Source: Candidatus Portnoybacteria bacterium (GTDB lineage: Bacteria > Patescibacteriota > Minisyncoccia > Portnoybacterales > GWB1-42-6). Taken from it: DNA of 64,000 bases. The notes beneath the pieces were generated by a model. The model searched no databases. It was not told where the DNA came from and saw nothing but the letters and a program-made list of their open reading frames with translations. Where the stretch lies: the NCBI GenBank assembly GCA_028688325.1, contig JAQTYI010000002.1, forward strand, positions 9,395-73,394, written 5' to 3'. Position numbers and translations under genes: made by a program. Within the stretch, counting starts at the first letter, position 1, and the number at the start of each line of letters is the position of its first letter. Shown piece after piece: positions 1 through 64,000 of the stretch.

Positions 1-1868
1 CGTAAAGAATTGAGCAGGGGCAAAAAATCCGTTATAAAATTATAAGCGGCGGCGGCTCCGGGATCAAGGTAGCCCATAAAGACCAGCGCCAAGCCCATAA
101 CATTCACCGTCCCCCAAACCCAAAGGTCCTGGCTGATTATTTTCATCGTGAAGCGGCCCAAATTCATAACTTCCGCCAAGCCCCTCAAATTGTCTTTGGC
201 CAAAATAATATCCGCCGATCCGATGGCCGCGTCCGAACCGATGGATCCCATGGCGATGCCGATATCAGCCAACGCCAAACCGGCCGCGTCGTTGACTCCG
301 TCGCCCACCATCGCCACTTTATATTTCGGACTTAAAACGCCTTTTATAAAATTTACTTTATCCTGAGGCAATAAATTCGCCTGTAATTCGTCTATTCCGA
401 CCATCTTAGCCACCTCGCCGGCTATCTTTTCATTGTCGCCGGTCAACATCACGGTGCGTTTGACGCCAAACTCCTTGATCTGCGCGATAGCCAGAGGAGC
501 CACGGGACGGACGGCATCGGAAAAGGAGATGAAGCCCAGAAGCTCCTTGCCGATGCCAAGCGAGGTTAGCATGCGCCGCTTCTTTTTTTGCTCCTCTATC
601 GCGTCCAGTTCGTCCGGCGAAAAATCGATGCCATTGTCTTTTAGGAATTTGACCTTGCCGGCCACGACCTCCTGGCCGTCCACCCGCCCCTTGATACCAA
701 AACCCGGCTCCTCATGGACCAGGGTTATGGGCGGCACCGTGATATTTTTTTCAGCCACATATTTTTGTGCGGCTCTGGCGGCCGGATGCGCCGAATCCTG
801 TTCGGCGGCGCCGAGCAGCGCCAAGAATTTTTCCTTTGAATAGCCGTGGAAGGTCGCGACTTCCACAACCTGCGGCTGGCCTTCGGTTATCGTGCCGGTT
901 TTATCGAATATCATTATTTTCGTTTCGCTCAGCCCCTCGATGAAGTTGCCACCTTTAACGATAATGCCACGCTTGGCCAGTGTGGCGATGGCTGCGCTAA
1001 AAGCCAGAGGGATTGCCACGGCCAAATCGTCCGCGCAGGTAACCAGCAATATCGCCAGAGAAAGCCCTATGTTGCGGGTGAGGTAATATGAAACTCCTGC
1101 CAGAATGAAAGTTGCCAGAATATACCAACCGGTAAACTTTTCCGTCACGGAAACAATCTGCGCTTTGCTGTCTTGGGATTTTTCCACCAATTCCAAAATT
1201 TTGGCAAAGGCGGTATCCGCGCCAACTTTGGTGGCGCGGACGATGAGGGAGCCCCCGACATTCAGGGTGGAGCTCAAAACTTCGTCTCCCGTTTTTTTGC
1301 CAACCGGATTTGATTCGCCGGTCAAAGATGACTGATCTATGCTCGCTTCGCCCGATTGCACAATGCCGTCCACCGCAATTCGTTCTCCTGATTCAACCAT
1401 TACTATATCGCCCACTTTTATCTCGTCTATATGCGTTTCCTTGGGCTTGCCGTCCGCTCCCACCAGATGGACCATAACCGGCCGTAATTTTAACAAGCCC
1501 CCTATGGACCGTTTGGCGCGGCCGGCGGTGTAGCGGGTGAAAAGGCGTGCCGAAGCCAGCATCAAGCTGATAAAAACCGCGCTGTGCCATTCGCCAGCCA
1601 GCAAAGAAAAGATCAAAGCCACGCTGGCCAAAAGATCTATAGTTAAGTGCTTCTGGATAAGAGATTTTATCGCGTTAAAAATGACCGGCAAAAGACCGGC
1701 AACGGAAACGGCGATTAAGACCGGCACATCTATGGCGGCAAGATAAGGGCTTGTAAAATTAATTATCAGAATCAATGCCGATACGGCAACCAAAAAAGAA
1801 TCTATCCAAAAAAATATTTGGCTGTCGTTTAAAGCGAACGCCGAAATTTGATGGTGTTTTTTTCGCAT
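1..1868 (-). CDS. Cation-transporting P-type ATPase (HAD-type P1B-like topology), C-terminus truncated by the window edge
   Basis: The minus-strand translation contains GDIVMVESGER, LTGES, DKTGTIT and MVGDGVNDAAGLALADIGIAMGS. The start ATG is at 1868-1866, immediately after the stop of the upstream gene. The TM6 motif reads TCADD where CPC is expected. Confidence 0.85.
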   Translation of the reverse strand, partial: MRKKHHQISAFALNDSQIFFWIDSFLVAVSALILIINFTSPYLAAIDVPVLIAVSVAGLLPVIFNAIKSLIQKHLTIDLLASVALIFSLLAGEWHSAVFISLMLASARLFTRYTAGRAKRSIGGLLKLRPVMVHLVGADGKPKETHIDEIKVGDIVMVESGERIAVDGIVQSGEASIDQSSLTGESNPVGKKTGDEVLSSTLNVGGSLIVRATKVGADTAFAKILELVEKSQDSKAQIVSVTEKFTGWYILATFILAGVSYYLTRNIGLSLAILLVTCADDLAVAIPLAFSAAIATLAKRGIIVKGGNFIEGLSETKIMIFDKTGTITEGQPQVVEVATFHGYSKEKFLALLGAAEQDSAHPAARAAQKYVAEKNITVPPITLVHEEPGFGIKGRVDGQEVVAGKVKFLKDNGIDFSPDELDAIEEQKKKRRMLTSLGIGKELLGFISFSDAVRPVAPLAIAQIKEFGVKRTVMLTGDNEKIAGEVAKMVGIDELQANLLPQDKVNFIKGVLSPKYKVAMVGDGVNDAAGLALADIGIAMGSIGSDAAIGSADIILAKDNLRGLAEVMNLGRFTMKIISQDLWVWGTVNVMGLALVFMGYLDPGAAAAYNFITDFLPLLNSL

Positions 1869-2444
1869 TTAAATTTTCTTTTCCAATCCGTATCTGCCTA
1901 TCAAAAAATCCGCGATAAAAAACAAAACGACTCCCAATGCCAAGGCGTATTCAGTAAATTTCAAATAATGTTTAACATATTGGAACGACGCGCCCGAAAG
2001 ATATCCGAGCCCTCCGATAATGGCGACCCAGGCCAAATTGGCGAGAAAATCATCTTTAAAAAATTCCCGGAATTTCAATTTTATGACTCCCGCCCGCGCC
2101 ATCATCAAATGATGGGCGCCATAAACGAATTTGGAAATAAATATCGTGCGCAAGGAGTTATTCAGCAGGTGCTCGTCGAACCGGCCCGTTTTGGCAACCA
2201 GCCAGCGGCTAATAAAGGTCTCTGAATGGTTTATCTTGTGGCCCAGCCAATACCACAGGGAATCGCCCGCCATAGCACCGCCAAAAATGGTCAAAAAGGT
2301 AAGTTCGGGACTTAAAAATCCCTGCGACGCCAAAAAAGCCGCCGCGAAAAGGAAAACTTCACCCTCAATTACCATGGCCGCAAAAATAAAAACATATATC
2401 GCCGGCCCCAAAAGAGGCAGATAATGGAAAACCAATGAATTCAT
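1869..2444 (-). CDS. DedA/SNARE-associated (VTT-domain) membrane protein
   Basis: 191 aa, multi-TM, with DedA-like G(A/G)xxGDSLWYWLG and ARAGVIKLKFREFF segments. It overlaps the rlmN stop by 4 nt. Confidence 0.65.
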   Translation of the reverse strand: MNSLVFHYLPLLGPAIYVFIFAAMVIEGEVFLFAAAFLASQGFLSPELTFLTIFGGAMAGDSLWYWLGHKINHSETFISRWLVAKTGRFDEHLLNNSLRTIFISKFVYGAHHLMMARAGVIKLKFREFFKDDFLANLAWVAIIGGLGYLSGASFQYVKHYLKFTEYALALGVVLFFIADFLIGRYGLEKKI

Positions 2445-3457
2445 AGATCCGTATTTTTACCTGATAATTGTCCGCACGCGCCAGCGATATCATCCCCAAA
2501 CCTATACCTCTCCAATGCTTGAACGCCCGCTTTCATTAAAACATCCTTAAATTTTTTCACTTGGGACGGCTCCGACGGAGTAAAATCTCCCGTTTGATTA
2601 TACACAATTAAATTGACAAAATACAGGCGGTTATCCAAAAGCGTTGCCAACTCTTTGGCCTGTTCAACGGAATCATTAATATCTTTTATCATAATATACT
2701 CAAACATCAGCTTGCGGTTGGTCTTGGCGGCATAATCGCCGGCCGCCGCCATCACTTGTTCCAGCGGATATTTTTTGGCTACGGGTATCAGTTTCAGCCG
2801 CAACTCATCATTTGGCGCGTGAAGCGAGATCGCCAGATTTATTTGCGGCATATCTTCGGCCATTCTTTCCATCCCGTCAATGATGCCGGCTGTGGAAATA
2901 GAAATATGCCGCGCGCCGATACCCAGCAAATTATCATCATTCAAGATTTTTATCGCGCCAAAAACATTATCGTAGTTCAAGAACGGCTCGCCCATGCCCA
3001 TAAAGACGATGTTCGCCACGCGCTCATTTTCTTTTTTCAGATAACGCGCCCAGAATAAAACCTGTTCGGATATTTCTCCCGACGATAAATTTCTCTTTAG
3101 GCCCATCTTGCCCGTGGCGCAAAAAAGACAACCCAAAGGACAGCCGACTTGCGAAGAAACGCAGACGGTATTTCGGCCTTGGTGACGCATTAAAACCGTT
3201 TCCACGCTTAAGCCGTCTTCAAGCGTTAACAGCGCCTTAAATGATTGCATGTCCTTGCCCGTAAATATTTCCGCTTTTATTTCCAGCGATGCTTCCGCCT
3301 TCAATTTTTCGCGCAATTCGCTCGGCAAAGTCGTGGCCTGCGTCCAGTCGTCGATCAAGTCGCGCCAGATAAGCTGCCCTGCCTGTTTGGCGCGGAATTT
3401 TTTCTCGCCGGATAAAATTTTATCTATTTTTCCAAAATCCATTCCAATCCTTTCCAA
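2441..3457 (-). CDS. rlmN: 23S rRNA m2A2503 / tRNA methyltransferase RlmN (radical SAM)
   Basis: CVSSQVGCPLGCLFCATG radical-SAM cysteine motif and overall RlmN collinearity. Confidence 0.9.
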   Translation of the reverse strand: MERIGMDFGKIDKILSGEKKFRAKQAGQLIWRDLIDDWTQATTLPSELREKLKAEASLEIKAEIFTGKDMQSFKALLTLEDGLSVETVLMRHQGRNTVCVSSQVGCPLGCLFCATGKMGLKRNLSSGEISEQVLFWARYLKKENERVANIVFMGMGEPFLNYDNVFGAIKILNDDNLLGIGARHISISTAGIIDGMERMAEDMPQINLAISLHAPNDELRLKLIPVAKKYPLEQVMAAAGDYAAKTNRKLMFEYIMIKDINDSVEQAKELATLLDNRLYFVNLIVYNQTGDFTPSEPSQVKKFKDVLMKAGVQALERYRFGDDIAGACGQLSGKNTDL

Positions 3458-3561
3458 TTTTTAATTTTCTTATAAGGGTCTTCCTTTGTTTTTATGCCGC
3501 ACACTAATATATCATACTCAAACCCTCCGAAATTATCAATCGGCCACTATGTTCCATCTAT

Positions 3562-3590
3562 TTGACAAGCTATTATAAATATTGTATCAT
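3562..3590 (+). promoter_or_regulatory. Sigma70-like promoter for the FadL-like gene
   Basis: TTGACA, a 17-nt spacer, then TATCAT. A GGGAGG ribosome-binding site lies 7 nt before the ATG at 3652. Confidence 0.45.
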
Positions 3591-3651
3591 TATGTATTCG
3601 GCAAGTTCTTCAAAAACTGGGCCAGGCCCCAAAAATACAAGGGAGGAAAAA

Positions 3652-4797
3652 ATGAAAGCGAAAAATTTGATTTTTTGGCTGATTGTTTTGTCTGTTTTTA
3701 TTGCGACCGCATCTTGGGCCGCAGCACTCAATCCCCTGGGAGGATTCGGGCCGCGCAAGGCCATGCCTGCGGGCATTGCCGTGGCGGATGATCTGGCGGC
3801 ATTTTATTACAATCCGGCGCTGCTGCTGAAAGCGGGAAATTTCGCGCAGGCGGGACTGGAAGGCATGAGAGCGAACTTTGTTTACAAGAACGCGGCCGGC
3901 CGCGAATATAACGCCAAAACAGGCAATTATCTCACGCCTTCAATCGGAGTCAATTATCGGATAAACGACAAGCTGGCAGCGGGTCTGGGCATTTACACGC
4001 CCTACGGCTTTGGCGCGGATTTCAAAGACGAGCTGGGTCTTTATTCAAAAATGTCTCTGACCAATCTGGCGCCGGCCGTTGCTTACAAGGTATCGGATAA
4101 ATTGACGCTCGGCCTTTCAACAAAAGCAGGTCTCGGCCAGATAGAGCAAAGCCAGCCGACCGCTTCCGGCCGTCTAGATAGCAGATCGGACGGCTACGGC
4201 TACTCCGCGCAAGTCGGCTTGCTGTGGGAAGCAGCCGACTGGCTGCGATTCGGCCTGACCTATCAGACCAAAACTAAGGTTATGCTGGACGGCAATGCTA
4301 AATATGTGGATACCGGCGCCAGCGACACCTATACGGGAGAATTTTACTTTCCCGGCTATTACGGCTTTGGAGTGGGCATGGAATTCGGCAATCTGCTGAT
4401 CGCAGCCGATGTTATGCGCTTTGATTATTCGTCCACCGACACGGCGCTCACCAACTACCGCCACTGGCCGCAAGGCGTCCAGGCGCTTCATTGGGAAAAC
4501 AACACCTTCTGGGGTGTCGGCGCGGAATATAAATTCAGAAATGTCTGGCGTCTGCGCGGCGGGCTGGTCTACCAGGACGCGGTAATTCCCGACAGCACCA
4601 TCAATGCTTCGGGGCCCGACATGAATGGTTATTCAGCCGGTCTGGGCCTGGGGTATCGCGGCCAAAACATCAATATGGATATAAATTATATCCATATTTG
4701 GGGCCCGGAAAGAACGGTCCAGGGTACCTATTTTGGCGCCGGCCGCTACTCGGCCGACATCAACATCATCTCAACGGCAATAAGCTGGCGATGGTGA
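3652..4797 (+). CDS. FadL/TodX/OmpP1-family outer-membrane beta-barrel transporter
   Basis: Signal peptide MKAKNLIFWLIVLSVFIATASWAA. FadL-type N-terminal hatch (AAFYYNPA), many G/Y-rich beta strands, and a C-terminal aromatic residue (…ISWRW). Confidence 0.75.
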   Translation: MKAKNLIFWLIVLSVFIATASWAAALNPLGGFGPRKAMPAGIAVADDLAAFYYNPALLLKAGNFAQAGLEGMRANFVYKNAAGREYNAKTGNYLTPSIGVNYRINDKLAAGLGIYTPYGFGADFKDELGLYSKMSLTNLAPAVAYKVSDKLTLGLSTKAGLGQIEQSQPTASGRLDSRSDGYGYSAQVGLLWEAADWLRFGLTYQTKTKVMLDGNAKYVDTGASDTYTGEFYFPGYYGFGVGMEFGNLLIAADVMRFDYSSTDTALTNYRHWPQGVQALHWENNTFWGVGAEYKFRNVWRLRGGLVYQDAVIPDSTINASGPDMNGYSAGLGLGYRGQNINMDINYIHIWGPERTVQGTYFGAGRYSADINIISTAISWRW

Positions 4798-4806
4798 GGC
4801 GACAAA

Positions 4807-4845
4807 GGGAGCGATTCGCACAAGCGAATCGCTCCCTATTTTTTT
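4807..4845 (+). terminator. Rho-independent terminator (bidirectional)
   Basis: 13-bp perfect stem gggagcgattcgc/gcgaatcgctccc, loop acaa, followed by tattttttt. Confidence 0.7.
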
Positions 4846-4867
4846 ACTCCGCGCCCGCAAATCAGGC

Positions 4868-5089
4868 CTAAGAGTTTATTTCAAATATCTTGCTTCTCTC
4901 CTTGAATCCTTTTATTATTCTCACTTTCGAAACATCCACATTAAAATACCGCGCCAGGATATTGCGGATAGACAAGTTAGCGCGGCCGTTAACCGGCGGT
5001 TCGCGCGTTTCCACGACAAAATGCGCCTCGTCTATTTTTTCCATTTTGTCTTCATAGCCATCGGGCTTGGCTTTGATGTGAATTATCAT
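4868..5089 (-). CDS. DUF167 (YggU-like) small protein
   Basis: 73 aa containing KAKP…GRANL…LA, the YggU family signature. Confidence 0.55.
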   Translation of the reverse strand: MIIHIKAKPDGYEDKMEKIDEAHFVVETREPPVNGRANLSIRNILARYFNVDVSKVRIIKGFKERSKIFEINS

Positions 5090-5109
5090 ATAAGGTTTAA
5101 ATTAACGGC

Positions 5110-5265
5110 CCTAAAAAAGATTATGTCATTCCCGCCCCGCATCAAGTGCGGGGAGAATCCAGGTTTTTTGTCGCCCTGAACTTGCTTGCCTCGCCAAAGC
5201 TTTAGCGACGGTTGGGCTTCAGGGCCTGGATCCCGGGTCAGGCCCGGGATGACAATTCTATTAAT
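5110..5265. repeat. Palindromic dispersed repeat (tgtcattcccgcc…ggatcccgggtcaggcccgggatgaca)
   Basis: Related copies at 28076-28150 and 43048-43090. Confidence 0.55.
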
Positions 5266-5933
5266 CTTCTTTGCACCGCTTCGCTTCTAAGCTCCCGCAA
5301 CGCATCTGCTGCTACCCAGCGCGCGGCGCGCGAATCAATTTTAGCAATTTCCCGTGCCAAAGATATCGCTTTTTTATTCAAATTCATATTCCTCTTACCG
5401 ATCTGGCGCAGCGCCCAATTCACCGCCTTACGGACATAATTGCGCTCGTCCGCGGCGTATTTTTTTATCAGCGGAAAAAATTTTATAAAATCGCCGTCTT
5501 TCGCTTGTTTGTTTTTGAATGCCGCCGTGGCCATCAGCGCGAATCCCGCCCGGCGTTCGAATTCTGATTTTCTATCAGCCCAAGTCGCGCATTTTTTGAA
5601 CACCAGCGGATGGCTAAAAAATAGATTCAAGCAAACCTGGTCGCAAACATCCCAAGAATCAAAACCTTTTATCCATTTGTCCATCTGCGCGCCGCTCACC
5701 ATTTTTACATCGTCCACCATACTCGCCAATATTTTTGCCTCGTGAATTCCCGATCTCCAAAGTTTTTGCGCCAAGACATGATCGCGGCCGATTTTTTTGA
5801 CTAAAGACCGCAAAAGAGGCATCGGCGCTCCCAGTACCTTGCTTTTGGGCCGGATGCCAAAACGCGCCATACCGGCGGCGTTTTTTGGATCAGACATTGA
5901 TTTCAGTTTTTTTAGAATATCTTTATCCGTCAT
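5238..5933 (-). CDS. DNA alkylation repair protein (AlkD-like HEAT-repeat glycosylase family)
   Basis: 231 aa alpha-helical repeat protein of AlkD/PF08713-like composition. It overlaps csaA by 4 nt. Confidence 0.65.
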   Translation of the reverse strand: MTDKDILKKLKSMSDPKNAAGMARFGIRPKSKVLGAPMPLLRSLVKKIGRDHVLAQKLWRSGIHEAKILASMVDDVKMVSGAQMDKWIKGFDSWDVCDQVCLNLFFSHPLVFKKCATWADRKSEFERRAGFALMATAAFKNKQAKDGDFIKFFPLIKKYAADERNYVRKAVNWALRQIGKRNMNLNKKAISLAREIAKIDSRAARWVAADALRELRSEAVQRRLIELSSRA

Positions 5934-6268
5934 CTGATTTTGCTGCCAACCGGCGCTTCCTTGTCCGGCACAAGCAAGATCGGCTCTTCGTCTCCCGCCG
6001 CCAGCAGCATTCCTTGGCTTTCTTCGCCCATCAATTTGCGCGGCTCCAAATTTATCACCACGATTATCTGGCGGCCGAGTAATTTTTCCGGCTCATAAAA
6101 TTTCGCGATGCCGGCTAAAATTTGCCGCTCCTCATCTCCTGTGGAAATTTTAAGCTTCAATAATTTTTCCGAACCGTCAACGCGTTGGGCATCTAAAATT
6201 TCTGCTACCCGCAAATCAAGCTTTTTAAAGTCATCGTGAGTTGTCATAAAAATGTCAATTTCCGTCAA
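5930..6268 (-). CDS. csaA: tRNA-binding protein CsaA/Trbp111 (EMAP domain)
   Basis: 112 aa with a LKVGKI-like core (LRVAEIL…GRQIIVVINLEPRKLMGEESQGMLLAA). Confidence 0.85.
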   Translation of the reverse strand: MTEIDIFMTTHDDFKKLDLRVAEILDAQRVDGSEKLLKLKISTGDEERQILAGIAKFYEPEKLLGRQIIVVINLEPRKLMGEESQGMLLAAGDEEPILLVPDKEAPVGSKIR

Positions 6269-7166
6269 TTAATTCAATAATTCTTTCCATCAAGGTCTCC
6301 GGCTCCTTTTTGAGGTAGCCCGCTTTGACCCTGATCTCGTCCAGTCCACTCTCGGCCTCCTTGCGTCCCGCATCAATGATGTCTCCAGCGCGTTCAAAAT
6401 CTATCCATTGAAAATTCGCTACCAGCGGCTTTAAAACGAAATCCGCCTGCCCGACCGCCCTGCGCGACAACTGATAATTCAACGCCATAAACGCATGCGA
6501 AACTATGCGGTTTAAATTTTGTTGTGTGATCAAATCGTCAGAAAAGTTAACCCAGCGGCTGGAAACATCCACCGCAATGACAAAATCCGCGCCCATATTT
6601 TTTACCACATCAACCGGCAAAGGGTTGACCATTCCGCCGTCCATCAGTAATTGCTCCTCGAATTTTACCGGCTGAAAAATCACCGGCAAGGAAACACTGG
6701 CCAAAATTCCCTGTGCCAAAGAGCCGTTGCCGATGTCAACTTCTTTACCGGTCTCCACATTCGTGGCCACCGCCTGGAACGGAATTTGGCACTGTCTAAA
6801 GGTTTTCACATCCATCAGTTTTTCCAGCAATGCCGTCATTTGCTCACCCTTAAACAATCCCTTGCTGAAGTCCATATTGATTTTCTGCGATTCCTTTTCG
6901 GAAAATGTCTCCACGCCATCGGCGAATAGATCCTTGGTGCTGGTTTTTAAAAAAATGTTGCGCAAAAATTTGATGTTTTTGGTCGCCGCGTACCAGCCGC
7001 CGACCAGCGCTCCCATGCTTGTGCCGGCGATAAAATCAATAGGGATGCCGGCTTCTTCCAGCGCCAAAATTACGCCGATATGCGCCAACCCCCTGGCTCC
7101 GCCGGCACCCAGCGCCAGGCCTATTTTTTTGCGCTTCTGGCCGAGATTTGTCTGAATTCTCGCCAT
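6255..7166 (-). CDS. Patatin-like phospholipase
   Basis: GLALGAGGARG oxyanion loop and a GTSMG lipase serine motif. The alternative start MARIQ at 7166 avoids overlap with the upstream ORF. Confidence 0.85.
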   Translation of the reverse strand: MARIQTNLGQKRKKIGLALGAGGARGLAHIGVILALEEAGIPIDFIAGTSMGALVGGWYAATKNIKFLRNIFLKTSTKDLFADGVETFSEKESQKINMDFSKGLFKGEQMTALLEKLMDVKTFRQCQIPFQAVATNVETGKEVDIGNGSLAQGILASVSLPVIFQPVKFEEQLLMDGGMVNPLPVDVVKNMGADFVIAVDVSSRWVNFSDDLITQQNLNRIVSHAFMALNYQLSRRAVGQADFVLKPLVANFQWIDFERAGDIIDAGRKEAESGLDEIRVKAGYLKKEPETLMERIIELIDGN

Positions 7167-7167
7167 A

Positions 7168-7434
7168 TTATTTAGTCCAAAATTCTTTGGCTTCTTTTTC
7201 CATTCTCTCAAGACGGGTGTAATAATCGGCAAACTCATTCAAATGCGCCAAAGCGATTTTACCAGTCATTAACGGATCATCGTTTGTCACATTGGTAGCG
7301 GCATTCTCGGTGCCGTGTTCCAACTCCACATCCATACCCGTGCGGAATTGTTCAATATCGAATTTAAACCAATCAACGCCCAATTGTTCGCCGATCTGTT
7401 TGGCAACATCGGCTGTAAAATTTTGCTTTGTCAT
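7168..7434 (-). CDS. Hypothetical small protein
   Basis: 88-aa ORF in an operon with the patatin gene; no recognisable motif. Confidence 0.4.
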   Translation of the reverse strand: MTKQNFTADVAKQIGEQLGVDWFKFDIEQFRTGMDVELEHGTENAATNVTNDDPLMTGKIALAHLNEFADYYTRLERMEKEAKEFWTK

Positions 7435-7557
7435 AGAATTTTAATTTAATGATTTATGCTCTTGTATTATATTTTATCCTTTCCCCGCCGGAAGCGCAAC
7501 CCAAACGCGACGCCAGAAAAATAAAAAGGCCCCCCTTGAAGACGAGGCCTTTTCCTG

Positions 7558-7968
7558 TTAACTCCAGGGAAAATCCCTAAGCCAACCCCTGATTCTCATT
7601 AAGGTGGGCCTCGGATATTTTAACGGATTGGATATTATCACTTCTTTCAAGGCCTCTCTTAATTTAGCGTTATTGATTCTCTGAATCTCATAGCTGAAGT
7701 CATCGTTACCCATAGATAATTGAAGCTTATGGTGCCGCTCGCTCTCTTCGTCCAGAAGCCGCATTTGACAATCCCAGATCGTTGGCGGACCGGGTCTTTT
7801 TCTCGGTTTTTTTTTACCATTTCCGTTTTTTTTACCGTTTTTTCTTCCATGGATATGGTGTCCGACCAGCCGACCGCCGTTCTTGCCGGATAGCTCCGAG
7901 CAATATCCCAGAAAATCGCATCTTATCTTCTTTATTGTGTCCCACAACTCTCCGTTTTTGACGACCAC
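7558..7968 (-). CDS. Small HNH-family endonuclease
   Basis: CSELSG…VGHHIHGRKNG followed by CQMRLLDEESERHH, an HNH beta-beta-alpha zinc-finger arrangement. Basic K/G/N-rich linker. Confidence 0.45.
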   Translation of the reverse strand: MVVKNGELWDTIKKIRCDFLGYCSELSGKNGGRLVGHHIHGRKNGKKNGNGKKKPRKRPGPPTIWDCQMRLLDEESERHHKLQLSMGNDDFSYEIQRINNAKLREALKEVIISNPLKYPRPTLMRIRGWLRDFPWS

Positions 7969-8064
7969 CCCCTTTCAATAAAAAATAAAAAGAACTTCTG
8001 AAGTTCCCTCATGCAAATATTTTAACACCGACAGGGCCCTCGCGCAAAACCAACTTATCCACAA

Positions 8065-8781
8065 CTAACCCCGGCAAACCAAATAAGAAGCCACCATCGC
8101 CGCGGTCTCGGCGCGCAAAGTCAGTTTTCCCAGCGAAATTAGCTTAACCCCCGCTCCTCTGGCCGCGCCGATTTCCTCTCCGCTCCATCCGCCTTCCGGG
8201 CCGATAAAAATTCCGACTTGCTCTTTTTCCTGTTGCACCAAATTATTGATGTCAGACATCAATAATTTGGTGCCGGACGCATCAAATAATATGTTTGCCG
8301 TGTTTTCTTTTGCGCCAGCCAGCGCATCGTTGAAACTTATTGCTTCCCGCAAAACCGGAATTATTCCCCGGCCGGATTGTTCCGCCGCTTCTTTGATGAT
8401 TTTTTTCAGCCGGTCATATTTCAAACCTGTTTTAACCGTGCATCGCGATATCACGGGCACTATCTCGCTTACGCCGGCTTCCACGGCCTTCTGGACAACC
8501 AATTCAAAATTTTCCCGCTTTAAAACCGCGCAATACAAGATTACTTGCCTTTCCGGTTCATTCTCATTTTCTTTTACTTCCAAGATTTCCACCTCAACAA
8601 AATCTTTGCCGTATTGTGCAATTTTCGCTGACGCCTCTTTTCCTTGTCCGTTGACTAAAATAATTTCTTCACCTGCGCCCAGGCGCAAAACATTTTTCAC
8701 CTGATGCAAAAAATCCCCGTCGGAAATTCGCAGGGTTTTTTGCGCAAGATCAAAATCGCCGAAGAATCTGTTCAATCTCAT
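8065..8781 (-). CDS. rsmE: 16S rRNA m3U1498 methyltransferase RsmE
   Basis: 238 aa with an RsmE PUA-like N-terminus and a C-terminal SPOUT fold (GPEGGWSGEEI). Confidence 0.85.
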   Translation of the reverse strand: MRLNRFFGDFDLAQKTLRISDGDFLHQVKNVLRLGAGEEIILVNGQGKEASAKIAQYGKDFVEVEILEVKENENEPERQVILYCAVLKRENFELVVQKAVEAGVSEIVPVISRCTVKTGLKYDRLKKIIKEAAEQSGRGIIPVLREAISFNDALAGAKENTANILFDASGTKLLMSDINNLVQQEKEQVGIFIGPEGGWSGEEIGAARGAGVKLISLGKLTLRAETAAMVASYLVCRG

Positions 8782-8819
8782 AGATACAATCTAATGAAAA
8801 TGGTCGTCAATCCTGACCA

Positions 8820-9848
8820 TTACAAGTATTTTTTATTTATTTCCTTCACAATATCATATCCGTTGCAATGCTTCAACATTCCCGAATATGACTGTAAACT
8901 CTGGCCAAACGACTCCTCCAATATTAATCCGTCCTGCCAATTATTATATTTGTTTTTAATATTTTTAAACATTCTCCTTCTGGTTTTAGTCCGCAAAATT
9001 CTATAATCAGGAAAATTGACCAAACCCAAAAAATCCACCCCCGAAGCCAATGTTTTAATAAAAATTTTATCCGGATGCAATTCTAATTTTAGCCCTCGTC
9101 GCAAAAATTGCCGTATCGGCTCAATTTGTTGCTCCAAGCGTTTTTTGTCATCAGAAAAAAACACGAAATCGTCCGCGTACCGTATATATCGTTTATCTTT
9201 CAATTTATGCTTGGCAAACTGATCAAATTTATTCATGTAAATATTCACAAATAATTGCGAGGTGAGATTGCCAAGCGGCAAACCAATGCTCATCCCCTTT
9301 TCTGATGGAAAACTATCTACCACTCCTTCCAGCAGCCAAATAATATTCTCATCCGGAATATACTCTTTTAATATTTTGACTAAAATTTTGTGGTCAATAT
9401 TGGCAAAGAATTTTCTGATGTCACATTTCAAAACCCAGCATGTTTTTGTGTTATTTTTACTCACCTTCCAGACAAATTCCCGAAACCTGTTAACGACTTT
9501 ATGTGTTCCTTTCTTCAGTCGGCACGAATATGAATCGACAATAAAGGTTTTATCAAAAAACGGATATAAAATTCTGTAAATCGCGTGGTGAAGCAATCGG
9601 TCACGGACGCCCGCCTTATGAATGTTCCTGGGCTTAGGATCATTGATTTTAAACGCTTGATACCCGCCGTGCTTATAGGTATGATTAATAAGGTCGTTGT
9701 GGAGCGAAAAAATATTGTCCATTAAACGCATAGAAAATTCTTGAACATCTTTTCGCTGTTTTTTACCCTTCAAAAATTCCTTCCATGCTTCCAGCAAATT
9801 TTCAATGTTAATTATATCTTCAAATTTATGGACCAATTGAATTTTCAT
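8820..9848 (-). CDS. DGR-type reverse transcriptase
   Basis: 342-aa RT with YADD catalytic motif (IRYADDFVFF). DGR-diagnostic motif 4 reads IGLPLGNLTSQLFVNIYMN. No maturase or endonuclease domains. Confidence 0.85.
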   Translation of the reverse strand: MKIQLVHKFEDIINIENLLEAWKEFLKGKKQRKDVQEFSMRLMDNIFSLHNDLINHTYKHGGYQAFKINDPKPRNIHKAGVRDRLLHHAIYRILYPFFDKTFIVDSYSCRLKKGTHKVVNRFREFVWKVSKNNTKTCWVLKCDIRKFFANIDHKILVKILKEYIPDENIIWLLEGVVDSFPSEKGMSIGLPLGNLTSQLFVNIYMNKFDQFAKHKLKDKRYIRYADDFVFFSDDKKRLEQQIEPIRQFLRRGLKLELHPDKIFIKTLASGVDFLGLVNFPDYRILRTKTRRRMFKNIKNKYNNWQDGLILEESFGQSLQSYSGMLKHCNGYDIVKEINKKYL

Positions 9849-9942
9849 AAAAATTCGGCTTTTAACGCCCCCCCCCCAGACCCTTCCTTCACTGCTTCAG
9901 AAAGTAAAAATTCTTTACCTTTTATGGTACGGTTATTATCTG

Positions 9943-10227
9943 GTGTTGCCAAAAACCCATCGCCACACTTTGGGACAAAAAATAGATAATTTATTGGTAG
10001 AAATTATTGAAGCAATTGCCATTGCTATTTTCTTGAAACCCGAGGAAAAAATATCGTATGTCAGAATAGCAATCAGAAAAACTGACACTTTAAAAATTTT
10101 TCTAATGATACTTTGGGAAACTAAATCTTTGGATAATAAAAAATACATTGCTCTTTCGGAAAAATTAAACGAGGTTGGCAGAATGCTCGGCGGTTGGAAC
10201 GGACAACTTTCAAAACCCATAAAATAA
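9943..10227 (+). CDS. avd: Avd-like accessory variability determinant (four-helix-bundle, 23S-rRNA-IVS protein family)
   Basis: 94 aa that aligns with the C-terminal three helices of the in-window paralog at 52721-53083 (FLRIT/YVRIA; LETQIIIAKDL/LKIFLMILWETKSL; EVQKML/EVGRML). It appears N-terminally short and lies on the strand opposite the RT. Confidence 0.55.
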   Translation: MLPKTHRHTLGQKIDNLLVEIIEAIAIAIFLKPEEKISYVRIAIRKTDTLKIFLMILWETKSLDNKKYIALSEKLNEVGRMLGGWNGQLSKPIK

Positions 10228-10266
10228 AACTCTCCCGGCAAGCAGCCAGGAGAGAAATGAAAAGAG

Positions 10267-10397
10267 TTGCGCAACCCGCAGACGGATTGTCGGCGTTCCA
10301 ATCGTTGTCAAGCCAGTTGTAGTTCCAGTTCCACTCGCCATCGTCGTTGCGATAGAGATAGAGCACATTGCGGTTGCCGTCCGGGTTGCGAAGAATT
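10267..10397 (-). repeat. DGR template repeat (TR)
   Basis: 131 bp matching 10799-10929 except at 15 positions. All 15 are T on the plus strand, i.e. A on the coding minus strand, in this copy. Confidence 0.85.
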
Positions 10398-10787
10398 GTA
10401 TAGAATGCCTTCTATTCCACCACCCATTGAATTCTCTTTGGGTTGAATTTTATTCGACATCTCATTCAGCAGAATGACCTACTGGGTTAATGCCATAGCA
10501 TCTTACACCAAGTATCTTCATTTTTTGAAGTTTCTGCATACACCACTCTATCCGAAACCATAGTCGCGGATATTCTCAATGTATGGATACTGGTTTCGAC
10601 TGCGAGAAACCTTAATCGCTCGCACATTCATCTACTTCCATTCATATTTTAGCATAAAAAAAGACCCCATGCATTTTGTTGCAGGAGGTCTGGAAATGTA
10701 TTCGCACATTTCGAAAGCGTTGCGGAAAAATTTCCGCGCTCCAAGGACAAAGAACAAAGGATTCAAAAGATCCCAGATTCAAATGCC

Positions 10788-11474
10788 CTATGACTGACTT
10801 GCGCAACCCGCAGACGGACCGTCGGCGTTCCAAGCGATGCCAAGCCAGTAGTAGCGCCAGTGCCACTCGCCATCGTCGTAGCGATAGAGACAGAGCACAT
10901 CGCGGTCGCCGCCCGGGTAGCGAAGAATTTGGCCGAAGAAATCCAGGTAGGAGATTTTGAAATTCCGATAAAACCACTCGAGAATACTGTTTTCCTTGTT
11001 GGCCTGGTAATCAAGCCATAAAGCGAGGAAAACATTGCCTCCGAAGCGGATGAAGTCGGGTTTTTCTTCTTTCAGGCGGCGGAGCTTTTCTTCGCCCTTG
11101 ATTGACTTCTCGTCTGCCCGAAGGCAAGTTTCAAAAACAAACCTGGCAAGCTCAATTTCTGAGAGAGCCAATGAACGAGGATCAATGTCTTCCTCGCCAG
11201 TTAACCCGTCGCCGTCAATCGGACCTTTCCAGGTTGCCCAACCCTTGCCGAGAAATTCGGCGGGATTGAAGGATTGGGTCAGAACGGATTTCGGATCGCC
11301 GATGATGAAACGGCCGCCATTCTTAAGGAAAGCGGTGAAACGCTTGCCGAATTCCTCCGGTGAAAGATTGATAACATTTTTTTGAAGACGATCTCCATCA
11401 ATTTCGTCCCAACTAACTTGCGTCCCGACACGGGCCGCGACCTCCAGAGCTTGACCGCGAGAAACTGTTTTCAT
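10788..11474 (-). CDS. DGR target protein with C-terminal C-type-lectin/FGE-like variable domain
   Basis: The VR occupies the last ~44 codons. Likely start MKTVSRGQ at 11474, with GGAGAA 5 nt upstream. The annotated longer ORF begins at 11540. Confidence 0.7.
10799..10929 (-). repeat. DGR variable repeat (VR) within the target-gene 3' end
   Basis: It differs from the TR only where the TR has A (A-to-N changes). It encodes …[35 protein letters not shown]. Confidence 0.85.
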
Positions 11475-11764
11475 GGCTATTCTCCTTTTCTGAATTTGCG
11501 CTTTAACCATATTTAATGGCTCTACGCATGTTTGGCTCACCCCTCATCCCGCCCCATGCGGAACTCCAAGATTGCCGTTATTTGCTTTAAATACGCTGTT
11601 TTTAATGTACTTTATTAATATACACCTTAATAAGATTCTTGTCAAGTCGAGGTGCGGATTATACACAAATAAAACACCCCGTAAAATGCAGGGTATTTTA
11701 TTTGAGATTGAGCCTACAATAAGCGACTCTATCTCATTAAATTATCGTGGACGAAATTTACATA

Positions 11765-12547
11765 CTAATAAATTTCGTAAGTGAGATTCACATCAATGAT
11801 TATTTCGTTCTGGCCGGCTTGTATCTGCGGCACCACTCCGCCTCCGCCGCCCTGACCCCGCGCGTCGCTGGCGTACATCGGAATCGGCTGGCCCGCCGAG
11901 CTTTCATTGAAGCTGGTTATCTTGCCCAAGCTCACGCCCAAGCTCTTGGCCAGGTCGCCGGCTTTCTGTTTGGCTTGTTCAATGGCCTTAGCACGCGCTT
12001 CGTTTTGTTGCGCTTCGGGATTGTCGAAAGTGAAAGTCAGGGAGCCCACCTGGTTGGCGCCGGCCGTAGCGGCCTTGCTCAAAACATCGCCGACTTTCGT
12101 CAAATCCCTTATCTTAACATCCAAATTCTGCACAACTTCATAACCGATAATATCGCTTCTGCCGGAGATATATTGATAGCGAGGCATAACGCTGTAGCTG
12201 GTAGTCTTAAGATCTTCTTCTTTAACTCCCAAGTCCTTCATGGCCTGAGTGATCTTATTCATCTTGTCGGTATTGTCCTTTTGCGCCGCGGCCACCGTGG
12301 CGGCGTCGGAAATAACGGACAAAGAAACCTGGCTGATGTCGGGCTTGGCCACAACTTTCCCCTCGCCGGAAACGGAAATCGTATTTTTATACTGCGATGA
12401 CTGGCCGACATAGCGGCCTTCGATTATCTTGGTATAAGCAGCCGCGGCCAAGAAAATTATCAAAAACGCCGCTACCGCCAAAACCGCCCCCGGCAGATAC
12501 TTTGCCGGCGGAATGATCCTCAGATTGACATTTTTCTCTTCTATCAT
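11765..12547 (-). CDS. SIMPL-domain (DUF541/YggE-like) protein with N-terminal membrane anchor
   Basis: 260 aa of SIMPL family composition with one N-terminal TM helix. Confidence 0.7.
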   Translation of the reverse strand: MIEEKNVNLRIIPPAKYLPGAVLAVAAFLIIFLAAAAYTKIIEGRYVGQSSQYKNTISVSGEGKVVAKPDISQVSLSVISDAATVAAAQKDNTDKMNKITQAMKDLGVKEEDLKTTSYSVMPRYQYISGRSDIIGYEVVQNLDVKIRDLTKVGDVLSKAATAGANQVGSLTFTFDNPEAQQNEARAKAIEQAKQKAGDLAKSLGVSLGKITSFNESSAGQPIPMYASDARGQGGGGGVVPQIQAGQNEIIIDVNLTYEIY

Positions 12548-12571
12548 ATTTTTAAATTAATTATTAATTTA

Positions 12572-12940
12572 TTATTTATTATTTGCCGCTTTTTTTGCGC
12601 CGAATTCTCCGCTCCCGAAATGATGCGCTATCTCGTGGCGCACGGTATCTTGAACTAGTTTTTTGATGGCCTCGGGCGTATGGGCGACCAGTTCAATTGA
12701 ATTTTTAAAAATAGAGATCTTATCAGGCAGCGCCATCGTGTAAGAATTTCTCTGAGTCAGGGGAACCCCTTCATACAGTCCCAATAGGGTCAAGTCGCTT
12801 CTCAATTTCAGCTTTCTCAATTGTTCATTATTGGGCTCATCTTCAACCACAATCGCCACATTTTTCAATCGCGCCAAAAATTCATCCGGAATCTCGTCTA
12901 TTGCCTCCGCTACCAGTTTTTCAAATTCCCCTCTATCCAT
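12572..12940 (-). CDS. Zincin-like metallopeptidase (DUF1025-type)
   Basis: TVRHEIAHHFG HExxH motif in a ~120-aa protein. Probable true start MDRGEF at 12940; the upstream MNIAEFLLPGM is encoded by a dispersed repeat. Confidence 0.6.
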   Translation of the reverse strand: MDRGEFEKLVAEAIDEIPDEFLARLKNVAIVVEDEPNNEQLRKLKLRSDLTLLGLYEGVPLTQRNSYTMALPDKISIFKNSIELVAHTPEAIKKLVQDTVRHEIAHHFGSGEFGAKKAANNK

Positions 12941-13072
12941 ACCAGGTAGTAGAAATTCGGCTATATTCATAAATCCGAATGGACTTGATCAAGCTTGCCA
13001 AACTCCATGATTTTATCTATTTTTACCAGTTAGCGATGATTCGGTTAAACAGCCGAATTTTCACTACCTGGC
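12941..13072. repeat. MITE-like element with terminal inverted repeats (copy 1 of 3)
   Basis: ccaggtagtagaaattcggct … agccgaattttcactacctgg termini around a ~100-bp core shared with the copies at 33036-33180 and 33512-33650. Confidence 0.7.
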
Positions 13073-13120
13073 ATATATATTTCATTATACAATAAAACAG
13101 AGAAAGATTAAAATAAAATG

Positions 13121-13148
13121 AAAAGGCCCCGGTTTTAAGGGGCTTTTT
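13121..13148 (-). terminator. Rho-independent terminator after typA
   Basis: aaaaggcccc-ggttttaa-ggggcttttt hairpin with T-runs on both strands. Confidence 0.55.
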
Positions 13149-13188
13149 CATTTGTTATTCGCTATATGCTATTTGCTAATAGCTAATT

Positions 13189-14973
13189 TTATCTGTTCGC
13201 CCGGGTCCTGTCGACCGCGGTCAGAAGCTGTTTTCGCAAACGGATGCTTTTTGGCGTGACTTCCAAATACTCATCCGCGTTCATTATTTCCAACCCCCGC
13301 TCCAAGGTCAAATCCAGCGGCGGAGTCAGATTGATGGCTTCATCCGTGCTTTTGGAGCGCATATTGGTCAACTGCTTTCCCTTAATGGGGTTCACGCTCA
13401 GATCCTCGCCCTTGGAGGTATTGCCGATGACCATTCCTTCATAAACTTCAACGCCGGCGTCGATATAAAGCACGCCGCGTTCTTGTAAATTATAAAGCGA
13501 AAAGCCCAGCGCCTTGCCGGTCATCATAGAGATCATGGAGCCGACGGAACGGCGCGAGATGTCGCCGGCATACGGCTTGAAACCGACAACCCTGCTGCTC
13601 AAAATTCCTTCGCCTCGCGTATCGATGACAAATTCGCTCCGGTAGCCCAAAAATCCGCGCGTTGGGATCTCAAACATCAAGCGCATATGGCTTTGCTCCG
13701 GTTTCATTTCAACCATTGAACCCTTCCGGCGCGACAGTTTGTCCATCACCGCGCCCACCATGTCGCTGGGCACATCAATGGTTAATTCCTCGAACGGCTC
13801 CAATTTTTGGCCGTCTTGTTCCTTGATAATAACTTGGGGTTGGGAAACCTGCAGCTCATAGCCCTCGCGGCGCATATTTTCCAGCAAAATGGCGATATGC
13901 AATTCGCCGCGACCGTAGACCTTAAAATATTCGCTGGCTGAAAAATCAACCTTGAGCCCCACATTGACTTCCAGCTCCCGTTCCAAGCGTTCGCGGATTT
14001 GGCGGGTCGTCACGAATTTACCCTCACGGCCGGCAAAAGGAGAATTGTTGACCAAAAAATTAAGAGAGATAGTCGGCTCGTCGATATTGATGGCCGGCAA
14101 GGCCTCCTGCGTTTCGTTCTGGCAGATTGTCTCACCGATAAAAATATCGGGCAAGCCCGCCACCATCACAATGTCGCCGGCCGAGGCCTCGTCTGCTTCA
14201 ATGCGTTCCAAGCCCTTGAACGAAAAATTTTTGGTAATTTTTCCCGAGCGCGCCTCGCCCGTCGGCTTTTTAATGAAAACACTCATACCCGGCTTGATGG
14301 TTCCCTCATACAGGCGCCCAATGGCCAAACGGCCCAAAAAATTATCATAAGCCAGATTGAACGGCTGAAAACGCAATTCTTTGGCCGTTGCTTCCAGCGA
14401 AGAAGCCACTGGCACTTCTTTTAAAATTGTTTCGAGTAGCGGAGTCAGATCGTTTGATTCGTCGGTTAATTTCAACTTGGCAATCCCCTGTTTGGCGATA
14501 GCAAAAACCGTTGCAAAATTTAATTGCTCGTCATTGGCGCCCAGATCCATAAAAAGCTCCAGCACCGCGTTATGGGTCCACTCGGGCCTGGCCGCGGGTT
14601 TGTCTATCTTGTTTATGACGACTATGGGCTTGATTCCCAGTTCCAGAGATTTTTTCAGCACAAATTTCGTTTGCGGCATCGGGCCCTCCTGCGCGTCCAC
14701 CACCAGCAAAACCGAATCGATGGAGCGCAAAATGCGCTCAACCTCGGAGCCGAAATCGGCGTGGCCGGGAGTATCCACGATATTTATTTTCGTATCTTTG
14801 TAAAAGATAGACGCGTTCTTTGAATAAATAGTGATGCCTCGCTCCTGTTCCAGATCGTTTGAGTCCATGCTCACGCCCGCGGCCGCCACGCCTGTTTGCT
14901 GCAACAGGGCGTCGGTCAGGCGCGTTTTTCCATGGTCCACATGAGCGATAATGGCAATATTGCGAATCTCCAT
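13189..14973 (-). CDS. typA: Translational GTPase TypA/BipA
   Basis: AHVDHGKT G1, DTPGHADF G3, NKIDK G4, and full EF-G-like domain order. Confidence 0.95.
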   Translation of the reverse strand: MEIRNIAIIAHVDHGKTRLTDALLQQTGVAAAGVSMDSNDLEQERGITIYSKNASIFYKDTKINIVDTPGHADFGSEVERILRSIDSVLLVVDAQEGPMPQTKFVLKKSLELGIKPIVVINKIDKPAARPEWTHNAVLELFMDLGANDEQLNFATVFAIAKQGIAKLKLTDESNDLTPLLETILKEVPVASSLEATAKELRFQPFNLAYDNFLGRLAIGRLYEGTIKPGMSVFIKKPTGEARSGKITKNFSFKGLERIEADEASAGDIVMVAGLPDIFIGETICQNETQEALPAINIDEPTISLNFLVNNSPFAGREGKFVTTRQIRERLERELEVNVGLKVDFSASEYFKVYGRGELHIAILLENMRREGYELQVSQPQVIIKEQDGQKLEPFEELTIDVPSDMVGAVMDKLSRRKGSMVEMKPEQSHMRLMFEIPTRGFLGYRSEFVIDTRGEGILSSRVVGFKPYAGDISRRSVGSMISMMTGKALGFSLYNLQERGVLYIDAGVEVYEGMVIGNTSKGEDLSVNPIKGKQLTNMRSKSTDEAINLTPPLDLTLERGLEIMNADEYLEVTPKSIRLRKQLLTAVDRTRANR

Positions 14974-15257
14974 AAAATTTAAATTTATGACTCGAGCAAA
15001 TCAAGGACTTCCTTATTATACTATAATTTATCCCGAGCTCAGCGAGGGAAAACAAAAACTGCCCGAAAGCAGTATAAAAATATTATTCCTCGAGCGAAGC
15101 CCTGAGCGCAGTCGAGAGGTCTTACCACTTGCTTATTCCAAGTTTACCACGAAACTTTAAAAATGGCAAATATATTCCCGCGCCTATGCGCAAATGCGGA
15201 AACAAAAAGAAGTCGGAGTGAGTATGGCTCCGAAGTGGAAACTAATGAACACGCGGG

Positions 15258-16238
15258 TTAAGTCCCGCATTGAGCGCTGACGCCGGAGCTGACTCCGGTA
15301 CCAAAACCCGGCGCCGGCTCAACGGACGATAATTTTTCATCGCACTCGCCCGGCTTATTCGTAAAAGCGGAGCAAACCGCATCCAGCAACGATTGAGGAT
15401 TCCTATTCGGCTGGACCATCTTGCCGTTTATCACCAGAGCCGGAGAACCCTGAACACCATATCTGGCGTTGTCGGCCTGATTAATATCGAATGGCGGAAA
15501 AGACGAATTTCGCCACTGGCTTTTATCAGCCGCTTTGGCGTTGATCTTGAATTGCGCGTCTGTTTGCCCGACGCAACTTGCCACATCAACCTTGGCAGCG
15601 CTCAAACAGAAGTTTGAATCCCCTTGTTTAACAAAGCAACTCAGATAAGCATCCAGCTTGTCCAGTCCTTTTTTTTGAATGCAATATTGCCTGAGATTTT
15701 CATCTATTTCTTTCTGACCGTGCATAGCGTAATCCACGAACTTCAGCTGAAAATTAATCTTTGACTCCAGCAATTCCACCACCGGCAAGATTCCTTTTTC
15801 GATCTGCAAACCATAAGGGCAATAACTCATCACAAACAGCTCCACATCCGGCTTATCCGTTTTAGCGATGTCGCGGTTGGCATTTTGGGCCGGATTAGCC
15901 GATGCCGACGGGCTGGTCTGCTCCGTCTTCTGCTCATCTATATTATAAACTTGCGGATAAAAATTCTTGCCGTCCTTGCTGATATAAGCCGCGATCTCCT
16001 GCGCCCCCACGCCGACCAGAATTTTATACATTCCGTTTTCTTCAACAATACTTTTGACCGCCGCATTAGTTCCGGGCTGGACTAGCTGTTCATTGATGAA
16101 TTTTTCCGCTTTTGTCTTTATCGCTTCCATCTGGCTGGCCGAAACTGAGCCGCCGTTTCCTTTGGCAGAATAAAAATACGCTCCCGTTCCCAGGGCTATC
16201 AATATCAAACTAACGGCGATGATTTTTTTGTCCTGCAT
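15258..16238 (-). CDS. Membrane-anchored thioredoxin-fold (DsbA-like) protein with degenerate CPYG active site
   Basis: N-terminal TM helix. DsbA-like length and Cys pattern, but CPYG in place of CxxC. Confidence 0.4.
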   Translation of the reverse strand: MQDKKIIAVSLILIALGTGAYFYSAKGNGGSVSASQMEAIKTKAEKFINEQLVQPGTNAAVKSIVEENGMYKILVGVGAQEIAAYISKDGKNFYPQVYNIDEQKTEQTSPSASANPAQNANRDIAKTDKPDVELFVMSYCPYGLQIEKGILPVVELLESKINFQLKFVDYAMHGQKEIDENLRQYCIQKKGLDKLDAYLSCFVKQGDSNFCLSAAKVDVASCVGQTDAQFKINAKAADKSQWRNSSFPPFDINQADNARYGVQGSPALVINGKMVQPNRNPQSLLDAVCSAFTNKPGECDEKLSSVEPAPGFGTGVSSGVSAQCGT

Positions 16239-16311
16239 TTTTTTAGTTTAAAATATTTAATACCCGCTAATTTTAACCGATTCGCTTTTTGGCGTCAATG
16301 AATAAACTAAA

Positions 16312-17286
16312 TCAGTTCGGCGTGCAAACAGCGTCGAGTTCTTTTTGGTCCGCCGCGGTCGGCTTATCGTTCGCGCTGATATTTAATTTATACATTATGG
16401 CTTTAGGATCATCTGCGTGAGGAAGACCAAGCGCGTGGCCGAGCTCGTGCGCCAGAAGCCGCACCAGCTTTTCACGGCTGCTGAATTCGTAAATATTGAT
16501 AGCTTGATTTCCGTTGTTGACCTCATAATCTCCTTCGGTGAATTCTTCGCCGCGAGAGGCACCGATTTCATTATATTTTTCCACATTCAAATTAAGGACC
16601 GACACCAGGCGGTTCAGCGCCAGCGCCAAGGAATTTATTTCGGACACATATTCGTTCAAGGCGGCTTCCATTTTCTGTATATCGGTTAACTCGGCTTTTA
16701 TGGTCGTTTCTTCCGCTCGAAGACGGTCGTATTCGGCTTTCGACGCGCTCCTGCCCTTATTAAAAGATTGCACTTTCTGATTATAAGCGGCTTGTCTCTG
16801 GTTAAACAACGCCAAACGCGCGTCGTAAGCCGCTTTTGCCTGGCTATATTGCGCGTTAAGCGTGTTATATCTCGCTTTTAAACTGTCATACGAGGCCCTG
16901 TCTTCATTCACCGTAATACCCAAGTCATTGAGCTTATCGGTTGCCCGCTGGCGGTAATCATAAATAAGATTTATTTTCAGCTCTCCGCTATCGGTGTAAC
17001 CAAAAAGCTGCTTGCCGGCCGTTTTCTCCCATATTGTACCCGCCTCTTTAACAGCTGACAAAAGATCATTTTTGGACAAGCCGAATTTATCATCGAATAA
17101 GCCGAGCGAATAAGTTATGGGCTTTTCACACGGAGCGTAGATGGAAGAAAATCTCACCAAATTTTCTATCTGATGCCGGAAAATAAATCCCGCGATAATC
17201 AGCAATACTGCTGCGATAATGTCGACTAACTTTATTTTCATAAAAAACTTAAAAAATAAATATTCCACGCGATACAACATTCTCAC
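16312..17286 (-). CDS. Matrixin-like zinc metalloprotease with coiled-coil region
   Basis: HELGHALGLPH HExxHxxGxxH motif, N-terminal TM, central Q/A-rich coiled coil. Confidence 0.65.
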   Translation of the reverse strand: MRMLYRVEYLFFKFFMKIKLVDIIAAVLLIIAGFIFRHQIENLVRFSSIYAPCEKPITYSLGLFDDKFGLSKNDLLSAVKEAGTIWEKTAGKQLFGYTDSGELKINLIYDYRQRATDKLNDLGITVNEDRASYDSLKARYNTLNAQYSQAKAAYDARLALFNQRQAAYNQKVQSFNKGRSASKAEYDRLRAEETTIKAELTDIQKMEAALNEYVSEINSLALALNRLVSVLNLNVEKYNEIGASRGEEFTEGDYEVNNGNQAINIYEFSSREKLVRLLAHELGHALGLPHADDPKAIMYKLNISANDKPTAADQKELDAVCTPN

Positions 17287-17310
17287 ATTCTTGAGAATGT
17301 GAGAATGTTA

Positions 17311-17877
17311 TTATTTAAAGCGCACAGGCAAGGAAATTGAATCTTCAAATTCCGGCAAGCCGGACGGATTGTCTTTTTCCAAAACCAGCATTCCGGTGGC
17401 GGTTTGCGGCAAAGTAAATTCCAGCACGACTTCAAAGGGCACAAATTCCGTAGTCATCCAGTCGCTTTGCGCCTGCGCCGGTTTGATTGCCAGCTGCCTG
17501 CCTTGGCCATCAAATAATTTAACGGGGAAAGACGCTTCAAAATACCATGCGCCCCTGGCCCGGCCGGCCACTTTTAGCGGGCTTTGCACGATGGCGTTAA
17601 GTAGTGGCGCGCTGACTTCGATTTTTTCGTTGCCGACCGGAACAATTTCAGTAAAATTTTTATCGCCCGCTCGGCACCGGCGCGGATAGCTTTCCATAAC
17701 GGGATTGCCCATTGCTGCGCATTTTTCAAAGCTGTCTATCACTCTGTTTTTTTGCCAATCAAACACCAAGCACCAATCGCTCTGGCACCAAAAAAGAAAA
17801 ACTGACACCATCGCTCCGGCGCCAACCAAAATTATCGTTAAAATAATATAAATTGATTTCATTTCTGCTTCGTGCAA
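17311..17877 (-). CDS. Exported Gmad2/Ig-like domain protein
   Basis: N-terminal TM or signal peptide. [20 protein letters not shown] resembles the Gmad2 immunoglobulin-like domain. Confidence 0.4.
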
Positions 17878-18155
17878 TGTCTTAGCCCTGTGGAGGTCTG
17901 ACTTCCACAGAATTTAATCAGATCTATCTTCTTTTTTCTCGGCCAAGTTTTAATTTCCGCTTCGCGGCGGCGGGCCTTTAAGAGAGCTTTGAATTTTTCC
18001 GAGTGTTTTAGGATAACGGGCCGGCGGATTTTAGTGTAGTGCGCGCCTTGCTTGGAATTGTTGTGCTGATGCAATCTTTTTTCCAGGTCGTTGGTGCAGC
18101 CGACATACAGGGACTTGTCGACGCATTCGAGGATGTAGGTATAGTAATATGGCAT
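17859..18155 (-). CDS. GIY-YIG nuclease family protein
   Basis: YYTYILEC…[17 protein letters not shown] is a canonical GIY-YIG motif. Confidence 0.85.
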
Positions 18156-18640
18156 CGGACTTTGTCGTTCATTATAAAACTTCTTCTTTTCTCTCTGGCT
18201 TTCTACTAAATTCTTCCGTTAATTTTCTAAATGACTCCTTCCCCAAGAAACCTTCTGTGGTCCGAGCGAGTGGAAAAAATTACCGTATTGGGAAGGAGGG
18301 ATTCGGTTTCGGTTCTCGGCTCGCCGTCGCTCGCCTCGGCCTAACCACCGCCTCGCGGCGCCAGAGAAGAGGCAAACACAGTAAGATGTACTTGAGTTTT
18401 ACCCTCGCAGTTTCACTGCTCGGGGTCTTTTTCTTTTTTATTTAATTTTGCTCTAATTCTGCTGAATTTTCGCAAAATACTAAGGAAACGGAAAAGAGTT
18501 GACTGACTCGTTGTGAACCTATACCTATCAAGCATTATAGAGCTTTCTTGGACATTTTTCCAGAGCCAAACCGACGCAGCCCGGTAGAGGTCAAAAATAC
18601 TAAGAGACCAGATAAAGCCGTGTCTCGTTTTACTAATCCG

Positions 18641-19027
18641 CTACTTCATCCTCGCCTTAATACTTTTAGCAAATTCTACCGGCGTGGTTTGGATCTTTAA
18701 GATAAATTCTATAGCTCCGAACTTGGCGCACTCCTCCCGCAATCCTTTTTTCTCATAATTTGTAAAAACAATCACGGGAATATTTTGGGTTTTTGGATTG
18801 GCCTTTAGGTCTTTTAGAACATCCAGGCCGCTTTCATTGCCCAATAACAAATCAAGCAAAATGAGCTCGGGCTTTTCCGTCTGAGCCATTCTTAACGCTT
18901 CCTGGTGATAAGTAGCCGCCATTAGACACATTCCTTCCAACTCAAAGACGCTCTGATACATAAATATCTGAGCCGGATCGTCTTCAACGAATAAAACCTT
19001 GCGTAGATTTTTTAGTGTCTCAAGCAT
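18641..19027 (-). CDS. Stand-alone response-regulator receiver domain (CheY-like)
   Basis: VLFVEDD…LILLDLLL…VIVFT receiver motifs. The start was trimmed to MLETLKN to reduce overlap with the kinase. Confidence 0.8.
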   Translation of the reverse strand: MLETLKNLRKVLFVEDDPAQIFMYQSVFELEGMCLMAATYHQEALRMAQTEKPELILLDLLLGNESGLDVLKDLKANPKTQNIPVIVFTNYEKKGLREECAKFGAIEFILKIQTTPVEFAKSIKARMK

Positions 19028-20300
19028 TTGTTTTTTGGGCAGATTCTCCCGCCCGTTCAATAATTGTCGCTTTAATGTTTATGTCTTTAGGCGGATTGGT
19101 CGGCAAACTCGCAAAAAAGCTGGAACCCTTGCCAAGTTCGCTCTCGGCCCAGACCCGGCCGCCATGGCCTTCAATGATTTCTTTAACAATGAATAGGCCC
19201 AGGCCAGAACCGTCGGTATACATATCTCTGGCGTTTGAACCGCGCTGGAATTTTTTAAAAATGTTGGCGATTTCTTCTTTGGGCACGCCGATGCCGTTAT
19301 CCTGAATCTTAAAAACAACCTCATTATCTTTTTGATAGATAAAAACGATAATTTCGGCTTTGCCTTCCCTGATATTCCTAGTATACGAATCGGCCTTGGC
19401 CGAAGGCGTATATTTGATGGCGTTTTCAATTAAATTGCCAATGGCATCTTTTAGAAAATTCTCCTGACAGAGAATTTTGGGCAACAGGATTTTTTCAATA
19501 TTAATCTTTAAATCTATCTGCCGCTCGGCCAGCTTGGGCTCAAAACCGCTGGCTAGTTCCTTAATGAATGATTCCGGGTCAATCCACTGAGCATGGTCAG
19601 GGGTTACCTTAAATTTAGTGCTCGTCATTTCCGAGGCGTTTAAAATATCATTGATAATATCTTCCAACTTTAGGGCTTTATCATACAGGCCCTCTATGAA
19701 AGTAGCTTGCTTCTCTTTGGGAAACTTCTCAAAACTCCCCTCTTTAATCATCGAGGCAATGCCTTTAATAACTGAAATCGGGGTTCTTAGCTGATGCGAA
19801 GCTAAATTAAGAAATTCGGTTTTAGCTTGATTGAGTTTTTGCAGCTCCTCGCGGGCCTGCTTTTCAACTTCCAGAGCCGACTCTACTTTGACCTTGCCGG
19901 CCTGAAGCTCGGCTGTGGCCTTAACAACTTCTTGCTGAAGATTATTGCTTAGCTCTTTAAATGCATTTTTGGCTTTTTTCTCTTCAAAATTTGATACAAT
20001 TATTTTTTCTGTGCTTTTATTAAAAAAATATCCGTAAGTAATAATTAAAACGAAGATGGAAACAATCAACGATTTTGAAATATTTTTTTCAACTAAATAT
20101 GATCCGAGCAAAAGACAAGAAGCTAAAATTAAGCTTATTAAAAGATAGCGCTCAAATAAGCAATCACTGAATTTTAGTTCGCAATATTGGCATCGTTTAG
20201 CGGGAGGATAATTAAGGTTTCTTGCGAGCCAACAATTTTTATTAACGCACCCGGATCCTCCCGACATCTTTTCCGTTTGTATTTTTTGTTCTTTCTCCAT
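19020..20300 (-). CDS. Sensor histidine kinase with N-terminal Cys4 zinc-ribbon and 2 TM helices
   Basis: HisKA H-box (LASHQLRTPISVI) and HATPase_c N/G1/G2 boxes (DNGIGVP, GSGLGL). The N-terminus reads CVNKNC…CQYC. Confidence 0.85.
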   Translation of the reverse strand: MEKEQKIQTEKMSGGSGCVNKNCWLARNLNYPPAKRCQYCELKFSDCLFERYLLISLILASCLLLGSYLVEKNISKSLIVSIFVLIITYGYFFNKSTEKIIVSNFEEKKAKNAFKELSNNLQQEVVKATAELQAGKVKVESALEVEKQAREELQKLNQAKTEFLNLASHQLRTPISVIKGIASMIKEGSFEKFPKEKQATFIEGLYDKALKLEDIINDILNASEMTSTKFKVTPDHAQWIDPESFIKELASGFEPKLAERQIDLKINIEKILLPKILCQENFLKDAIGNLIENAIKYTPSAKADSYTRNIREGKAEIIVFIYQKDNEVVFKIQDNGIGVPKEEIANIFKKFQRGSNARDMYTDGSGLGLFIVKEIIEGHGGRVWAESELGKGSSFFASLPTNPPKDINIKATIIERAGESAQKTNA

Positions 20301-20729
20301 TTATTTATTGAAAATTTTCTTAAAAAGAACATACATTAAAGCGGCTATGCAAATATTGGCGAAGCTCGCCAAAAGAGTTAAGAAAGACACCAGCAAATCC
20401 AACCCCCAAGCAAAAATGATAAATTTCCCAAGATAGAGAAGCGCGAAAGAAATAAAAAATAGTACAGCCGTAAATCCGTAAACGAATTTCAGCTCTCCGG
20501 GGTCTTTTTCAATCGGCACGATACCCTGTTTTAAAACATTCCTTGAGAATAATCCATAAAACTGATAAAGAAAATTAAGCTTCATTGAAAAAACTCCAAA
20601 AAAAAATAAAAGAGCCGTTGCCAAAACTAACCAGTGATTTTGGATTAAAAAAGCGATCAGCGCCAAAAAACCACTGGTGGCCCTAAAAAAATTAAGAGAT
20701 CGGTTATCGTAAATTGAACATTGTTGCAT
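20301..20729 (-). CDS. DUF4395-like integral membrane protein
   Basis: 142 aa with 4 predicted TM helices, co-directional with the kinase. Confidence 0.35.
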   Translation of the reverse strand: MQQCSIYDNRSLNFFRATSGFLALIAFLIQNHWLVLATALLFFFGVFSMKLNFLYQFYGLFSRNVLKQGIVPIEKDPGELKFVYGFTAVLFFISFALLYLGKFIIFAWGLDLLVSFLTLLASFANICIAALMYVLFKKIFNK

Positions 20730-20757
20730 ATAAATGTTTTTAAAAATTATTTTATTT

Positions 20758-22143
20758 TTATTTACTTATAAACTTTTTTGCGGCGCTAATAAAATGCCAT
20801 TTAGAAGTCCCGGCATTTTTAAGTTGAGCGCGATCTTTAACTGCGGAGCACGCTTTTACCACATCTTCAATATTGTTATATATATAAAAACTCAATCTGC
20901 AGCTAGCCGGCGGATTCAATTCATATTGATGGTGCGCTAAAGTCGCGCAATGACACCCGGCCCGAGATTCTATCCCTTGGCTGCTTAATTCTTTGGAAAT
21001 TTCAAATGGATCCCTTCCTTCGCAAGTAAACGAAACTAAAGAAGTCCTATTTTTAGAATCTTTGGGACCGTAAATTTTTAACGACGGCACCTCTTCCAAT
21101 ATCTCCAACGCTTTTTTTATTAAATCATTTTCGTGTGATTCTATACTGCTCATCGCCTTTTCAACATCCGACGCTTCTATCTTTTTGTCGGCCATAAAAT
21201 AATTGGGCACACCGGGGTTTAAAGAAAAATCCATTAACAATCTTATCGCCTGAGCGGAAAGGATTGTCCCTAAGATATTGGGAGTCCCTGCGGTAAATTT
21301 CCAGGGAAGCAAATTATATTCCACTTTTTCCGGACTAACCTTTCCCTCAGCTATCATGTCTCCCCCATAAAGAAACGGCCTCATTTTTGTAAGCAATTCC
21401 TCTTTCGCGTACAAAGCTCCGACTCCAAAAGGTGCAAGCATTTTATGAAAAGACCAAACCAGAAAATCCACATCTAAATCTTTAACATCAACAAAAATAT
21501 TTGGAACAACCTGGGCGCCGTCAATTAAAAGATATGATTTTTTTTCTCCGCTTGGTTGAATATATCCGCTGGAATCGGCAATCTCCCTTATTTTTTTAAT
21601 CGGATTTTTTGTTCCTAAAAAATTGGATGCTCCGGTGCAACAAACTATTTTAGTTCTTTTGTCCACCAGGGATCTTAAATGATCTAAATCAAGTTCTCCC
21701 GTTTCTTTGTCAAATCTTGCCAGTCTGCATTCAACTTTTACTCCAAATTTTGGCAAAATTTCACTGCATAGCCCGTACCAGGGAACATAATTTGAATTAT
21801 GCTCCATAAATGTCGTGACTACATTATCTCCGTCTTTGAATTCGGTCATCAAAGAGTACATAACCGAATTGATCGCTTCGGTGGCGTTTCTGTATAAAAT
21901 AATACTTCTCTTGGACGGAGCGCCGACGAACTGAGCGATAGTGTCATAGGAAGATTCAAACTTTTCGGTAGTTAATAGTGAAGACCGAGACTGGCCCCTG
22001 TGCACATTATCGTATTGCACGATAAGTTCATCCATCAAATCTAACAATTGGATCGGCGCTTGGGTGCTGGCCGCGTTATTAGAAACAACCCTTCCGGTCT
22101 TTATTGCCGGAAAGAATTTTCTTATTTTTTGAGTATCGATCAT
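20758..22143 (-). CDS. Class-V aminotransferase / cysteine desulfurase family (SufS/CsdA-like)
   Basis: PLP-lysine motif SFHKM and a C-terminal catalytic-Cys region (RAGCHCA). Confidence 0.8.
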   Translation of the reverse strand: MIDTQKIRKFFPAIKTGRVVSNNAASTQAPIQLLDLMDELIVQYDNVHRGQSRSSLLTTEKFESSYDTIAQFVGAPSKRSIILYRNATEAINSVMYSLMTEFKDGDNVVTTFMEHNSNYVPWYGLCSEILPKFGVKVECRLARFDKETGELDLDHLRSLVDKRTKIVCCTGASNFLGTKNPIKKIREIADSSGYIQPSGEKKSYLLIDGAQVVPNIFVDVKDLDVDFLVWSFHKMLAPFGVGALYAKEELLTKMRPFLYGGDMIAEGKVSPEKVEYNLLPWKFTAGTPNILGTILSAQAIRLLMDFSLNPGVPNYFMADKKIEASDVEKAMSSIESHENDLIKKALEILEEVPSLKIYGPKDSKNRTSLVSFTCEGRDPFEISKELSSQGIESRAGCHCATLAHHQYELNPPASCRLSFYIYNNIEDVVKACSAVKDRAQLKNAGTSKWHFISAAKKFISK

Positions 22144-22273
22144 GCCCTATTATTATAGTATTCCTCTAATTCAATTTTAACATATTTCAACTAAAAGCGA
22201 ACCTGCCCTTATCAACATTCCTATCCTTTGCTTCCCTTACTTTAAATCCTGCCTCTGCATATTTGAATACCCC

Positions 22274-22819
22274 GTGGGCGGCAATACCTGGTACCAAGGC
22301 AAACACGAGCCGATTGTTAGCAAAGATTTATTTGACCTGGTGCAGGATAGAATAACCAGCCAGACATCAAGAGTTAATAATCAAGAATTCGCCTTTACCA
22401 AACTGATGAAGTGCGGACTTTGCGGCTCGGGCATTACGGCAGATGAAAAAATTAAGAAACAGCTAAACGGCAATATCCACCGCTATGTTTATTACGGCTG
22501 CACCCGATTCAACGATAAAGAATGCAAATGCGGCTATATCCGGGAAGACGACTTAATCAAGCAGCTTGAAAATCTGATAGACCAGATGTCCTTGGACGAG
22601 ATTGGCATTAAGCAAAAAATTAAAGCTGAAGTTGAGCGGCATAAAAAATTCCAAGCCGGGATGCTCGGAATAAAATCGATAATAAAAGTGGCTGATATAG
22701 ATATACGCAACTACGCCAAATACATTCTTAGAGACGGCACAAATCTTGAAAAAAGAGAGCTGATATCTTGTTTCAAAAGCAAGGTTGTAATAAAAAACAA
22801 ACTAGTTTCTTTAGAATAA
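22274..22819 (+). pseudogene. Large serine recombinase remnant (C-terminal zinc-ribbon/coiled-coil part only)
   Basis: Contains the CGLCGS…YYGC zinc ribbon and recombinase-domain residues, but lacks the N-terminal resolvase catalytic domain. Confidence 0.7.
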
Positions 22820-22821
22820 AC

Positions 22822-22849
22822 TAAAATCACCCGAATTCGGGTGATTTTA
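22822..22849. terminator. Bidirectional Rho-independent terminator between convergent genes
   Basis: Perfect 12-bp stem taaaatcacccg/cgggtgatttta with aatt loop. Confidence 0.75.
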
Positions 22850-22874
22850 GTTTATGACATCCAACACCTTTTAT

Positions 22875-23417
22875 CTACTCAGTCTCTAATAATATTTGAA
22901 CTAATGGATTTAAGGTTTTATATCCATGCTCCACAAAAAGACGATCTCTTCTGTCCTCTGGATTCTTTGCTCCATGAAAAAGATTATTACGAATTGAATA
23001 CCAAAACTCGACCATATTTTCCCAGTCTTCTAAATTATAAATATATCCTTTTACTTTATTCTTATCGTCTATAGCATGACCTCCAAGATCCGAATGAGAA
23101 CAATTCCACCATTTTATCTCTTCCACATTACCACTGTTACCGCTTACATTACCAAGTCGTGCAATTTTTAGTTCCTTTTTTATTTCTTCCCAAGAAAGAT
23201 GCAAATCTACATTATTTAGAACTTTATTTAAATATTTTATCTTGATACTTTCGTCCTGCTTTAAAAATTGGATAGCGGCTCTATCGTTTTGAGAATTGGT
23301 GAATTTTTTCTTTTTCAAAAAAGCTATGAACGCCAAATATTCAAAAACAAACTTAGAAAAGAAATCGTCATCTGAGGCCTTTACGTGCCAATTTATAATT
23401 AATTGATTATAGTTCAT
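22875..23417 (-). CDS. HEPN-domain protein (putative RNase effector/toxin)
   Basis: 180 aa, alpha-helical, with the Rx4H motif RNNLFHG near the C-terminus. It overlaps the upstream small ORF by 1 nt. Confidence 0.5.
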   Translation of the reverse strand: MNYNQLIINWHVKASDDDFFSKFVFEYLAFIAFLKKKKFTNSQNDRAAIQFLKQDESIKIKYLNKVLNNVDLHLSWEEIKKELKIARLGNVSGNSGNVEEIKWWNCSHSDLGGHAIDDKNKVKGYIYNLEDWENMVEFWYSIRNNLFHGAKNPEDRRDRLFVEHGYKTLNPLVQILLETE

Positions 23418-23418
23418 A

Positions 23419-23649
23419 TTAAGTTTTTAATTTCCAACGATAGGTTCCTGAGTTTTTTATCAGCCCTCTTTTACAGGGTTTTCCATAAAAGAAGTACTGT
23501 CCAAAAGCATTGCCAAATGGCCAATTTTTAATCTCTATTTTCTCCACTACAGCGTAGTGTTTAGCTTCGTTCCAAGAATCCAATATAACAATAAATGAAA
23601 TTTTTTCTCCGTTTTCGCGCCATAATTCAAAGATATTCTTTTTATCCAT
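23419..23649 (-). CDS. Small hypothetical protein (possible HEPN partner/antitoxin)
   Basis: 76-aa ORF immediately upstream of, and overlapping, the HEPN gene. Confidence 0.35.
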   Translation of the reverse strand: MDKKNIFELWRENGEKISFIVILDSWNEAKHYAVVEKIEIKNWPFGNAFGQYFFYGKPCKRGLIKNSGTYRWKLKT

Positions 23650-23711
23650 TATTTTTTAACATTTACTTCGGTTGTTATAAACATATAAATACTAAAAATC
23701 TATTTAAGGCC

Positions 23712-25460
23712 CTAAAATCTAAACCCTAACAGACCACCATTTTCTTTAGCGTCTGTAAAGATAATCCTTATAGCCTTTTTAAATTCAACCCCAAATTCTT
23801 CGCTAAATTCTGAATAAGGAACATCGTCAGAGTTTAATGTGCAAATATACTGGGTCTTCGTTTCGCTGGCTATCTTTGCTGCAGACTCCAAGGCTTTTGC
23901 TGTTTGCCTTTCGTCAACACCATCAAAAATAGTGCTATCATGGATTAAGAATCTGGGACTCGGCTTCTTCTGTCTAAATTCTAAAACAGTAATATCATAA
24001 GTAAAAACTTTCATATAACTAATCCCTTGACTTCCCGCCCTCAATATCTCTACATTAAATTTATAGCCGGCATTAGTTATCGAGATCAAGAAATTACCTG
24101 GCTGAGAATATAAAAACTCTGAATTTTTATTAAATAATTTTATAATTTTTTCAATCTGGTCCTCTCTTTCTTCTTTATCTTGTCTAGCTTTTTTAATTAA
24201 GTCTTCTTTTTTAATTTTAATATTGCTAACGCCTTCTTCAATTTTTTTTATATCTCTGACTCTGTTATTTTTTTCCTCCAAAGACTGTCTTATCACTGAG
24301 AGGTGATTTTGTAATTTTGTATATTCTTCTAAGGCGCCATGGGTCTGCAAAATCATTAATAACTCAGCTCGCTTTGCGGATAATTCCTCTGTCTTCACTT
24401 TTTGCTCAGCCATTTCTCGTTGTATTCTTTGAACCTCTGATAATAGATAATCTTTCCTATTCTTTATAACTTTAATATGGAAATTTAGAACATCTTCTAC
24501 TCGCTTCTTTATTGCATCCGAAAATACAAACCTAGCTTCCGCATAAAGTTGTTCGACCTTTTGCAAGGAAATGTCTTTTTCTTCAATAAAACTCTCTTGG
24601 TATTTATCTAAAATATTTTTATTAATCGCAGAAGCATTAATGACATTATGGATTTGCTCTGTTAAAAGATCGGCTTCTTGCTGAATTTTATAATACTGTG
24701 GATGAACATTAAATGAATTGAGCTCTTCCTCATTCGCTTCAACCTCACTCAATAAACGAACTTTTTCTGCTTCTAGCTCGCTCAAAGAGCCCACCAAGCT
24801 ATCAAGCAATCCCAGCCCTAATGCTTTTTTTAAATTTTCTATTATACCCAATTCATCCTTCAATACCTGGAACTGACTAGCATACTCATCATTCATACCC
24901 AACAAAAAAGAATTATTTACTTGAACATCCCATTCTTTTTGCTGCGGATAATGTCTAAAGGGATCCTGAAAGCCGCCTAAACCTCTTCTGACTGCATAGG
25001 ATATCAGACTTCTAAATGTTGGCGAATATTTCCGCTCTTCAATTACCGGAAGACCATACATAAAAAAACCTAAGACTATTGTCCAGTCCTTAATAGGCAA
25101 AGTGCGTTTTCCGTCTCTTATCCCTACCTCTGGTTCTATGGGCCAACCAGAAAAATTACCCTCCAGCGTTACCCTCGAAAATTCTTTCGTATTTCTAGAA
25201 ACCGTTATAATTTTCCCATCAAGCTCAAGATCCAAAATAAAAGTCCATCCTTCAAGTTCTTTTCTACGAACACCAACATTTGGACTCGTACTTGAGCCAA
25301 GACAAAAATGTATGATTTCAATTAGAAAGCTTTTACCTAAACCATTTCTAGAATCTTTATCAGAGGAGTCGTTAGTACGCTCAGCGAGCACGACATTAAA
25401 ACCAGGGGAAAAATCAACTCGTTTGAATAAAGGATTTGTACTCCTAACCGATTTGATCAT
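23712..25460 (-). CDS. ABC/SMC-like coiled-coil ATPase (Septu PtuA / Lamassu LmuB / ABC-3C-like)
   Basis: N-terminal P-loop with insert (FNVVLAE-x12-NGLGKS). ~350 aa of coiled coil. C-terminal signature-like RAGSQGIS and Walker B/D-loop PRFLIHDSTIFDGVDE. Confidence 0.6.
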   Translation of the reverse strand: MIKSVRSTNPLFKRVDFSPGFNVVLAERTNDSSDKDSRNGLGKSFLIEIIHFCLGSSTSPNVGVRRKELEGWTFILDLELDGKIITVSRNTKEFSRVTLEGNFSGWPIEPEVGIRDGKRTLPIKDWTIVLGFFMYGLPVIEERKYSPTFRSLISYAVRRGLGGFQDPFRHYPQQKEWDVQVNNSFLLGMNDEYASQFQVLKDELGIIENLKKALGLGLLDSLVGSLSELEAEKVRLLSEVEANEEELNSFNVHPQYYKIQQEADLLTEQIHNVINASAINKNILDKYQESFIEEKDISLQKVEQLYAEARFVFSDAIKKRVEDVLNFHIKVIKNRKDYLLSEVQRIQREMAEQKVKTEELSAKRAELLMILQTHGALEEYTKLQNHLSVIRQSLEEKNNRVRDIKKIEEGVSNIKIKKEDLIKKARQDKEEREDQIEKIIKLFNKNSEFLYSQPGNFLISITNAGYKFNVEILRAGSQGISYMKVFTYDITVLEFRQKKPSPRFLIHDSTIFDGVDERQTAKALESAAKIASETKTQYICTLNSDDVPYSEFSEEFGVEFKKAIRIIFTDAKENGGLLGFRF

Positions 25461-25680
25461 GCTTTAATTTTATTAGATTGTTTTCAATTGTTATCAAGTC
25501 CAAAAGATGAAGTAAATCAAGAGTTAAAACAAATTTCTCAAAATTATTTACTTCTGGAATTTTATTATTTTTTTCCCACAAGGAAGAAACGGAACACGGT
25601 CTTCTAATTTCACCAAGCAAAACAGAGCCGACCCCAATAAGAGAATTAGATAATTTTATATTTTTATCAGGTAAAATCAT
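25444..25680 (-). CDS. Small hypothetical protein (middle component of ATPase operon)
   Basis: 78 aa. It overlaps both neighbours (17 nt and 4 nt). Confidence 0.4.
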   Translation of the reverse strand: MILPDKNIKLSNSLIGVGSVLLGEIRRPCSVSSLWEKNNKIPEVNNFEKFVLTLDLLHLLDLITIENNLIKLKHDQIG

Positions 25681-26408
25681 TTTTCAAATATATCACACTG
25701 CTCAAAAAAATAAATTAAAACAGATAAGCCAGCTGCTTGCTTTAAAATGTCTGCTGAATTAGATGAAGCGAAATCGGAAAGAATGTAAAATAGGCCGTCA
25801 CTCGAATTTCCTTTTTCTCTAAGCTCGCGATATTTTTCTATAAAACCGCGCTTCAGCCTTTCGGCAAAATCAGTGTCGGGGTGAGAATTTAAATATCTTT
25901 TAACTAAAGTTACCTTACTTAGTCCCATTTTTATTCGTTCCACAACATCCAGAGACAGGTCATTCTTTTTTATCTTTTCTTGCGGGGTTATTAAATCTAG
26001 TGTGCTTACTTCAAAATCATATTGCTTAACCAAATATTTTATCGTATCCTCTAACTCGCTAAAAGTAATCTGGGGCAAATTCATAATCAATTTCTTCTTT
26101 ACCCAGTCTTCGTGGTCTAGCTTTATCTTTTTTAATATATCTACCGTGTAAGCAATAGGATCTTTATCAATTTCTGTATGACAAGAAGAACACAACAAAA
26201 TATGATTGGCATAACAAGCCCTCTCTTTTTCTGTCATAGATTTATTGTATCTTGCAGAACCAGGCTCCTTGCCCTCAATGTGTGCGTCCTCTCCTTTGTG
26301 CTGGACATGACTTTTTACGCTCGTATGTGTAACTTGCCCTTTACACTTATTGCATATGCCAGCACTTCTCCCCCAAAGAATAATTTTTTCTGCCGGAGAA
26401 ATTTTCAT
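25677..26408 (-). CDS. HNH nuclease domain protein
   Basis: N-terminal CNKCKG…HIEGKEP…YANHILLCSSCH HNH zinc-finger nuclease motif, plus a ~150-aa helical C-terminal domain. Confidence 0.6.
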   Translation of the reverse strand: MKISPAEKIILWGRSAGICNKCKGQVTHTSVKSHVQHKGEDAHIEGKEPGSARYNKSMTEKERACYANHILLCSSCHTEIDKDPIAYTVDILKKIKLDHEDWVKKKLIMNLPQITFSELEDTIKYLVKQYDFEVSTLDLITPQEKIKKNDLSLDVVERIKMGLSKVTLVKRYLNSHPDTDFAERLKRGFIEKYRELREKGNSSDGLFYILSDFASSNSADILKQAAGLSVLIYFFEQCDIFEK

Positions 26409-26738
26409 AATCTTAATTATTTATAATATTAACACTTTCTAAAAAAACAGAACAGATAGAAACTGTTAATATTCCATCAAAAATGGCCTTTGAAAATACA
26501 AATAATGAAAAGAGTCGAATAACTTTTCTATTAATTAAGTTGCACTCAAAAACGGCGCAATCTAAATTGCGCCGTTTAAAAGCGATCTTTGACCCAAGCT
26601 AAATTTTTGGACATTTATTGTCATTTAATTTAACCCCCCTTCTGAATCGCCTCTGACGATACAGAATCTAAGAATCAAATTCTTGACATAACCCAGAAAT
26701 AAATCTGTTAAACCGTCTCGGTCGGTCTCACATGAGTG

Positions 26739-26809
26739 TTGGGGAGGAGGGATTCGAACCCCCGATGACGGATTCAGAGTCCGTTGCCTTACCGCTTGGC
26801 TACTCCCCA
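26739..26809 (-). tRNA. tRNA-Gln (anticodon CUG)
   Basis: 7-bp acceptor TGGGGAG/CTCCCCA with U1 as in E. coli tRNA-Gln. D-arm GCCAAGCGGTAAGGC. Anticodon stem ACGGA/TCCGT with loop CTCTGAA. T-arm GGGGGTTCGAATCCCTC. CCA is not encoded. Confidence 0.85.
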
Positions 26810-26894
26810 GAAATAGCTTATAGCTGATAGCTTTTAGCTAATGGAAAAACTCAATTCTTGCGCGGATCGCTGCACTCGGAATGACAAAGTTTTT

Positions 26895-28058
26895 TTATTT
26901 ACTTTCCGTCCCCGCCCATTCCACCACCGCCAATTCCAGCGGCAACTGAGGCAAGGAGGCGGATTTGATTTCGTTTTCCGCGCGGATCAAAAACCGGATA
27001 AGATTGATAAAGTCCGCACCGGTGAATTTACGCCCTTGCTCCAAAATAACCGTAAATTGCTCGTCCGTCAATTCCGGCGCGATGAGCTGGCGCATTTTTT
27101 CCGTTTCACCGCTTTGCTTCCAAGCGGCCAGGATCATCATTTTGCGGGCGTAATTTATCAATGATTTGGCAAATTGCCCGAGCTCATAGCCATCTTCCGC
27201 CAGCTTATTCACATAGCCCAGCGCTTCTTTGGCATTTTTAGTGACCAAAAAGTTCATCATATCCGCCACCGCCGCCATATCTGTGATGCCTAAAATCGTT
27301 TGCGCTTCGACCAGAGTAATGTTTTTATCTTCCATTGCCATCACTTGGCCCAGAAGCGACTCGGCGTCGCGCGCCGCGCCATCCGCGTTCAGCGCTATCA
27401 GTTCCAAAGCACCTTTATCGATCTTCAATCCTTCCTCCTTAGCGATGATTTTTAATCGCTCGATTATTTTATCCAGCGTCAATTTATGGAAATCAAACCT
27501 TTGGCAGCGCGAAATTATTGTCTGCGGAACCTTATGCGTTTCGGTGGTAGCTAAAACGAAAATGGCGTGACTTGGTGGCTCTTCCAGTGTCTTGAGCAGC
27601 GCATTGAAAGCTTCACGCGTCAACATATGCACTTCATCGATGATGAAAACCTTATATTTTAATTTGGCCGGCGAAAATTTTATGCCTTCGCGCAATTCCC
27701 GGATCTCGTCTATGCCGCGGTTTGACGCCGCGTCGATCTCTATTAAGTCCATGGCCCGGCCTTCGTTTATTTCCGCGCAAGAAGCGCATTTGTTGCAGGG
27801 CTCATAACTTTTTACTCCGAGCGATTTATCCCGAGTAGAATCGAGGGAAGTCGAAGAGCGGGCTTCGCAGTTCACGGCTTTTGCCAGCAAACGCGCAACT
27901 GTCGTTTTGCCCGTTCCGCGCGGCCCGCAAAACAAATAAGCGTGCGCTACTTTTCCCAGTGTCAAAGCATTGGTTATGGTGCGCACCACATGTTCCTGGC
28001 CGGAAACCTCAGCAAAGGTTTTTGGCCGGTATTTGCGGTATAAAACCAGATTTTCCAT
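26895..28058 (-). CDS. dnaX: DNA polymerase III subunit gamma/tau
   Basis: Walker A GPRGTGKTT, DEVHML, zinc module CNKCASC. It carries a ~15-aa in-frame repeat-derived insert (ARSSTSLDSTRDKSLGVKS). Confidence 0.9.
   Translation of the reverse strand: MENLVLYRKYRPKTFAEVSGQEHVVRTITNALTLGKVAHAYLFCGPRGTGKTTVARLLAKAVNCEARSSTSLDSTRDKSLGVKSYEPCNKCASCAEINEGRAMDLIEIDAASNRGIDEIRELREGIKFSPAKLKYKVFIIDEVHMLTREAFNALLKTLEEPPSHAIFVLATTETHKVPQTIISRCQRFDFHKLTLDKIIERLKIIAKEEGLKIDKGALELIALNADGAARDAESLLGQVMAMEDKNITLVEAQTILGITDMAAVADMMNFLVTKNAKEALGYVNKLAEDGYELGQFAKSLINYARKMMILAAWKQSGETEKMRQLIAPELTDEQFTVILEQGRKFTGADFINLIRFLIRAENEIKSASLPQLPLELAVVEWAGTESK
27806..27870. repeat. Dispersed palindromic repeat inserted in frame within dnaX
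   Basis: gagcgatttatcccgagtagaatcgagggaagtcgaagagcgggcttcgcag matches intergenic copies at ~38700-38760 and ~15040-15130. Confidence 0.6.
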
Positions 28059-28266
28059 AGAATTACCCTCTCTTTTTTTATCTTGTCATCCCGGGCTTAA
28101 CCCGGGATCCAGGCCTTGCCATTCCCGCCCCGTACTTGATATGGGGCGGGAATGGCAGAAAAAAGGATACCAGTATCAGCCAAAATTCACTCATATTTTA
28201 TCCTAAAAACAAAAAAGGCGCAACCGAAATTACGCCCCCGCATATCGAGATTAAATCTCAATATTT

Positions 28267-28932
28267 TCAGTTTTTAAACACCATCAGTTTATACCCCACG
28301 AAATTCCAGCCCATGCTCAGCACCGTACCGGCTAACGCGCCAACATTAGCCCAAAGCTTGGCACTCAAGCCGAATTGCGGACCAAAAACATTAACCAACA
28401 AAGTGGCCCCACCCACATTCAAAGCAAACCCTACCACGCTCACGATAAAAAACTGCAGCATTTCTTGGCCGCTTTTTTGAAGCTCGCTTGCCTCCTTTTT
28501 CTTAAAAGTCCAGAATTTATTCCAAAAATAACTGCTGGTCATAGCCGCCAAAAAAGAGATCCCCTTAAAAACCGCATAAAGCGCGCCGGAACTGATGCCG
28601 GCCAAGAACATCAGCAAATTTAAAATTCCCCAGTCAAACAAGGAGTTAAGCGCGCCAACCAGCACAAACTTTGCTAATTGATAGAAAATTTTGACTTTTT
28701 GGGCCAGCCAATAGGCCGCGGCCATGCCGGCAACAGACAAAACCGGCAAAATCACCAGCAAGGTGAAAGCAAAAGATTGCTGAATTTTTAAATTCTGCGC
28801 AATAGGCAAGGCCAACGCGGCGCAAAAAAATCCGATTATCGCCGAAATTATCAAGTCCTTTTTGAATATTGATGTGTTTCCTGTTGCCAACGCATACGCG
28901 GATGCATTTTGTTGCGGTGTTTTTTCATCCAT
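28267..28932 (-). CDS. GtrA-family membrane protein
   Basis: The C-terminal ~120 aa have GtrA-like 4-TM composition (KFVLVGALNSLFDWGILNLL … GWNFVGYKLMVF). Confidence 0.6.
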   Translation of the reverse strand: MDEKTPQQNASAYALATGNTSIFKKDLIISAIIGFFCAALALPIAQNLKIQQSFAFTLLVILPVLSVAGMAAAYWLAQKVKIFYQLAKFVLVGALNSLFDWGILNLLMFLAGISSGALYAVFKGISFLAAMTSSYFWNKFWTFKKKEASELQKSGQEMLQFFIVSVVGFALNVGGATLLVNVFGPQFGLSAKLWANVGALAGTVLSMGWNFVGYKLMVFKN

Positions 28933-29028
28933 ATTTGTCGCGATCCCAATCTACGAATAACATCCGAATGCAACGAATGGATTCATTCGGATAATTCGAA
29001 TGGAATTTTTATTATTCGGATCGCTATC

Positions 29029-31479
29029 TTATGATTTATATCTGCTGTTTATTTCTCCCTCCACCAGATGCTTGTCCCGCCCGTATTTCAGCCGCGACAG
29101 GTCCTTCAGGGCGCCGATTATCTCTTTGTTTTCCTGCGGCGGGCGGTCAAAGACCATATTGAAGGGCTTGGAGGTCAGGTTGTTTATTAGAAGCTTGGCA
29201 TAAGCGCTGAAATTGTCCTGATTTATCAGGTCGTTCTGATCGAAAATAGGCGTGAACTGTTTGACCAAAAATTCCGCGTCTTCCGCGCCCACGCGCATAG
29301 CCAGCATTGAGCCCACATTGCCAAACACCGCGTCTCTTATCTTTTCCGGAATTTGTTTAATATATTGGTGCGTTATCACCAGGCACAATTTATATTTCCT
29401 GGCTTCCGACAATATAGTGGAAATGCTGTCGGTGGTGAAATTTTGGAATTCGTCGATATAAAGATAAAAATCGGAACGCAGCTCTTCGGCCGTATCCACG
29501 CGAGAAAAAGACGCCATCATCAATTTGCCTACAATTATCAACCCTAAAAGATAAGCGTTCAAATCGCCGATGCGGCCCTTGCTCAAATTCACTATCAGAA
29601 TTTTTTTGTTATCCATTATGTCGCGGAAATTGATGGCTGATTTGCTCTGCCCGATTATCGGCCGCATAAAATCATTGGCGATAAAGGTGTTGAATTTGGA
29701 AGTGATATACGGCACAACATTGGCCAGCGCCGCCTCGCCTCCGGCTTTTTCCGCCTCTTTCACCCAGAAATCTTTCACCACAACATTCTGGCATTTATCC
29801 AGCAATCGTTTGCGATATGCCGCGTCCGCCAACACCCTTGGCACCTCCATCAGCGTGGCACCTTCATTGGGATCATCCATCAAAAGCTGCAGAGCATTGC
29901 GGGTGTATTGTTCAAAGATCGGCCCGCCGGTGGTTTTTAAGTCGTATAATTTATCAAAAATGCTTATCAGCTCGTTGACGATGAAAGTTTTCTGCTCGGG
30001 GTATTTCGGATCGTATTCCAGCATATTGATTCCCAAGGGGCGCTCAATATCGGCCGGGTTAAAATAGACAACATCTTCCGCGCGATTTGGCGGCACACAA
30101 CCCAAAACATAATCGGCAAAATCGCCATGCGGGTCGATGACGGCCAGCCCCTCCTCTTTGACATCCTGCGCCAGCATTCCCTGCATGGCTGAGGTTTTGC
30201 CGGTACCCGTCTGGCCCACGATATAAAGGTGCCGGCGCCTGTCGTCTCGCTGCATACGCACCACCGTTTCCACGCCCCGGAAAAAATTCTTGCCCAAAAT
30301 AAGGCCTTGTGTTGGCATATTGGGAGGAGGAGCGGCCTGTTTTGATTTTATAAATTTGACTTTGGGCGTTTCCACTTCCGTGGTCGGAAAATGGAAAATG
30401 GAAGCCAACTCTTCAGTGCTTAAAATAATTTTTCGGCTCGAGTCAAAAATACGGAAAGAAAAATCATAAAGCAGCTGGCGCAATCTCCGGCCAGTGCCGG
30501 CCCGCGATGATTTCAACAGATTCAAATTAAGCCCGTTAAATTGCGAAAAAGCGCTTTCCATCTGCAGCAAAATCCGGTCCGCTTGTTCGGGCATTTTGGC
30601 CGAAACGATCATATTGATATTCGCTTCATAGGCCACTTTGCTGGCCTTGCTTTCCAATGCTTTTATGACTTCCAAGCTCAGAGGCGTAACCGAAGGCGGG
30701 CCGGGAGACGGCGCTTCTTTTTTGGAGAACAAAGTGGAGCCGGTCAAAAGGTCGATTAAAATAACCAGCCAATTTTTATCCACCCGTATTTTTGACAGTT
30801 CATATCTTTTGCCCTTCTGCATCTCCTGGGCGATCTTCAAGGAATTTTTGCGCCAGCGCTTGGCCTTGCTCGGCCGGATGGCAATCTGAATGGCCGCACC
30901 TTCGCCTTCCGCGTCCAACTTGCTCAGCGAGTTGACTATTTCATTTAACGGGTCGGTTTCCAGCCCCTGATAGGTCTTAAAAGGCAGGGAAATTCCTCTG
31001 CCCGCAAAAAGATACGCACCCGTCCCCGCGCCCTGAGGATTGAAGATGTTGTAATCGTCTATCGGCCGCACATCTGCCAACGGGAAAAATCCGTGGATCT
31101 GTTTTTCCATTACTTCCTTCAGGCGCCTGGGACAAGCGACATAAAAAGCTATCTCTTCGCCCACATTCTGCACCGCCATTTCAAAGGTGAAAACCGGCTG
31201 ACCGAAAAGAAACGCGCTGCTCCCTTTTTCTTTCAGGTTGCTCAAGCTGGCATAAAACTGTTCCATCACCGCCACCAGCTCCTTGAACGGCTTTTTATTT
31301 TTATCATCCGCGGGGAGCTTGGGCACAGTCACCAGAAACAGCGACATATTCAACGCCCGGGTTATCCGGCCCTTGCCGCGAACCAGATTTATCAAAAAAT
31401 ATATACCCAAAAAAACCACGATAAAAAATAATACCATGGTTAAGGGAAACAAGATTAAATTAAGGTCGAATGTTTGCAC
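29029..31479 (-). CDS. Type IV secretion coupling-protein-like ATPase (VirD4/TraG/TraD family)
   Basis: Two N-terminal TM helices. Walker A GQTGTGKTS. 816 aa with TraG/VirD4-like layout. Confidence 0.65.
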   Translation of the reverse strand: MQTFDLNLILFPLTMVLFFIVVFLGIYFLINLVRGKGRITRALNMSLFLVTVPKLPADDKNKKPFKELVAVMEQFYASLSNLKEKGSSAFLFGQPVFTFEMAVQNVGEEIAFYVACPRRLKEVMEKQIHGFFPLADVRPIDDYNIFNPQGAGTGAYLFAGRGISLPFKTYQGLETDPLNEIVNSLSKLDAEGEGAAIQIAIRPSKAKRWRKNSLKIAQEMQKGKRYELSKIRVDKNWLVILIDLLTGSTLFSKKEAPSPGPPSVTPLSLEVIKALESKASKVAYEANINMIVSAKMPEQADRILLQMESAFSQFNGLNLNLLKSSRAGTGRRLRQLLYDFSFRIFDSSRKIILSTEELASIFHFPTTEVETPKVKFIKSKQAAPPPNMPTQGLILGKNFFRGVETVVRMQRDDRRRHLYIVGQTGTGKTSAMQGMLAQDVKEEGLAVIDPHGDFADYVLGCVPPNRAEDVVYFNPADIERPLGINMLEYDPKYPEQKTFIVNELISIFDKLYDLKTTGGPIFEQYTRNALQLLMDDPNEGATLMEVPRVLADAAYRKRLLDKCQNVVVKDFWVKEAEKAGGEAALANVVPYITSKFNTFIANDFMRPIIGQSKSAINFRDIMDNKKILIVNLSKGRIGDLNAYLLGLIIVGKLMMASFSRVDTAEELRSDFYLYIDEFQNFTTDSISTILSEARKYKLCLVITHQYIKQIPEKIRDAVFGNVGSMLAMRVGAEDAEFLVKQFTPIFDQNDLINQDNFSAYAKLLINNLTSKPFNMVFDRPPQENKEIIGALKDLSRLKYGRDKHLVEGEINSRYKS

Positions 31480-31565
31480 TAATTTTCAGATGTCCGACAA
31501 CCCAAATATTAAAAAGAATTTTTGGTTGTCGGACATCTCTAGATTTAAATTTATCTTGCCTAAAG

Positions 31566-32582
31566 TTAAAATGTTTCTTTTGCACCATCAACATAAATGA
31601 TAGTTGAAACGCTCCATTTATATTTTAGATCTTTTAATTCTGTGTCTTTTAATTCCACATCTTCCTCTTTAAATTGATTATAATCGGTTCCCGACTTCCA
31701 AATTTTACTGCCACGAGCAGGAATTCCTTTGTCATAACTTACTTTCGATACGGAAATTTTATTATCAAAAATATCATAAAAGGTAAGTGCGCCCTCGACG
31801 CCTCTTATTTCTTTATCGGTTTCGTTGATAAATTTTAAATCCATCGTGATTTGATCCTCGTAATCGCCGGACATATAATCGGCTTTATGAAAACCCTTAC
31901 TTGTAATTTCCAGATTAACCCTTTTTGCGTCCGATTTTAACTGCGAGATGCCACCTTGTTGCATCTCCTTGCCTAACTCTTCCTTTTCTTTTACATCTTT
32001 CTTGTAAGCTTGCACGCTTGAAACGGAACCCATAATAATGGCAAGCAGAATTATGGCGGCAATTGAAAGAGCTATGCCATGTTTATTAGATAGCGATTCT
32101 TGCTGTCTAATTTCAATTTTTTCCGCCTTTTTCTCATATTTATTAGCAATCAAATGAACAACCATACCGCCAATAAGACCGATAATGAAAGACAATATAA
32201 TTACAACAGTTGCGCCCATCGCCGCACCTAAGGCGGCTCCCCCTCTCTCAATCCCGCTCGATGTTGACATCGCTGCCTGCGAACCAAAAATAAACGCAAA
32301 AACAATGGCCGATAAAGGAAGAAAAAACAAAGATATTTCCGTCAAACGAAAACATCTTTCTAGAATGTGATTTCTTTCGGTAAATTGCCAAACATTCCAG
32401 ATCGTCAATGCCCAAATAATCCAAAACGCTATACCCAAATAAGAATTAAGCGTCATCCACGCATAATTTTGAGTAAAGATTAAAGCAGGCAATAGCGCCA
32501 AAAAAATCTTTAAAACAGCATATTCTTTTATTATATTTTTCATAACAATTAAATTTATCTTCGTGTTTTCTTCAATTTGCAA
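31566..32582 (-). CDS. Hypothetical polytopic membrane protein with soluble C-terminal domain
   Basis: 338 aa with ~6 TM segments. Confidence 0.4.
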   Translation of the reverse strand: MQIEENTKINLIVMKNIIKEYAVLKIFLALLPALIFTQNYAWMTLNSYLGIAFWIIWALTIWNVWQFTERNHILERCFRLTEISLFFLPLSAIVFAFIFGSQAAMSTSSGIERGGAALGAAMGATVVIILSFIIGLIGGMVVHLIANKYEKKAEKIEIRQQESLSNKHGIALSIAAIILLAIIMGSVSSVQAYKKDVKEKEELGKEMQQGGISQLKSDAKRVNLEITSKGFHKADYMSGDYEDQITMDLKFINETDKEIRGVEGALTFYDIFDNKISVSKVSYDKGIPARGSKIWKSGTDYNQFKEEDVELKDTELKDLKYKWSVSTIIYVDGAKETF

Positions 32583-32585
32583 GCT

Positions 32586-33041
32586 CTAAATCTCTTCCAA
32601 CTTCCCTTTTTCCACCAATTCCTTATGCAACTCTCCCACCAGCGCGTCATGGAATTCATCCATCAAATACGGGTTCTCCAGGTCGCGCGCCACATCCGCC
32701 GCGTAGACGACGCCTTTTTGAAACGCCAAATCAACCAAATTTTTTAACTGCTGGTTCTTTTCCAGGCGCTTGAATTGCCTTATTTCGGGCTTTGCCTCTT
32801 TGGCGGGAAACGGCAGTGCGCTAACGGGCTCCGCTGGAGCGGCTGAAGATAAAACGGCCGGTTTTTCCGCCGCGACAACCTGCTCCAAAGGCCTCTCTTT
32901 TTCTTTTTGCAACGCCGCTCTTTTGGCCGCTATTTGTTTTTCCAAGTCCGCAAGTTCCATCTCGGCCGAACTTAACGGCGCGGGAGGCGCCGATAGTGTT
33001 TCCGCCGATTGGTCGACCGGTTCGCGATATAGGTCTGGCAT
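32586..33041 (-). CDS. Hypothetical protein
   Basis: 151 aa, A/P/E-rich. The start codon abuts a MITE terminus. Confidence 0.4.
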   Translation of the reverse strand: MPDLYREPVDQSAETLSAPPAPLSSAEMELADLEKQIAAKRAALQKEKERPLEQVVAAEKPAVLSSAAPAEPVSALPFPAKEAKPEIRQFKRLEKNQQLKNLVDLAFQKGVVYAADVARDLENPYLMDEFHDALVGELHKELVEKGKLEEI

Positions 33042-33180
33042 ACCAGGTAGTAGAAATTCGGCTATATTTAATTAAATTCTATGGGCTTAATTAAAATCGC
33101 CAATTTTCCTATTTTTATTAAACTTCACCAGCCAGCAATAATTCGTTTAAACAGCCGAATTTTCACTACCTGGCATAGGG
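33036..33180. repeat. MITE-like element (copy 2 of 3)
   Basis: Same inverted termini and core as 12941-13072. Confidence 0.7.
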
Positions 33181-33212
33181 ATAGTTTTTAGTTAATAGTT
33201 TTTAGTCAAAAC

Positions 33213-33512
33213 TCATACCAGCAAAGAATCCACTGTTTTTTGCATGTCTTGCTTAAAGTTCGCCACTTCTTCTTTGACCAGCTCTTCGTGGTTGGGAATA
33301 TTAGCCGCCAAAAATTGGCTTATTTTTTCCGTGTCTTCTCCCAGGGCCTCAAGCTCGCTCTTTTTTTCCTCGGCCAGCGCGCCGATGAGCCGTAGCGTTA
33401 TCCTTTTTAAAACCGCTTCGGTCATGGCGGTTAAAACCTCTTCTTGGCGCTCTTGCGGTAATTCCGCAATTCCCAATTCTTGAAAAATATTTTCCTCGAT
33501 TTGAGTTGGCAT
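33213..33512 (-). CDS. Hypothetical small helical protein
   Basis: Probable start MPTQIEENIF. The extra upstream MNIAEFLLPGM is encoded by a MITE. Confidence 0.4.
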   Translation of the reverse strand: MPTQIEENIFQELGIAELPQERQEEVLTAMTEAVLKRITLRLIGALAEEKKSELEALGEDTEKISQFLAANIPNHEELVKEEVANFKQDMQKTVDSLLV

Positions 33513-33650
33513 TCCAGGTAGTAGAAATTCGGCTATATTCATAAATCCATCTGGATTTAATTAGCTTACCGAATTCTATAATTTTATTTTTGTTTACCAG
33601 ATAATCTTAATTCGGTTAAACCGCCGAATTTTCACTACCTGGCATTTTTT
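33512..33650. repeat. MITE-like element (copy 3 of 3)
   Basis: Same inverted termini and core as 12941-13072. Confidence 0.7.
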
Positions 33651-33666
33651 TTATTTTAATATTTTA

Positions 33667-36618
33667 TTATTTGTTTTCAAGGTGGCCCTGGTTAAAATCC
33701 GCCGCTATTTCCTTATCGGCGTTTTCCATATATTTATTGAAAAATTCTCCCACTGTCATATTTTTTACTCCCCCAATACCTTGCTTGCCAATGCTATTTC
33801 TCAAAAATTTGGCCATCTCGGCGTATTTTGTATAGTCGCTATAAGTCAAGCCGAGCCAGCTGGAACCGGGTAAATTTAACTGTGATAGTTTGGCTTCGTG
33901 CCAAAAACGGCTCAAGGCGTATTTATCCTCGTAGGCCTCCGGCGGTATGGCATCCAATATCTTACCCAGCGGCACTTTGGCTGCGGCCTTGAAGGTTTCT
34001 TCGGTTAAAATATTCGGTTCAACCAGGCGGGAAACTATTTTTTTTATCTTTTCATCCGCCGGGCCCGCATTGTCCAGCGCTCCATTCAATATATGCTCTT
34101 TTGCGGTCAAATCGGGAACACCCGAACTCGCCGCCCTTAAAAAGGTTGCCTTATCGCTCAAATGCATATGCCCTTGTCCGTCCAATTCCACAAAAGCGCC
34201 CCGGCCAAGATGGCGCATGGCCTTGGCATAACCCTCGGCATTCGCCGTAAAACCGTGTTTAACCAAATTTTCCGCCATACCCGGCTTAGCCAATTCTCCC
34301 TCCGCGCTTTTTAACCACAGCTGATGCGCGCGAGTTCCGGCCCATTTATTGATATCTGTTTTACCGTCCCAGCCAAAGGCCTTGGCCACATCCGGCTTAG
34401 CCCTGAAATTATCAATTATCGCGCCTTCCGGACCTCGGCTGCCGATTTTCAAATTAAAAATTTCTTCGCCGGCTTTGGCGCCGCCCGGCGAAGGCAGAAT
34501 TTCCGGATTCACAGCATCGCCCCCGAGAATCGGCATTCCCGATTTTGGCACATTGCCCGGCAAATGGCTCTTCATTTCGCCGTACCCCGTCTCTCTCAAT
34601 GCTTCTTTTTCTAAATCAAAACCGCCGGTCAAAGGGTGTTTTGCAAAATCGATCGTTTTTTCAGCCGCAGCTTTTATTTTTTCAATCATTTCTTGGCCGA
34701 ATCCAGAATTGATTCCATTGCGCACTGCTTGAGCCAACGCACCGCTGCCGACCAGTGCGCCCAGCGTGCCGGCCAAAACGAACCGCCTGTTTTTTTCGCT
34801 TTCCTTGGCTTTTATCAACTCAAACAGCTTATCGTCCAGTTCGCCATTCTGATTTTTTAGCGCTTCCAAAAACTTCCCGCCAAATTCCTTGCTTAATTTT
34901 TTCTCCGCGCTTTTTTCCTGAGATCTTTTAATGAGCTGCTCGGCGCCGGCTGTCATCATTGAACCGCCAAGCACGCGCAAAGCTGCCTGCCCCGCAAAAG
35001 CCGCCGAGACAATCGCCGTGCTGCCGACCAAACCGCCCGCCAAACCCCCAACAAATAAACCGGCCGAAACCGCCATCTTATATTTAACCGGCAGTTTTTT
35101 ATACCAATCCGTGAATTCCTCGGCTTTTTCATTCATATACCGGCGCGCCGCGCCCATTTGCTCAATTTGCTTGTCGGACTTCAAAGAGTCAATTTTTGCC
35201 GCCTCGCGCAAAGTCACGGCCAGCAAGATATCCTTGGCGTATTTTTCCAGTTCTTCCTTGATGTTTTCGTCCGACTTTCCAGCGGCTTTCAATTCCGCCG
35301 TTTTCCAGGCGATTTCTCCGTCGCGATATGCTTTTAAAGACCCCTTTAAACTTTCTTGCGCCTTTGAAAAATTTTCCCGCGCCTGGGCGGCCTCCGCTTG
35401 TGCGCCGCCGATGTTTTCCTGCCTGACCGGCACTCGGGTTTTGTCGCCTTCAAAACTCGTAAAGCCGCCGACAATGAATTCCTTGATTCTGGCCCGCAAG
35501 CCAGTTAACTTATTTTCTTCTTTTTCCGCCCTTTCTTTGGCCAGCTCCGCCGCCACGAAATTCTCACGCGCTTTATCCAGCGCGGCTTCGGCTTGTTCTT
35601 TTTCGGCTTTTCTGTTGGCTTCTTGGACCTTTTCGAGGCCGTATATTTCTTTTTCTTCGTCTTTGCCGTAGTTTTTGCGCTCGCCCAGAGGATGCTCTTC
35701 CGGCTCTATTTCCCTTTCCGCTGACAACCCCGTTTCGTCCGCCGCATAAGGCCGAGCTGTTGGATGCATCTTGTCTTCCAATATCTCATTTATCTCTTCT
35801 TGCGTCTTATCTTCTGTTATCCGAGAATCAGTTTTTTTCTCGCGTCCCTCCGAAGCGTTTTCTTTTTTCTCCTGCGCTTTTCGCTCCTCTTTTTCGTTTT
35901 CTTTTTTGCCTCTTTCATCCGCTTTATATTTTTCCTTCATTTTTTCCGCTATGCCGCTCACTTCGCCGCTATGAATTACGCCGCGCAATTCACTTTCCGT
36001 CCGGGCGATTAAATCATAAAGTTCTTTGGGCGCATCTTTTTTATTGTTCAAAAAATCGTAAAGTTGCTTAAAGGCCCCTTCCAGCCGATTCACCAGTTCT
36101 TTTTTCTTGTCCGGCAATATAATTTTTTCTTTTTTGCCCTCCTTGGTTTTTTCGCCGCCCGCCTCGTTTTTCGCCGCTTCCAGCGCATCCGCTTCCCTGA
36201 CATCGCGGAGTTTTTTGGTTTTTTTCTTCAACAGAGAAATTTCCCCTTTAAACTCGCCCGGGTTCTCTGTTTTTTCTTTTTTGTCGACAAAGTTGGGGTC
36301 AAAAAAAATCTCGTTTCTTTTTCGCTCGAGCGCTTGATAATAATTTTCCAGTCCGGACAATAAATCCTCGGTCCGCTCGCCATTGGCATAACGATCCAAA
36401 AGAGCGCTGTTGTCCCTTACAAAATCAAACAGCTCCTTCTCCTGCGCCAGAGAGATAAATTTATTTTTTAAAGCCATCTCGGCTTTAAATTCCAGTTTAT
36501 TGCCGTTTAATCTGTCTATCTTGCCCACCATGTCTTCCACTTTATTGTCCAAATCTCTCATTTCTTCCGCCGACAAGCCGCTTTTTTGCTCACCGGAAAT
36601 ATATTTGCTTCCGCTCAT
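33667..36618 (-). CDS. Large (983 aa) K/E-rich coiled-coil membrane-anchored protein
   Basis: N-terminal ~500 aa highly charged coiled coil. Central Gly/Ala-rich TM segments. C-terminal ~350 aa globular region. Confidence 0.5.
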   Translation of the reverse strand: MSGSKYISGEQKSGLSAEEMRDLDNKVEDMVGKIDRLNGNKLEFKAEMALKNKFISLAQEKELFDFVRDNSALLDRYANGERTEDLLSGLENYYQALERKRNEIFFDPNFVDKKEKTENPGEFKGEISLLKKKTKKLRDVREADALEAAKNEAGGEKTKEGKKEKIILPDKKKELVNRLEGAFKQLYDFLNNKKDAPKELYDLIARTESELRGVIHSGEVSGIAEKMKEKYKADERGKKENEKEERKAQEKKENASEGREKKTDSRITEDKTQEEINEILEDKMHPTARPYAADETGLSAEREIEPEEHPLGERKNYGKDEEKEIYGLEKVQEANRKAEKEQAEAALDKARENFVAAELAKERAEKEENKLTGLRARIKEFIVGGFTSFEGDKTRVPVRQENIGGAQAEAAQARENFSKAQESLKGSLKAYRDGEIAWKTAELKAAGKSDENIKEELEKYAKDILLAVTLREAAKIDSLKSDKQIEQMGAARRYMNEKAEEFTDWYKKLPVKYKMAVSAGLFVGGLAGGLVGSTAIVSAAFAGQAALRVLGGSMMTAGAEQLIKRSQEKSAEKKLSKEFGGKFLEALKNQNGELDDKLFELIKAKESEKNRRFVLAGTLGALVGSGALAQAVRNGINSGFGQEMIEKIKAAAEKTIDFAKHPLTGGFDLEKEALRETGYGEMKSHLPGNVPKSGMPILGGDAVNPEILPSPGGAKAGEEIFNLKIGSRGPEGAIIDNFRAKPDVAKAFGWDGKTDINKWAGTRAHQLWLKSAEGELAKPGMAENLVKHGFTANAEGYAKAMRHLGRGAFVELDGQGHMHLSDKATFLRAASSGVPDLTAKEHILNGALDNAGPADEKIKKIVSRLVEPNILTEETFKAAAKVPLGKILDAIPPEAYEDKYALSRFWHEAKLSQLNLPGSSWLGLTYSDYTKYAEMAKFLRNSIGKQGIGGVKNMTVGEFFNKYMENADKEIAADFNQGHLENK

Positions 36619-36865
36619 AAAGTTGTTTCTGTTTGATTATATTGTATCATACTCTCTTTATTATTTAAATCGTTTTTCTGTGGATTACAAACAGGACCGA
36701 AAATGTTAAACTATGCTTAAATTATCACTAACTCGGACTATCTAACAATAAATAATGCGTTTTTTGAAAACTCCCGTCAACCTAATCAGGAAACAACAAA
36801 AAATGCGCTAATTCTTAAAAGAGTCGGTTCCTTGTTTGCGCAAATAAGAAAATAAAAAACACTTT

Positions 36866-38689
36866 ATGACAAAATACGCTTCTTGGATTGCTTCTTTGAT
36901 GTTAATTTTTATGGTCGGAATCGCGTTTTTCAGCCTGCGGGGCGACTCAGCCATAATGGACGAGGTTTCCCATCTGCCCGCCGGCTATTCATATGTCACC
37001 CAATTGGATATGCGCATCAATCCCGAGCATCCCCCGCTGATAAAAGACCTGGCGGGCGGAGCAGTTTTGCTTTGGTCGAAGATCACCGGCGCTAAAATAA
37101 ATTTCCCGTCCAATATCCCGGCTTGGCAAAGCATGATCAACGGCCAGTGGGACTTTGGTTTTGACCTTATGTATAAAGAAGGCAATCCGGCGGACCAAAT
37201 GCTGTTTTTCGGCCGCCTGCCAATGTTGGCGATAATGCTGCTGCTGGGAATTTATGTTTTCAAATGGACGCGGGAGCTCGCCGGTCCCGCCGCGGCGCTG
37301 CTGGCTACATTCTTGTATTCTTTCTCGCCGACCTTCATTGCCCACGGGCGGTTCGTCACGACCGATGTTGGCGCCGCGGCCGCGGTCTTTATCGCCAGTT
37401 ATTATTTCGTCCGCTGGCTCAAAAACCCCTCGGCTAAAAATTTGATCGCCGCCGGCTTGGTCTTTGGCATAGCACAGCTGGCCAAATTCTCGGTCTTTTT
37501 GCTGGTAATACTCTTTGCCATTATCGCCCTGCTTTGGGTATACCTAAAAACCCGGGAGGATAAGAAGTTCTGGCATAATCTTTATAAATACCTGGGCGGC
37601 ACGATATTGCTCTACGCCATCGGCTACATCGTTATCGTCTGGCCGGTCTACCTTTTCCATGTAGCCGACTATCCCATCGCCCGCCAGATCCAAGACACCG
37701 AATACAACCTAGCGACATTCGGCATGCGCCCCATCGCGAACCTCATAATTTGGATGGCTGGGATTCCTTATCTGCGCGCTCTGGCCCAATACGGACTGGG
37801 CCTGGCTATGGTGCTGCAGCGGGCGGTCGGCGGCAACACTGCTTACTTTTTGGGCGAAATTTCCAATACCGGCTCAAAAATTTATTTCCCGGTGGTATAT
37901 TTTCTCAAGGAAACCCTGACTCTCCATGTTCTGACCATCATTGCTTTGTTTTACGGCCTCTGGCAATTTGGCAAAAATAAAATCTACCGCCGGTATAATT
38001 TCAACAAGTTCTTAGAGCAAAACATCGCCCAGATAACAATGTTGGGATTTTTGGCAATCTATTGGTACTCCAGTTTGCGCTCCATCCTGAATATCGGCGT
38101 GCGCCATCTTATGCCGACAATCCCCTTGGTTTTTGTAATGACCTCCCAACAGATAGCTTTATGGCTGGAAGGAAATACCGAAGAGACCAAAACAAAACTC
38201 AAGCAAAATCTGAAATATGGATTTGTCGCCGCCTTAATAATCTGGCAAGCAATAAGCGTGGTCAGCGTTTACCCCTCCTTCCTGGCCTACTTTAACGAAT
38301 CCATCGGCGGCCCGGCCAACGGATACAAATATGTCACCGACTCCAACCTCGACTGGGGCCAGGATCTGCGGCGCCTGACCGCCTGGGTCAACGATAACAA
38401 GATTGATAAGCTCTATCTGGACTTTTTCGGCGGGGTTTTGCCGCAGTATTATTTGAACGGCAAATTCATGCCTTGGTGGGGCGAACGCAACCCGCAAGAC
38501 ATCCAAAAACAAGGCGGCTGGCTGGCGGTCTCCGCCTCCTTCCTGCAAGGCGGCCGAGGCAAGTTCGCGCCGGGATTTTACGATAAGAACGGCTACTACA
38601 ACTGGCTGAACGCCTATGAACCGACAGCCGTCATCGGCTACTCCATATTTGTTTATCATATCCCTGCGCAATTTGATTTTACTCCTTAG
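36866..38689 (+). CDS. ArnT/PMT-like (GT-C fold) integral-membrane glycosyltransferase
   Basis: 607 aa with ~12 TM helices. The N-terminal loop contains DE…H (DEVSHLPAGYSY), GT39/83-like. Confidence 0.6.
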   Translation: MTKYASWIASLMLIFMVGIAFFSLRGDSAIMDEVSHLPAGYSYVTQLDMRINPEHPPLIKDLAGGAVLLWSKITGAKINFPSNIPAWQSMINGQWDFGFDLMYKEGNPADQMLFFGRLPMLAIMLLLGIYVFKWTRELAGPAAALLATFLYSFSPTFIAHGRFVTTDVGAAAAVFIASYYFVRWLKNPSAKNLIAAGLVFGIAQLAKFSVFLLVILFAIIALLWVYLKTREDKKFWHNLYKYLGGTILLYAIGYIVIVWPVYLFHVADYPIARQIQDTEYNLATFGMRPIANLIIWMAGIPYLRALAQYGLGLAMVLQRAVGGNTAYFLGEISNTGSKIYFPVVYFLKETLTLHVLTIIALFYGLWQFGKNKIYRRYNFNKFLEQNIAQITMLGFLAIYWYSSLRSILNIGVRHLMPTIPLVFVMTSQQIALWLEGNTEETKTKLKQNLKYGFVAALIIWQAISVVSVYPSFLAYFNESIGGPANGYKYVTDSNLDWGQDLRRLTAWVNDNKIDKLYLDFFGGVLPQYYLNGKFMPWWGERNPQDIQKQGGWLAVSASFLQGGRGKFAPGFYDKNGYYNWLNAYEPTAVIGYSIFVYHIPAQFDFTP

Positions 38690-38867
38690 ACCTTTTAACT
38701 TCGCAGTTTACCCTGAGCGATTTATCCCGAGCGGAGCTGAGGGAAGCCGAAGGGTCTATCACATTCCGCCAAGTCCCGCCAGATAAATAATACACCAAAA
38801 ATAAAATTTCCCTCTCTGGGGGGATTTTATTTTGACCCTAACTCTAAGCGGGGCCTTCGCCTGCAAA

Positions 38868-39120
38868 AAATGTGTTGTATCAATCAGCGAGGGAGTCGGT
38901 TTTAAAACGCTCAATCCGATGAGTCAAACTTTTGGCGAGGCGTCCGCTGAGAAAAATGTCGCACACGAACTCCCTTGCAATTAGCGAGGGAGTTCGTTTT
39001 AAAACGCTCAATCCGACGAGCGGGCACGGTTTCCCGCTTTAGCGGGAAGAGCGAGGAGGATTGGCGAGTGAAATTTTCCTGGCTGGGGAAAATTTCACGA
39101 TTTTAAAACCGACTCCCGAG
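38868..39120. repeat. Composite/nested MITE region
   Basis: Two ~38-bp direct repeats (gcgagggagtYcgttttaaaacgctcaatccgaYgag) and an inverted terminal copy (ttttaaaaccgactcccgagcg). Internal copies of the gcgaggcgtccgctgagaaaaatgtcgc element. Confidence 0.55.
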
Positions 39121-39123
39121 CGC

Positions 39124-40002
39124 TTATTTATAATAGACCTTATTCGCCATCCTCAAATCCACATATTTCAGCCCGGCTCCCTTATTTTTTATTTCATTAT
39201 TCAGTAAAGCGTCCAAAACCCTGGCCTGCGCTTGGGCAGCGCGGCTTAAATTAAAATAGGCCAGCCAGCCCTCGCCGGTAAAAGCGACCAAGCTTTGGGT
39301 GTCGCCGGCCATCAGAGTGAAACCGGACAGATCCGCTCCGCTTTCCCGCAGTTGTTTTTTTATTTGCGCGGCAAATTTAATTGTTGAAGACGCGACCGCG
39401 CTGTTGCCAGGGCCGATATTTTGGCCCGGCTGGCTGAAAAATGTCGGCAAAGCGGTGCCAAAAATTTCCGGCGCTTCGCGGAAAACCAATCCGTCATCAT
39501 CCATAAAGAAGCATCCGTTGCTTTGCGGCATAAGAAAAAACATCTCCGTTGTTGTCGCGCTGTTCCCGGTCTGCGCCGCGTTTTGGCACCAAAAAGCCGC
39601 TGCCTGGCGCCCTTTCACAGTTATTTTGACCCCCTTGAAGATGTTTTTATCCACCGCCACGCTAACTGCCTCGGGAAAAGATCCCATAATCTTATCAGAT
39701 AGGTCGCTGCTGGAAAACATCAGCCAATTATCCCTGGGAATCTTTTTCCATATCTTCGCCCGGAAAAAATCATCCGCCAGTTCCTGCGCTTGCGCCGCAG
39801 CGGTGAAATTCACACCCTCGACGGCCAGTTTTTTTATCTTCAGGACAGGCGAGAAAATCGCCAAATATAAAAGCCCGGTCAGGGCTAATAGCAAGATTCC
39901 CAACCAAAGCCATACCCGCCAATTGATTGCGAACTTACGGCGGCTGGCTTTAACCGAGATAGCAAAAATTTTAGAGCGTTTTTTTCTCCGATAAGCGAAC
40001 AT
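39124..40002 (-). CDS. ftsQ: Cell-division protein FtsQ/DivIB-like (POTRA)
   Basis: Single N-terminal TM followed by a POTRA-like domain. Confidence 0.5.
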   Translation of the reverse strand: MFAYRRKKRSKIFAISVKASRRKFAINWRVWLWLGILLLALTGLLYLAIFSPVLKIKKLAVEGVNFTAAAQAQELADDFFRAKIWKKIPRDNWLMFSSSDLSDKIMGSFPEAVSVAVDKNIFKGVKITVKGRQAAAFWCQNAAQTGNSATTTEMFFLMPQSNGCFFMDDDGLVFREAPEIFGTALPTFFSQPGQNIGPGNSAVASSTIKFAAQIKKQLRESGADLSGFTLMAGDTQSLVAFTGEGWLAYFNLSRAAQAQARVLDALLNNEIKNKGAGLKYVDLRMANKVYYK

Positions 40003-40110
40003 AATATCCGGATTTTTTACCCGCCAAATCCGCCCCGGGCGAAGAAGGAGGGCTATTTCTTACTTTTATTTTATACCCTGACCGGCATTGAGGCAAATCA
40101 GTTATCTACA

Positions 40111-40144
40111 AAAAAGAAAAACCGCCAAGACCCGGTCTTGGCGG
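40111..40144. terminator. Rho-independent terminator
   Basis: Perfect 15-bp stem aaaaaccgccaagac/gtcttggcggttttt with ccgg loop. Confidence 0.75.
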
Positions 40145-40147
40145 TTT

Positions 40148-40522
40148 TTATGCTTTTTTCATTTTCCGTAAAACTTCCCAGACATCATCGGGGATCGGTG
40201 GCGGCTCGCGCAACGGGCTCACGCCCGGATAGCGCCAGGCGGAAATGATAATTATCTGCTCTCCGTCAGGATTGAATTTAGTTTTGACTTTTGAGTTTTG
40301 ACTTTTGAGTTTTTGTTGCCACATCACCCAGATCTCAAACGGATGCTTGGCGCTTCCGGCCGGCTGCATGCCCGCCACCGTGTTTTCCGCCACGCCCACT
40401 TCCAGGCGTTTGGGATGGCGCAGCACTCTTTTGACGCGGCTGGCCGACAAACCATACCGGCGCATCTTCCCTTTGACATGGTCGGTCCAGTAATAATTTT
40501 CCCTGATATTTTGCAGATTCAT
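40148..40522 (-). CDS. DUF4258-like (RelE-fold toxin-like) protein
   Basis: N-terminus YWTDHVKGKMRRYGLSASRVKRVL is DUF4258-like. Contains an in-frame 15-nt tandem repeat. Confidence 0.4.
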   Translation of the reverse strand: MNLQNIRENYYWTDHVKGKMRRYGLSASRVKRVLRHPKRLEVGVAENTVAGMQPAGSAKHPFEIWVMWQQKLKSQNSKVKTKFNPDGEQIIIISAWRYPGVSPLREPPPIPDDVWEVLRKMKKA

Positions 40523-40609
40523 ACTCTTTATTTATGTCTATATTATAGCAACGACAAAAATAAAAAACCACCGCCAAACTTTAGTTCAACGGTGGCTGGC
40601 AAGAACAGC

Positions 40610-41248
40610 TCATTCAACAAAATTTATTTTTAAGCTTCTGAAATCAAATGGATTTTCCTCATCTTTAACATCGTTCTCAAAAACCATAAAATGAAGGTGA
40701 TCTCGGTCTGTCCAGCCGGTTTTACCGACTTTGGCGATCACATCCCCCTCCGAAACAAGAGACCCGATTGAAAAACGGACGGAATTTTTTTCTAGATGAC
40801 AGTACTGCGAGTATTCAATGCTGTGACCGAGATCGTGCGCCAGATGCTTTATAGTCACATAATTCAGCTTGTCTCGATAAGCGGGGTCATCTCCCCATTC
40901 ATCAAAATGATCTACGATATCCACCACTACGCCCGATTGCGCGGCCAAAACGCCTGTTCCGTCCGGAACCAAAAAATCAATCGCGTGTGAAAACGGGCCG
41001 ATGTGAGACTCGGGACTGGCAGCGGTTAAAAAAGGGCCGACCCTTTTTAGCTGATCAGCCGGAATCCCCTGCGCCAACGAATCTCCCGCCTTTATCACGC
41101 TTTCATTCTTTAAGGATAATGGAAAGTTGTAAATGAGCGCCGATGAGCTTTTAGATTTCCTCCACGCCTTATTCGCCTCCAAACATCTCTTACTAAAATC
41201 ATCCATGGACATCCTCCCTATTTGCTCCCTTGATATTTTATTTATCAT
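40610..41248 (-). CDS. M23 (LytM-domain) peptidase
   Basis: HxxxD … HLH zinc-ligand arrangement (HAIDF…DHLHFMV). Confidence 0.75.
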   Translation of the reverse strand: MINKISREQIGRMSMDDFSKRCLEANKAWRKSKSSSALIYNFPLSLKNESVIKAGDSLAQGIPADQLKRVGPFLTAASPESHIGPFSHAIDFLVPDGTGVLAAQSGVVVDIVDHFDEWGDDPAYRDKLNYVTIKHLAHDLGHSIEYSQYCHLEKNSVRFSIGSLVSEGDVIAKVGKTGWTDRDHLHFMVFENDVKDEENPFDFRSLKINFVE

Positions 41249-41288
41249 CAGTAATAATAACGGCCGCTTGTTACTCTGTCAATGTTTT

Positions 41289-42740
41289 TTAATCTTGTTT
41301 TTCCCGCATCGCCGGAAATAAAATTACCTCACGCATAGTAGGAGCGTTGGTTAATATCATCACCAAACGGTCGATGCCGATACCCCAGCCGGCGGCCGGC
41401 GGCATGCCGTATTCCAAGGCGTCAATGAAATCCTGGTCGAACCGTTGGATTTCCTCATCCTTGGCGTGATGGTGTTCTTGTTTTTTCATACGGCTCGCTT
41501 GGTCTTGTGGGTCGTTCAATTCGGAATAGGCATTTATCAATTCGGTTCCGGCAACAATTAGCTGGAACCTGGCGGCTTCTTGCGGGTCCTCATCAGACGC
41601 CTTGGCCAACGGAGACATCTCTAGCGGATGATTTATCACAAAAGTCGGCTGAATTATTTTTGACCGGATAGTTTTGAAAAGCTCGTCCACCATTTTGCAG
41701 GCGGGCATATCCTCATCGATTTTTTCTCCGGCCTTGACCAGGGTTTTCACCAGCACCTCCTTGCCGCAATCTTTAATATCGATATCGTAATATTCTTTTA
41801 TCAGATCGGCCATCGCCACGCGCTTAAATGGAGGGGAAAGATTTATTTTTTCTCCCTGATATTCGATTTCCAGCTCGGGTACCAAAAATTCAAACATCTC
41901 TTCGGTCAGCTCCATCAGCTGCTCGTAGTCGGCATAGGCCCAATAAAATTCCAAGATGGTAAAATCCGGATTGTGCAATTTATCCATTCCCTCGTTCCGG
42001 AAACACCGGCCCAGCTCATAAACCTTTTCGAATCCACCCACCAAAAGACGCTTCAAATACAGCTCCGGCGCCACGCGCAAATATAAATCCATATCCAACG
42101 CATTCAGGTGCGTTTTAAACGGCTTGGCCAATGCGCCGCCTGGCAAGGCCTGCAATATAGGCGTTTCCACTTCCATAAATCCCTTGCCTTCCAAAAATGC
42201 GCGCATATTCTTGATTATTTCGCTGCGCATTTTAAATCTTTCCCGCGCATCCCTGTCCATCACCAAATCCAGATAGCGGTGGCGGAATCGCTCCTCAACA
42301 TCTTTCAGGCCGTGCCACTTATCCGGTAGCTGGTTAAGCGACTTTGACAATAATTTTATTTTTCTAACCAGCAGGGTTTTCTCTTCCGTTTGCGTTTTGA
42401 AAAGCTCTCCTTGCGCTTCAATAAAATCGCCGATATCAAAATTGTCTGCGAATAATTTATATTCTGCTTCACCCAAAACATCTTTTTTGAAAAAAAGTTG
42501 GATTTGGCCGGAAACATCTTCCAAGCGCGCAAAGCACGAACCGCCATGCAAACGCAAGAGGCGCAAGCGGCCGGCTAAAATTATTTCTTTTTTTGTTCGT
42601 GCATATTCGTCGAATTTTTCCAGCACCTGCTCAGCCAAAAACCGGCCATGCGCCGTTTGCGCCGGATAAGGATTTACGCCCGACTCTTTCAGCCGGGTCA
42701 ATTTTTCCAAACGGTCGTTTTTTATTTTTTCCAGAGACAT
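41289..42740 (-). CDS. lysS: Lysine--tRNA ligase (class II)
   Basis: N-terminal OB anticodon-binding domain plus class II motifs 1-3 (FMEVETP, FRNEG, GIGIDRL). Confidence 0.95.
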   Translation of the reverse strand: MSLEKIKNDRLEKLTRLKESGVNPYPAQTAHGRFLAEQVLEKFDEYARTKKEIILAGRLRLLRLHGGSCFARLEDVSGQIQLFFKKDVLGEAEYKLFADNFDIGDFIEAQGELFKTQTEEKTLLVRKIKLLSKSLNQLPDKWHGLKDVEERFRHRYLDLVMDRDARERFKMRSEIIKNMRAFLEGKGFMEVETPILQALPGGALAKPFKTHLNALDMDLYLRVAPELYLKRLLVGGFEKVYELGRCFRNEGMDKLHNPDFTILEFYWAYADYEQLMELTEEMFEFLVPELEIEYQGEKINLSPPFKRVAMADLIKEYYDIDIKDCGKEVLVKTLVKAGEKIDEDMPACKMVDELFKTIRSKIIQPTFVINHPLEMSPLAKASDEDPQEAARFQLIVAGTELINAYSELNDPQDQASRMKKQEHHHAKDEEIQRFDQDFIDALEYGMPPAAGWGIGIDRLVMILTNAPTMREVILFPAMREKQD

Positions 42741-42784
42741 ATATAATTATAATTCAATTTAAAATCCGCATCTCTTCCGCGCAT

Positions 42785-43040
42785 ACGAAAAATTTTGTTA
42801 TAAAATCCTGGCGAGCCGAGCGTCTAAAATTGCCAGCGGGACAAGAGAACGGAGCGAATCGAGTTGTCCGCGGCGATTTTAGCAAGGCGAGGCGGATTTT
42901 ATATAAAATATATTTACTTGCTCGCTCGGAAATAAAAGTAATAACTTCTATTTCGCTCACTCGCTTCTTAAATCAAAATTTTATCGTCGCGCGCAGTCTT
43001 TTGGCTACTTTTCTGCTGCCAGAAAAGTAGCGAGATAAAT
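42785..43040. repeat. Dispersed repeat family (gctacttttctg…cagaaaagtagc hairpin plus cgtctaaaat…attttagacg)
   Basis: Matches 49215-49390. Confidence 0.55.
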
Positions 43041-43092
43041 ATTGATAAAAAATCCTGGATCCCGGGTCAAGCATGGGATGACAATTTATTTA

Positions 43093-43545
43093 TTAGCTTA
43101 AAGCCACTATCTTGTAGGTTGTTTTGCCGCCGGGGGTTTCAACCTCCACCGTATCGCCGGCTTTGTGGCCCAAAAATGCTTTGCCCAAAGGCGATTCGTT
43201 GGAAATTTTGCCGCCCGCCGGGTTGGCCTCCTCGGAGCCCACAATGGCGAATTCCTGGCTTTTTCCGTTGGCGCGCACTTCAACGGTTGAGCCGATATGC
43301 GCAATACTTGAACGACGATTTTTGTCTATTATGGTCGCTTCCCGCAATAATTGCTCCAATTCCAGTATTTTTCCTTCGTTGAATGCCTGGGCTTCGCGCG
43401 CAGAAATATATTCCTGATTTTCCGAAAGGTCTCCCAGGGCTTTGGCTTCTTCAATGCGCGCGGCGACTTCCTGGCGCTTAAGCTTTAATTCTTCCAATTC
43501 CTGCTTATGTTGCCGAAATCCTTCCTCGCTCAAGTACTGTGGCAT
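43093..43545 (-). CDS. greA: Transcription elongation factor GreA
   Basis: N-terminal coiled coil plus C-terminal FKBP-like domain; conserved acidic tip. Confidence 0.95.
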   Translation of the reverse strand: MPQYLSEEGFRQHKQELEELKLKRQEVAARIEEAKALGDLSENQEYISAREAQAFNEGKILELEQLLREATIIDKNRRSSIAHIGSTVEVRANGKSQEFAIVGSEEANPAGGKISNESPLGKAFLGHKAGDTVEVETPGGKTTYKIVALS

Positions 43546-43666
43546 ATCCTGAAAATTTCTAAATCCTAATTTCTAATCTTTAATCCCGTCCCGCAAAGCG
43601 GGACCTTATTGCCGCCCTGCGGGCGGTCATCCGAAGGATGAAAAATTGAAAATTGAAAATTGAAAA

Positions 43667-45601
43667 TTATTGTTTATAGTATTCCTTCAAGACCTCTTTT
43701 ATGACCGGCATGGCCACTTGGCTTCCTTCGCCCGCTTTTTCCACCAGAACGACCAGAACCATCTGCGGATTATCGTATGGGGCGAATACGACTCCCCAGG
43801 CGTTCGGGCTGGCATTCCCCGCCACCTGGGCGGTGCCGGTCTTAGCGCCAACCGCCACGGGCAAGTCATTAAGCAGAAGCGCCGAACCGTCGGTGACGGT
43901 TTGGCGCATGGCTTTTTTTATGACGGCAAAGTTCGCTTCGTCAATGAAATTTCGGCTGATGATTTTTGGCTCAACATTAACAATAACATTCTTGTCTGAA
44001 TCAATGATTTTGTCAACTACATGCGGCTTCAAAACTTTTCCGCCGTTTAAAATGGCGGCGGTGGCCGCGGCCATCTGTAAAGGAGTCGCCAGAAGGTCGC
44101 CCTGCCCAATGGAAATATGATAGGTATCGCCGGTATACCAGTCCTCTTTTTTGACCTGCTGTTTCCATCGCTCGCTCGGCACAAGGCCGCTGCCCTCTCC
44201 GGGCAGATCAATGCCCAAGATATTGCCGAACCCGAACAATTTGAAATATTTTTCCAAGTTTCCCATTCCCAGCCCTTTTATATTACCATATCCGCCGCCG
44301 ACTGTATAGAAATAAACATCGCAGGACTGGGCGATAGCGGAATAGATGTTCACTGTGCCATGCGCTTTCCAGTCGGCAAAACGATAGATGATGCTGGAAT
44401 CGTATTGATTCATCAAGGCAAGCTCTCCCGGATCATAAATCGATGTGCCCGGAGTAACAATTTTTTCCTGCAGCGCCGCGGCGCCTATCAGCGGCTTTAC
44501 TGTAGAACCCGGCGGATATTGGCCGGATACGACCCTGTTGAACAACGGCTGAGTGGGATTATTCGCCAAGTCGCCGTAATCCTTGGAAGAAAAATTCTGT
44601 CCGAAAAGATTATTGTCAAAAGACGGGAAGCTCGCCATCGCCAGGACGCCGCCGCTTGAAGGATCTATGGCCACTGCGGCGGCCCTTTTTAATTGTCGGC
44701 TCTGCAAAGCACGGCTTAAACTGCCGTAAAGAAGTTCCTGCAACCGGCTGTCAATGGCCAGAACCAACCCCTGCCCGTCTTTTGCTTTTTGTTCCGACAC
44801 CTCGCCTTTTAACCGCCCCATTGAGTCAACTTCCAGTAGGCGCTGGCCGGGAGTTCCCCGTAAAATTTTTTCGTAAAACGCTTCCAATCCATTTTTGCCG
44901 ATCTTTTCCGTTAAAAAATAATCCGGATTCTCGACAATATCCCGGCCGGTCAACTTTCCCAAATATCCCAAAATGTGGGAGTATTGAGGGCCGCTAACAT
45001 ATTGGCGGGAAATATTCTGTTCGATGCGGAACCCGGGCAGTTCATTCAACTCCGCTTGAATTTCAAGCATTTTTTTGTGCTCCAAACCGTCAATGACGAT
45101 GGCCGAGGAGTTATACTTTGAATTAATATCGCCGATTTCCTTCAATATTTCCTCTTGGGGCGCGCCGGAAATATCGGCCGCCTTTTTTATTACTTCCCGG
45201 CGCACGGCAGCATCCCTGGGTAAGTCCGGCAAGCTCACCACGAGATTGAAACTGGGCGCGTTAAAAACCAGCTGCTTCATATTTTTATCATAAATGATCC
45301 CGCGCGCCGCGAAAATCGGCAAAGACCGGGTGCGGTTTTTCTCGGCCAAATTCTTGAAATATCCGCTGTTCCAAATTTGCAAATAGGCGGCCTGCCCCGT
45401 CAAGACCAAAAAAGCGCCTAAAATTATCGCCCCAAAAAGCCGAAAAATTCTGCGCCTGATGGGCACCTCTATTTTTTGCTCTTCCAAATCCGACGATTTG
45501 GTCGCATCAAGCAAAATTTCCTCCGGTTCTATCGTTTCTTTGAATATCGTTCTTATCTTGAATTTATCCAGGTTTTTATTTAATTTTGGCAAGTGGTCCA
45601 T
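43667..45601 (-). CDS. mrdA: Penicillin-binding protein 2 (transpeptidase)
   Basis: STVK active site, SxN, KTGT. N-terminal TM plus dimerisation domain. Confidence 0.9.
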   Translation of the reverse strand: MDHLPKLNKNLDKFKIRTIFKETIEPEEILLDATKSSDLEEQKIEVPIRRRIFRLFGAIILGAFLVLTGQAAYLQIWNSGYFKNLAEKNRTRSLPIFAARGIIYDKNMKQLVFNAPSFNLVVSLPDLPRDAAVRREVIKKAADISGAPQEEILKEIGDINSKYNSSAIVIDGLEHKKMLEIQAELNELPGFRIEQNISRQYVSGPQYSHILGYLGKLTGRDIVENPDYFLTEKIGKNGLEAFYEKILRGTPGQRLLEVDSMGRLKGEVSEQKAKDGQGLVLAIDSRLQELLYGSLSRALQSRQLKRAAAVAIDPSSGGVLAMASFPSFDNNLFGQNFSSKDYGDLANNPTQPLFNRVVSGQYPPGSTVKPLIGAAALQEKIVTPGTSIYDPGELALMNQYDSSIIYRFADWKAHGTVNIYSAIAQSCDVYFYTVGGGYGNIKGLGMGNLEKYFKLFGFGNILGIDLPGEGSGLVPSERWKQQVKKEDWYTGDTYHISIGQGDLLATPLQMAAATAAILNGGKVLKPHVVDKIIDSDKNVIVNVEPKIISRNFIDEANFAVIKKAMRQTVTDGSALLLNDLPVAVGAKTGTAQVAGNASPNAWGVVFAPYDNPQMVLVVLVEKAGEGSQVAMPVIKEVLKEYYKQ

Positions 45602-46109
45602 GATTTTTAAGTATTTTCATATTGTTTAAAGCCCAAAGAAAGGACAAGCTAAGAATCCCGTTATATAAAACGCCGATCGGTAAAACGGCATAGAAGTAGA
45701 AAGGCGACAGAACAACCGGCTCGGCTAAATGCCAAATTGAAAAAACATAACCCAGTAAAATCCTGAAAAATTCATAAGACAACAAGCCGACAAAGGCCAG
45801 CGACAAAACCGCCAAAAAATCATTTTGCTTTAAAAAAGTGTTCTCCATCCGTTCGATAAAAAAATACATCAGCCATAAACTGAGCGCAAAAAGACCAAAC
45901 GGCCGGCCCGCAGCCAGCTCAAAAAACAGGATGGGAATCAAAATAAGCCAGGCGTTTTTTCGTTCCGATTGCCAGACCGCGACAGCCAAAATGCCGGATA
46001 AAATTAAATTGGGCGCGACCGCCAAAACGGCCAGGCGCGCCGCTACGGTCAGCTGCAAGACCGCGATAATGATTGAAAATAAAACTGCAAAAAAAATCCG
46101 CATAATCAT
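45576..46109 (-). CDS. mreD: Rod shape-determining protein MreD
   Basis: 177-aa polytopic membrane protein positioned between mreC and PBP2. Confidence 0.55.
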   Translation of the reverse strand: MIMRIFFAVLFSIIIAVLQLTVAARLAVLAVAPNLILSGILAVAVWQSERKNAWLILIPILFFELAAGRPFGLFALSLWLMYFFIERMENTFLKQNDFLAVLSLAFVGLLSYEFFRILLGYVFSIWHLAEPVVLSPFYFYAVLPIGVLYNGILSLSFLWALNNMKILKNHGPLAKIK

Positions 46110-46140
46110 TTATTCTCTTTATATCCGCTGAGTTTCGCCG

Positions 46141-46941
46141 CTATTGAACAATCACAAAAACCTGCTCCAAATTTTTAATTTCCATTGCCGGCGTTATGGA
46201 AGCGCGTTGAAAAATATCATTGGCCTTTTTGACGACATCCGTTATTTTTCCGATAATCAGGTCTTTCGGGACGCCGTCATTCAATCCCGATGTCAACACT
46301 GTTTCTCCGACATTGATCCGGACATCAATCGGTATCATTTCCATCGCCACGCCAAGACCGTGGCTTCCCTTGACGGCCCCGCCCACCCGCGTATCCTGAG
46401 TCACCGCATTCACGGACGAATTGCTGTCAAAAATCAAAAGCACCTTGGAATGATTTCCTTCGACTTCAGCCACTCGGCCGATCAAAAAGTCATTGGCCGC
46501 GACCACCGCCTGCCCCGCCGACAGGCCGTCCGCTCTGCCTTTGTCTATCAAAAAATACTGGCCCAAAACGGGATTATATCCGACAACATCCGCCATCACC
46601 GACCGGCGATTGGCCGTTTCGTCGTTCTCTAAATGCCGGCGCAACGCTTCATTTTCCCTGGCCGTTTCTTTTAATCGCGACACCTCTCCCAAAAGCGCCA
46701 GATTGGCATTTTTTAAATTAGCATTCTCTTTGTTCAGGTCTTTGATTTCCACAAAAAAATCCCAAGCGCCCGAAAATCCCTTATCAACGGAACGGAATAA
46801 TTTTAAAAACGGGCCGGCGGTCCAAAGCGCCAGATCCTTGGCGGGCGAGAGCAAGCCGCAAAAATTAAAAAAAATCAGCAGCAAGATTACCGCCAAGACC
46901 GCAAAAAAGTTAATTAATTTTGATTTATTTACATTTTTCAT
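46141..46941 (-). CDS. mreC: Rod shape-determining protein MreC
   Basis: N-terminal TM, coiled coil, beta-rich C-terminus; sits in the mreBCD order. Confidence 0.8.
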   Translation of the reverse strand: MKNVNKSKLINFFAVLAVILLLIFFNFCGLLSPAKDLALWTAGPFLKLFRSVDKGFSGAWDFFVEIKDLNKENANLKNANLALLGEVSRLKETARENEALRRHLENDETANRRSVMADVVGYNPVLGQYFLIDKGRADGLSAGQAVVAANDFLIGRVAEVEGNHSKVLLIFDSNSSVNAVTQDTRVGGAVKGSHGLGVAMEMIPIDVRINVGETVLTSGLNDGVPKDLIIGKITDVVKKANDIFQRASITPAMEIKNLEQVFVIVQ

Positions 46942-47036
46942 TGAATAACTCTCTTCTTTTCTTCCGCGTGATTCCGCGAAACTACGCTAAATTGCAGAGG
47001 ATAAACGCAGAAATAAGTTCCGCGTTTATCCGCGGC

Positions 47037-48095
47037 TTATCTGGGCACTTCCCTGTATTGAGGCGAGACCAAAACTTCGCTTAGTCGCTCAATATCTTCC
47101 AAGACAATGCCGCATCCCCGCACCACCGCGGTCAAAGGATCTTCGGCCACCCGCACCGGCATTTGCGTTTCCTCGGCCACCAATTTGTCCAGCCCCCTCA
47201 GCAAGCTGCCGCCGCCCGACAAGACAATGCCGCGCTCCATGATGTCAGCCACTAACTCCGGCGGCGTTTGCTCAACAGCGGCTCGAATGGTATTAACTAA
47301 TATTTTTACGGACCTGGCCATGGCTTCCCTAATCTCAAAATCGCTCACCATCAATTCTTTGGGCAAGCCGTTGATAAGATCGCGGCCGCGCATCAAGGCC
47401 TTAGATTTTTCGTTCATATCATAAGCCGAACCAATGGAAATTTTAATATCTTCGGCGGTCCGCTCGCCAAGCAATAATTTAAATTCATCCCGCGCATATT
47501 TAATGATATCCTCATTCAATTTGTCGCCGGCAATCCGCAAACTTTTGCTGATGACTATTCCGCCAAGAGAAATTATCGCCACTTCACAAGTGCCTCCGCC
47601 GATATCCACTATCATATTGCCCACTGCGTCCTGCACGGGTAAGCGTGCGCCAATCGCCGCGGCCATTGGCTCCTCTATCAAAAAAACCTCGCGAGCCCCC
47701 GCGTTGCGCGCCGCATCTTCCACGGCCCGCTTTTCCACCTCCGTCACACCGCAAGGCACGCCGATAACCACCCTGGGCCGCGCCAAAAAAGACAAATTTT
47801 TGTTATTCACCTGGCCGATGAAATATCTGAGCATCTGCTCGGTCACTTCAAAATCCGAGATTACTCCGTCAACCAGAGGGCGCGTCGCCACGATATGGCC
47901 GGGAGTGCGGCCCACCATTCTTTTGGCTTCATTGCCGATCGCTAAAATCTGGCCGGTCTTTTGGTTAACCGCCACTACCGACGGCTCATTGATGACAATG
48001 CCTCGGCCGCGGACATAAACCAAAGTATTGGCCGTGCCCAAATCGATGCCGATGTCTTTTGAAAAATTTCCGAAAATTTTGCTTATCATAATCAA
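47037..48095 (-). CDS. mreB: Rod shape-determining protein MreB
   Basis: Actin-fold motifs GIDLGTANT, DIGGGT, LSGGGS. Confidence 0.95.
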   Translation of the reverse strand: MIMISKIFGNFSKDIGIDLGTANTLVYVRGRGIVINEPSVVAVNQKTGQILAIGNEAKRMVGRTPGHIVATRPLVDGVISDFEVTEQMLRYFIGQVNNKNLSFLARPRVVIGVPCGVTEVEKRAVEDAARNAGAREVFLIEEPMAAAIGARLPVQDAVGNMIVDIGGGTCEVAIISLGGIVISKSLRIAGDKLNEDIIKYARDEFKLLLGERTAEDIKISIGSAYDMNEKSKALMRGRDLINGLPKELMVSDFEIREAMARSVKILVNTIRAAVEQTPPELVADIMERGIVLSGGGSLLRGLDKLVAEETQMPVRVAEDPLTAVVRGCGIVLEDIERLSEVLVSPQYREVPR

Positions 48096-49168
48096 AATAA
48101 TCTCGCTATGTCTTTCAAAGTTATCACAACCATCAATAAAATCAAGAAAACAAAGCCCGCCGCGTGAACCGCCTTTTCCACCGACTCGCTCACCGGCGAA
48201 CCCTTTATTTTTTCTATTATCAGAAAAAGGACCCGCCCGCCGTCCAGCGCCGGAAAAGGCAGGGCATTAACGATGGCCAGATTTATCGAAAGGAAGGCGG
48301 CCAGCTGCAGCAGATAGACAAAACCCATTTGCGCGGCCTGTCCGGTTATCATATAGACGCCCACCGGCCCCACCACTCCGCCCGCCGCGCCGCCGGAGCT
48401 GAAAAACTTCCAGATGATATATGCCAAGGAAGAAATAATGACCCAAATTAGAACAAAAACGGTTTTTACGCCTTCATATATCGCCTGATACCAGGGAAAA
48501 GCTATTTTGGCCACGCGCGCCAGTCCCACGCCCATTGCGCCCTCGCCTTGAGGCGGATTGGAGCGCGGCACGATATTTATCTGAAATTGCGACTGCCCTC
48601 TTTTGAGCCACACGGAAATTTCCTTTCCCTTGTTTCTATCAACGAAGCCCTGAAAATCAACGACTTTTTTGACATCCGATAATTGGTTGCCAGACGCGTT
48701 GGCGCCCAAAACGATATCCCCCGCTTTGATGCCGGCACTCTCTGCCGGCGAGCCGGCCGCGATCTGAGTTATCTGAACTATTGCGCCGTTAATATTTTGG
48801 GCGTCGTCTATCGTTTGAGGCAGGCCTATCATATAGCCCATGCTAAGCAGCAATATCGCCAAGATTATATTCATTGTCACCCCTGCCAGCAAAACAATGG
48901 CACGCTGCCAGGCCTTTTTGGCGGCAAAAGAATGAGTGCTGTTTTTTTCTTCCCCATCCTCACCAAAAATTTTAACAAATCCCCCCAGCGGAATCAGATT
49001 AATAGAATAAATTGTCTCACCTCTTTTCACGCCAAAGAGCCGAGGCGGAAAACCGAACCCGAATTCCTCCACGCGTATGCCCATCTTCTTGGCGGCAAAA
49101 AAATGCCCAAGCTCATGGACAAAGACCAGCGGGCCCAATATTAAAATAAAAGCGATGACGGTTAGCAT
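48092..49168 (-). CDS. rseP: Site-2 protease RseP (M50) with PDZ domain
   Basis: HELGHFFAAK HExxH in TM1, PDZ insert, LDG motif. Confidence 0.9.
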   Translation of the reverse strand: MLTVIAFILILGPLVFVHELGHFFAAKKMGIRVEEFGFGFPPRLFGVKRGETIYSINLIPLGGFVKIFGEDGEEKNSTHSFAAKKAWQRAIVLLAGVTMNIILAILLLSMGYMIGLPQTIDDAQNINGAIVQITQIAAGSPAESAGIKAGDIVLGANASGNQLSDVKKVVDFQGFVDRNKGKEISVWLKRGQSQFQINIVPRSNPPQGEGAMGVGLARVAKIAFPWYQAIYEGVKTVFVLIWVIISSLAYIIWKFFSSGGAAGGVVGPVGVYMITGQAAQMGFVYLLQLAAFLSINLAIVNALPFPALDGGRVLFLIIEKIKGSPVSESVEKAVHAAGFVFLILLMVVITLKDIARLF

Positions 49169-49214
49169 TAACTTAGATTAAAATCATTTTCAAGCCGCCC
49201 ATAGCGAAAAAATA

Positions 49215-49390
49215 ATCAGAAAATCGAGATGAGCGAGTCGTCTAAAATCGCGTGCTGTGGTGGGGCCCCGACCGTCAGGTCGGGGCGTTGCGGATAGCGA
49301 TTTTAGACGAGCGAATCCGATTTTCTTTATTTTTTACGCTCGGGCGCGGTCTTTTGGCTACTTTTCTGCCGACAGAAAAGTAGCAAGAAA
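49215..49390. repeat. Dispersed repeat family copy
   Basis: cgtctaaaatcgc…gcgattttagacg inverted repeat plus ggtcttttggctacttttctgccgacagaaaagtagc hairpin. Confidence 0.55.
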
Positions 49391-49394
49391 AATT

Positions 49395-49976
49395 CTATAT
49401 AGTCATGATCTCTTTCTCTTTTCCCCCGCCCATCTCTTCAATCTTCTTGTTATATTCATCTATCATTTTCTGCAATTCTTCCTTGCCGCGGAATTTATCA
49501 TCCTCGCGGATCGCTCCGGCGCGCTCTCCGTCCTGCAGTTCTTTCCAGACCTTCTCGCGGGCGTTGCGCACTGCCTGCTTGGCGGTCTCCATTTTTTGCT
49601 TCAGATTGCGCACCAATTCCTTGCGTGTCTCTTCGGTCAGCTGAGGAATAGCCACTCTGATGATATCGCCGGTACTGGAAACGGAAAGCCCCGAGCGGGA
49701 ACCGCTGATGGCTTTTTCAATCTCTTTGTTGATAGTCTTATCCCATGGCTGAACCGTCAAAAGGCGCGGCTCGGGCGCGTTGATAACTGCCAATTCGCGC
49801 AATTGCGAACGGCTGCCGTAGCATTCAACTTCCACCGTCTCAATTAAAGCCGGTGTGGCTCGGCCCGTGCGCAAAGTGCCCATTTCTTCCTTGAAATGGA
49901 CCATTGTTTTTTCGAGTTCCGGTTTTATTCTGTTGATGATTTCTTTATACATTTTTTGCTTTTGAGACATATTCAA
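49395..49976 (-). CDS. frr: Ribosome recycling factor
   Basis: Full-length RRF collinearity. Confidence 0.95.
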   Translation of the reverse strand: MNMSQKQKMYKEIINRIKPELEKTMVHFKEEMGTLRTGRATPALIETVEVECYGSRSQLRELAVINAPEPRLLTVQPWDKTINKEIEKAISGSRSGLSVSSTGDIIRVAIPQLTEETRKELVRNLKQKMETAKQAVRNAREKVWKELQDGERAGAIREDDKFRGKEELQKMIDEYNKKIEEMGGGKEKEIMTI

Positions 49977-50712
49977 TTATTTTATCCCAATCCAAATTGC
50001 TTTTTGAATAAAATAATTCGACTATATCTTCTGTCATCTCGTTTATTTTTTTAATATATAAATCCTTAAATGTCTCGTCTCGTTTTTTTGCCTCTTTATC
50101 AAGAGGTTGAACTATTTTTTTATATAATTCGTTATCGCCAGAAATTAACTCCCAAAATTTTTGACCGCAAATTTTATAATAACTAAGGGCAGGATCTTTA
50201 CTAACCTTATGAGGACTGTTGTCCCTTCCATACATACATCCATTAACGGCAATAATTGTTTTTTTGTCTGCGCCCACACGAATCTCTTTTTTTGCTAATT
50301 TAAAATTTCTTCTCATTATATTAACTTGGTCGCTATTGCCCCAATTTGGCCCAGATTTAATACCAACAATATAAAATTTATTTTCTCTTTCAAAAATTAA
50401 ATCAATACTTTTATATTTTCCTTCTTCTGCTTTTTTACCATTAAATATCTGGCGGCAAATATGGATCGCAAGATTTTCCATAAGGTCTCCGAATATGGTT
50501 TCTTCCTGAGATGACAAAAAGGCATCCAGAATAGCTTTTGCCAAATCACCCGCGGTCTCAATATTTTTTGCTTTAAAAAGATAGGGATTTTTTCTCGCAA
50601 ATATACTTGATAAATTAGCTGATTCCAGACGATCTAGCCTGATTTTATAAAATGGCCGTATAATATCAAGGGCAATAAAAGAATTTAATTTATTGTAATC
50701 AATTTTTTTCAT
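49945..50712 (-). CDS. Putative type II restriction endonuclease
   Basis: 255-aa AT-rich gene overlapping by 4 nt the stop of the adjacent DNA methyltransferase. Confidence 0.45.
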   Translation of the reverse strand: MKKIDYNKLNSFIALDIIRPFYKIRLDRLESANLSSIFARKNPYLFKAKNIETAGDLAKAILDAFLSSQEETIFGDLMENLAIHICRQIFNGKKAEEGKYKSIDLIFERENKFYIVGIKSGPNWGNSDQVNIMRRNFKLAKKEIRVGADKKTIIAVNGCMYGRDNSPHKVSKDPALSYYKICGQKFWELISGDNELYKKIVQPLDKEAKKRDETFKDLYIKKINEMTEDIVELFYSKSNLDWDKIIEYVSKAKNV

Positions 50713-51602
50713 AATTTATTTCTGTTTAATTCATTAAGGTTTTGAATTGCAAGATTATAATATTCCTCTTTAATTTCAATCCCGATTGAATTGCGGTCTA
50801 ATTGAAAAGCGGCAACTGATGTTGTGCCAGAGCCCAAAAAAGGGTCCAATACTGTATCACCCGGTTTAGTAAATAGTTTAATAAACCAGGATGGGAGTTC
50901 TCTTGGAAATACTGCGCTATGCTCTTTATTTGATGTTTCGGTAGCCATAGTTAAAACATTTGTAGGATATGCCATATCTCTGCCTACCCATTTTGAAACA
51001 TTTTTACCAAAACCGCTTCCCACCCTTGAATTATCTCGTTTTTTATCTGTCTCGCTAAGATTTTTAAGCCGAGTTTTAGCCCAGTCGCCCATAGGAACCA
51101 TCACTCCGTCTTGATACATGTTAAAATCTTTTTGTTTATTAAATTGCAATAAACGCTCCCAGGCATCACGAAATCTATTTGGCCACTTTCCTGGAAAACA
51201 ATTTTTTTTATGCCATATAAATTCTTCCGTCCAAAGCCAACCTTGCTTCCTCATTTCCATTATCAATTCCATTACATATGTATGCCTTTCGCTTTCAACA
51301 ACTTTTTCCTTAATATTTAAAATAAAAGTCCCCTTTGGGCTTAAAACGCGTAAAAATTCCTCTGTTTTTGGTAGAAACCATTTTACATAATCATCAGGAT
51401 TGATACCCCCGTAGGTGCCTTTTCTTTGGTCGGCATACGGTGGAGATGTAATTATTAAATCAATACTACCGTCAGAAAAACTTTTCAATGTTTTATAACA
51501 ATCACCAAGCACTATATCAGCCCTAATTTTTTCTTTAAGGTTTTGGGTAAATAAATTTAATTTTTCTACGGTTTTAATTGTCATAGTCATTTCCTTAATC
51601 AA
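50709..51602 (-). CDS. DNA methyltransferase (beta-class N4-cytosine/N6-adenine, SPPY)
   Basis: Motif IV DLIITSPPYA in the N-terminus and motif I DPFLGSGTT in the C-terminus (circularly permuted beta-class arrangement). Confidence 0.8.
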   Translation of the reverse strand: MIKEMTMTIKTVEKLNLFTQNLKEKIRADIVLGDCYKTLKSFSDGSIDLIITSPPYADQRKGTYGGINPDDYVKWFLPKTEEFLRVLSPKGTFILNIKEKVVESERHTYVMELIMEMRKQGWLWTEEFIWHKKNCFPGKWPNRFRDAWERLLQFNKQKDFNMYQDGVMVPMGDWAKTRLKNLSETDKKRDNSRVGSGFGKNVSKWVGRDMAYPTNVLTMATETSNKEHSAVFPRELPSWFIKLFTKPGDTVLDPFLGSGTTSVAAFQLDRNSIGIEIKEEYYNLAIQNLNELNRNKL

Positions 51603-51610
51603 ACAAAAAC

Positions 51611-52702
51611 CTATTCTCCCAATCCCGCGTAGATCACTTGGGGATTTTGCGGGTCGATGGCGATAGCGTTAACCGTTTTGACGCTGTTTATGGGATGCAG
51701 CGTCCAGGTCTGGCCGTTATCCTGCGTGCGGTAAACAACATTGCCGGCCGCGTAATACAAGAAAAAAGAAGTAACCGGATCCAGCGCTATGGCGCTCACT
51801 GAAACGGAGGAAGGCGGTATCGCGATATTAACCCTCTGCCACGATTGTCCGGTGTCGGTGCTTTTTAAAAGCCCCGATTTTGAGCCGACATACAAAACTT
51901 CGGGGTTTTTATTATCCATAACCAAAACTTGCATTTCTTGCATTTCGCCGGGAAAATTTTTCAAGTTCTCCAGCGCCTGCCAAGTATTTCCCTTGTCATT
52001 AGTTTTATAAACGCCTTTATCGTAAGTGCTGACAAAAACGGTCCGGGTATCGTGGGGATTGACCTTGATGTCGGTTATGACATCGTCAAACCATTTAATA
52101 ACTTTCCAGCTTTTGCCGTAATCGGTGCTCTTTAAAAATCCGCCTTCGGCCGTGCCCATATAAACGACCGACGGGTCGTAGGAATCGATTTCCACCGCGA
52201 AGACCGCGTATTGTTCGCGGGACACTCGATAAACCTCCTGCCAACTTTTGCCCGCGTCGCCCGATCTTAGCAAGCGGCCAAGTTTGTTTTGATAAATGCC
52301 GGCATACAGGATATTTGTGTCCCTTGGATCAATGGCTATATCATAAACATTGGCCCGCTTATCAAACACCGAATTCATGTCATCCAGATGATACCAGATA
52401 TCTCCGCCGTCGCTTGATTTATAAATTCCCTCTCCCCTGGTACCGGCATAAACGATATTTGGGGTTCTGGGATCCAGCGTGATGAACGAAATGTTGGAAG
52501 CGGAAATATTCTGGTTTTTGGAAATAGTTGTTTTTTGCTCCCAGGTTTCGCCCCTGTTAAGCGAGCGCCAAACCCCGCCGTCCCGCGCCGTTGAGCAATC
52601 AAAAGGAAAAGCCGCCAGAATGCCGGTGAAGAAGACAGGAAGAATCATAACAAATAAAGTATTTTTTAATTTTGGCATCTTCTTTAAATTATCGTTTACC
52701 AC
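51611..52702 (-). CDS. BNR/Asp-box repeat beta-propeller protein (Ycf48/sialidase-like)
   Basis: At least six SxDxGxTW-type repeats (SDGGDIW, GDAGKSW, TDYGKSW, NDKGNTW, TDTGQSW, QDNGQTW). N-terminal signal anchor. Confidence 0.7.
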   Translation of the reverse strand: MVNDNLKKMPKLKNTLFVMILPVFFTGILAAFPFDCSTARDGGVWRSLNRGETWEQKTTISKNQNISASNISFITLDPRTPNIVYAGTRGEGIYKSSDGGDIWYHLDDMNSVFDKRANVYDIAIDPRDTNILYAGIYQNKLGRLLRSGDAGKSWQEVYRVSREQYAVFAVEIDSYDPSVVYMGTAEGGFLKSTDYGKSWKVIKWFDDVITDIKVNPHDTRTVFVSTYDKGVYKTNDKGNTWQALENLKNFPGEMQEMQVLVMDNKNPEVLYVGSKSGLLKSTDTGQSWQRVNIAIPPSSVSVSAIALDPVTSFFLYYAAGNVVYRTQDNGQTWTLHPINSVKTVNAIAIDPQNPQVIYAGLGE

Positions 52703-52720
52703 AGTCCTTGATTATAGCTG

Positions 52721-53083
52721 TTAGCTGTTAGGAAATTCTAACTTTTTAATTATCGTTGACAGCATTTTTTGAACCTCATCAAATAAAATATCGGCTCTTG
52801 AAAAATCTAATTTTATGAATAAATCTTTAGCTATAATAATTTGTGTTTCCAGCTCTGCCACAGAACCGTCTGTTATTCTTAAAAATTGCACAAAATCTTT
52901 TTTTGTTTTTCTCTTCTTACCTTCTGCTATGTTTGACGGGATAGAAACGGCTGCTCGCCTCATCTGACTTGTTAAACCATATAACTCTGAACTGGGAAAA
53001 AGCCCGGTAATTTTATAGGTTTCTTTTACTAATCCTATCGCTTTCTGCCAAACTATCAGTTGTTTAAACGATTCGATATACAT
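52721..53083 (-). CDS. Four-helix-bundle protein, 23S-rRNA-IVS protein family (Avd paralog)
   Basis: 120 aa with the TIGR02436-like pattern (SQMRRAAVSIPSNIAEG … FLRITDGSVAELETQIIIAKDL). Flanked by 17-bp inverted repeats. Confidence 0.75.
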   Translation of the reverse strand: MYIESFKQLIVWQKAIGLVKETYKITGLFPSSELYGLTSQMRRAAVSIPSNIAEGKKRKTKKDFVQFLRITDGSVAELETQIIIAKDLFIKLDFSRADILFDEVQKMLSTIIKKLEFPNS

Positions 53084-53118
53084 AACTAAAAGCTAACAGC
53101 TATCAGCTAAAAGCTCCC

Positions 53119-54108
53119 CTAAATTTTCGTCATTAAAACCTCCAGCGCCAGCCGCGCGTTAAAGCTCGGATTGTGCAAAATCGACTGGGTTTTTTGTATC
53201 TCGCGGCATATGCTAAGCAAATTGCCCGGGTGATATCCGCCTGCGGAAGTTCCACTCGTCCGACCGCTAACAGCCAGATCGGCGCAACCGCTGATTTCTA
53301 AAATTCTGTCCCTGAGACACAACACCCACTGATCCAGCGTTTCCCGCGCTTCAACGGTATTCTGTGCTAACTTTGCGGCCTGTTCCAAGCGCCAAACCAA
53401 CGGCGCTTTCAATATTTTTTCAAAAATTTCTATACTCCTTTCCTGCTCCGCCAGGCGTTCCGGCTCCCGTAATAATTGGATGGCGAGTCCCGGCCTGCCG
53501 GCGGATAATTTTATAGCCCGCTTGAAATCCGCTTCTTTTTTTGACAGACCTCCGAGCTTGGCCGACATTTCAATTTCGGGCACCGGCAAAAATTTTATCA
53601 GTTGGCAGCGCGAAACGATTGTCGGCAAGGCCGCCTGCCAAGATGAGCTTATCAAAATTATCAAACTGCGCGGGCTCGGCTCTTCCAGCGTCTTTAATAA
53701 AGCATTCGTTGCCTCGCCGCTTAAAGCCGCCGCCTCTTCGATTATGGCAATTTTATGCGAAGCGCCGTAAGCGGATAAACTTAACTTATGCTGCAAGGCG
53801 CGAATTTCGGCAATGCCGATTTCCTTATTTTTTAAAATATCATCTTTATCCGTTTGCTTGGCCGACAAAATAAGCATATCCGGATTTTGACCGCGCTCAA
53901 CCGACAAACACGATTTGCATTTGCCACAAGGTTCGGTAGGGCTTGTCCTGAGCTTTGTCGAAGGACAAAAAAGCCACTTAGCAAATTCCAGCGCGGTTGT
54001 TAGCTTGCCGACCTGCGCCGAGCCGACGAAAAAATAAGCATGCGCCAATCTATCCTGCTTGGCGGATCCGGTCAAAAAATCCCAAATTCGCTGATGGCCG
54101 ATAAGCAT
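53119..54108 (-). CDS. holB: DNA polymerase III subunit delta'
   Basis: AAA+ clamp-loader fold with degenerate P-loop GSAQVGKLT, CxxC zinc module, SRC-like motif. Confidence 0.8.
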   Translation of the reverse strand: MLIGHQRIWDFLTGSAKQDRLAHAYFFVGSAQVGKLTTALEFAKWLFCPSTKLRTSPTEPCGKCKSCLSVERGQNPDMLILSAKQTDKDDILKNKEIGIAEIRALQHKLSLSAYGASHKIAIIEEAAALSGEATNALLKTLEEPSPRSLIILISSSWQAALPTIVSRCQLIKFLPVPEIEMSAKLGGLSKKEADFKRAIKLSAGRPGLAIQLLREPERLAEQERSIEIFEKILKAPLVWRLEQAAKLAQNTVEARETLDQWVLCLRDRILEISGCADLAVSGRTSGTSAGGYHPGNLLSICREIQKTQSILHNPSFNARLALEVLMTKI

Positions 54109-54303
54109 AAAATAAATTACAACAATCCGCCTCGCGTATACAGAGAATCTTCTTCAGATCAAAAGCGAGGGGGTATTTTCTGAAACGCTCAGTTTTGCGA
54201 GCGGGCACGGTTTCGCCTTTAGGCGAAGAGCGAACAAAACTGGCGAATAAAATTTCCTGGCTGGGGAAATTTTATGATTTCAGAAAATATTTCCGAGCTT
54301 ATT

Positions 54304-55422
54304 TTAATTATACCGCACCTTCTCAATAAACTCCATTATCTCCCGCCTGAACCTTTCCTCCGAGAATTTCTCCGCCCATTTACGAATAACCAAGGGGCTG
54401 TAATTTTTATAATTCTCACGCAAGCGGCGCACTCCGTCAGCCAGAACTTCCGGCGTTGCCTCATTAAAAAGCTCCCCGGTCATGGACGGCAAAACGGTTT
54501 CTTGCGCTCCGCCGGCGTTCAATGCCAGCACCGGCTTGCCATAACCCATGGCCTCAACCGGCGCGATGCCGAAATCATCTTCGCCCGGAAAAACAAAAGC
54601 ATAGCAATTCTTATAATATTCGGCTGTTTCTTTATCGCTGCGCCAGCCCAGAATACTGATATTCTCTTTAGCGATGCTTCGCAAATATTCTTCCTGCGGG
54701 CCCTCGCCGATTATCACCAAGGGCAAGCCGAGCTTATTGAACGCCTCAATAGCCACATCCACTTTTTTATACGGCGTGAGCTGAGAAACTATAAGAAAAT
54801 ATTCTTCGCCTTCTTCCACTGTCTCGTTTTTGGCAAGCAAAAATTCCGTGTCGGGCAGATATACGGGCGGATAGATGACTTTGGCCGTCTGGCGGTAGAA
54901 CTTCTGAATGCGCCCGGCCGTGGCCCGGGAGTTGGCAATAAAAGCGTCCACCCGTTGGCCTGCCGCCCTGTCCCATAAGCGTAAATAGCTTATGGCAAGT
55001 TTGGCAAAAAGTTGGCGCAGCCCGCCCACTTTTTGCTGACCCAGATATTCGTGGGAATAATCCCATAAAAACCGTGCGGGGTTATGGCAATAATTTATAT
55101 GGACCGTTTTGGGGCGGGTGATTACTCCTTTGGCAAAAGCCGAAGAAGAAGATATGACAAGGTCAAAGTCGCGCAGATCAAAGGTCTCGGGCGCCACCGG
55201 CAAAAAAGGCAGGAGATACTTGGGCCGCGACCTCAGCCATTTAGGAAATTTTTGCAAAAAAGAAACGCGCACGCGCCCGACCGGAAAATATCCGCCCATC
55301 TTGGCTTCATCGTATAAAAAAGTATAGATCGGCGCTTCAGGAAACATTTCCGCCAATTCCAAAAGCACCCTCTCCGCCCCTCCAAATCTTGTTAGATAAT
55401 CATGGACCAATGCTACCTTCAT
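54304..55422 (-). CDS. GT4-family glycosyltransferase
   Basis: C-terminal E-x7-E region (FVFPGEDDFGIAPVEAMGYGKPV). Start trimmed to MKVALVHDY; upstream codons derive from a repeat. Confidence 0.8.
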   Translation of the reverse strand: MKVALVHDYLTRFGGAERVLLELAEMFPEAPIYTFLYDEAKMGGYFPVGRVRVSFLQKFPKWLRSRPKYLLPFLPVAPETFDLRDFDLVISSSSAFAKGVITRPKTVHINYCHNPARFLWDYSHEYLGQQKVGGLRQLFAKLAISYLRLWDRAAGQRVDAFIANSRATAGRIQKFYRQTAKVIYPPVYLPDTEFLLAKNETVEEGEEYFLIVSQLTPYKKVDVAIEAFNKLGLPLVIIGEGPQEEYLRSIAKENISILGWRSDKETAEYYKNCYAFVFPGEDDFGIAPVEAMGYGKPVLALNAGGAQETVLPSMTGELFNEATPEVLADGVRRLRENYKNYSPLVIRKWAEKFSEERFRREIMEFIEKVRYN

Positions 55423-55469
55423 TTCATTAAGTTTTGTATTACTATTCCGCGCATGCGAAAAATGACAAT

Positions 55470-55600
55470 TTATTGTCATCCCGAACGAAGTGAGGAATCT
55501 CTGGCTAATGCCAGACCCGTTGCGCGGATCTCCGCCTGATGGCGGATCCCGCGAGATCCCTCGCTACGCTCGGGACGACACTTCGTGTCGATTTTATCGT
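55470..55600. repeat. Palindromic dispersed repeat (gtcatcccgaacgaagtgagg … ctcgggacgacacttcgt)
   Basis: Homologous to 58385-58500; partial copy at 56024-56080. Confidence 0.6.
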
Positions 55601-55676
55601 CGCGCGGCGGTTTTTCTGGTTCTCTGGCGTCCACCCCGTAATTTATACGGGGCCCGGGCAAAAGAGAACGAAAATA

Positions 55677-56927
55677 TCAACTTATCAGTATCTTTAGCGT
55701 TTCCCTCGCGCATTTATCCCAGCTAAACCTCTTAACATTCTCATAACCCAATTGTATCAGTTTATCACGCAATGCCTTATCGTCAATTATCTGTTTGGCC
55801 GCCTCGGCGATTTGGGCGGGATTTTGGGGATTAACGAACAATGCCCCGCTGCCGGCAATTTCCGGCAAACAAGAACCATACGAAGTTATCACAGACACGC
55901 TCGCGGCCTGGGCTTCAAGCACGGGTAGTCCGAATCCTTCGTAAAAGGAAGGGAACAGAAAAACGGCCGCGTTAGAAAGTAATTGCCATTTTGCATCTTC
56001 AGATATATAACCAAGTTCGACTATTTTGTCATCCCGAACTTGTTTCGGGATCCCGCGAGATGCCGAAATAAATTCGGCATGGCAATTATTAAATTTCTCT
56101 ATCTCTTTTTTTAAATTTTTGTAACCATAGCCGGGCGCACCTGCCAAGACAAGTCGGTGCGGCGCGCCATATTCTTCTTTCAAAATCTTATACGCCTCCA
56201 AAATTCCTTGAATATTTTTTTTGGTTTCAATACGGCCGATATATAATAAATATGGTTCAAATAACTCCCCCTTACCCCCTCTTAATTTAAGAGGGGGTGG
56301 TTCTCCCTCCTTTTGCAAAGAAGGACTGGGGTGGTTTTCTCCTCCACTTAGATTAAGGGGAGGTTGGGAGGGGTTAGAAAAAGTCACTCCATGATGCACC
56401 ACGCTGATTTTCTCCGCTTCGCCGCCATATAATTTTACCAAGTCCCGCTTCGTGTTTTCCGATATCGCGATAATTTTTTTAGCGCGCTTGAACGCGTGTT
56501 TTGTACTCCAACGCAAATACATTCTGCGCCAAAACGAATAATACTGCGGGAAATGCTCATATTCCAAACCGTGCAGCGCCACTACGGAATTTGGCGGCGC
56601 GCCGAAGGGCAGAATATGAACGGGAATAAACAGCGTATCTGGTTTGTGCCGCCATACTTCCCAAGCCAACCGGATTTGCGTCCATAAAAACGGCAACGGC
56701 CAGCGCAGAATTTTTATTTCAAAATTAGGAGGCAATAGAAAATCGAAATATTTTTTATTCGTGTCATTCGCGCTAATTCGTGTATCGGTGTCGGGTAAAT
56801 ATAACAAAAACCGATGCTCGCGGGCCTCCGGAAGCATCGTTAAATGTTTTATCAGCTGATACGCATATTCTTCAACACCCGTGCGCGGCTGTTTTATCGC
56901 CGCCGCGGCATTAATGCCAATAATCAT
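55677..56927 (-). CDS. GT4-family glycosyltransferase carrying two in-frame repeat-derived insertions
   Basis: GT4 C-terminal domain (FLFPSFYEGFGLPVLEAQAASVSVI). Extra segments NCHAEFISASRGIPKQVRDDK and …GGENHPSPSLQKEGEPPPLKLRGGKGE coincide with palindromic repeats at 56024-56080 and 56270-56390. Confidence 0.75.
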   Translation of the reverse strand: MIIGINAAAAIKQPRTGVEEYAYQLIKHLTMLPEAREHRFLLYLPDTDTRISANDTNKKYFDFLLPPNFEIKILRWPLPFLWTQIRLAWEVWRHKPDTLFIPVHILPFGAPPNSVVALHGLEYEHFPQYYSFWRRMYLRWSTKHAFKRAKKIIAISENTKRDLVKLYGGEAEKISVVHHGVTFSNPSQPPLNLSGGENHPSPSLQKEGEPPPLKLRGGKGELFEPYLLYIGRIETKKNIQGILEAYKILKEEYGAPHRLVLAGAPGYGYKNLKKEIEKFNNCHAEFISASRGIPKQVRDDKIVELGYISEDAKWQLLSNAAVFLFPSFYEGFGLPVLEAQAASVSVITSYGSCLPEIAGSGALFVNPQNPAQIAEAAKQIIDDKALRDKLIQLGYENVKRFSWDKCARETLKILIS

Positions 56928-57319
56928 AAAGAATTGAAATATAAATCACAAAATTCCTTAACTCTTTTTCTCTGCTCTTCTATGTGTGCGTTTTTATAAT
57001 TATATCCCTTCAATTCGTTCAATAGGTGTCGTCCAATTTCTTTTATAGTCGCTCCTTCTTTTTCTTTTCTCTCTTTTTTTGTATGAATGTCTTTGTGTCT
57101 AATATCTACTATTATATTCTGTCTTCTTTCTCGTAAATATTTTATTGCTTCTCCAACTTTAAAATCCGTTGACGATTTAAAACTCGCCCTGCAATAATCG
57201 CCAATTCTTCCCCATAAGCTGGAGCTTTCTCCTACATAAATAGGTATTTTCCTATTATCTTTCGCTGAATAAATAATATATACCGCGCTAATATCGTTAG
57301 GAAAATTAAATGTAAACAA
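56924..57319 (-). CDS. GIY-YIG-like small nuclease
   Basis: VYIIYS…IYVGESSSLWGRIGDY resembles GIY-YIG. Overlaps the GT4 start by 4 nt. Confidence 0.45.
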   Translation of the reverse strand: MFTFNFPNDISAVYIIYSAKDNRKIPIYVGESSSLWGRIGDYCRASFKSSTDFKVGEAIKYLRERRQNIIVDIRHKDIHTKKERKEKEGATIKEIGRHLLNELKGYNYKNAHIEEQRKRVKEFCDLYFNSL

Positions 57320-57334
57320 ATCTTTAAATTTTAT

Positions 57335-58348
57335 TTATTTTTTACTCATTATGCTCCTCTTGTAAACCTCCAAATGGTCCAGCGCCAAACCCGCGCCCTT
57401 GGCCACGCAAAGTTCTGGTTCATCGGCCCTGTAGCAGGGCACGCCAATCGCTTTTTCGATGAGTTCGGGCAAATTGCGTAACTTGGCGCTGCCGCCCGAC
57501 AATATCATTCCTCTGTCCATCACATCCGCGGAAAGTTCGGGCGGAGTATCTTGCAAGACCGCTTTCACCGTTTGGACAATTTCGCGCAGCTGCTCGGCGA
57601 TGGCCTCGGTTATTTCGTTGGTTTTTATTTCCACATTTTTGGGCAGGCCGGAAATCAGGTCGCGGCCGCGAACCTCAAAATATTGCTCTTCTTTGGGCGG
57701 CAAAGGCAGGGCCGAACCGATGGCGACTTTTATTTCTTCGGCTGTGCGCTCGCCGATGGCCAAGTTGTGTTTTTTCCTGACATATTCTGCAATGGCTTGG
57801 TCGATCTTGTTGCCGCCCACGCGCGCCGAAGCCCAGGCCACAATTCCGCCAAGAGAAATAACGGCCACTTCCGAAGTCCCCCCGCCGATATCAATTATCA
57901 TGTGGCCGGCCGGCTCATTGATGGGGATGCCCGCGCCGATGGCGGCCAGAACCGGTTCTTTCACGATATAGGCGGCCTTGGCGCCGGCATTCAGAGTAGC
58001 GTCAACGACCGCGCGCCGTTCCGTTGAGGTAATGCCCGCCGGAACTGCCACCATAACCTCGGGCCGGAATAAACGGAACGCGCCCGTGGTTTTATTGATG
58101 AAATAGCGCAGCATGGCCTCGGTCACCCGATAATCAGCTATCACGCCATCTTTCATGGGGCGCGATGCAACTATGGCTTCGGGGGTTCTCCCTAACATTT
58201 CTTTGGCTTCATTTCCCACCGCCAGTATCTTGTTGTCATCCAAAGATATCGCCACAACCGTGGGCTCGTTTATGACAACGCCTTTTCCCGGCACGAAAAC
58301 CAAAGTGTTGGCCGTGCCCAGGTCTATGCCGATTTTTTTAATAAACAT
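57335..58348 (-). CDS. MreB-like actin homolog (second paralog)
   Basis: GIDLGTANT, IDIGGGT, LSGGSA motifs. Start trimmed to MFIKKIG; upstream codons derive from a repeat. Confidence 0.85.
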   Translation of the reverse strand: MFIKKIGIDLGTANTLVFVPGKGVVINEPTVVAISLDDNKILAVGNEAKEMLGRTPEAIVASRPMKDGVIADYRVTEAMLRYFINKTTGAFRLFRPEVMVAVPAGITSTERRAVVDATLNAGAKAAYIVKEPVLAAIGAGIPINEPAGHMIIDIGGGTSEVAVISLGGIVAWASARVGGNKIDQAIAEYVRKKHNLAIGERTAEEIKVAIGSALPLPPKEEQYFEVRGRDLISGLPKNVEIKTNEITEAIAEQLREIVQTVKAVLQDTPPELSADVMDRGMILSGGSAKLRNLPELIEKAIGVPCYRADEPELCVAKGAGLALDHLEVYKRSIMSKK

Positions 58349-58384
58349 TTTTCTGTTAATTAAAACCAATTTATTCTTGCCATA

Positions 58385-58500
58385 CAACATCGTCATACCG
58401 AACGAAGTGAGTGATCCCTCGCGAATGCGAGATTGTCCGCCCATTCGGGCGAGATTCCTCGCTCCGCTCGGAATGACACATCGTCGCGCGGCAAAAGTAT
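58385..58500. repeat. Palindromic dispersed repeat copy
   Basis: cgtcataccgaacgaagtgagtgatccctcgc … ctcgctccgctcggaatgacacatcgtcgcg. Confidence 0.6.
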
Positions 58501-58501
58501 T

Positions 58502-59764
58502 TTATATCTTCTGAATGTCTGCACCAATATTTTTCAGCCTTCCTGCCAAATCTTCATATCCCCTCTCTATCTGATAAATATTGCTTATTTCCGTCTTTCC
58601 TTTCGCTATCAAAGCAGCGATAATCAAGGCGATGCCGGCGCGCAGATCGGGAATCACGAGCTTGCGGCCGTAAAGTTTGGTCGGGCCATTGACCACTGCC
58701 CTGTGCGGATCGGCCATAATAATATCGGCTCCCATTTGCGTTAAAGTATCGGTAAAAAGTAAACGGCGGTCGTATATTGTTTCGTGTATCAAACTGGAAC
58801 CATGGGCCTGGGTCATAAGCACTGTGTAGGCAGATTGCAGGTCGGTGGCAAAGCCCGGGTATTCATGGGTCACAACATCTTCCGCTAAAATTTTGGCGCT
58901 CGGCTTTATTTTGATGCTGCTTTTGCCCAATTCATAATTTACGCCGATCTTGTCAAACAAAGCCCAAAGCGCGCCCAAATGCGCCGGCTCGCAATCCTCG
59001 ATAATGATTTCACCGCTGTTTGACGCGGCCGCCAGAATGGCGAAAGTCCCCGCTTCAATGCGATCGGGAATTATTTTATACTCCCCGCCACCCAATTTAT
59101 CAACGCCCGTTATTTTAATGGTCGGCGTGCCTGCGCCGCTGATTTTCGCCCCCATGCGGTTTAAAAGATCCGCCAGCGCCGAAATTTCCGGCTCCATGGC
59201 GCAATTTTCCAAAATGGTTTCTCCTTGCGCCAGGCAAGCCGTGGTCATCAAGCTTTCCGTGCCAGTCACGGTGACTTTGGGAAAAAATATTTTCGCACCC
59301 CGCAATTTCTTAGCAGTCAGGCGATAACTGTTTTCTAAAATTTCCGCCTTGGCGCCCATTTTGGCGAACCCGTCCAAAAACATATCGATGGGGCGCGTCG
59401 CGCCGATAACACAGCCGCCTGGATGAGGAAAATAAACCTCGCCGCAAGTGGCCAGAAGCGGCCCGACAAACATGACCGCCGCGCGGAATTTATTGACGAG
59501 GTCCGCCGGCAGATTAACGCAAACCTTGCTTTTTCGCTGAATTTGCATCACGCTGCCGCCCAGATCTTTTACCTCATGGCCCAAAGCAACCAGCATTTCC
59601 TGCGCCCGGTGGCAATCTTCGATGTCCGGCACATTGATCATTTTTATCGGCTCATCCATCATTAAGGCCAGCGGAAAAACCTTAAGCGCGGCATTTTTTG
59701 CGCCCTTGACCTTAATGGTTCCGCTAAGCGGTTTTTGGCCATTTATGACGAATTTCGACTCCAT
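58502..59764 (-). CDS. murA: UDP-N-acetylglucosamine 1-carboxyvinyltransferase
   Basis: Full-length MurA collinearity with catalytic Cys loop (…HPGGCVIG…). Confidence 0.95.
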   Translation of the reverse strand: MESKFVINGQKPLSGTIKVKGAKNAALKVFPLALMMDEPIKMINVPDIEDCHRAQEMLVALGHEVKDLGGSVMQIQRKSKVCVNLPADLVNKFRAAVMFVGPLLATCGEVYFPHPGGCVIGATRPIDMFLDGFAKMGAKAEILENSYRLTAKKLRGAKIFFPKVTVTGTESLMTTACLAQGETILENCAMEPEISALADLLNRMGAKISGAGTPTIKITGVDKLGGGEYKIIPDRIEAGTFAILAAASNSGEIIIEDCEPAHLGALWALFDKIGVNYELGKSSIKIKPSAKILAEDVVTHEYPGFATDLQSAYTVLMTQAHGSSLIHETIYDRRLLFTDTLTQMGADIIMADPHRAVVNGPTKLYGRKLVIPDLRAGIALIIAALIAKGKTEISNIYQIERGYEDLAGRLKNIGADIQKI

Positions 59765-59765
59765 G

Positions 59766-59935
59766 AATTTATGCTTTAGCGAGGCGTCCGCTGAGAAAAA
59801 TGTCGCGCAGCCGCGCTGCTAAATCTTTTTATTTAAACCATCATTGCGCGGCGAGCGCCAAGCAGCAGCCGGGGTTGTACATTATGCTATCGCGACATGG
59901 CTGACTGCGGTTTTTCGAAGCGGACGCCGAGTCGC
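59766..59935. repeat. MITE-like element (gcgaggcgtccgctgagaaaaatgtcgcgcagccgc … ctgactgcggtttttc…)
   Basis: ~160 bp with imperfect inverted termini; second copy at 62268-62432. Confidence 0.65.
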
Positions 59936-60054
59936 TTTCATCTTAAATTAAAACGCCCCATCTGACAAGTTTTACTGGATATCGGACTTAAGTTGTAGTA
60001 TAGTGGATTTAATATATGACCCGTAAAATTCGCCGTTAGATTTTTTATTGCCTC

Positions 60055-61056
60055 GTGCTTCTTTTTCTCATCGCCACCCCGCCCACTATTTTTTACGCCA
60101 TGGGTTATTCTTTCGATTGGCAAACAAAAACTTTGGCGCAAAGCGGCGGTTTTTATTTTAAATCGCTGCCTGATGCCGCCGATATTTTCATCAACGGCCA
60201 GAACCAAAAAACTACTCCGCGGCTGATATCCCGCCTGGCTCCAAAAACTTACGACATAACCATAAGCAAAAATGGTTTTTTCCCCTGGCATAAAAACCTG
60301 GCGATCGAGCCGAGCTTGGTGGCCGAAGCGCGAAATATAATATTGTTCCCGCAAAATATTCAACCGGAAAAAATCGCCAACACCACTTCCACCATCACCG
60401 ATTTTTTGGCTTCGCCCGAAGAAAAGCAGAACCAGTTAAGAGCCAAAAAGATTGCAACAAGCACCGCCGGCTGGCTAAACAAGGGCAACGATATCTTCTA
60501 TGTCAGCAACGCCAATTTCATCTTATACCGCCAGGACCTGGGCGGATTTATCAAAGAACAGCTTTCTAAGGAGCCGCTGCCCAAAGAAAATTACAAGATA
60601 ATCAACAGCTCCAATGGCCGTTTTCTGGCGCTGGACGGCAAAGGCGTTCTATATTTGCTAAATAAAAATACCGGCATATTTGAGCAAGCCGCGGACCGGG
60701 TCAAAGACGCGTTATTCTCCGGCGACGACAAAAAAATACTGATAAGAAAAACCAACGAGATAAGGATTTTATACATCGAGGATATCCTGATCCAGCCCTA
60801 TAAAAAAACAGGCGAGGAAGAACTTATCACCCGCTCCGGCCAGACAATTTTGCAGGCCGTTTTTTACCCCGACAACGAACATATCGCTTTTGTCGCGAGC
60901 GACCAGATAAAAATTATTGAGCTTGACGGCCGCGACAGCCGCAACAGCGTTGATTTCGTCTCCGCGCCCAATTCCCAAATTTATTTTGACGGATCAAATT
61001 CATCTTTTTATTATTTATCCAAGAACGAGCTTTTCCGGGTGAAATTGGAATTATAG
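60055..61056 (+). CDS. PEGA-domain membrane-anchored protein
   Basis: GTG start. N-terminal TM. PEGA motif ADIFINGQNQKTTP…LAPKTYDITISKNGFFPW. Confidence 0.55.
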   Translation: MLLFLIATPPTIFYAMGYSFDWQTKTLAQSGGFYFKSLPDAADIFINGQNQKTTPRLISRLAPKTYDITISKNGFFPWHKNLAIEPSLVAEARNIILFPQNIQPEKIANTTSTITDFLASPEEKQNQLRAKKIATSTAGWLNKGNDIFYVSNANFILYRQDLGGFIKEQLSKEPLPKENYKIINSSNGRFLALDGKGVLYLLNKNTGIFEQAADRVKDALFSGDDKKILIRKTNEIRILYIEDILIQPYKKTGEEELITRSGQTILQAVFYPDNEHIAFVASDQIKIIELDGRDSRNSVDFVSAPNSQIYFDGSNSSFYYLSKNELFRVKLEL

Positions 61057-61276
61057 CAGCCCCGGCAAATAACTCGGGAAACCAAAAATCCCGTTTCGCG
61101 TTAGGCGAGCGGGATTTTTATATTGCAATTAGCTATAAGCCATTTGCCATAAGCTACTTTACCGCTTTGCCCACTGCGGTCGCTTCGCTCCTTAAAACCT
61201 TGCGGTTTTAATATTTCCACCGCGGGGAAACACCCAGTTTCCCCGTCGCCCCTTCTGCCGCATCGGTCAAAACGGA

Positions 61277-61870
61277 TTACCGCTTTGCCCACTGCGGAGC
61301 GCGGCGGGCTTTTTTCAGGCCGTATTTCTTTCTTTCCTTGGCTCGCGGGTCGCGTTTTAAGTAGCCGACTTTTTTCAGTTTCTTGCGAAAATCAATATTG
61401 AAATCAACCAGCACGCGGGCGATGCCATGACGCAGGGCCTCGGCCTGGGCGTGAGCGCCCCCGCCTTTTATCTTGGCCACTATCTCGAACCTGTTCAGGG
61501 ATTTTAACCGGCGCAGCGATGCCTCGGCTATCTGGCACAATTCCATGGTCGTAAAATATTGCCGGTACGGCTTGCCGTTTACGGTTATTCTGCCCTCATC
61601 GCCTTCAAAGGGCTTGATGGTCAAAAGGCGCACGCGAGCGATGGCGGTCTTTCTCCGGCCGACAGCTTCGTAGTAACGCTTGTTCTTTTTGTCTTTGGGC
61701 TCAAAATCGGCTTCGGTCAATTCCCTATCCTCGACAACAGCAGTTGGAATATTTTTGATTTCTTCCATCGGCAACTCCAAAATTTCCTCTTTTCGGGGCT
61801 TAATCGGCTTTTTGACCGCCGGCTTCCTTGCTGCCGGTTTCTTCGGTTTTGTTTCTTTTTCTTTTACCAT
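61277..61870 (-). CDS. rpsI: 30S ribosomal protein S9 with ~65-aa lysine-rich N-terminal extension
   Basis: C-terminal …GGGAHAQAEALRHGIARVL…KARRAPQWAKR is canonical S9. Confidence 0.9.
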   Translation of the reverse strand: MVKEKETKPKKPAARKPAVKKPIKPRKEEILELPMEEIKNIPTAVVEDRELTEADFEPKDKKNKRYYEAVGRRKTAIARVRLLTIKPFEGDEGRITVNGKPYRQYFTTMELCQIAEASLRRLKSLNRFEIVAKIKGGGAHAQAEALRHGIARVLVDFNIDFRKKLKKVGYLKRDPRAKERKKYGLKKARRAPQWAKR

Positions 61871-61894
61871 ATTATCTGTTTTGCGGTTTTAAAA

Positions 61895-62257
61895 CTATTT
61901 TGCTTCTTTCTTAAAAAGTTTCAGATTATTAATGATTTTGTCGCGCGTGCGGTTTTTCGGCAGCATGCCATAAACCGCGAGCTTCAACACTTCCCGAGAA
62001 TCCTTGGTCATAAGCTTTTCCAGGGCTATCTCTTTAAGCCCGCCCGGATAGCCGGAGTGATGCCTATACATTTTCTGTTTCAATTTTTTGCCGGTGAATT
62101 TTAAAAGGTCGGTGTTATAAACTTTCACGATATTTTCCGGAGTTATCCTGGGCAGAAAATTAGCGGTATTCTTGCTGCGCAGTAAAACCGCCGCCTCAAC
62201 GGCCAACCGGCCAAGGATTTTTCCCTTAGCATCAATTGTATGCTCTTTTCTTTCCAT
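61895..62257 (-). CDS. rplM: 50S ribosomal protein L13
   Basis: KGKILGRLA… L13 N-terminus. The ORF-track start at 62308 includes repeat-derived codons. Confidence 0.9.
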   Translation of the reverse strand: MERKEHTIDAKGKILGRLAVEAAVLLRSKNTANFLPRITPENIVKVYNTDLLKFTGKKLKQKMYRHHSGYPGGLKEIALEKLMTKDSREVLKLAVYGMLPKNRTRDKIINNLKLFKKEAK

Positions 62258-62267
62258 ATTTTTACTC

Positions 62268-62432
62268 TTAAGCGAGGCGTCTGCTGAGAAAATGTCGCGC
62301 AGCCGCACCGTTAATCAATTTATGCTTATTCTGTGTTTATTGCGCGGCGAGCGCCAAGCAGCAGCCGAATTTGAACTCTCTATTATGCCTTTTGGCTGAC
62401 TGCGGTTTTTCTCAGCGCCTACGCCGAACGAT
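62268..62432. repeat. MITE-like element inserted between rplM and rplQ
   Basis: Homologous to 59766-59935. Confidence 0.65.
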
Positions 62433-62434
62433 TT

Positions 62435-62767
62435 TTATTTCAAAATTTCAATGAAAGCCATTTTGGCGCTGTCGCTCAGGCGCCGGCCAAGCTTGGTAAC
62501 GCGGGTATAGCCGCCCTGTCTTTGAGCAAAGCGAGGCGCAATTTCTTTATAAACCTTCTTAGCCGCAGTCGAAGGCAAAACAGCCGCAATGGCGCGCTTT
62601 GACGCCAGGGTGTTTTTCTTGCCGTAGCTTATTAATCGCTCAACCAAAGAACGCACTTCCTTGGCCCGGGCCTCGGTGGTCTTGATCTTTTCTTTCAGGA
62701 TCAGGTTCGCCGCCAACGATTTCAGAAACGCCCGGCGCTGATCTTTTGTTCTTCCGAATTTTCGCAT
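62435..62767 (-). CDS. rplQ: 50S ribosomal protein L17
   Basis: MRKFGRTKDQRRAFLKSLAANLI… is canonical L17. Confidence 0.9.
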   Translation of the reverse strand: MRKFGRTKDQRRAFLKSLAANLILKEKIKTTEARAKEVRSLVERLISYGKKNTLASKRAIAAVLPSTAAKKVYKEIAPRFAQRQGGYTRVTKLGRRLSDSAKMAFIEILK

Positions 62768-62889
62768 AATTATGTTTTCCGCGTTTTTCCGCAAAAATTA
62801 ACCTTATTCTATTAACTCGTCTTCGCTGAACCGTGCGGAACTATACGCAGAAATACGCTGAAATTAAGTTCCGCGCAGTTTCGCGGTTT

Positions 62890-63831
62890 TTATTCTTTCA
62901 ATGTCAACCCCAATTTTTTCAAAGCTTTCTTTATTTCCGCTATCCCTTTGTCTCCCATGCCATCAAGTTCCCGCAAAGACGCTTCGCTCTTTTTTATCAG
63001 CCCGCCGACGGTTTTGATTCCGCCGTCCGTTAAAGAGCTTATGGTCCTGGTTGATAATTTTAAGTCCTCTGTTTTTATCTTAGCCGCGTCTTCTTTGCCG
63101 TCCGCGTCTTCTTTTAATCCGCCGCCGGCCTCTTCTTCCGCTTGTTCTCTTCCTGCCAAAGCTGAAAATTGCTCCACTAAAATTTCGCAGGTCTTGGCAA
63201 AGGCCTCTTCCGCGGAAGTACTGCCGTCGGTCTCGATGTCAAAACGCAATTTATTATAATCTGTCCTGTCGCCGACGCGCATATTTTCCACTTCAAAATT
63301 GACTTTTCTAATCGGAGAAAAAAGCGCGTCTACGGCGATCATGCCGATATCCTGCTTGTCTTTTTTTCTTGACTCCACCGGCACAAAGCCCAGTCCCGAA
63401 GCCACTTCAATTTCAATTTCCAGCTCCGCTTTTTTGTCGGTTAACGAGGCGATTGGCGCTTCTTTGTTTATAATCTCTATGTCGGCGCTTGTTTTAATGT
63501 CCGCGGCCGTAACATCTTTTTCGCCTTTTACCGACAAAGTTAGCATCACCGACTCCTCTATGTGCTTTTTAAAGCGCACCTGGCGCAAATTCAAAATTAT
63601 TTCAATAACATCCTCGGCCACATGAGGAATGGTTGAAAATTCATGATGCACGCCCTTAATCTTCACAGCCACCACGGCCGCGCCGGGCAGCGAAGACAGT
63701 AAAACGCGCCTCAGGGCATTGCCCAAAGTCACGCCGTAACCGGGGTATAAACCTTCAATTTCAAAAATAGTCCTGTTGCCTTCGTTTTTAACTATCTTCG
63801 GTTTTTGCGGAAGATTTATTTTCATAGACAT
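62890..63831 (-). CDS. rpoA: DNA-directed RNA polymerase alpha subunit
   Basis: N-terminal dimerisation domain plus C-terminal CTD helix-hairpin-helix (…ELDGMGDKGIAEIKKALKKLGL). Confidence 0.95.
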   Translation of the reverse strand: MSMKINLPQKPKIVKNEGNRTIFEIEGLYPGYGVTLGNALRRVLLSSLPGAAVVAVKIKGVHHEFSTIPHVAEDVIEIILNLRQVRFKKHIEESVMLTLSVKGEKDVTAADIKTSADIEIINKEAPIASLTDKKAELEIEIEVASGLGFVPVESRKKDKQDIGMIAVDALFSPIRKVNFEVENMRVGDRTDYNKLRFDIETDGSTSAEEAFAKTCEILVEQFSALAGREQAEEEAGGGLKEDADGKEDAAKIKTEDLKLSTRTISSLTDGGIKTVGGLIKKSEASLRELDGMGDKGIAEIKKALKKLGLTLKE

Positions 63832-63898
63832 ATAGATCAGTCCCCCTTGCCAATCATTGATTTATATGATCGGCCCGAAATCCTGAACCATAAAATTA

Positions 63899-64000
63899 TT
63901 ACCTGGAATAATATTCAACGATTAAGCCGATGGAAGAAACATCTCCCAGTTCATCTGCCGTCGGCGCGGCCAGAACTTTAGCTTCCAATTTATTTTGCTC
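63899..64000 (-). CDS. rpsD: 30S ribosomal protein S4, C-terminal fragment (window edge)
   Basis: The minus-strand translation ends …SSIGLIVEYYSR, then a stop at 63899. Confidence 0.75.
   Translation of the reverse strand, partial: EQNKLEAKVLAAPTADELGDVSSIGLIVEYYSR

Follow-up and report, generated by a model that had tools for sequence, protein, structure and literature searches.

The 64-kb stretch of DNA from a Candidatus Portnoybacteria genome analysed here (the window) carries a diversity-generating retroelement (DGR), the features of which are listed in Table 1. The cassette runs from a target gene, which ends in the variable repeat (VR), through the template repeat (TR) and an accessory avd gene on the opposite strand to a reverse transcriptase (RT). 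An earlier note, made from the sequence alone, had described this as a complete DGR. All of the parts are present, but completeness may not extend to present activity, since avd is out of frame at a run of ten cytosines. The avd gene itself, which lies between TR and RT and matches the Pfam family bAvd, had been overlooked in that parts list, and the 400 nt separating VR from TR are no empty spacer: a terminator-like hairpin and a promoter-like element lie there, together with a structured leader RNA that is conserved.

Table 1. Features of the DGR locus, ordered by position in the window.
Feature	Position	Strand	Remarks
DGR reverse transcriptase	8820..9848	-	342 aa, intact; LGNLTSQ (residue 192), YADD (residue 224)
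avd accessory gene	9828..10227	+	Antisense to TR and RT, between them; Pfam bAvd
Poly-C tract (C10)	9868..9877	+	Inside 5' end of avd; candidate slipped-strand ON/OFF switch
Terminator-like hairpin and U-run	10219..10254	-	End of TR transcript, facing avd 3' end; predicted terminator
Post-TR motif CTCTTTTCATTTCTCTCC	10249..10266	-	Pyrimidine-rich, conserved; 10255-10263 predicted to pair with leader
Template repeat (TR)	10267..10397	-	131 nt; its 34 adenines belong mainly to AAC/GAC/TAC codons when read in the VR frame
Structured leader RNA	10398..10643	-	About 245 nt, upstream of TR; 5' domain 10506-10643
Leader segment AAAUGAAGA	10515-10523	-	Predicted to pair with post-TR motif
Extended -10-like element TGCTAAAAT	10646..10654	-	Putative promoter of TR transcript
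Terminator-like hairpin and T7 run	10656..10690	-	After target gene; read from sequence
Long imperfect hairpin	10745..10788	-	Directly 3' of VR; candidate target-recognition element
Target (variable protein) gene	10788..11474	-	228 aa; AGGAG ribosome-binding site before ATG
Variable repeat (VR)	10799..10929	-	Target residues 183-226; 15 mismatches to TR, all at TR adenines
Promoter-like site TTGACA-17-TATATT	11617..11645	-	Upstream of target gene; 11/12 consensus matches, consensus match only

Reverse transcriptase, repeats and target

The RT matches Pfam RVT_1 (6.8e-26). Its best match in the PDB is 8ub7_A (328 aa; E 1.4e-38 over residues 10-327), which we take to be the bRT of Bordetella phage BPP-1, and the I/LGxLTSQ and YxDD motifs are common to both proteins. 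The best-scoring chains of non-DGR RTs, named by their depositors 'retron-type RT' or group II intron RT, gave values of 6e-16 to about 1e-15. NCBIfam holds no DGR RT model, and its group II model scored 142 bits, below the cutoff of 300. These comparisons support the Bordetella DGR enzyme as the closest relative. The proposal that a 342-aa protein with YADD and LGNLTSQ motifs is a DGR-type RT, and not one of the group II or retron enzymes, is thus borne out, as is its placement on the same strand as TR and about 420 bp away; it starts 418 nt downstream of TR.

Ungapped alignment of TR with VR on the minus strand gives exactly 15 mismatches over 131 nt, in agreement with the earlier tally of two collinear segments that differ at 15 positions, each an adenine in TR. 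The probability that all 15 would fall on adenines is C(34,15)/C(131,15) = 9.7e-11. Opposite the mismatched adenines VR carries G (8 positions), T (4) or C (3), and in the target frame the mismatches lie at codon position 1 (8) or 2 (7) and never at position 3. An independent repeat search recovers the same pair (D1, 134 nt, 88%). As had been supposed, the first copy is non-coding, lying inside a conserved structured RNA, and VR forms the 3' end of the 228-aa open reading frame. The pattern extends to relatives: across five related loci 72 of 75 mismatches are at TR adenines (P = 1e-39), and within the target family the entropy is 2.70 bits at TR-adenine codons against 0.70 at the other VR codons (P = 2e-8). 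At the level of the family, therefore, these sequences make a clear case for diversification.

As regards an IMH/IMH* distinction at the 3' ends of VR and TR, homology between the two stops at a GC-rich GCGGGTTGCGCAA in both copies, which diverge beyond it. In the hairpin directly 3' of VR, 68% of cells are paired compared with 21-52% in slid controls and compensatory changes are few, which points weakly to a target-recognition element like that known from the Bordetella DGR. When the 64-kb window was searched for TR with N in place of all its adenines, at a tolerance of three mismatches, only TR and VR themselves were matched, with none expected by chance, and remote targets or further VR copies in the window were accordingly discarded.

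The target protein is laid out as a helical N-terminal part followed by a C-terminal α/β domain that ends in VR. No signal peptide is evident, and the AlphaFold model has a pLDDT of 92. The C-type-lectin/FGE-like scaffold put forward in the earlier note is a tentative reading of the fold, and any likeness to known DGR variable proteins is equally tentative. There are 210 homologues of about 226 aa in Patescibacteria; scanning the genome collection with this single protein gave five loci. Sequence searches of Pfam, NCBIfam and the PDB yielded no match to the family, and assignment of the target to a sequence family was dropped. An equivalent hairpin followed by a T-run is found at the same place after the target gene in related loci.

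The element is flanked by housekeeping genes, namely those for an RsmE-like RNA methyltransferase, SIMPL and a GTPase. These flanking genes are syntenic in a related locus (L013), where the counterpart of the GTPase has BipA/TypA-type domains, and no relatives of the window Avd were found in IMG/VR. On these grounds an association with phage was rejected, and the locus is supported as a genuine DGR of the Candidatus Portnoybacteria genome. The B3 type is defined by a TR-(avd)-RT core in which avd is encoded on the reverse strand, and it makes up 90% of CPR DGRs (Wu et al., 2018; PMC5758913). The positions and strands of TR, avd and RT in Table 1 show exactly this arrangement, and divergent orientation of RT and avd is found in 74 of 75 related loci. 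Gene order, orientation and host group (Patescibacteria) are the same as in the B3 elements of CPR/DPANN, as are a target of unknown family and an unclassified VR type. There is no architectural difference from these elements, and the window locus is a member of the group.

A structured RNA enclosing the template repeat

From the arrangement of signals around TR, an RNA of about 420 nt would start at the extended -10-like element just after the terminator of the target gene and would comprise a structured leader of some 245 nt, the 131-nt TR, a pyrimidine-rich motif and a terminator hairpin. Its predicted ends on the minus strand are near 10640 and 10220. The sequence TGnTAnAAT is kept at the -10-like position in ten related loci. 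For the leader, RNAalifold on nine sequences gave 66 pairs, 22 of them with compensatory changes. The leader model R1 matched 81 loci, once each, among the 90 sequences searched; 98.3% of cells are paired and 32 of 36 pairs are compensatory, values reached by none of 500 shuffles. Covariation in the leader RNA is very strong. The window was also searched with Rfam 15, which includes the RT-1 to RT-19 motifs of Weinberg et al. (2017). At gathering thresholds a single tRNA was found in the whole window and nothing else, and in the leader/TR region (10150-10850) there was no match even at E ≤ 1.

The motif that follows TR is present in all lineages irrespective of the TR sequence. Folding of the whole transcript predicts a long-range helix between this motif and a segment of the leader, and cognate leader/post-TR duplexes have a mean energy of -7.65 kcal/mol compared with -6.68 kcal/mol for non-cognate combinations, a difference reached in 0 of 5000 permutations. 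A first model, in which a GAAGA sequence of the leader paired with the start of TR, was superseded by this longer pairing, which has covariation support. With the leader and the post-TR motif paired, TR would sit in a closed loop next to its own 3' end. In the hairpin of the putative terminator, 5 of 7 pairs show compensatory changes in 31 lineages. We infer from these features where the TR transcript ends, and that the RNA has a role in priming: by analogy with Bordetella, a complex of RT and Avd would begin cDNA synthesis at the 3' end of TR and put in wrong bases opposite adenines of the template. VR would then be replaced by this cDNA, which would rewrite up to 21 codons of the C-terminal domain of the target.

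Comparison with the prototype, the DGR of Bordetella phage BPP-1 (mtd-avd-TR-brt), brings out both common ground and differences. The RTs belong to the same clade (8ub7 is matched over its full length), both elements have Avd as a four-helix-bundle accessory protein, the target genes end in a VR that differs from its TR at adenines only, the homology ends in a GC-rich stretch, and structured RNA flanks TR. However, avd in the window sits between TR and RT in reverse orientation, and the main structured RNA is 5' of TR, whereas that of BPP-1 is a spacer of about 140 nt on the 3' side. In the window, moreover, a terminator ahead of RT appears to close the TR transcript, and no sequence signature of Mtd, FGE or a lectin can be recognised in the target. 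The element itself is part of a chromosome and not of a phage, and there is a hypermutable repeat in its avd. Retron ncRNAs (msr-msd with a1/a2 inverted repeats) also have an RT template enclosed by a long-range flanking helix that adjoins the expected cDNA start site. This likeness is one of analogy only, as the window RT is of a different clade, there is no sequence similarity and no msDNA product is expected.

A variable repeat tract at the 5' end of avd

The product of avd matches Pfam bAvd (PF22296) with 45.6 bits against a cutoff of 40 (1.1e-11), and NCBIfam DivGenRetAVD with 57 bits, below the cutoff of 80. Its ATG, at 9828, overlaps the first seven codons of RT. The C10 tract interrupts the reading frame; nine cytosines would restore a 132-aa Avd. 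Among Avd homologues, 85 of 103 read through PP(P) from the same Met, and those without a tract are continuous from that Met. The NCBI annotation of the gene (P0124) is a product of 105 aa that needs a non-canonical start. The second Avd paralogue found in this genome, P0185, appears truncated. A start downstream of the tract was considered and rejected: the TTG chosen by a gene caller in one lineage (L014) is not conserved, the two 'LL' codons after the tract are represented by 8-10 distinct codons across lineages, mostly non-start Leu codons (CTA, CTT, CTC, TTA), and there is no start codon conserved across lineages between the tract and the Avd motif.

On the RT strand the tract is a G10 run, 19 nt upstream of the RT ATG, and it is the only C/G run of at least 8 in the 64-kb window. 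A repeat of variable length is present at the kept position in 56 of about 60 lineages. Where it is poly-C its length ranges from 7 to 12 and it always stands 10-30 nt before the conserved Avd motif; in L046, L052, L056, L069 and L072 it is replaced by (GA)21, (CA)n(GA)n or (CA)8. A frame opened by an ATG enters the tract in 54 of the 56 lineages, compared with 41% of shuffles and 59% of mock positions, and in the codons directly 3' of the tract the entropy is near 0 at position 2 and 1.3-1.9 at position 3. These sequence signatures place the tract clearly within the avd coding sequence, so that Avd must be altered whenever the length changes by anything other than a multiple of three.

Across the roughly 60 lineages avd is in frame in 14 and out of frame in 41. 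This in-frame share of about 25% is near the one third expected if length were unrelated to frame, and the ratio by itself shows no selection. Tract length differs within six groups of sibling loci. In five of these the flanks are 96-100% identical (most 99-100%), and the sixth, formed by the window and L013, is more diverged (96% and 85%). Three sets of near-identical siblings include both frame states (L017/L019, L073/L082/L087 and L060/L093). The Avd body of out-of-frame lineages nonetheless retains 86-95% identity with a coding-type pattern of substitution, a clear indication of purifying selection.

These properties recall the SSR contingency loci of Neisseria, Haemophilus, Campylobacter and Bordetella, in which poly-G or poly-C tracts are found in promoters or close to the 5' start of a coding sequence. 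As in avd, the start codon is closely followed by a homopolymer of 7-12, length is polymorphic between near-identical strains with the frame alternating in and out, and mono- and dinucleotide repeats are interchangeable at one site. In contrast to those loci, avd is the gene for a cofactor of targeted hypermutation and not a surface or restriction-modification gene, and its hosts are uncultivated Patescibacteria. We propose that avd would be read from the ATG overlapping the RT start, through the hypermutable repeat and on into the four-helix-bundle body, and that slippage of the repeat would shift the gene in and out of frame, so that tract length would control adenine mutagenesis as a heritable, stochastic ON/OFF state. 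With C10, which puts avd out of frame, the window element is probably silent at present. The VR is identical across all five available consensus assemblies (three Logan contigs and two NCBI accessions), and this agrees with the element being silent. Exact look-up of RT and of P0121 gave no second assembly of the RT/avd junction, and contigs with the exact target protein end before avd. We put the probability of the whole reading, that of a chromosomal B3-type DGR with a discrete structured TR RNA and an avd gene switched by slippage, at roughly 0.8.

Other readings of the tract and wider meaning

Length-dependent promoter tracts are familiar from the poly-G and poly-C repeats of Neisseria and Bordetella, and the avd tract might likewise act at the level of RNA or transcription, its length setting promoter spacing or the function of a 5'-UTR for RT or for both divergent genes. 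It is tightly placed relative to the RT ATG (median distance 16 nt, interquartile range 13-20) and could therefore act on RT expression instead of, or besides, avd. By eye, AT-rich -10-like sequences adjoin it on the RT strand at many loci, and the in-frame fraction near one third also agrees with such a role. However, the tract is clearly inside a coding sequence, preceded by an ATG and followed by a coding signature, and homologues that lack it are continuous; its distance to the RT start runs from -29 to +113 in some lineages while that to the Avd motif stays within its narrow range. We regard this reading as possible but on balance unlikely; effects on frame and on RT are in any case not mutually exclusive.

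Secondly, the tract could be a recoding site, at which ribosomal frameshifting on CCC-C or transcriptional slippage takes place. Every allele would then give some full-length Avd, and length would tune its level and not switch it off. A C-run reads CCC (Pro) in every frame, so that tRNA-Pro can re-pair after slipping, and ribosomes are known to stall on poly-proline. Although nominally out of frame, most lineages keep a conserved Avd; slippage of the ribosome or RNA polymerase might still yield Avd from 'OFF' alleles. Against recoding, the (CA)n, (GA)n and (CA)n(GA)n replacements fit slippage of DNA and not re-pairing of tRNA-Pro, lengths differ at the DNA level between near-identical loci, and a stimulatory element was not identified. 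We judge it improbable.

A decaying, inactive DGR, in which the avd frameshift is an ordinary homopolymer inactivation and the repeat has no regulatory role, would account for the broken frame in the window, the seemingly truncated paralogue, the invariant VR and the finding that in-frame lineages are no commoner than chance. It accords poorly with the purifying selection on the Avd body in out-of-frame lineages, with an intact RT, and with a TR/VR pair free of non-adenine mismatches, which argues for recent homing. Nor would random decay be expected to keep a tract at the same spot in some 56 lineages, with dinucleotide substitutes elsewhere, or to leave both frames among near-identical siblings. 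Decay is thus a quite doubtful explanation.

That the length differences are sequencing or assembly errors and all loci are truly in frame is highly improbable: C/G runs of 9-12 are error-prone and many contigs have low coverage, so that single-base lengths in these may be wrong, but in one lineage C7, with the frame off by 2, recurs in each of four separate assemblies (L004-L007), and within seven other sibling groups the lengths are exactly the same, which argues against random assembly noise. Offsets of +2 and -2 as well as dinucleotide repeats occur among the out-of-frame states, and the NCBI annotation of the source genome likewise lacks a normal avd start.

The reading we favour thus remains the one in which slippage of the repeat switches avd. 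Rewriting a useful protein without restraint is costly, and little is understood, to our knowledge, of the means by which DGR mutagenesis is held back or regulated. In the literature covered here, namely PMC5758913 and full-text searches but not Paul et al. (2017), the main paper on CPR DGRs, there was no mention of the avd tract or of the leader/trailer RNA, and we could not find a description of the slippery avd repeat or of the TR-enclosing folded RNA, for which about 60 related copies were compared; the only 'frameshift' passage in PMC5758913 concerns TR-VR indels. For the broader claim, that a large lineage of Patescibacteria DGRs uses the avd repeat as a heritable, stochastic master switch of targeted protein hypermutation, together with a hitherto undescribed structured RNA in which a helix of leader and trailer encloses TR and positions RT-Avd at its 3' end, we see the odds as about even.

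For annotation, genome pipelines mis-annotate avd in elements of this kind and the repeat probably breaks or confuses assemblies, while the leader/trailer RNA would be a new RNA family. It would also represent a second natural design for presenting a DGR template, to set beside the single well-studied system of Bordetella. If the model is correct, the repeat in avd would provide a simple heritable restraint for a very large group of uncultivated bacteria, in which a hypermutable switch would govern a hypermutator.

The retroelement and its adenine signature

The reading of this region as a diversity-generating retroelement (DGR), put forward in the earlier note, is correct. The template repeat (TR) and variable repeat (VR) aligned over 131 nt without gaps and, as claimed, differed at 15 positions. 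At every one (15/15) the TR carries A and the VR carries G (8), T (4) or C (3), for which P = 9.7e-11 given 34 adenines in the 131-nt TR. The same pair was recovered by an independent repeat search, and a pattern with every TR adenine replaced by N found no third TR copy in the 64-kb window. All of the differences fall at codon position 1 or 2 of the target gene, and the VR, described in the note as the C-terminal part of its 228-aa product, encodes residues 183-226.

Among five related loci, with one TR/VR pair each, 72/75 differences lie at TR adenines (P = 1e-39). In a 74-protein alignment, mean entropy was 2.70 bits at VR columns with A in the first or second position of the matching TR codon, against 0.70 bits at other VR columns and 1.39 bits in the rest of the protein (Mann-Whitney P = 2e-8). 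Since the window TR/VR pair lacks any non-adenine difference, its sequence suggests that homing has been recent in this DGR. The VR is the same in the five available assemblies.

The reverse transcriptase (RT; Pfam RVT_1, 6.8e-26) is of the DGR type. Of the solved structures, 8ub7_A (328 aa; entry name 'Reverse transcriptase'), which we take to be the Bordetella phage DGR RT, is by far the closest; the alignment covers the whole length at E 1.4e-38, compared with about 1e-15 for group II intron and retron RTs, and shares the motifs IG(S/N)LTSQ and Y(M/A)DD. The TR, VR, target and RT are as first listed, but that list overlooked the accessory gene avd, a four-helix-bundle gene that lies antisense between TR and RT. 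Its product scores 45.6 bits against Pfam bAvd (cutoff 40) and 57 bits against NCBIfam DivGenRetAVD, under the cutoff of 80. RT and avd are divergent in 74/75 related loci showing both genes. This layout, TR-(avd)-RT with a reverse-strand avd, corresponds to architecture B3 of Wu et al. (2018; PMC5758913). Judged as a DGR, the locus is unremarkable and belongs to the known CPR B3 type.

Features of the DGR cassette and of the rest of the window
Feature	Position	Strand	Remark
Inverted repeat	8235-8273		perfect, 19 nt, 1-nt spacer (GCACCAAATTATTGATGTC/GACATCAATAATTTGGTGC); within RsmE-like methyltransferase gene adjoining RT
RT	8820-9848	-	
avd	9828-10227	+	overlaps RT by 21 nt (9828-9848)
C10 run	9868-9877	+	sole C or G run of at least 8 in window
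Predicted terminator	10254-10230	-	terminator scan; coincides with post-TR hairpin
Post-TR motif	10249-10266	-	
TR	10397-10267	-	
Leader RNA	10398-10643	-	
Conserved TGnTAnAAT element	10646-10654	-	directly after terminator-like hairpin
Terminator-like hairpin after target gene	10656-10690	-	read from sequence
Target gene	10788-11474	-	
VR	10929-10799	-	
Low-GC island	22800-26810		34-37% GC vs ~46%; DUF2326 protein (23712-25460), protein with CTD10 of ABC-3C systems (25677-26408)
tRNA-Gln	26738-26809		adjoins low-GC island
983-aa ORF	33667-36618	-	no Pfam match; strand skew of the region unusually strong (GC skew -0.25, AT skew -0.27)
Second low-GC segment	49945-51602		36% GC; restriction-modification pair: EcoO109I-like type II restriction endonuclease, N6/N4 DNA methylase

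A repeat tract inside the avd reading frame

The listed avd ORF (9943-10227) starts at position 21 of the Avd profile models. Upstream of 9943 no stop interrupts its frame, which supplies the missing helix 1 but contains no start codon, and the ATG at 9828, the reverse complement of RT codon 7, opens MDQLNFHKNSAFNAPPP... in a frame other than that of the avd body. The two frames join at the C10 run; C9 in its place would give a single 132-aa Avd, and the C10 of this genome implies that avd is off. NCBI annotates a 105-aa protein, the start of which must be non-canonical and inside helix 1. Each of the RT and avd start codons is the reverse complement of the other's seventh codon (ATG...CAT on both strands), and the divergent arrangement with its 21-nt overlap is kept in many lineages.

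Nearly all of 80 further loci, fetched by a search with the Avd alignment, have a repeat at this site. It is mostly poly-C of 7 to 12; the other tracts are (GA)21 in L046, (CA)n(GA)n in L052 and L056, and (CA)8 in L069 and L072. The three codons 3' of the tract, encoding L-(L/P/I)-(P/S) ahead of a conserved LLQK, have entropies of 0.00, 0.91 and 0.00 at position 2 and of 1.3-1.9 at position 3. The LL codons are rejected as an avd start, being of many types and mostly Leu codons unable to initiate. The ATG-initiated frame enters the tract in 54/56 lineages (shuffles 22.7/56, maximum 33; mock positions 59%). Furthermore, 85/103 database Avd homologues read from Met (MxQLNFHKN...) through PP(P) into QLIPLLQK, and the tract-less homologues P0203, P0228, P0164 and P0200 are unbroken from the same Met. 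On these comparisons we conclude that the tract is coding and lies inside avd.

Tract length varies within six sibling groups. In five of these, flank identity is 96-100% (99-100% in most) and the lengths are 10/9, 10/11, 9/10/11, 12/9 and (CA)8/(CA)12; the sixth comprises the window and L013 (10/11), with more diverged flanks. In seven other sibling groups tract length is exactly equal; among them are the four assemblies L004-L007, which all carry an out-of-frame C7. Counted per lineage, 14 have avd in frame and 41 have it out of frame, while 3 lack an ATG and 2 lack a repeat. We regard the tract as a lineage-wide candidate phase-variation switch, well supported as a sequence feature, the function of which we infer. 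One main alternative is that it acts on RT expression: in most lineages the RT ATG is 13-20 nt away. Another is that Avd is rescued by translational or transcriptional slippage. The cassette may also simply be in decay, or the differing lengths may be assembly errors. In the full-text literature searched, which did not include Paul et al. (2017), no paper connected a repeat tract, phase variation or a frameshift of this sort with avd or DGRs.

The RNA around the template repeat

The ~245 nt from the TGnTAnAAT element to the TR are conserved above the level of the target protein and form a leader of several stems, with compensatory changes in 22/66 pairs from 9 sequences only. No Rfam 15 family matched the leader/TR region, even at E <= 1. 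A covariance model of the leader 5' domain found one match each in 81/90 sequences searched, always on the TR strand and regardless of target family. In the resulting alignment 98.3% of cells are paired, compared with 39-49% with slid partners, and 32/36 pairs show compensatory changes; 0/500 shuffles equalled any observed measure.

In all lineages the TR is followed by CGCAA-CTCTCTTCATTTCTCTCC, a hairpin (5/7 pairs compensatory) and a U-run. The terminator predicted here points towards the end of the avd gene, an arrangement that would account for how an antisense avd can lie between TR and RT. When the whole predicted transcript was folded, leader AAAUGAAGA (10523 to 10515) paired with post-TR UUUUCAUUU (10263 to 10255). 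Across 52 lineages cognate leader/trailer duplexes were stabler than non-cognate ones (-7.65 vs -6.68 kcal/mol; 0/5000 permutations), with clear compensations in L034, L054, L045, L046 and L055. Because of this pairing, the TR is modelled in a loop closed by leader and trailer beside its 3' end. This TR-enclosing structured RNA is new and lineage-wide, and well supported as a sequence feature; its function would be as proposed below.

Genomic setting and proposed mechanism

NCBI proteins MDD2753415.1 and MDD4982374.1 (Candidatus Portnoybacteria MAG, 789-kb contig) match the target exactly over their sequence. Logan contigs with the exact target gene (L001-L003; SRR22315507-9) are 2,662, 1,597 and 944 bp long and end before avd, which fits assembly breaks from the TR/VR repeat. 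Housekeeping genes flank the cassette. Synteny with L013, where the target is 82% identical, extends over the entire neighbourhood. In L004, another genome, the target is 85% identical; in L004-L007 (Avd 86% identical) the cassette lies among tRNA synthetase genes, whereas in the window and L013 it lies between SIMPL and RsmE-like genes. Given these different surroundings, the whole cassette has been relocated or transferred between Patescibacteria. No relative of the window Avd was found among IMG/VR viral contigs. The low-GC island at the tRNA gene resembles a conflict or defence island acquired by horizontal transfer.

The 788,852-bp Portnoybacteria contig also carries, outside the window, a second Avd paralogue (P0185, 80% identical), so the genome probably has a second DGR of this lineage. 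This Avd is annotated as 112 aa, starts MYIIWY... and looks N-terminally truncated, possibly also out of frame. Most related loci (58/80; L017-L096) share the RT/Avd/leader-RNA lineage but have a different target family, with TRs encoding other motifs, e.g. ...WLNAYYDNPDNRWNRDNGFAF...; core machinery and RNA are reused with exchangeable targets.

We propose that a TR RNA of ~420 nt would be made from its own promoter and terminator, and that its leader/trailer structure would recruit RT-Avd. Synthesis of cDNA would start at the TR 3' end with misincorporation at adenines, the VR would then be replaced, and slippage of the avd tract would control the whole process. The interest of the locus lies in this candidate avd switch and the new structured RNA.

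Follow-up and report, generated by a model that had tools for sequence, protein, structure and literature searches.

A slippery repeat between the start codon and helix 1 of avd in a CPR-type DGR, a possible switch of hypermutation

DGRs are among the most abundant systems of accelerated evolution in the very large CPR radiation, and to our knowledge the regulation of their activity is largely unknown. In the Bordetella model, DGR mutagenesis needs Avd. Phase-variable genes with simple-sequence repeats, the contingency loci, occur in Neisseria, Haemophilus, and Campylobacter. The Bordetella BPP-1 DGR is arranged as mtd-avd-TR-brt, and a long functional spacer 3' of TR runs into brt. A stem-loop and a duplex of the sequences flanking TR have been predicted for many DGRs (Handa et al. 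2018 NAR; bioRxiv 10.1101/2023.10.23.563531); in 207 of 278 DGRs, those of CPR bacteria among them, TR is closely followed by a putative Avd-binding stem-loop (Handa et al., bioRxiv 10.1101/2023.10.23.563531). In the survey by Wu, Gingery, Abebe et al. (2018, NAR 46:11; PMC5758913), architecture B3, TR-(avd)-RT, is stated to cover 90% of the CPR DGR set.

The window, that is, the whole 64-kb stretch of DNA analysed, contains a DGR. The RT gene (8820-9848, minus strand; 342 aa) is intact and starts with the ATG at 9848-9846. Its translation contains LGNLTSQ and YADD, which correspond to the DGR-type motifs (I/L)GxxxSQ and YxDD, and the ORF matches the RVT_1 profile with 91.7 bits; in the profile search, the nearest NCBIfam models scored below their own cut-offs. 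This RT is 50-69% identical to the RTs of 75 related loci, in all of which RT and avd are divergent. TR (10264-10397, minus strand) is a 134-nt repeat, 88% identical to VR (10796-10929, minus strand). VR occupies the 3' end of the target gene (10788-11540, minus strand; 250 aa) and ends 8 nt before its stop codon; the target has no Pfam or NCBIfam match. TR and VR mismatch at 16 positions; 15 of these are adenines in TR and read as A-to-N changes on the minus strand. The adenine-specific TR/VR pair in the 3' end of a protein gene, together with the DGR-type RT motifs, bears out the original prediction of a DGR with TR, VR, target, and RT all on the minus strand.

The coordinates likewise bear out that avd lies between TR and RT and is encoded on the other strand. 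Because avd is on the opposite strand from TR and RT, it needs its own promoter, which supports one of the options raised earlier. The idea that this architecture is unusual did not survive comparison: the order RT(-), avd(+), TR(-), VR-target(-), with avd reversed between TR and RT, is B3 of PMC5758913, and the layout was found in all 142 RT-bearing relatives compared. Counting only loci that retain RT, RT and avd lie on opposite strands in 75 of 75 GTDB loci and 67 of 67 metagenome loci. In addition, TR is on the minus strand, 2-44 nt past the avd stop, in 64 related loci. The window element is an ordinary CPR-type (B3) DGR, and its inverted avd is already catalogued and normal for the lineage.

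The ORF at 9943-10227 on the plus strand is real and has 94 aa when counted from its GTG. In this form it matches Pfam bAvd (PF22296) with 45.6 bits (cut-off 40), at profile positions 21-104 only. However, its frame stays open upstream from 9841 and encodes PPPQTLPSLLQKVKILYLLWYGYYLV. This extension aligns with homologs at 70-88% identity, and the homologs span 91-98% of the extended translation. With the extension, the PF22296 match is 46.3 bits against the same cut-off and covers profile positions 6-104; the avd product scores 57.9 bits with NCBIfam NF033474 DivGenRetAVD, the equivalog cut-off of which is 80. The avd body (9878-10227, plus strand) encodes a full four-helix Avd domain, with helix 1 at 9883-9939 and a TAA stop at 10225-10227. 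The NCBI annotation begins at ATT 9910 (P0001, 105 aa).

In the AlphaFold model of the extended Avd (pLDDT 91), the helices comprise residues 2-20, 25-50, 54-80, and 86-103, the first of which lies within the upstream extension. The comparison with Bordetella Avd that had been proposed was carried out on this model, and it shows a four-helix-bundle fold like that of Bordetella Avd: the TM values with 4dwl and the Avd chains of 8ub7 are 0.75-0.83 over 108-113 columns. This likeness surfaced by fold search; a PDB sequence search with the Avd profile gave no significant match. Throughout the avd body, including helix 1, the amino acids are kept across relatives and the synonymous codons are free to vary, and there is neither an internal stop nor a further frameshift. 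The description of avd as truncated and lacking helix 1 fits the GTG-start ORF but not the locus, which encodes helix 1 in frame upstream. As judged from the alignment and the predicted model, avd here is a full-length Avd gene.

The ORF at 52721-53083 (120 aa, minus strand), which had been regarded as an Avd paralog, adjoins a holB-like gene and is not at the DGR. It matches PF05635 (23S rRNA-IVP four-helix) with 119 bits and bAvd with 24.6 bits, below the cut-off. This means that it is a member of the generic 23S rRNA-IVP family, away from any DGR; a role as substitute Avd is ruled out by the different family and the unrelated context.

On the 3' side of TR, a stem-loop and U-tract (10220-10254, minus strand) overlap the avd stop codon. 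The sequence is CUCUCCUGGC-UGCUU-GCCGGGAGAG (10254->10230), followed by UUUUAUUUUA (10229->10220). The stem has 10 bp, of which seven are G-C and one is G.U on the minus strand, and the loop of 5 nt and the second strand are followed by TTTTATTTTA on the minus strand. A stem of 5-6 bp had been predicted here; it is present, but it is longer and carries the U-tract. Its placement, where other DGRs have functional RNA elements, agrees with the survey by Handa et al. It is the sole terminator-like site found in 9600-11000. A G+C-rich stem-loop directly before a U-tract has the form of a Rho-independent terminator, termination itself being predicted. In the family, all 54 distinct hairpins abut a minus-strand U-run; they contain 46 G.U pairs, and the minus strand is the more stable one in 44 of the 54. 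The stem-loop resembles an intrinsic terminator, a stem-loop of the Avd-binding type, or both, and would form the 3' end of the TR RNA.

The TR 3' flank (10255-10265, minus strand; UCUUUUCAUUU) is proposed to pair, as the 3' strand of a long-range duplex, with a leader on the other side of TR. The leader segment AAAUGAAGA (10523->10515) pairs with this flank, and compensatory changes occur in the family. Complementarity is higher in matched leader/flank pairs than in permuted ones (z = -5.1; none of 500 permutations was as good). Putative counterparts of both RNA elements described by Handa et al. are present in the window: the Avd-binding stem-loop downstream of TR and the cPRT Stop duplex between upstream and downstream sequences. 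The stem-loop may bind Avd. The leader itself (10398-10640, minus strand) is a conserved, structured RNA directly 5' of TR. It has 54 pairs, 47 of them with double changes; 96.8% of cells are paired, as compared with 34-51% when the structure is slid, and the covariation score is 0.644 versus 0.10-0.18. A search of 9700-11000 against Rfam gave no match. An extended -10 promoter-like box (10646-10654, minus strand; TGCTAAAAT) might mark the start of the TR RNA. Its family consensus is TGnTAnAAT after a T-run (alignment columns about 23-38), and a -35/-10 promoter scan did not list it; the box is a putative TR RNA promoter.

The leader 5' of TR and the hairpin with its U-tract suggest a separate TR RNA of about 415 nt, which would extend from the promoter box (10654->10646) through the leader and TR to the hairpin/terminator (10254->10220). 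Such an RNA would end at the avd stop codon and therefore would not need to cross avd antisense, and as a consequence RT would need its own promoter. A minus-strand promoter search near RT gave one promoter-like site, 9952->9924, with 9 of 12 matches. This candidate was rejected: its score is no better than that of shuffled sequence, and its -10 appears unconserved in the codon table of the relatives. RT may also be transcribed by read-through from the TR RNA. The TR-to-RT transcript running antisense through avd, as originally proposed, is opposed by the terminator-like hairpin at the 3' side and by the promoter-like box and leader at the 5' side. Antisense avd as a functional "spacer" RNA was also considered and rejected, in that synonymous codons vary freely along the avd body and the conserved RNA features reach no further than the hairpin/U-tract.

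The avd 5' segment (9828-9867, plus strand) begins with the ATG at 9828, MDQLNFHKNSAFN..., in the start frame of the family. It overlaps the start of RT head-to-head by 21 nt, and its His codon, CAT at 9846-9848, is complementary to the start codon of RT. The N-termini of the homologs read MS(E/Q)LNFHK...PPP..LLPLLQK. The frame of this ATG is open up to the repeat in all 44 loci compared, whereas the other two frames contain stops in 38 and 42 of the 44. The segment is followed by a C10 homopolymer (9868-9877, plus strand). On the RT strand this run reads G10 and precedes the RT ATG by 20-29 nt; no other G/C homopolymer in the window exceeds 6. A function of the poly-G as Shine-Dalgarno sequence of RT is unlikely, given the gap of 13-19 nt to the AUG and the unrelated repeats in other loci.

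As sequenced, the ATG at 9828 and the avd body are one base out of frame because of the C10 run between this ATG and helix 1. C9 or C12 would bring the body back into frame, and a single-base change at C10 restores a 132-aa ORF from ATG 9828. The proposed search for an upstream start succeeded in finding helix 1 in frame, but there is no ATG, GTG, or TTG in frame between the stop at 9838-9840 and the GTG at 9943, and hence none before helix 1. The window sequence does not contain an intact translatable avd ORF, and to this extent the doubt about its integrity was justified.

Most relatives have poly-C or a repeat of 2-, 4-, or 7-nt units at the same position of avd. Poly-C of 6-14 is present in 67 of 80 GTDB loci; the other tracts are tetranucleotides repeated 6-14 times in six loci, a 7-nt unit repeated 11 times in one, and (GA)6 in another. 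None of the unit lengths is a multiple of 3. JGI metagenome contigs replicate this pattern, with poly-C in 55 of 68. Among loci with a single open upstream ATG, the three frame classes are distributed 20:21:19. An in-frame ATG is present in about one third of the loci (28/73 GTDB and 17/53 metagenome loci). An in-frame ATG is found in 13 of 18 loci without a repeat, as compared with 46 of 122 with one (Fisher p = 0.009). Contigs with identical flanks differ in tract length (C9 in seven, C10 in two, and C11 in one; C8 in three and C9 in three; C9 in three and C8 in one), where C8-C11 lengths from short-read assemblies carry some error. Furthermore, two loci, one with C10 and the other with C9 (L083 and L084), are identical across the 1119 nt that follow the tract. 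The genome to which the window belongs has a second DGR (L081, C9); its avd is out of frame as well, with a tract length on which an independent Logan assembly agrees.

The tract in the window has the features of a simple-sequence contingency repeat: it lies in the 5' coding part, its unit is not a multiple of 3, and it is long enough to be unstable. Length polymorphism among near-identical genomes was found for three relatives' alleles, to which the window allele does not belong. Exact-protein look-ups of the window RT and P0001 found this allele nowhere else, and a pattern scan of metagenome contigs that allowed for a variable tract gave no match. In two family alleles (P0014 and P0071), the VR differences between samples are on TR adenines in 10 of 10 and 13 of 15 cases; from this diversification, elements of the family are active. 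The suggestion that avd is a degenerate copy is unlikely, with about two thirds of the relatives equally out of frame and these two alleles diversifying VR.

The reading that seems probable is an ordinary B3 DGR with a full-length avd, a slipped-strand repeat switch, and a separate TR RNA of about 415 nt. Slipped-strand mispairing may turn Avd on and off. The tract length would decide whether translation from ATG 9828 runs into Avd; the window copy (C10) would be in the OFF phase, and loss of one C (C9) would lead to the ON phase. As Avd is needed in the Bordetella model, DGR mutagenesis would be stochastically gated by the Avd phase.

Alternatively, Avd might start after the repeat: relatives could use a TTG or ATG at "LLP", and the window copy a non-canonical codon, for instance CTG 9892 or ATT 9910. 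This would place the tract in the 5' leader and, on the other strand, in the 5' UTR of RT, and its length would be neutral or only tune expression. This is rather unlikely. A non-coding tract would also give the uniform frames relative to the upstream ATG, but it is at odds with that ATG frame being open to the repeat in 44/44 loci and the others closed in 38-42 of 44, with repeat units that are never a multiple of 3, and with the in-frame upstream ATG of most loci without a repeat (13/18 versus 46/122). TTG is about two-fold enriched at the Leu codon that precedes helix 1 by two codons (36/68 versus roughly 20-35% at other Leu positions), so that in about half of the relatives, which carry this TTG, Avd could begin past the tract; the window, the second DGR of this genome, and 11 or more GTDB loci, however, have neither an in-frame ATG nor a canonical start after the tract. 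The P0014 allele has an ATG directly after its tract, and gene callers and NCBI pick starts past it, although the ATT at 9910 would remove half of helix 1 and poly-C is unable to serve as a Shine-Dalgarno sequence. The out-of-frame state and the presence of the post-tract TTG showed no association, a result that does not discriminate between the hypotheses.

It is also conceivable, with low probability, that expression itself corrects the frame: RNA polymerase might slip on the C/G run, or the ribosome might slip by +1 on CCC-C proline codons. Full-length Avd would then be produced to some extent at any tract length, and the tract would be an attenuator rather than the slipped-strand switch. 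Slippage on long homopolymers and CCC-C sites is well established, but tetranucleotide and heptanucleotide repeats replace poly-C in other loci, and we know of no such repeats acting as polymerase or ribosome slippage sites. Both DGRs of the genome are in the same register with one extra base, which is also the commonest class when the data are pooled (44 versus 31 and 30); the bias to one frame class is, however, not significant.

Another explanation, similarly improbable, is that C10 is an assembly or sequencing error and that the true tract is C9, with avd intact. Homopolymers are error-prone, and one base gives back the 132-aa ORF, whereas the window has no other long G/C homopolymer, and the out-of-frame tract of the second DGR was reproduced by the independent assembly. 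Moreover, the out-of-frame state is shared by about 62% of 122 distinct relatives, which come from many projects; no plausible rate of consensus errors would come near this level. Decay of avd to a pseudogene, in a DGR that is dead or Avd-independent, is very improbable. In its favour, avd lacks a canonical start, and TAA 10225 precedes the C-terminal tail KQNSPxKxxGEK present in many homologs. However, the stop position is free to vary in the family, on either side of the hairpin or within it, and the body, at 70-88% identity to homologs, contains neither internal stops nor additional frameshifts. RT, TR, the leader, and the hairpin are all intact, VR differs from TR at 15 adenines, and repeat-bearing family alleles diversify between samples.

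The possible novelty of the slipped-strand switch is a layer of control, namely a conserved slippery repeat inside the accessory gene avd. In a literature search, which did not extend to Paul et al. 2017 (Nat Microbiol), DGRs or avd were not linked with homopolymers, simple-sequence repeats, or phase variation. A broader proposal is made tentatively, its chances being slightly short of even: in most CPR/Patescibacteria DGRs, hypermutation would be phase-variable via slipped-strand mispairing at a repeat between the avd start codon and helix 1, so that only a changing subpopulation diversifies the target, and a previously undescribed structured leader of about 240 nt 5' of TR would replace the long 3' spacer. 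If so, it would be left to chance in each cell whether mutation takes place. Gene callers misannotate such avd genes as truncated or with arbitrary starts, as with the ATT chosen by NCBI here, and DGR surveys may count such elements as lacking an intact Avd. In addition, the covarying leader would define a compact DGR RNA of about 415 nt, with which a DGR other than that of Bordetella could be reconstituted biochemically.

When compared with the B3 DGRs of Wu et al. (2018, PMC5758913), the order and orientation are identical, both are from CPR/Patescibacteria, and no architectural difference is apparent from the part of that paper used here; this part does not mention the head-to-head ORF overlap, a repeat in avd, or a leader RNA. 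The 23S rRNA-IVP/S23-like proteins (PF05635; PDB 2gsc, 2rld) share the fold of the Avd model (TM about 0.8), but the DGR avd is above the cut-off only on bAvd (45.6 versus 20.4 bits), and the reverse is the case for the ORF at 52721-53083.

Like the BPP-1 DGR (4dwl, 8ub7), the window element has adenine-specific transfer from TR to VR, here from sequence comparison, an Avd that in the model has the four-helix fold with a TM of about 0.8, a stem-loop 3' of TR, and a duplex of the sequences flanking TR. The sequence identity between the two Avd proteins is only about 16%. Unlike in BPP-1, avd is inverted and overlaps RT head-to-head, and the large conserved RNA structure, of about 240 nt, is on the 5' side of TR; what follows TR is a part of only about 45 nt with a U-tract at its end.

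The contingency loci of Neisseria, Haemophilus, and Campylobacter (poly-G in hmbR/hpuAB, tetranucleotides in mod) likewise carry homopolymers of at least 8, or repeats of 4- or 7-nt units, near the 5' end of the coding sequence. Unlike in those loci, the hosts here are uncultured CPR bacteria, reversible switching is inferred from sequence, and the gated gene, avd, encodes an accessory factor of hypermutation, not a surface or restriction-modification protein. As in those loci, however, the units of the avd repeat are not divisible by 3, its lengths are polymorphic in near-identical strains, and about one third of the copies are in frame.

A complete diversity-generating retroelement (DGR) is present in the window. 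The reverse transcriptase (RT) gene (8820–9848, minus strand) encodes 342 residues with an RVT_1 match of 91.7 bits and the LGNLTSQ and YADD motifs. The 134-nt repeat pair is at 10264–10397 and 10796–10929 on the minus strand, the second copy lying at the 3' end of the ORF 10788–11540 (minus strand). Since 15 of the 16 mismatches are adenines of the 10264–10397 copy in the minus-strand reading, this copy is the template repeat (TR) and the other the variable repeat (VR). The flagged accessory variability determinant (avd) ORF (9943–10227, plus strand) is real: it encodes 94 residues from a GTG and matches Pfam bAvd at 45.6 bits (threshold 40), over profile positions 21–104 only. A perfect 19+19-nt palindrome (GCACCAAATTATTGATGTC/GACATCAATAATTTGGTGC, 1-nt spacer, 8235–8273) was observed inside the ORF 8065–8781 (minus strand), just downstream of the RT gene.

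The 120-residue gene at 52721–53083 (minus strand), taken earlier for an in-window Avd paralog, is a 23S rRNA-IVP four-helix-bundle member (PF05635, 119 bits; bAvd, only 24.6 bits). It was rejected as a spare Avd: the family is generic, and the gene directly follows a holB-like DNA polymerase III delta' gene (53119–54108), outside any DGR. Elsewhere, a DNA methyltransferase-like ORF (50709–51602) and an adjacent 255-residue ORF (49945–50712, minus strand) look, from their translations, like a restriction-modification pair.

The placement of avd on the plus strand, opposite to RT and TR, was described correctly in the original prediction, which called it unusual. This arrangement, TR-(avd)-RT, was named class B3 by Wu et al. 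2018 (PMC5758913), who put 90% of their CPR set in it. Among 80 GTDB loci (species representatives fetched by Avd alignment), RT is on the opposite strand and immediately divergent from avd in all 75 that retain it; in JGI metagenome contigs, collected as an independent set, RT is on the opposite strand in 67/67. An adenine-biased TR/VR pair was found in 64 related loci, with TR always on the minus strand, starting 2–44 nt past the avd stop, and VR about 450–530 nt beyond. Because the class is already named and is shared by relatives, the headline correctly describes a known class, not an anomaly. In the GTDB loci, Avd is better conserved than RT (59–82% versus 50–69% identity to the proteins encoded in the window), an unusual finding in view of reports that describe avd genes as poorly conserved. 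CPR-type cassettes also occur in several records labelled Methanosarcinales, Gammaproteobacteria, Bdellovibrionales, Bryobacterales and Planctomycetota, probably through mis-binning or mislabelling.

The avd product had been regarded as truncated and lacking helix 1. The avd frame is open upstream as far as 9841 and encodes ...PPPQTLPSLLQKVKILYLLWYGYYLV ahead of the GTG. With this extended translation as query, 1,914 relatives were found; the best show 70–88% identity over 91–98% of the query, which takes in the upstream extension. The AlphaFold model of 9880–10224 (pLDDT 91) has four helices, and helix 1 (model residues 2–20) corresponds to 9883–9939, wholly upstream of GTG 9943. The model matches Bordetella Avd (4dwl) and the Avd chains of 8ub7, a DGR ribonucleoprotein, with TM-scores of 0.75–0.83 over 108–113 columns. 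In the 80 loci the residues of helix 1 are conserved (K9, Y12 and W15 at 100%) with variable codons, the signature expected of a translated protein. The free codon variation over these loci also speaks against an antisense RNA with a function along the avd body.

No in-frame ATG, GTG or TTG occurs between the stop at 9838–9840 and 9943. The NCBI annotation (P0001, 105 residues) starts at ATT 9910, which would drop half of helix 1. Homologs begin with M-S-(E/Q)-L-N-F-H-K...PPP...LLPLLQK. A start of this type exists in the window at ATG 9828 (MDQLNFHKNSAFNAPPP), in a different frame from the avd body, with a C10 run (9868–9877) at the junction of the two frames; an intact 132-residue Avd would result from C9 or C12. 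ATG 9828 is inside the RT ORF, with a head-to-head overlap of 21 nt, in which the CAT codon for avd His-7 and the RT ATG are each other's antisense. An ATG-CAT overlap of this kind, 21 or 24 nt long, could be recognised in 45/80 GTDB loci. The original observation is partly confirmed, and its interpretation is largely unsupported: the element is of class B3, and its avd is full length, frame-shifted at a homopolymer.

Apart from C10, no G/C homopolymer in the 64-kb window exceeds 6. A poly-C of 6–14 (mode 9–10) occupies the same position in 67/80 GTDB loci and, in the metagenome replication, a poly-C was found in 55/68 loci. Other tracts in the GTDB loci are (GCCA/CAGC) ×6–14, (ACGA) ×9, (CAAC) ×7, (AGCAATC) ×11 and (GA)6; all unit lengths are non-multiples of three. 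In one GTDB locus (L063), a run of N at about 3950–4010, an assembly gap, lies inside the avd (CAGC)n repeat, consistent with a repeat that resists assembly or varies within that population. Of 73 distinct repeat-bearing GTDB loci, 71 have an ATG no more than 70 nt upstream with no in-frame stop before the repeat, and in 28 (38%) of the 73 it shares the frame of the avd body; the frame classes of single-ATG GTDB loci are 20:21:19. The metagenome set gave 17/53 in frame. Between ATG and repeat, the ATG frame is open in 44/44 loci, with stops in the other frames in 38/44 and 42/44. The upstream ATG is in frame in 13/18 repeat-less loci versus 46/122 repeat-bearing loci (Fisher p = 0.009). The conserved repeat, the open ATG frame and the mostly in-frame repeat-less loci argue for the upstream ATG as the true avd start and for a repeat that disrupts the frame.

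The best-supported reading, which we infer with somewhat better than even confidence, is that the repeat is a contingency-type switch. Slipped-strand changes in tract length would determine if ribosomes starting at the ATG end up in the Avd frame, and the window copy would be in the OFF phase. Alternatively, avd translation might begin past the tract: the Leu position two codons ahead of helix 1 shows about two-fold enrichment of TTG, and one allele (P0014) has ATG there. In another reading, polymerase or ribosome slippage would correct the frame.

Two further rivals are a homopolymer error at C10 in this assembly and decay of the gene. Tract length varies in nature. The P0014 allele, on ten contigs from different samples with identical flanks, has C9 in seven, C10 (the in-frame length) in two and C11 in one. 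P0071 shows C8 (in frame) and C9 three times each, and P0025 shows C9 three times and C8 once. Two loci, L083 (C10) and L084 (C9), do not differ in the 1119 nt that follow the tract. A second B3-type DGR of the same genome, outside the window (L081:1947–4586; JAQTTM010000001.1 282209–288547), has an avd (P0019, whose annotated start is an internal TTG) with a C9 tract, likewise one base out of frame, and this length is reproduced by the independent Logan contig L082. The remaining between-sample differences within one allele are clustered in VR and located at TR adenines (10/10 and 13/15), and therefore repeat-bearing DGRs of this family do diversify. In the four P0025 loci (L099–L102), only a 38-residue remnant of RT is left beside avd, with avd itself, its poly-C (C9 or C8) and, further downstream, a target-like gene all retained; this cassette may be decaying or served in trans. 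No link of DGRs or avd to homopolymers, SSRs or phase variation was found in the literature covered, which did not include Paul et al. 2017. The repeat within avd, conserved and polymorphic in length, could gate hypermutation on and off and merits follow-up.

The stem noted 3' of TR exists and is longer than the 5–6 bp proposed: on the minus strand it has 10 bp and a 5-nt loop (10254→10230), followed by UUUUAUUUUA, and is the only terminator-like site within 9600–11000. The element AAAACAAAACTCTCCC-loop-GGGAGAGAAATGAAGAGAGTTGCG is present in every relative, with covarying stems. The avd stop falls before, inside or after it, depending on the relative, which indicates a nucleic-acid signal and no protein feature. 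All 54 distinct hairpins abut a minus-strand U-run; they hold 46 G·U pairs, which would be C·A mismatches on the plus strand, and the minus-strand fold is more stable in 44/54. Directly 5' of TR, in the "spacer" to VR, the segment 10398–10654 (minus strand) holds a structured RNA leader of about 240 nt and a conserved extended −10 box TGCTAAAAT (10654→10646). Covariation in the leader is very strong (64 loci; 54 pairs, 47 with double changes): 96.8% of cells are paired versus 34–51% with partners slid, for a covariation score of 0.644 versus 0.10–0.18. No Rfam family matched the leader. Its segment AAAUGAAGA (10523→10515) forms a duplex with the flank 3' of TR, UCUUUUCAUUU (10265→10255), showing compensatory changes, and matched leader/flank pairs beat permuted ones (z = −5.1; 0/500 permutations as good).

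This suggests a discrete DGR RNA of about 415 nt, running from the leader through TR, the duplex strand and the hairpin to the U-tract, whose end would coincide with the avd stop codon. A TR transcript, predicted originally to run antisense through avd to RT, need not then cross avd; read-through is possible, because no RT promoter was identified. Handa et al. (10.1101/2023.10.23.563531) reported putative Avd-binding stem-loops just 3' of TR in 207/278 DGRs, CPR included, and in the same DGRs a duplex of TR-upstream with TR-downstream sequence; a duplex of this type exists in the window DGR too. The family-specific leader merits follow-up. The Bordetella DGR has a long functional RNA flank 3' of TR, whereas this family has its leader of about 240 nt on the 5' side.

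Follow-up and report, generated by a model that had tools for sequence, protein, structure and literature searches.

The nearest described system to the element family reported here is, judged by its architecture as published, Ssn together with its Ssn-related-motif (SRM) repeats. Ssn proteins, which belong to CDD family cd10448, are single-domain GIY-YIG nucleases of ~94 aa that cleave ssDNA only and in a site-specific manner, and whose genes are flanked by cognate hairpin repeats that are scattered genome-wide (Chenal et al. 2025, PMC11893778). The authors of that study themselves remark on the IS-like arrangement, NTS-ssnA-NTS; mobility was not shown, and their paper mentions neither Patescibacteria nor start codons (PMC11893778). 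The likeness to the present family lies in a single-domain GIY-YIG gene of ~94-100 aa, in a cognate repeat on both sides of it, and in the dispersal of that repeat almost always outside genes. Ssn repeats are, however, local hairpins of 20-50 nt, whereas the present family has two 20-bp arms pairing across 25-270 nt, and by eye its repeats are unlike the Ssn/SRM consensus CGTCATTCCCGCG..GCGGGAAT. Unlike Ssn as described, the present family also displays true terminal inverted repeats (TIRs), a TSD, insertion polymorphism, insertion at start codons, sharing of the ATG and a repeat that is translated.

Several other systems share individual traits. In the Correia elements (CREE/nemis) of Neisseria, RNase III binds/cleaves the hairpin of the transcript, altering expression of the adjacent gene (PMC2649163). 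Like the present family these are MITEs of ~100-150 bp with TIRs and a TSD, often lie just upstream of genes and form a long hairpin when transcribed, but their sequence is unrelated, with a characteristic 26-bp TIR and a TA duplication where the present family has another TIR and a 4-bp TSD. Correia elements moreover create promoters, bind IHF, show no tie to start codons and lack a known coding partner, all unlike the present family. REP/REPIN sequences with their RAYT (HUH Y1) and the IS200/IS605 elements are similar in that a small enzyme gene lies between the palindromic repeats on which its product acts, that non-coding copies are dispersed, and that recognition is probably hairpin-dependent; in the present family the nuclease would likewise act on its repeats. 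RAYT, however, is an HUH tyrosine transposase whilst the enzyme here is a GIY-YIG hydrolase, and IS200/IS605 elements produce no TSD and carry subterminal hairpins instead of TIRs. Free-standing GIY-YIG homing endonuclease genes, namely the seg genes of T4 and, in fungal mitochondria, ORFs joined in frame to host genes (PMC2988022), are likewise selfish nuclease genes wedged between or onto host genes, using host expression signals and spreading to the same site in related genomes. Their products have ~200-270 aa, with the GIY-YIG domain N-terminal and a DNA-binding domain C-terminal, whereas the present protein has 97-103 aa, and unlike the present family they have no TIRs, TSD or MITE derivatives and colonise few loci. 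Finally, Rickettsia palindromic elements (RPEs) are palindromic MITEs tolerated in or at coding regions with the frame preserved (PMC10969869); RPEs are in-frame peptide insertions within ORFs, whereas the present family sits at the start codon, usually ends in a short uORF, and has one fused copy seen. Neither start-codon targeting nor a GIY-YIG partner comes up in a 2024 review of prokaryotic MITEs, and targeted full-text literature searches found no published description of a start-codon-inserting GIY-YIG/MITE family. The present family combines a MITE with a repeat-flanked, Ssn-like nuclease, and the larger result is that the MITEs are tied to a tiny GIY-YIG cassette sharing the start codon of the host.

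The window, by which we mean the whole 64-kb stretch of Candidatus Portnoybacteria DNA that was analysed, contains six exact matches to the 20-nt terminus CCAGGTAGTRRAAATTCGGC, against 0.01 expected by chance. These delimit three elements, E1, E2 and E3 (Table 1), which on the minus strand read (T/A)ATG, CCAGGTAGTGAAAATTCGGC ... GCCGAATTTCTACTACCTGG, (T/A)ATG. The first-pass annotation had reported three repeats with inverted termini, each directly 5' of a minus-strand gene; the repeats are real, all six termini being exact and the borders slightly tighter than first drawn, and the position holds for E1, E2 and E3. The terminus had also been thought to overlap the ATG of the gene, but one base (T or A) stands between the two. 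Each element has 20-bp TIRs and is flanked by a 4-bp direct repeat (TATG, TATG and AATG, respectively), and the arms are unlike at two central positions, GA versus AG (GA versus CT as complement), with the same asymmetry in all three. The cores are related, with a mean column identity of 77% (flanks counted in), and the only coding content of these MITE-sized elements (129-131 bp) is a 9-codon uORF, MPGSENSAV, present in each. That annotation had not included the TSD of 4 bp, the upstream ATG with which this uORF begins, or the connection with a GIY-YIG nuclease cassette.

Table 1 Coordinates of the three window elements, their duplicated tetramers, host genes and neighbouring transcription signals
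Feature	Position in window	Strand	Remarks
E1, non-coding long-form element, 130 bp	12942..13071	-	5' TIR 13071-13052, 3' TIR 12961-12942
E1 upstream TSD copy TATG	13072..13075	-	ATG 13074-13072 opens uORF MPGSENSAV-stop (13074-13045)
E1 downstream TSD copy TATG	12938..12941	-	ATG 12940-12938 is the Zincin_1 gene start
Zincin_1 (metallopeptidase) ORF 3' of E1	12572-12940	-	
Host extended -10 TGTATAAT	13084..13091	-	9 nt upstream of E1 upstream ATG; 7 nt in empty allele
bipA terminator	13143-13126	-	upstream of host extended -10 at E1
E2, non-coding long-form element, 131 bp	33043..33173	-	
E2 upstream TSD copy TATG	33174..33177	-	ATG 33176-33174 opens uORF MPGSENSAV-stop (33176-33147)
E2 downstream TSD copy TATG	33039..33042	-	151-aa gene begins at ATG 33041-33039
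151-aa ORF 3' of E2, no Pfam match	32586-33041	-	
E3, non-coding long-form element, 129 bp	33514..33642	-	also found in strain L056
E3 upstream TSD copy AATG	33643..33646	-	ATG 33645-33643 opens uORF MPGSENSAV-stop (33645-33616)
E3 downstream TSD copy AATG	33510..33513	-	ATG 33512-33510 is the DUF5663 gene start
DUF5663 ORF 3' of E3	33213-33512	-	
Host promoter-like TTGAAA-16-TAAAAT	33653..33680	-	10/12 consensus matches; ends 7 nt before E3 upstream ATG

Comparison with related loci shows that the insertions are polymorphic and precise, and that E1-E3 have been recently mobile. The E1 site is empty in loci L046 and L047, where the BipA-Zincin_1 intergenic region aligns on both flanks and lacks exactly 130 bp plus one TATG; the Zincin_1 protein of these loci is 94% identical to that of the window. 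In L056, a near-identical strain that keeps E3, the E2 site is unoccupied: it reads CCCTATGCCAGACC, with a single TATG, and the flanks are ~99.8% identical to the window across the neighbouring 591 bp. Together with the TIRs and the TSD, these precise empty sites (E1 and E2) bear out the MITE-like, mobile nature that had been claimed for the repeats. Empty sites also exist for the coding form of the family, described below, whose site at AMMECR1 holds a single TATG between otherwise identical flanks in L135/L136. The coding element is furthermore identical at 311/311 positions in L036 versus L038 (2004-2314) amid flanking genes that are ~80% identical, a pattern in the aligned loci which implies recent horizontal spread into the same site, although this identity may instead stem from co-assembly artefact in related samples.

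At the sites orthologous to E3 and E2 in L052, a more distant genome, both positions (1002-1153 and 1621-1771) are filled by 150-bp variants, which have in common a 20-bp hairpin insert that is not in the window copies. Copies within one genome are more alike than copies at orthologous sites, a pattern that points to turnover, renewed insertion at hot spots or gene conversion.

We searched for the terminus in one genome per species and in metagenomes (596 Gb), which yielded ~120 loci. With five solo matches set apart, all named carriers are Patescibacteria, e.g. Portnoybacteria, several carrier records being labelled just "bacterium" or having doubtful bin labels. The five non-Patescibacterial 20-mer matches (L006, L010, L015, L021 and L032) have no partner arm, amount to about the number expected by chance in 596 Gb, and were discarded. 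No copies were found in the viral contigs searched. After removal of duplicate flanks, the non-coding family, which is widespread among Patescibacteria, comprises 88 copies in a short (64-72 bp) and a long (~125-170 bp) form. A perfect 4-bp flanking repeat, predominantly TATG, is present in 64 of the 88, and because the non-ATG flanks TCAA, TTGA, CTTG, TTTG and AATA also agree at all four positions, the TSD is 4 bp long. Its first base is mismatched in some copies (CATG/TATG, five times), and the upstream ATG has been lost in a few (TACG, TATA), so the corresponding AUG1 of the transcript is not strictly required.

Placement relative to genes is strongly biased. An ATG was counted as start-like if the ORF beginning there runs for 60 codons or more and, in the reconstructed empty site, no other ATG precedes it in frame. 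Insertions at ATG-type sites account for 71 of the 88 copies, and 62 of these 71 lie at a start-like ATG, as compared to 11% of 3573 TATG sites in the same loci (binomial p ~1e-49, an overstated value, since orthologous copies in related metagenomic genomes are not independent, though the effect is very large). Orientation to the gene is forward in 56 copies and reverse in 6 (p 3e-11, inflated by the same non-independence of orthologous copies). The biased placement and consistent orientation first claimed for the window copies are thus found across the family, and random position or orientation, looked for as the outcome that would speak against the claim, was not seen among the 88 non-coding copies. 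When compared to control starts, insertion sites more often have T at -1 (84% vs 43%), are richer in A+T upstream (82% vs 65%) and more often have CCA after the ATG (13% vs 2%). From these data the target appears to be overwhelmingly (T)ATG in A/T-rich DNA, in practice the start codon of a gene, and the orientation fixed. The 9-codon uORF is conserved in 23/56 copies.

Short forms in L016 and L069 are flanked by CATA..CATA, and the asymmetry of their repeats is reversed relative to the gene, whilst the interior (a GC hairpin, then an A/T spacer) keeps its usual gene-relative orientation. It is as if the arms alone had been swapped, e.g. via recombination between the inverted repeats.

The coding form of the family is a cassette of 310-316 bp, composed of a 20-bp left repeat, one gene for a GIY-YIG nuclease of 97-103 aa, and a 20-bp right repeat. 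Locus L025, for example, has the same repeats and TATG around 314 bp with a single ORF, the 98-aa product of which matches PF01541 at residues 13-82 (E 9.5e-16) and contains no further domain. The flanking ATG shares the frame of the nuclease ORF, the left repeat (ATG CCA GGT AGT GAA AAT TCG) being translated as MPGSENS. The junctions, ...ttATG-CCAGGTAGTGAAAATTCGAC...TAA-GTCGAATTTCTACTACCTGG-TATG-host gene, are constant in the contexts fetched, of which HrcA-element-GrpE-DnaK and Metallophos-element-AMMECR1 are examples. On this layout, the upstream ATG copy lies in frame with the nuclease ORF and the downstream copy restores the host start codon. Nuclease genes between these repeats and TATG are found in L025, L035, L036-L045, L098 and L141. 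One contig carries both a MITE and a coding copy in L025, in tandem, and in L035, with the MITE at the hrcA start and the coding element at the grpE start; the 64-kb window contains no coding copy.

A protein search recovered 1239 clusters of nuclease homologues. The repeat-encoded PGSENS motif is present in 118 of the best 120 of these, right after a Met in 113/120 and at residue 2 in 102/120. The internal Met before the GIY-YIG domain is replaced by Ile, Val, Thr or Ala in about 11 of the same 120. Translation must therefore begin at the flanking ATG. The GIY-YIG motif positions (YVY, LYIG, R, EHN, RRE) are kept at a mean pairwise identity of 75%. The closest solved structures are those of the UPF0213 proteins 1ywl and 1zg2 (E ~3e-5) and of SLX1, whilst an NCBIfam search with the nuclease returned no specific family (TIGR01453 scored 19 bits, with a cut-off of 56). 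The MITEs share termini and TSD with the coding element; to judge from sequence, their partner is this nuclease and not a recognised transposase.

Further GIY-YIG genes and repeats occur in the same genomes. The window itself has a 98-aa single-domain GIY-YIG ORF at 17859-18155 on the minus strand, which overlaps the start of the next gene and has a 23-nt hairpin, CTGTGGAAGTCAGACCTCCACAG (17888-17910), in its 3' end; considered as a partner of E1-E3, it was rejected, being 38% identical to the repeat-linked nucleases and having none of the family's repeats. An intergenic repeat at 38887-39124, AGCGAGGGAGTYGGTTTTAAAACGCTCAATCCGA, consists of two direct copies and one partial inverted copy, with arms (38891-38907 and 39101-39117) that are 100% complementary. 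A second kind of GIY-YIG cassette, at 295-564 of L035, has the inverted repeats CCCGCCCAAATTTTT / AAAATTTAGGCGGG and begins right after an ATG, with no TSD visible; from its 3' end the MurC-like gene downstream gains a new start, an in-frame ATG (MSIKNLGG-), in a real N-terminus donation. GIY-YIG genes between other ~20-bp inverted repeats (GCCCCTCACTTGAAAAGGATA; CCCAGCACTTTCTTTGCGCTA) were seen in L022 (100-420 and 1080-1330), L115 and L054/L079, some of them adjoining the 5' ends of tRNA genes. As these other genes have different flanking inverted repeats, the repeat-nuclease-repeat arrangement looks like a general architecture in these genomes.

We then consider how host genes may be expressed across the insertions. 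The element had been proposed to supply a promoter or an RBS, which the sequences do not favour: there is no SD-like sequence in the 3' end, and internal promoter-like matches are weak and differ in position between copies. A Shine-Dalgarno sequence provided by the element, or drawn closer by its stem, was also rejected, as SD-like motifs are rare at both insertion sites (3%) and control starts (13%). Because the host -10 lies 7-9 nt upstream of AUG1 (Table 1), the mRNAs of E1 and E3 probably begin at or next to AUG1, that of E1 being leaderless or having a very short leader; at E3, we infer from the host promoter site a leaderless transcript from the duplicated ATG. Across the family, a -10-like hexamer is found 5-9 nt upstream at 37% of sites versus 18% of controls under a loose definition, and at 12% versus 7% under a strict one. 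A leaderless promoter as the cause of targeting fits E1 and E3, but this enrichment is too modest family-wide, and we rejected it.

Folding of the element RNA together with the start codon, a check suggested in the first-pass annotation, predicts a ~20-bp arm-to-arm stem containing an A·C mismatch and a single G·U pair (dG -46 to -48 kcal/mol, z -5.3 to -6.6), the base of which includes both AUGs. For the coding element, too, folding over its full length predicts the terminal stem. A few compensatory changes preserve the complementarity of the arms, and a consensus fold of 33 long-form copies revealed the terminal stem only, with no conserved interior structure. Searches of Rfam at gathering and permissive thresholds gave no match, the sole sub-threshold match scoring 17 bits against a cut-off of 80. 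Given this predicted fold, the idea of the terminal stem as a regulatory hairpin is plausible.

The element had further been credited with donating a shared N-terminal peptide, MNIAEFLLPGM, to its host genes. The longest ORFs do begin with this peptide at E1 and E3, but not at E2, where TTA/AAT replaces the ATG and the longest ORF of the host gene begins at the real ATG. That the element provides host proteins with a working alternative start and a 10-aa leader, MNIAEFLLPG, is an explanation that we regard as unlikely, although it has some points in its favour. E1, E3 and 25 of 52 long-form copies have an in-frame ATG 30 nt ahead of that of the host, just beyond the 3' arm and within sequence predicted to be unpaired, and the other cassette kind in L035 does give MurC a new start. 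In addition, one short copy (L093, 1971-2039; 68 bp) is stop-free and fused in frame to its host gene, such that translation from the upstream ATG would lengthen a 662-aa host protein by 24 residues. Against this, the leader ATG is missing in E2 and in every short form, is conserved no better than the adjacent bases, and has no Shine-Dalgarno-like sequence at proper spacing. The orthologues of the E1 host protein (121-123 aa, N-terminus M[DEQ]R(E/D)xFEKLV) begin at the duplicated ATG, which is therefore the native start of this gene, and the same ATG serves as host gene start in the empty E1 allele. The MNIAEFLLPGM "leader" thus reads as an artefact of taking the longest ORF and not as a donated N-terminus, whilst its ATG, present in about half of the long-form copies, may occasionally be used as a start.

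A second possibility is that the sequences are cis-regulatory leaders of the host, in which hairpin and uORF are under selection (as attenuator, thermosensor or for start-codon sequestration) and mobility is irrelevant or ancient. The strong predicted stem reaching both AUGs, the conservation of the uORF in part of the copies, and the filled E2- and E3-orthologous sites of the more distant L052 would all fit, but E2 comes and goes among strains that are nearly identical and E1 among orthologous loci, the copies have a TSD, the interior structure is not conserved and finds no match in Rfam, and the host genes have unrelated functions (peptidase, DUF5663, HrcA, GrpE and AMMECR1, besides many more), so we hold this reading to be decidedly improbable. 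We give still less credence, amounting to very little, to an ordinary MITE moved by a conventional transposase (e.g. IS5- or IS1182-like, with 4-bp duplications) for which the GIY-YIG gene is a captured passenger. TSDs of 4 bp are typical of several IS families, and GIY-YIG nucleases are without known strand-transfer activity, both of which speak for a conventional enzyme; however, no IS-sized element bounded by CCAGGTAGTGAAAATTCG...CGAATTTCTACTACCTGG-type ends was found in ~130 loci, the in-frame fusion of repeat and nuclease is kept across >100 protein clusters whose identity has fallen to 65-75%, and other GIY-YIG genes in the same genomes have their own, different flanking inverted repeats. 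The repeat-nuclease layout also agrees with the Ssn/repeat architecture (PMC11893778).

Taken as a whole, the evidence makes it highly probable that E1-E3 are non-autonomous Patescibacterial MITEs, that the coding form of their family is the ~310-bp GIY-YIG cassette, and that both insert at start codons with a 4-bp duplication. We posit that the repeats are the substrate of the GIY-YIG protein, supplied in trans in the case of the MITEs, and that structure- or sequence-specific cleavage at the junctions between element and TATG would leave 4-nt staggered ends, which host repair or ligation would join. Such staggered cuts around the non-palindromic TATG, at both borders and in the target, would yield the 4-bp duplication, precise excision and the fixed orientation. 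The enrichment at start codons would reflect a target preference (TATG, A/T-rich DNA, some preference for CCA) plus selection against other insertions, two contributions that genome data alone cannot separate.

For expression, the coding element would use the promoter, initiation region and ATG of the host to produce its nuclease. The two repeats would pair in the mRNA as the ~20-bp stem, with both AUGs held at its base. A ribosome would initiate at AUG1 on the native signals, translating the nuclease ORF or, in E1-E3, the uORF, and unwind the 5' arm; it would terminate after nine codons in the window copies and, in the coding element, 21 nt short of AUG2, and so expose AUG2. Host gene expression would in this way stay coupled to the native initiation signals. 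As an alternative to unwinding, RNase III may cut the stem.

To our knowledge, GIY-YIG enzymes are hydrolytic nucleases and none performs transposition. We advance tentatively, and at slightly under an even chance, the fuller proposal that the family is a previously unrecognised class of autonomous element, possibly the smallest (~310 bp). Its sole gene would encode the ~98-aa GIY-YIG protein, integration would be start-codon-specific and 4-nt staggered without a conventional transposase, the ATG and initiation signals of the host would be taken over, and the repeats would serve both as DNA ends and as a translation-coupling mRNA stem, with E1-E3 as derivatives.

If the GIY-YIG protein mobilises these elements, a hydrolytic nuclease of ~100 aa can drive transposition-like spread and, if true, the newly described Ssn-type nucleases gain a selfish-element biology. 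Insertion into a start codon in a manner that regenerates the ATG is an unusually clean route to expression for a parasite, as the host gene is spared. The elements also affect how Patescibacterial genomes are annotated, being the source of hundreds of predicted "MPGSENS..." proteins and of spurious extensions of the MNIAEFLLPGM type. They are, finally, natural test cases for how uORFs and 20-bp stems at the 5' end bear on translation in organisms with little Shine-Dalgarno use.
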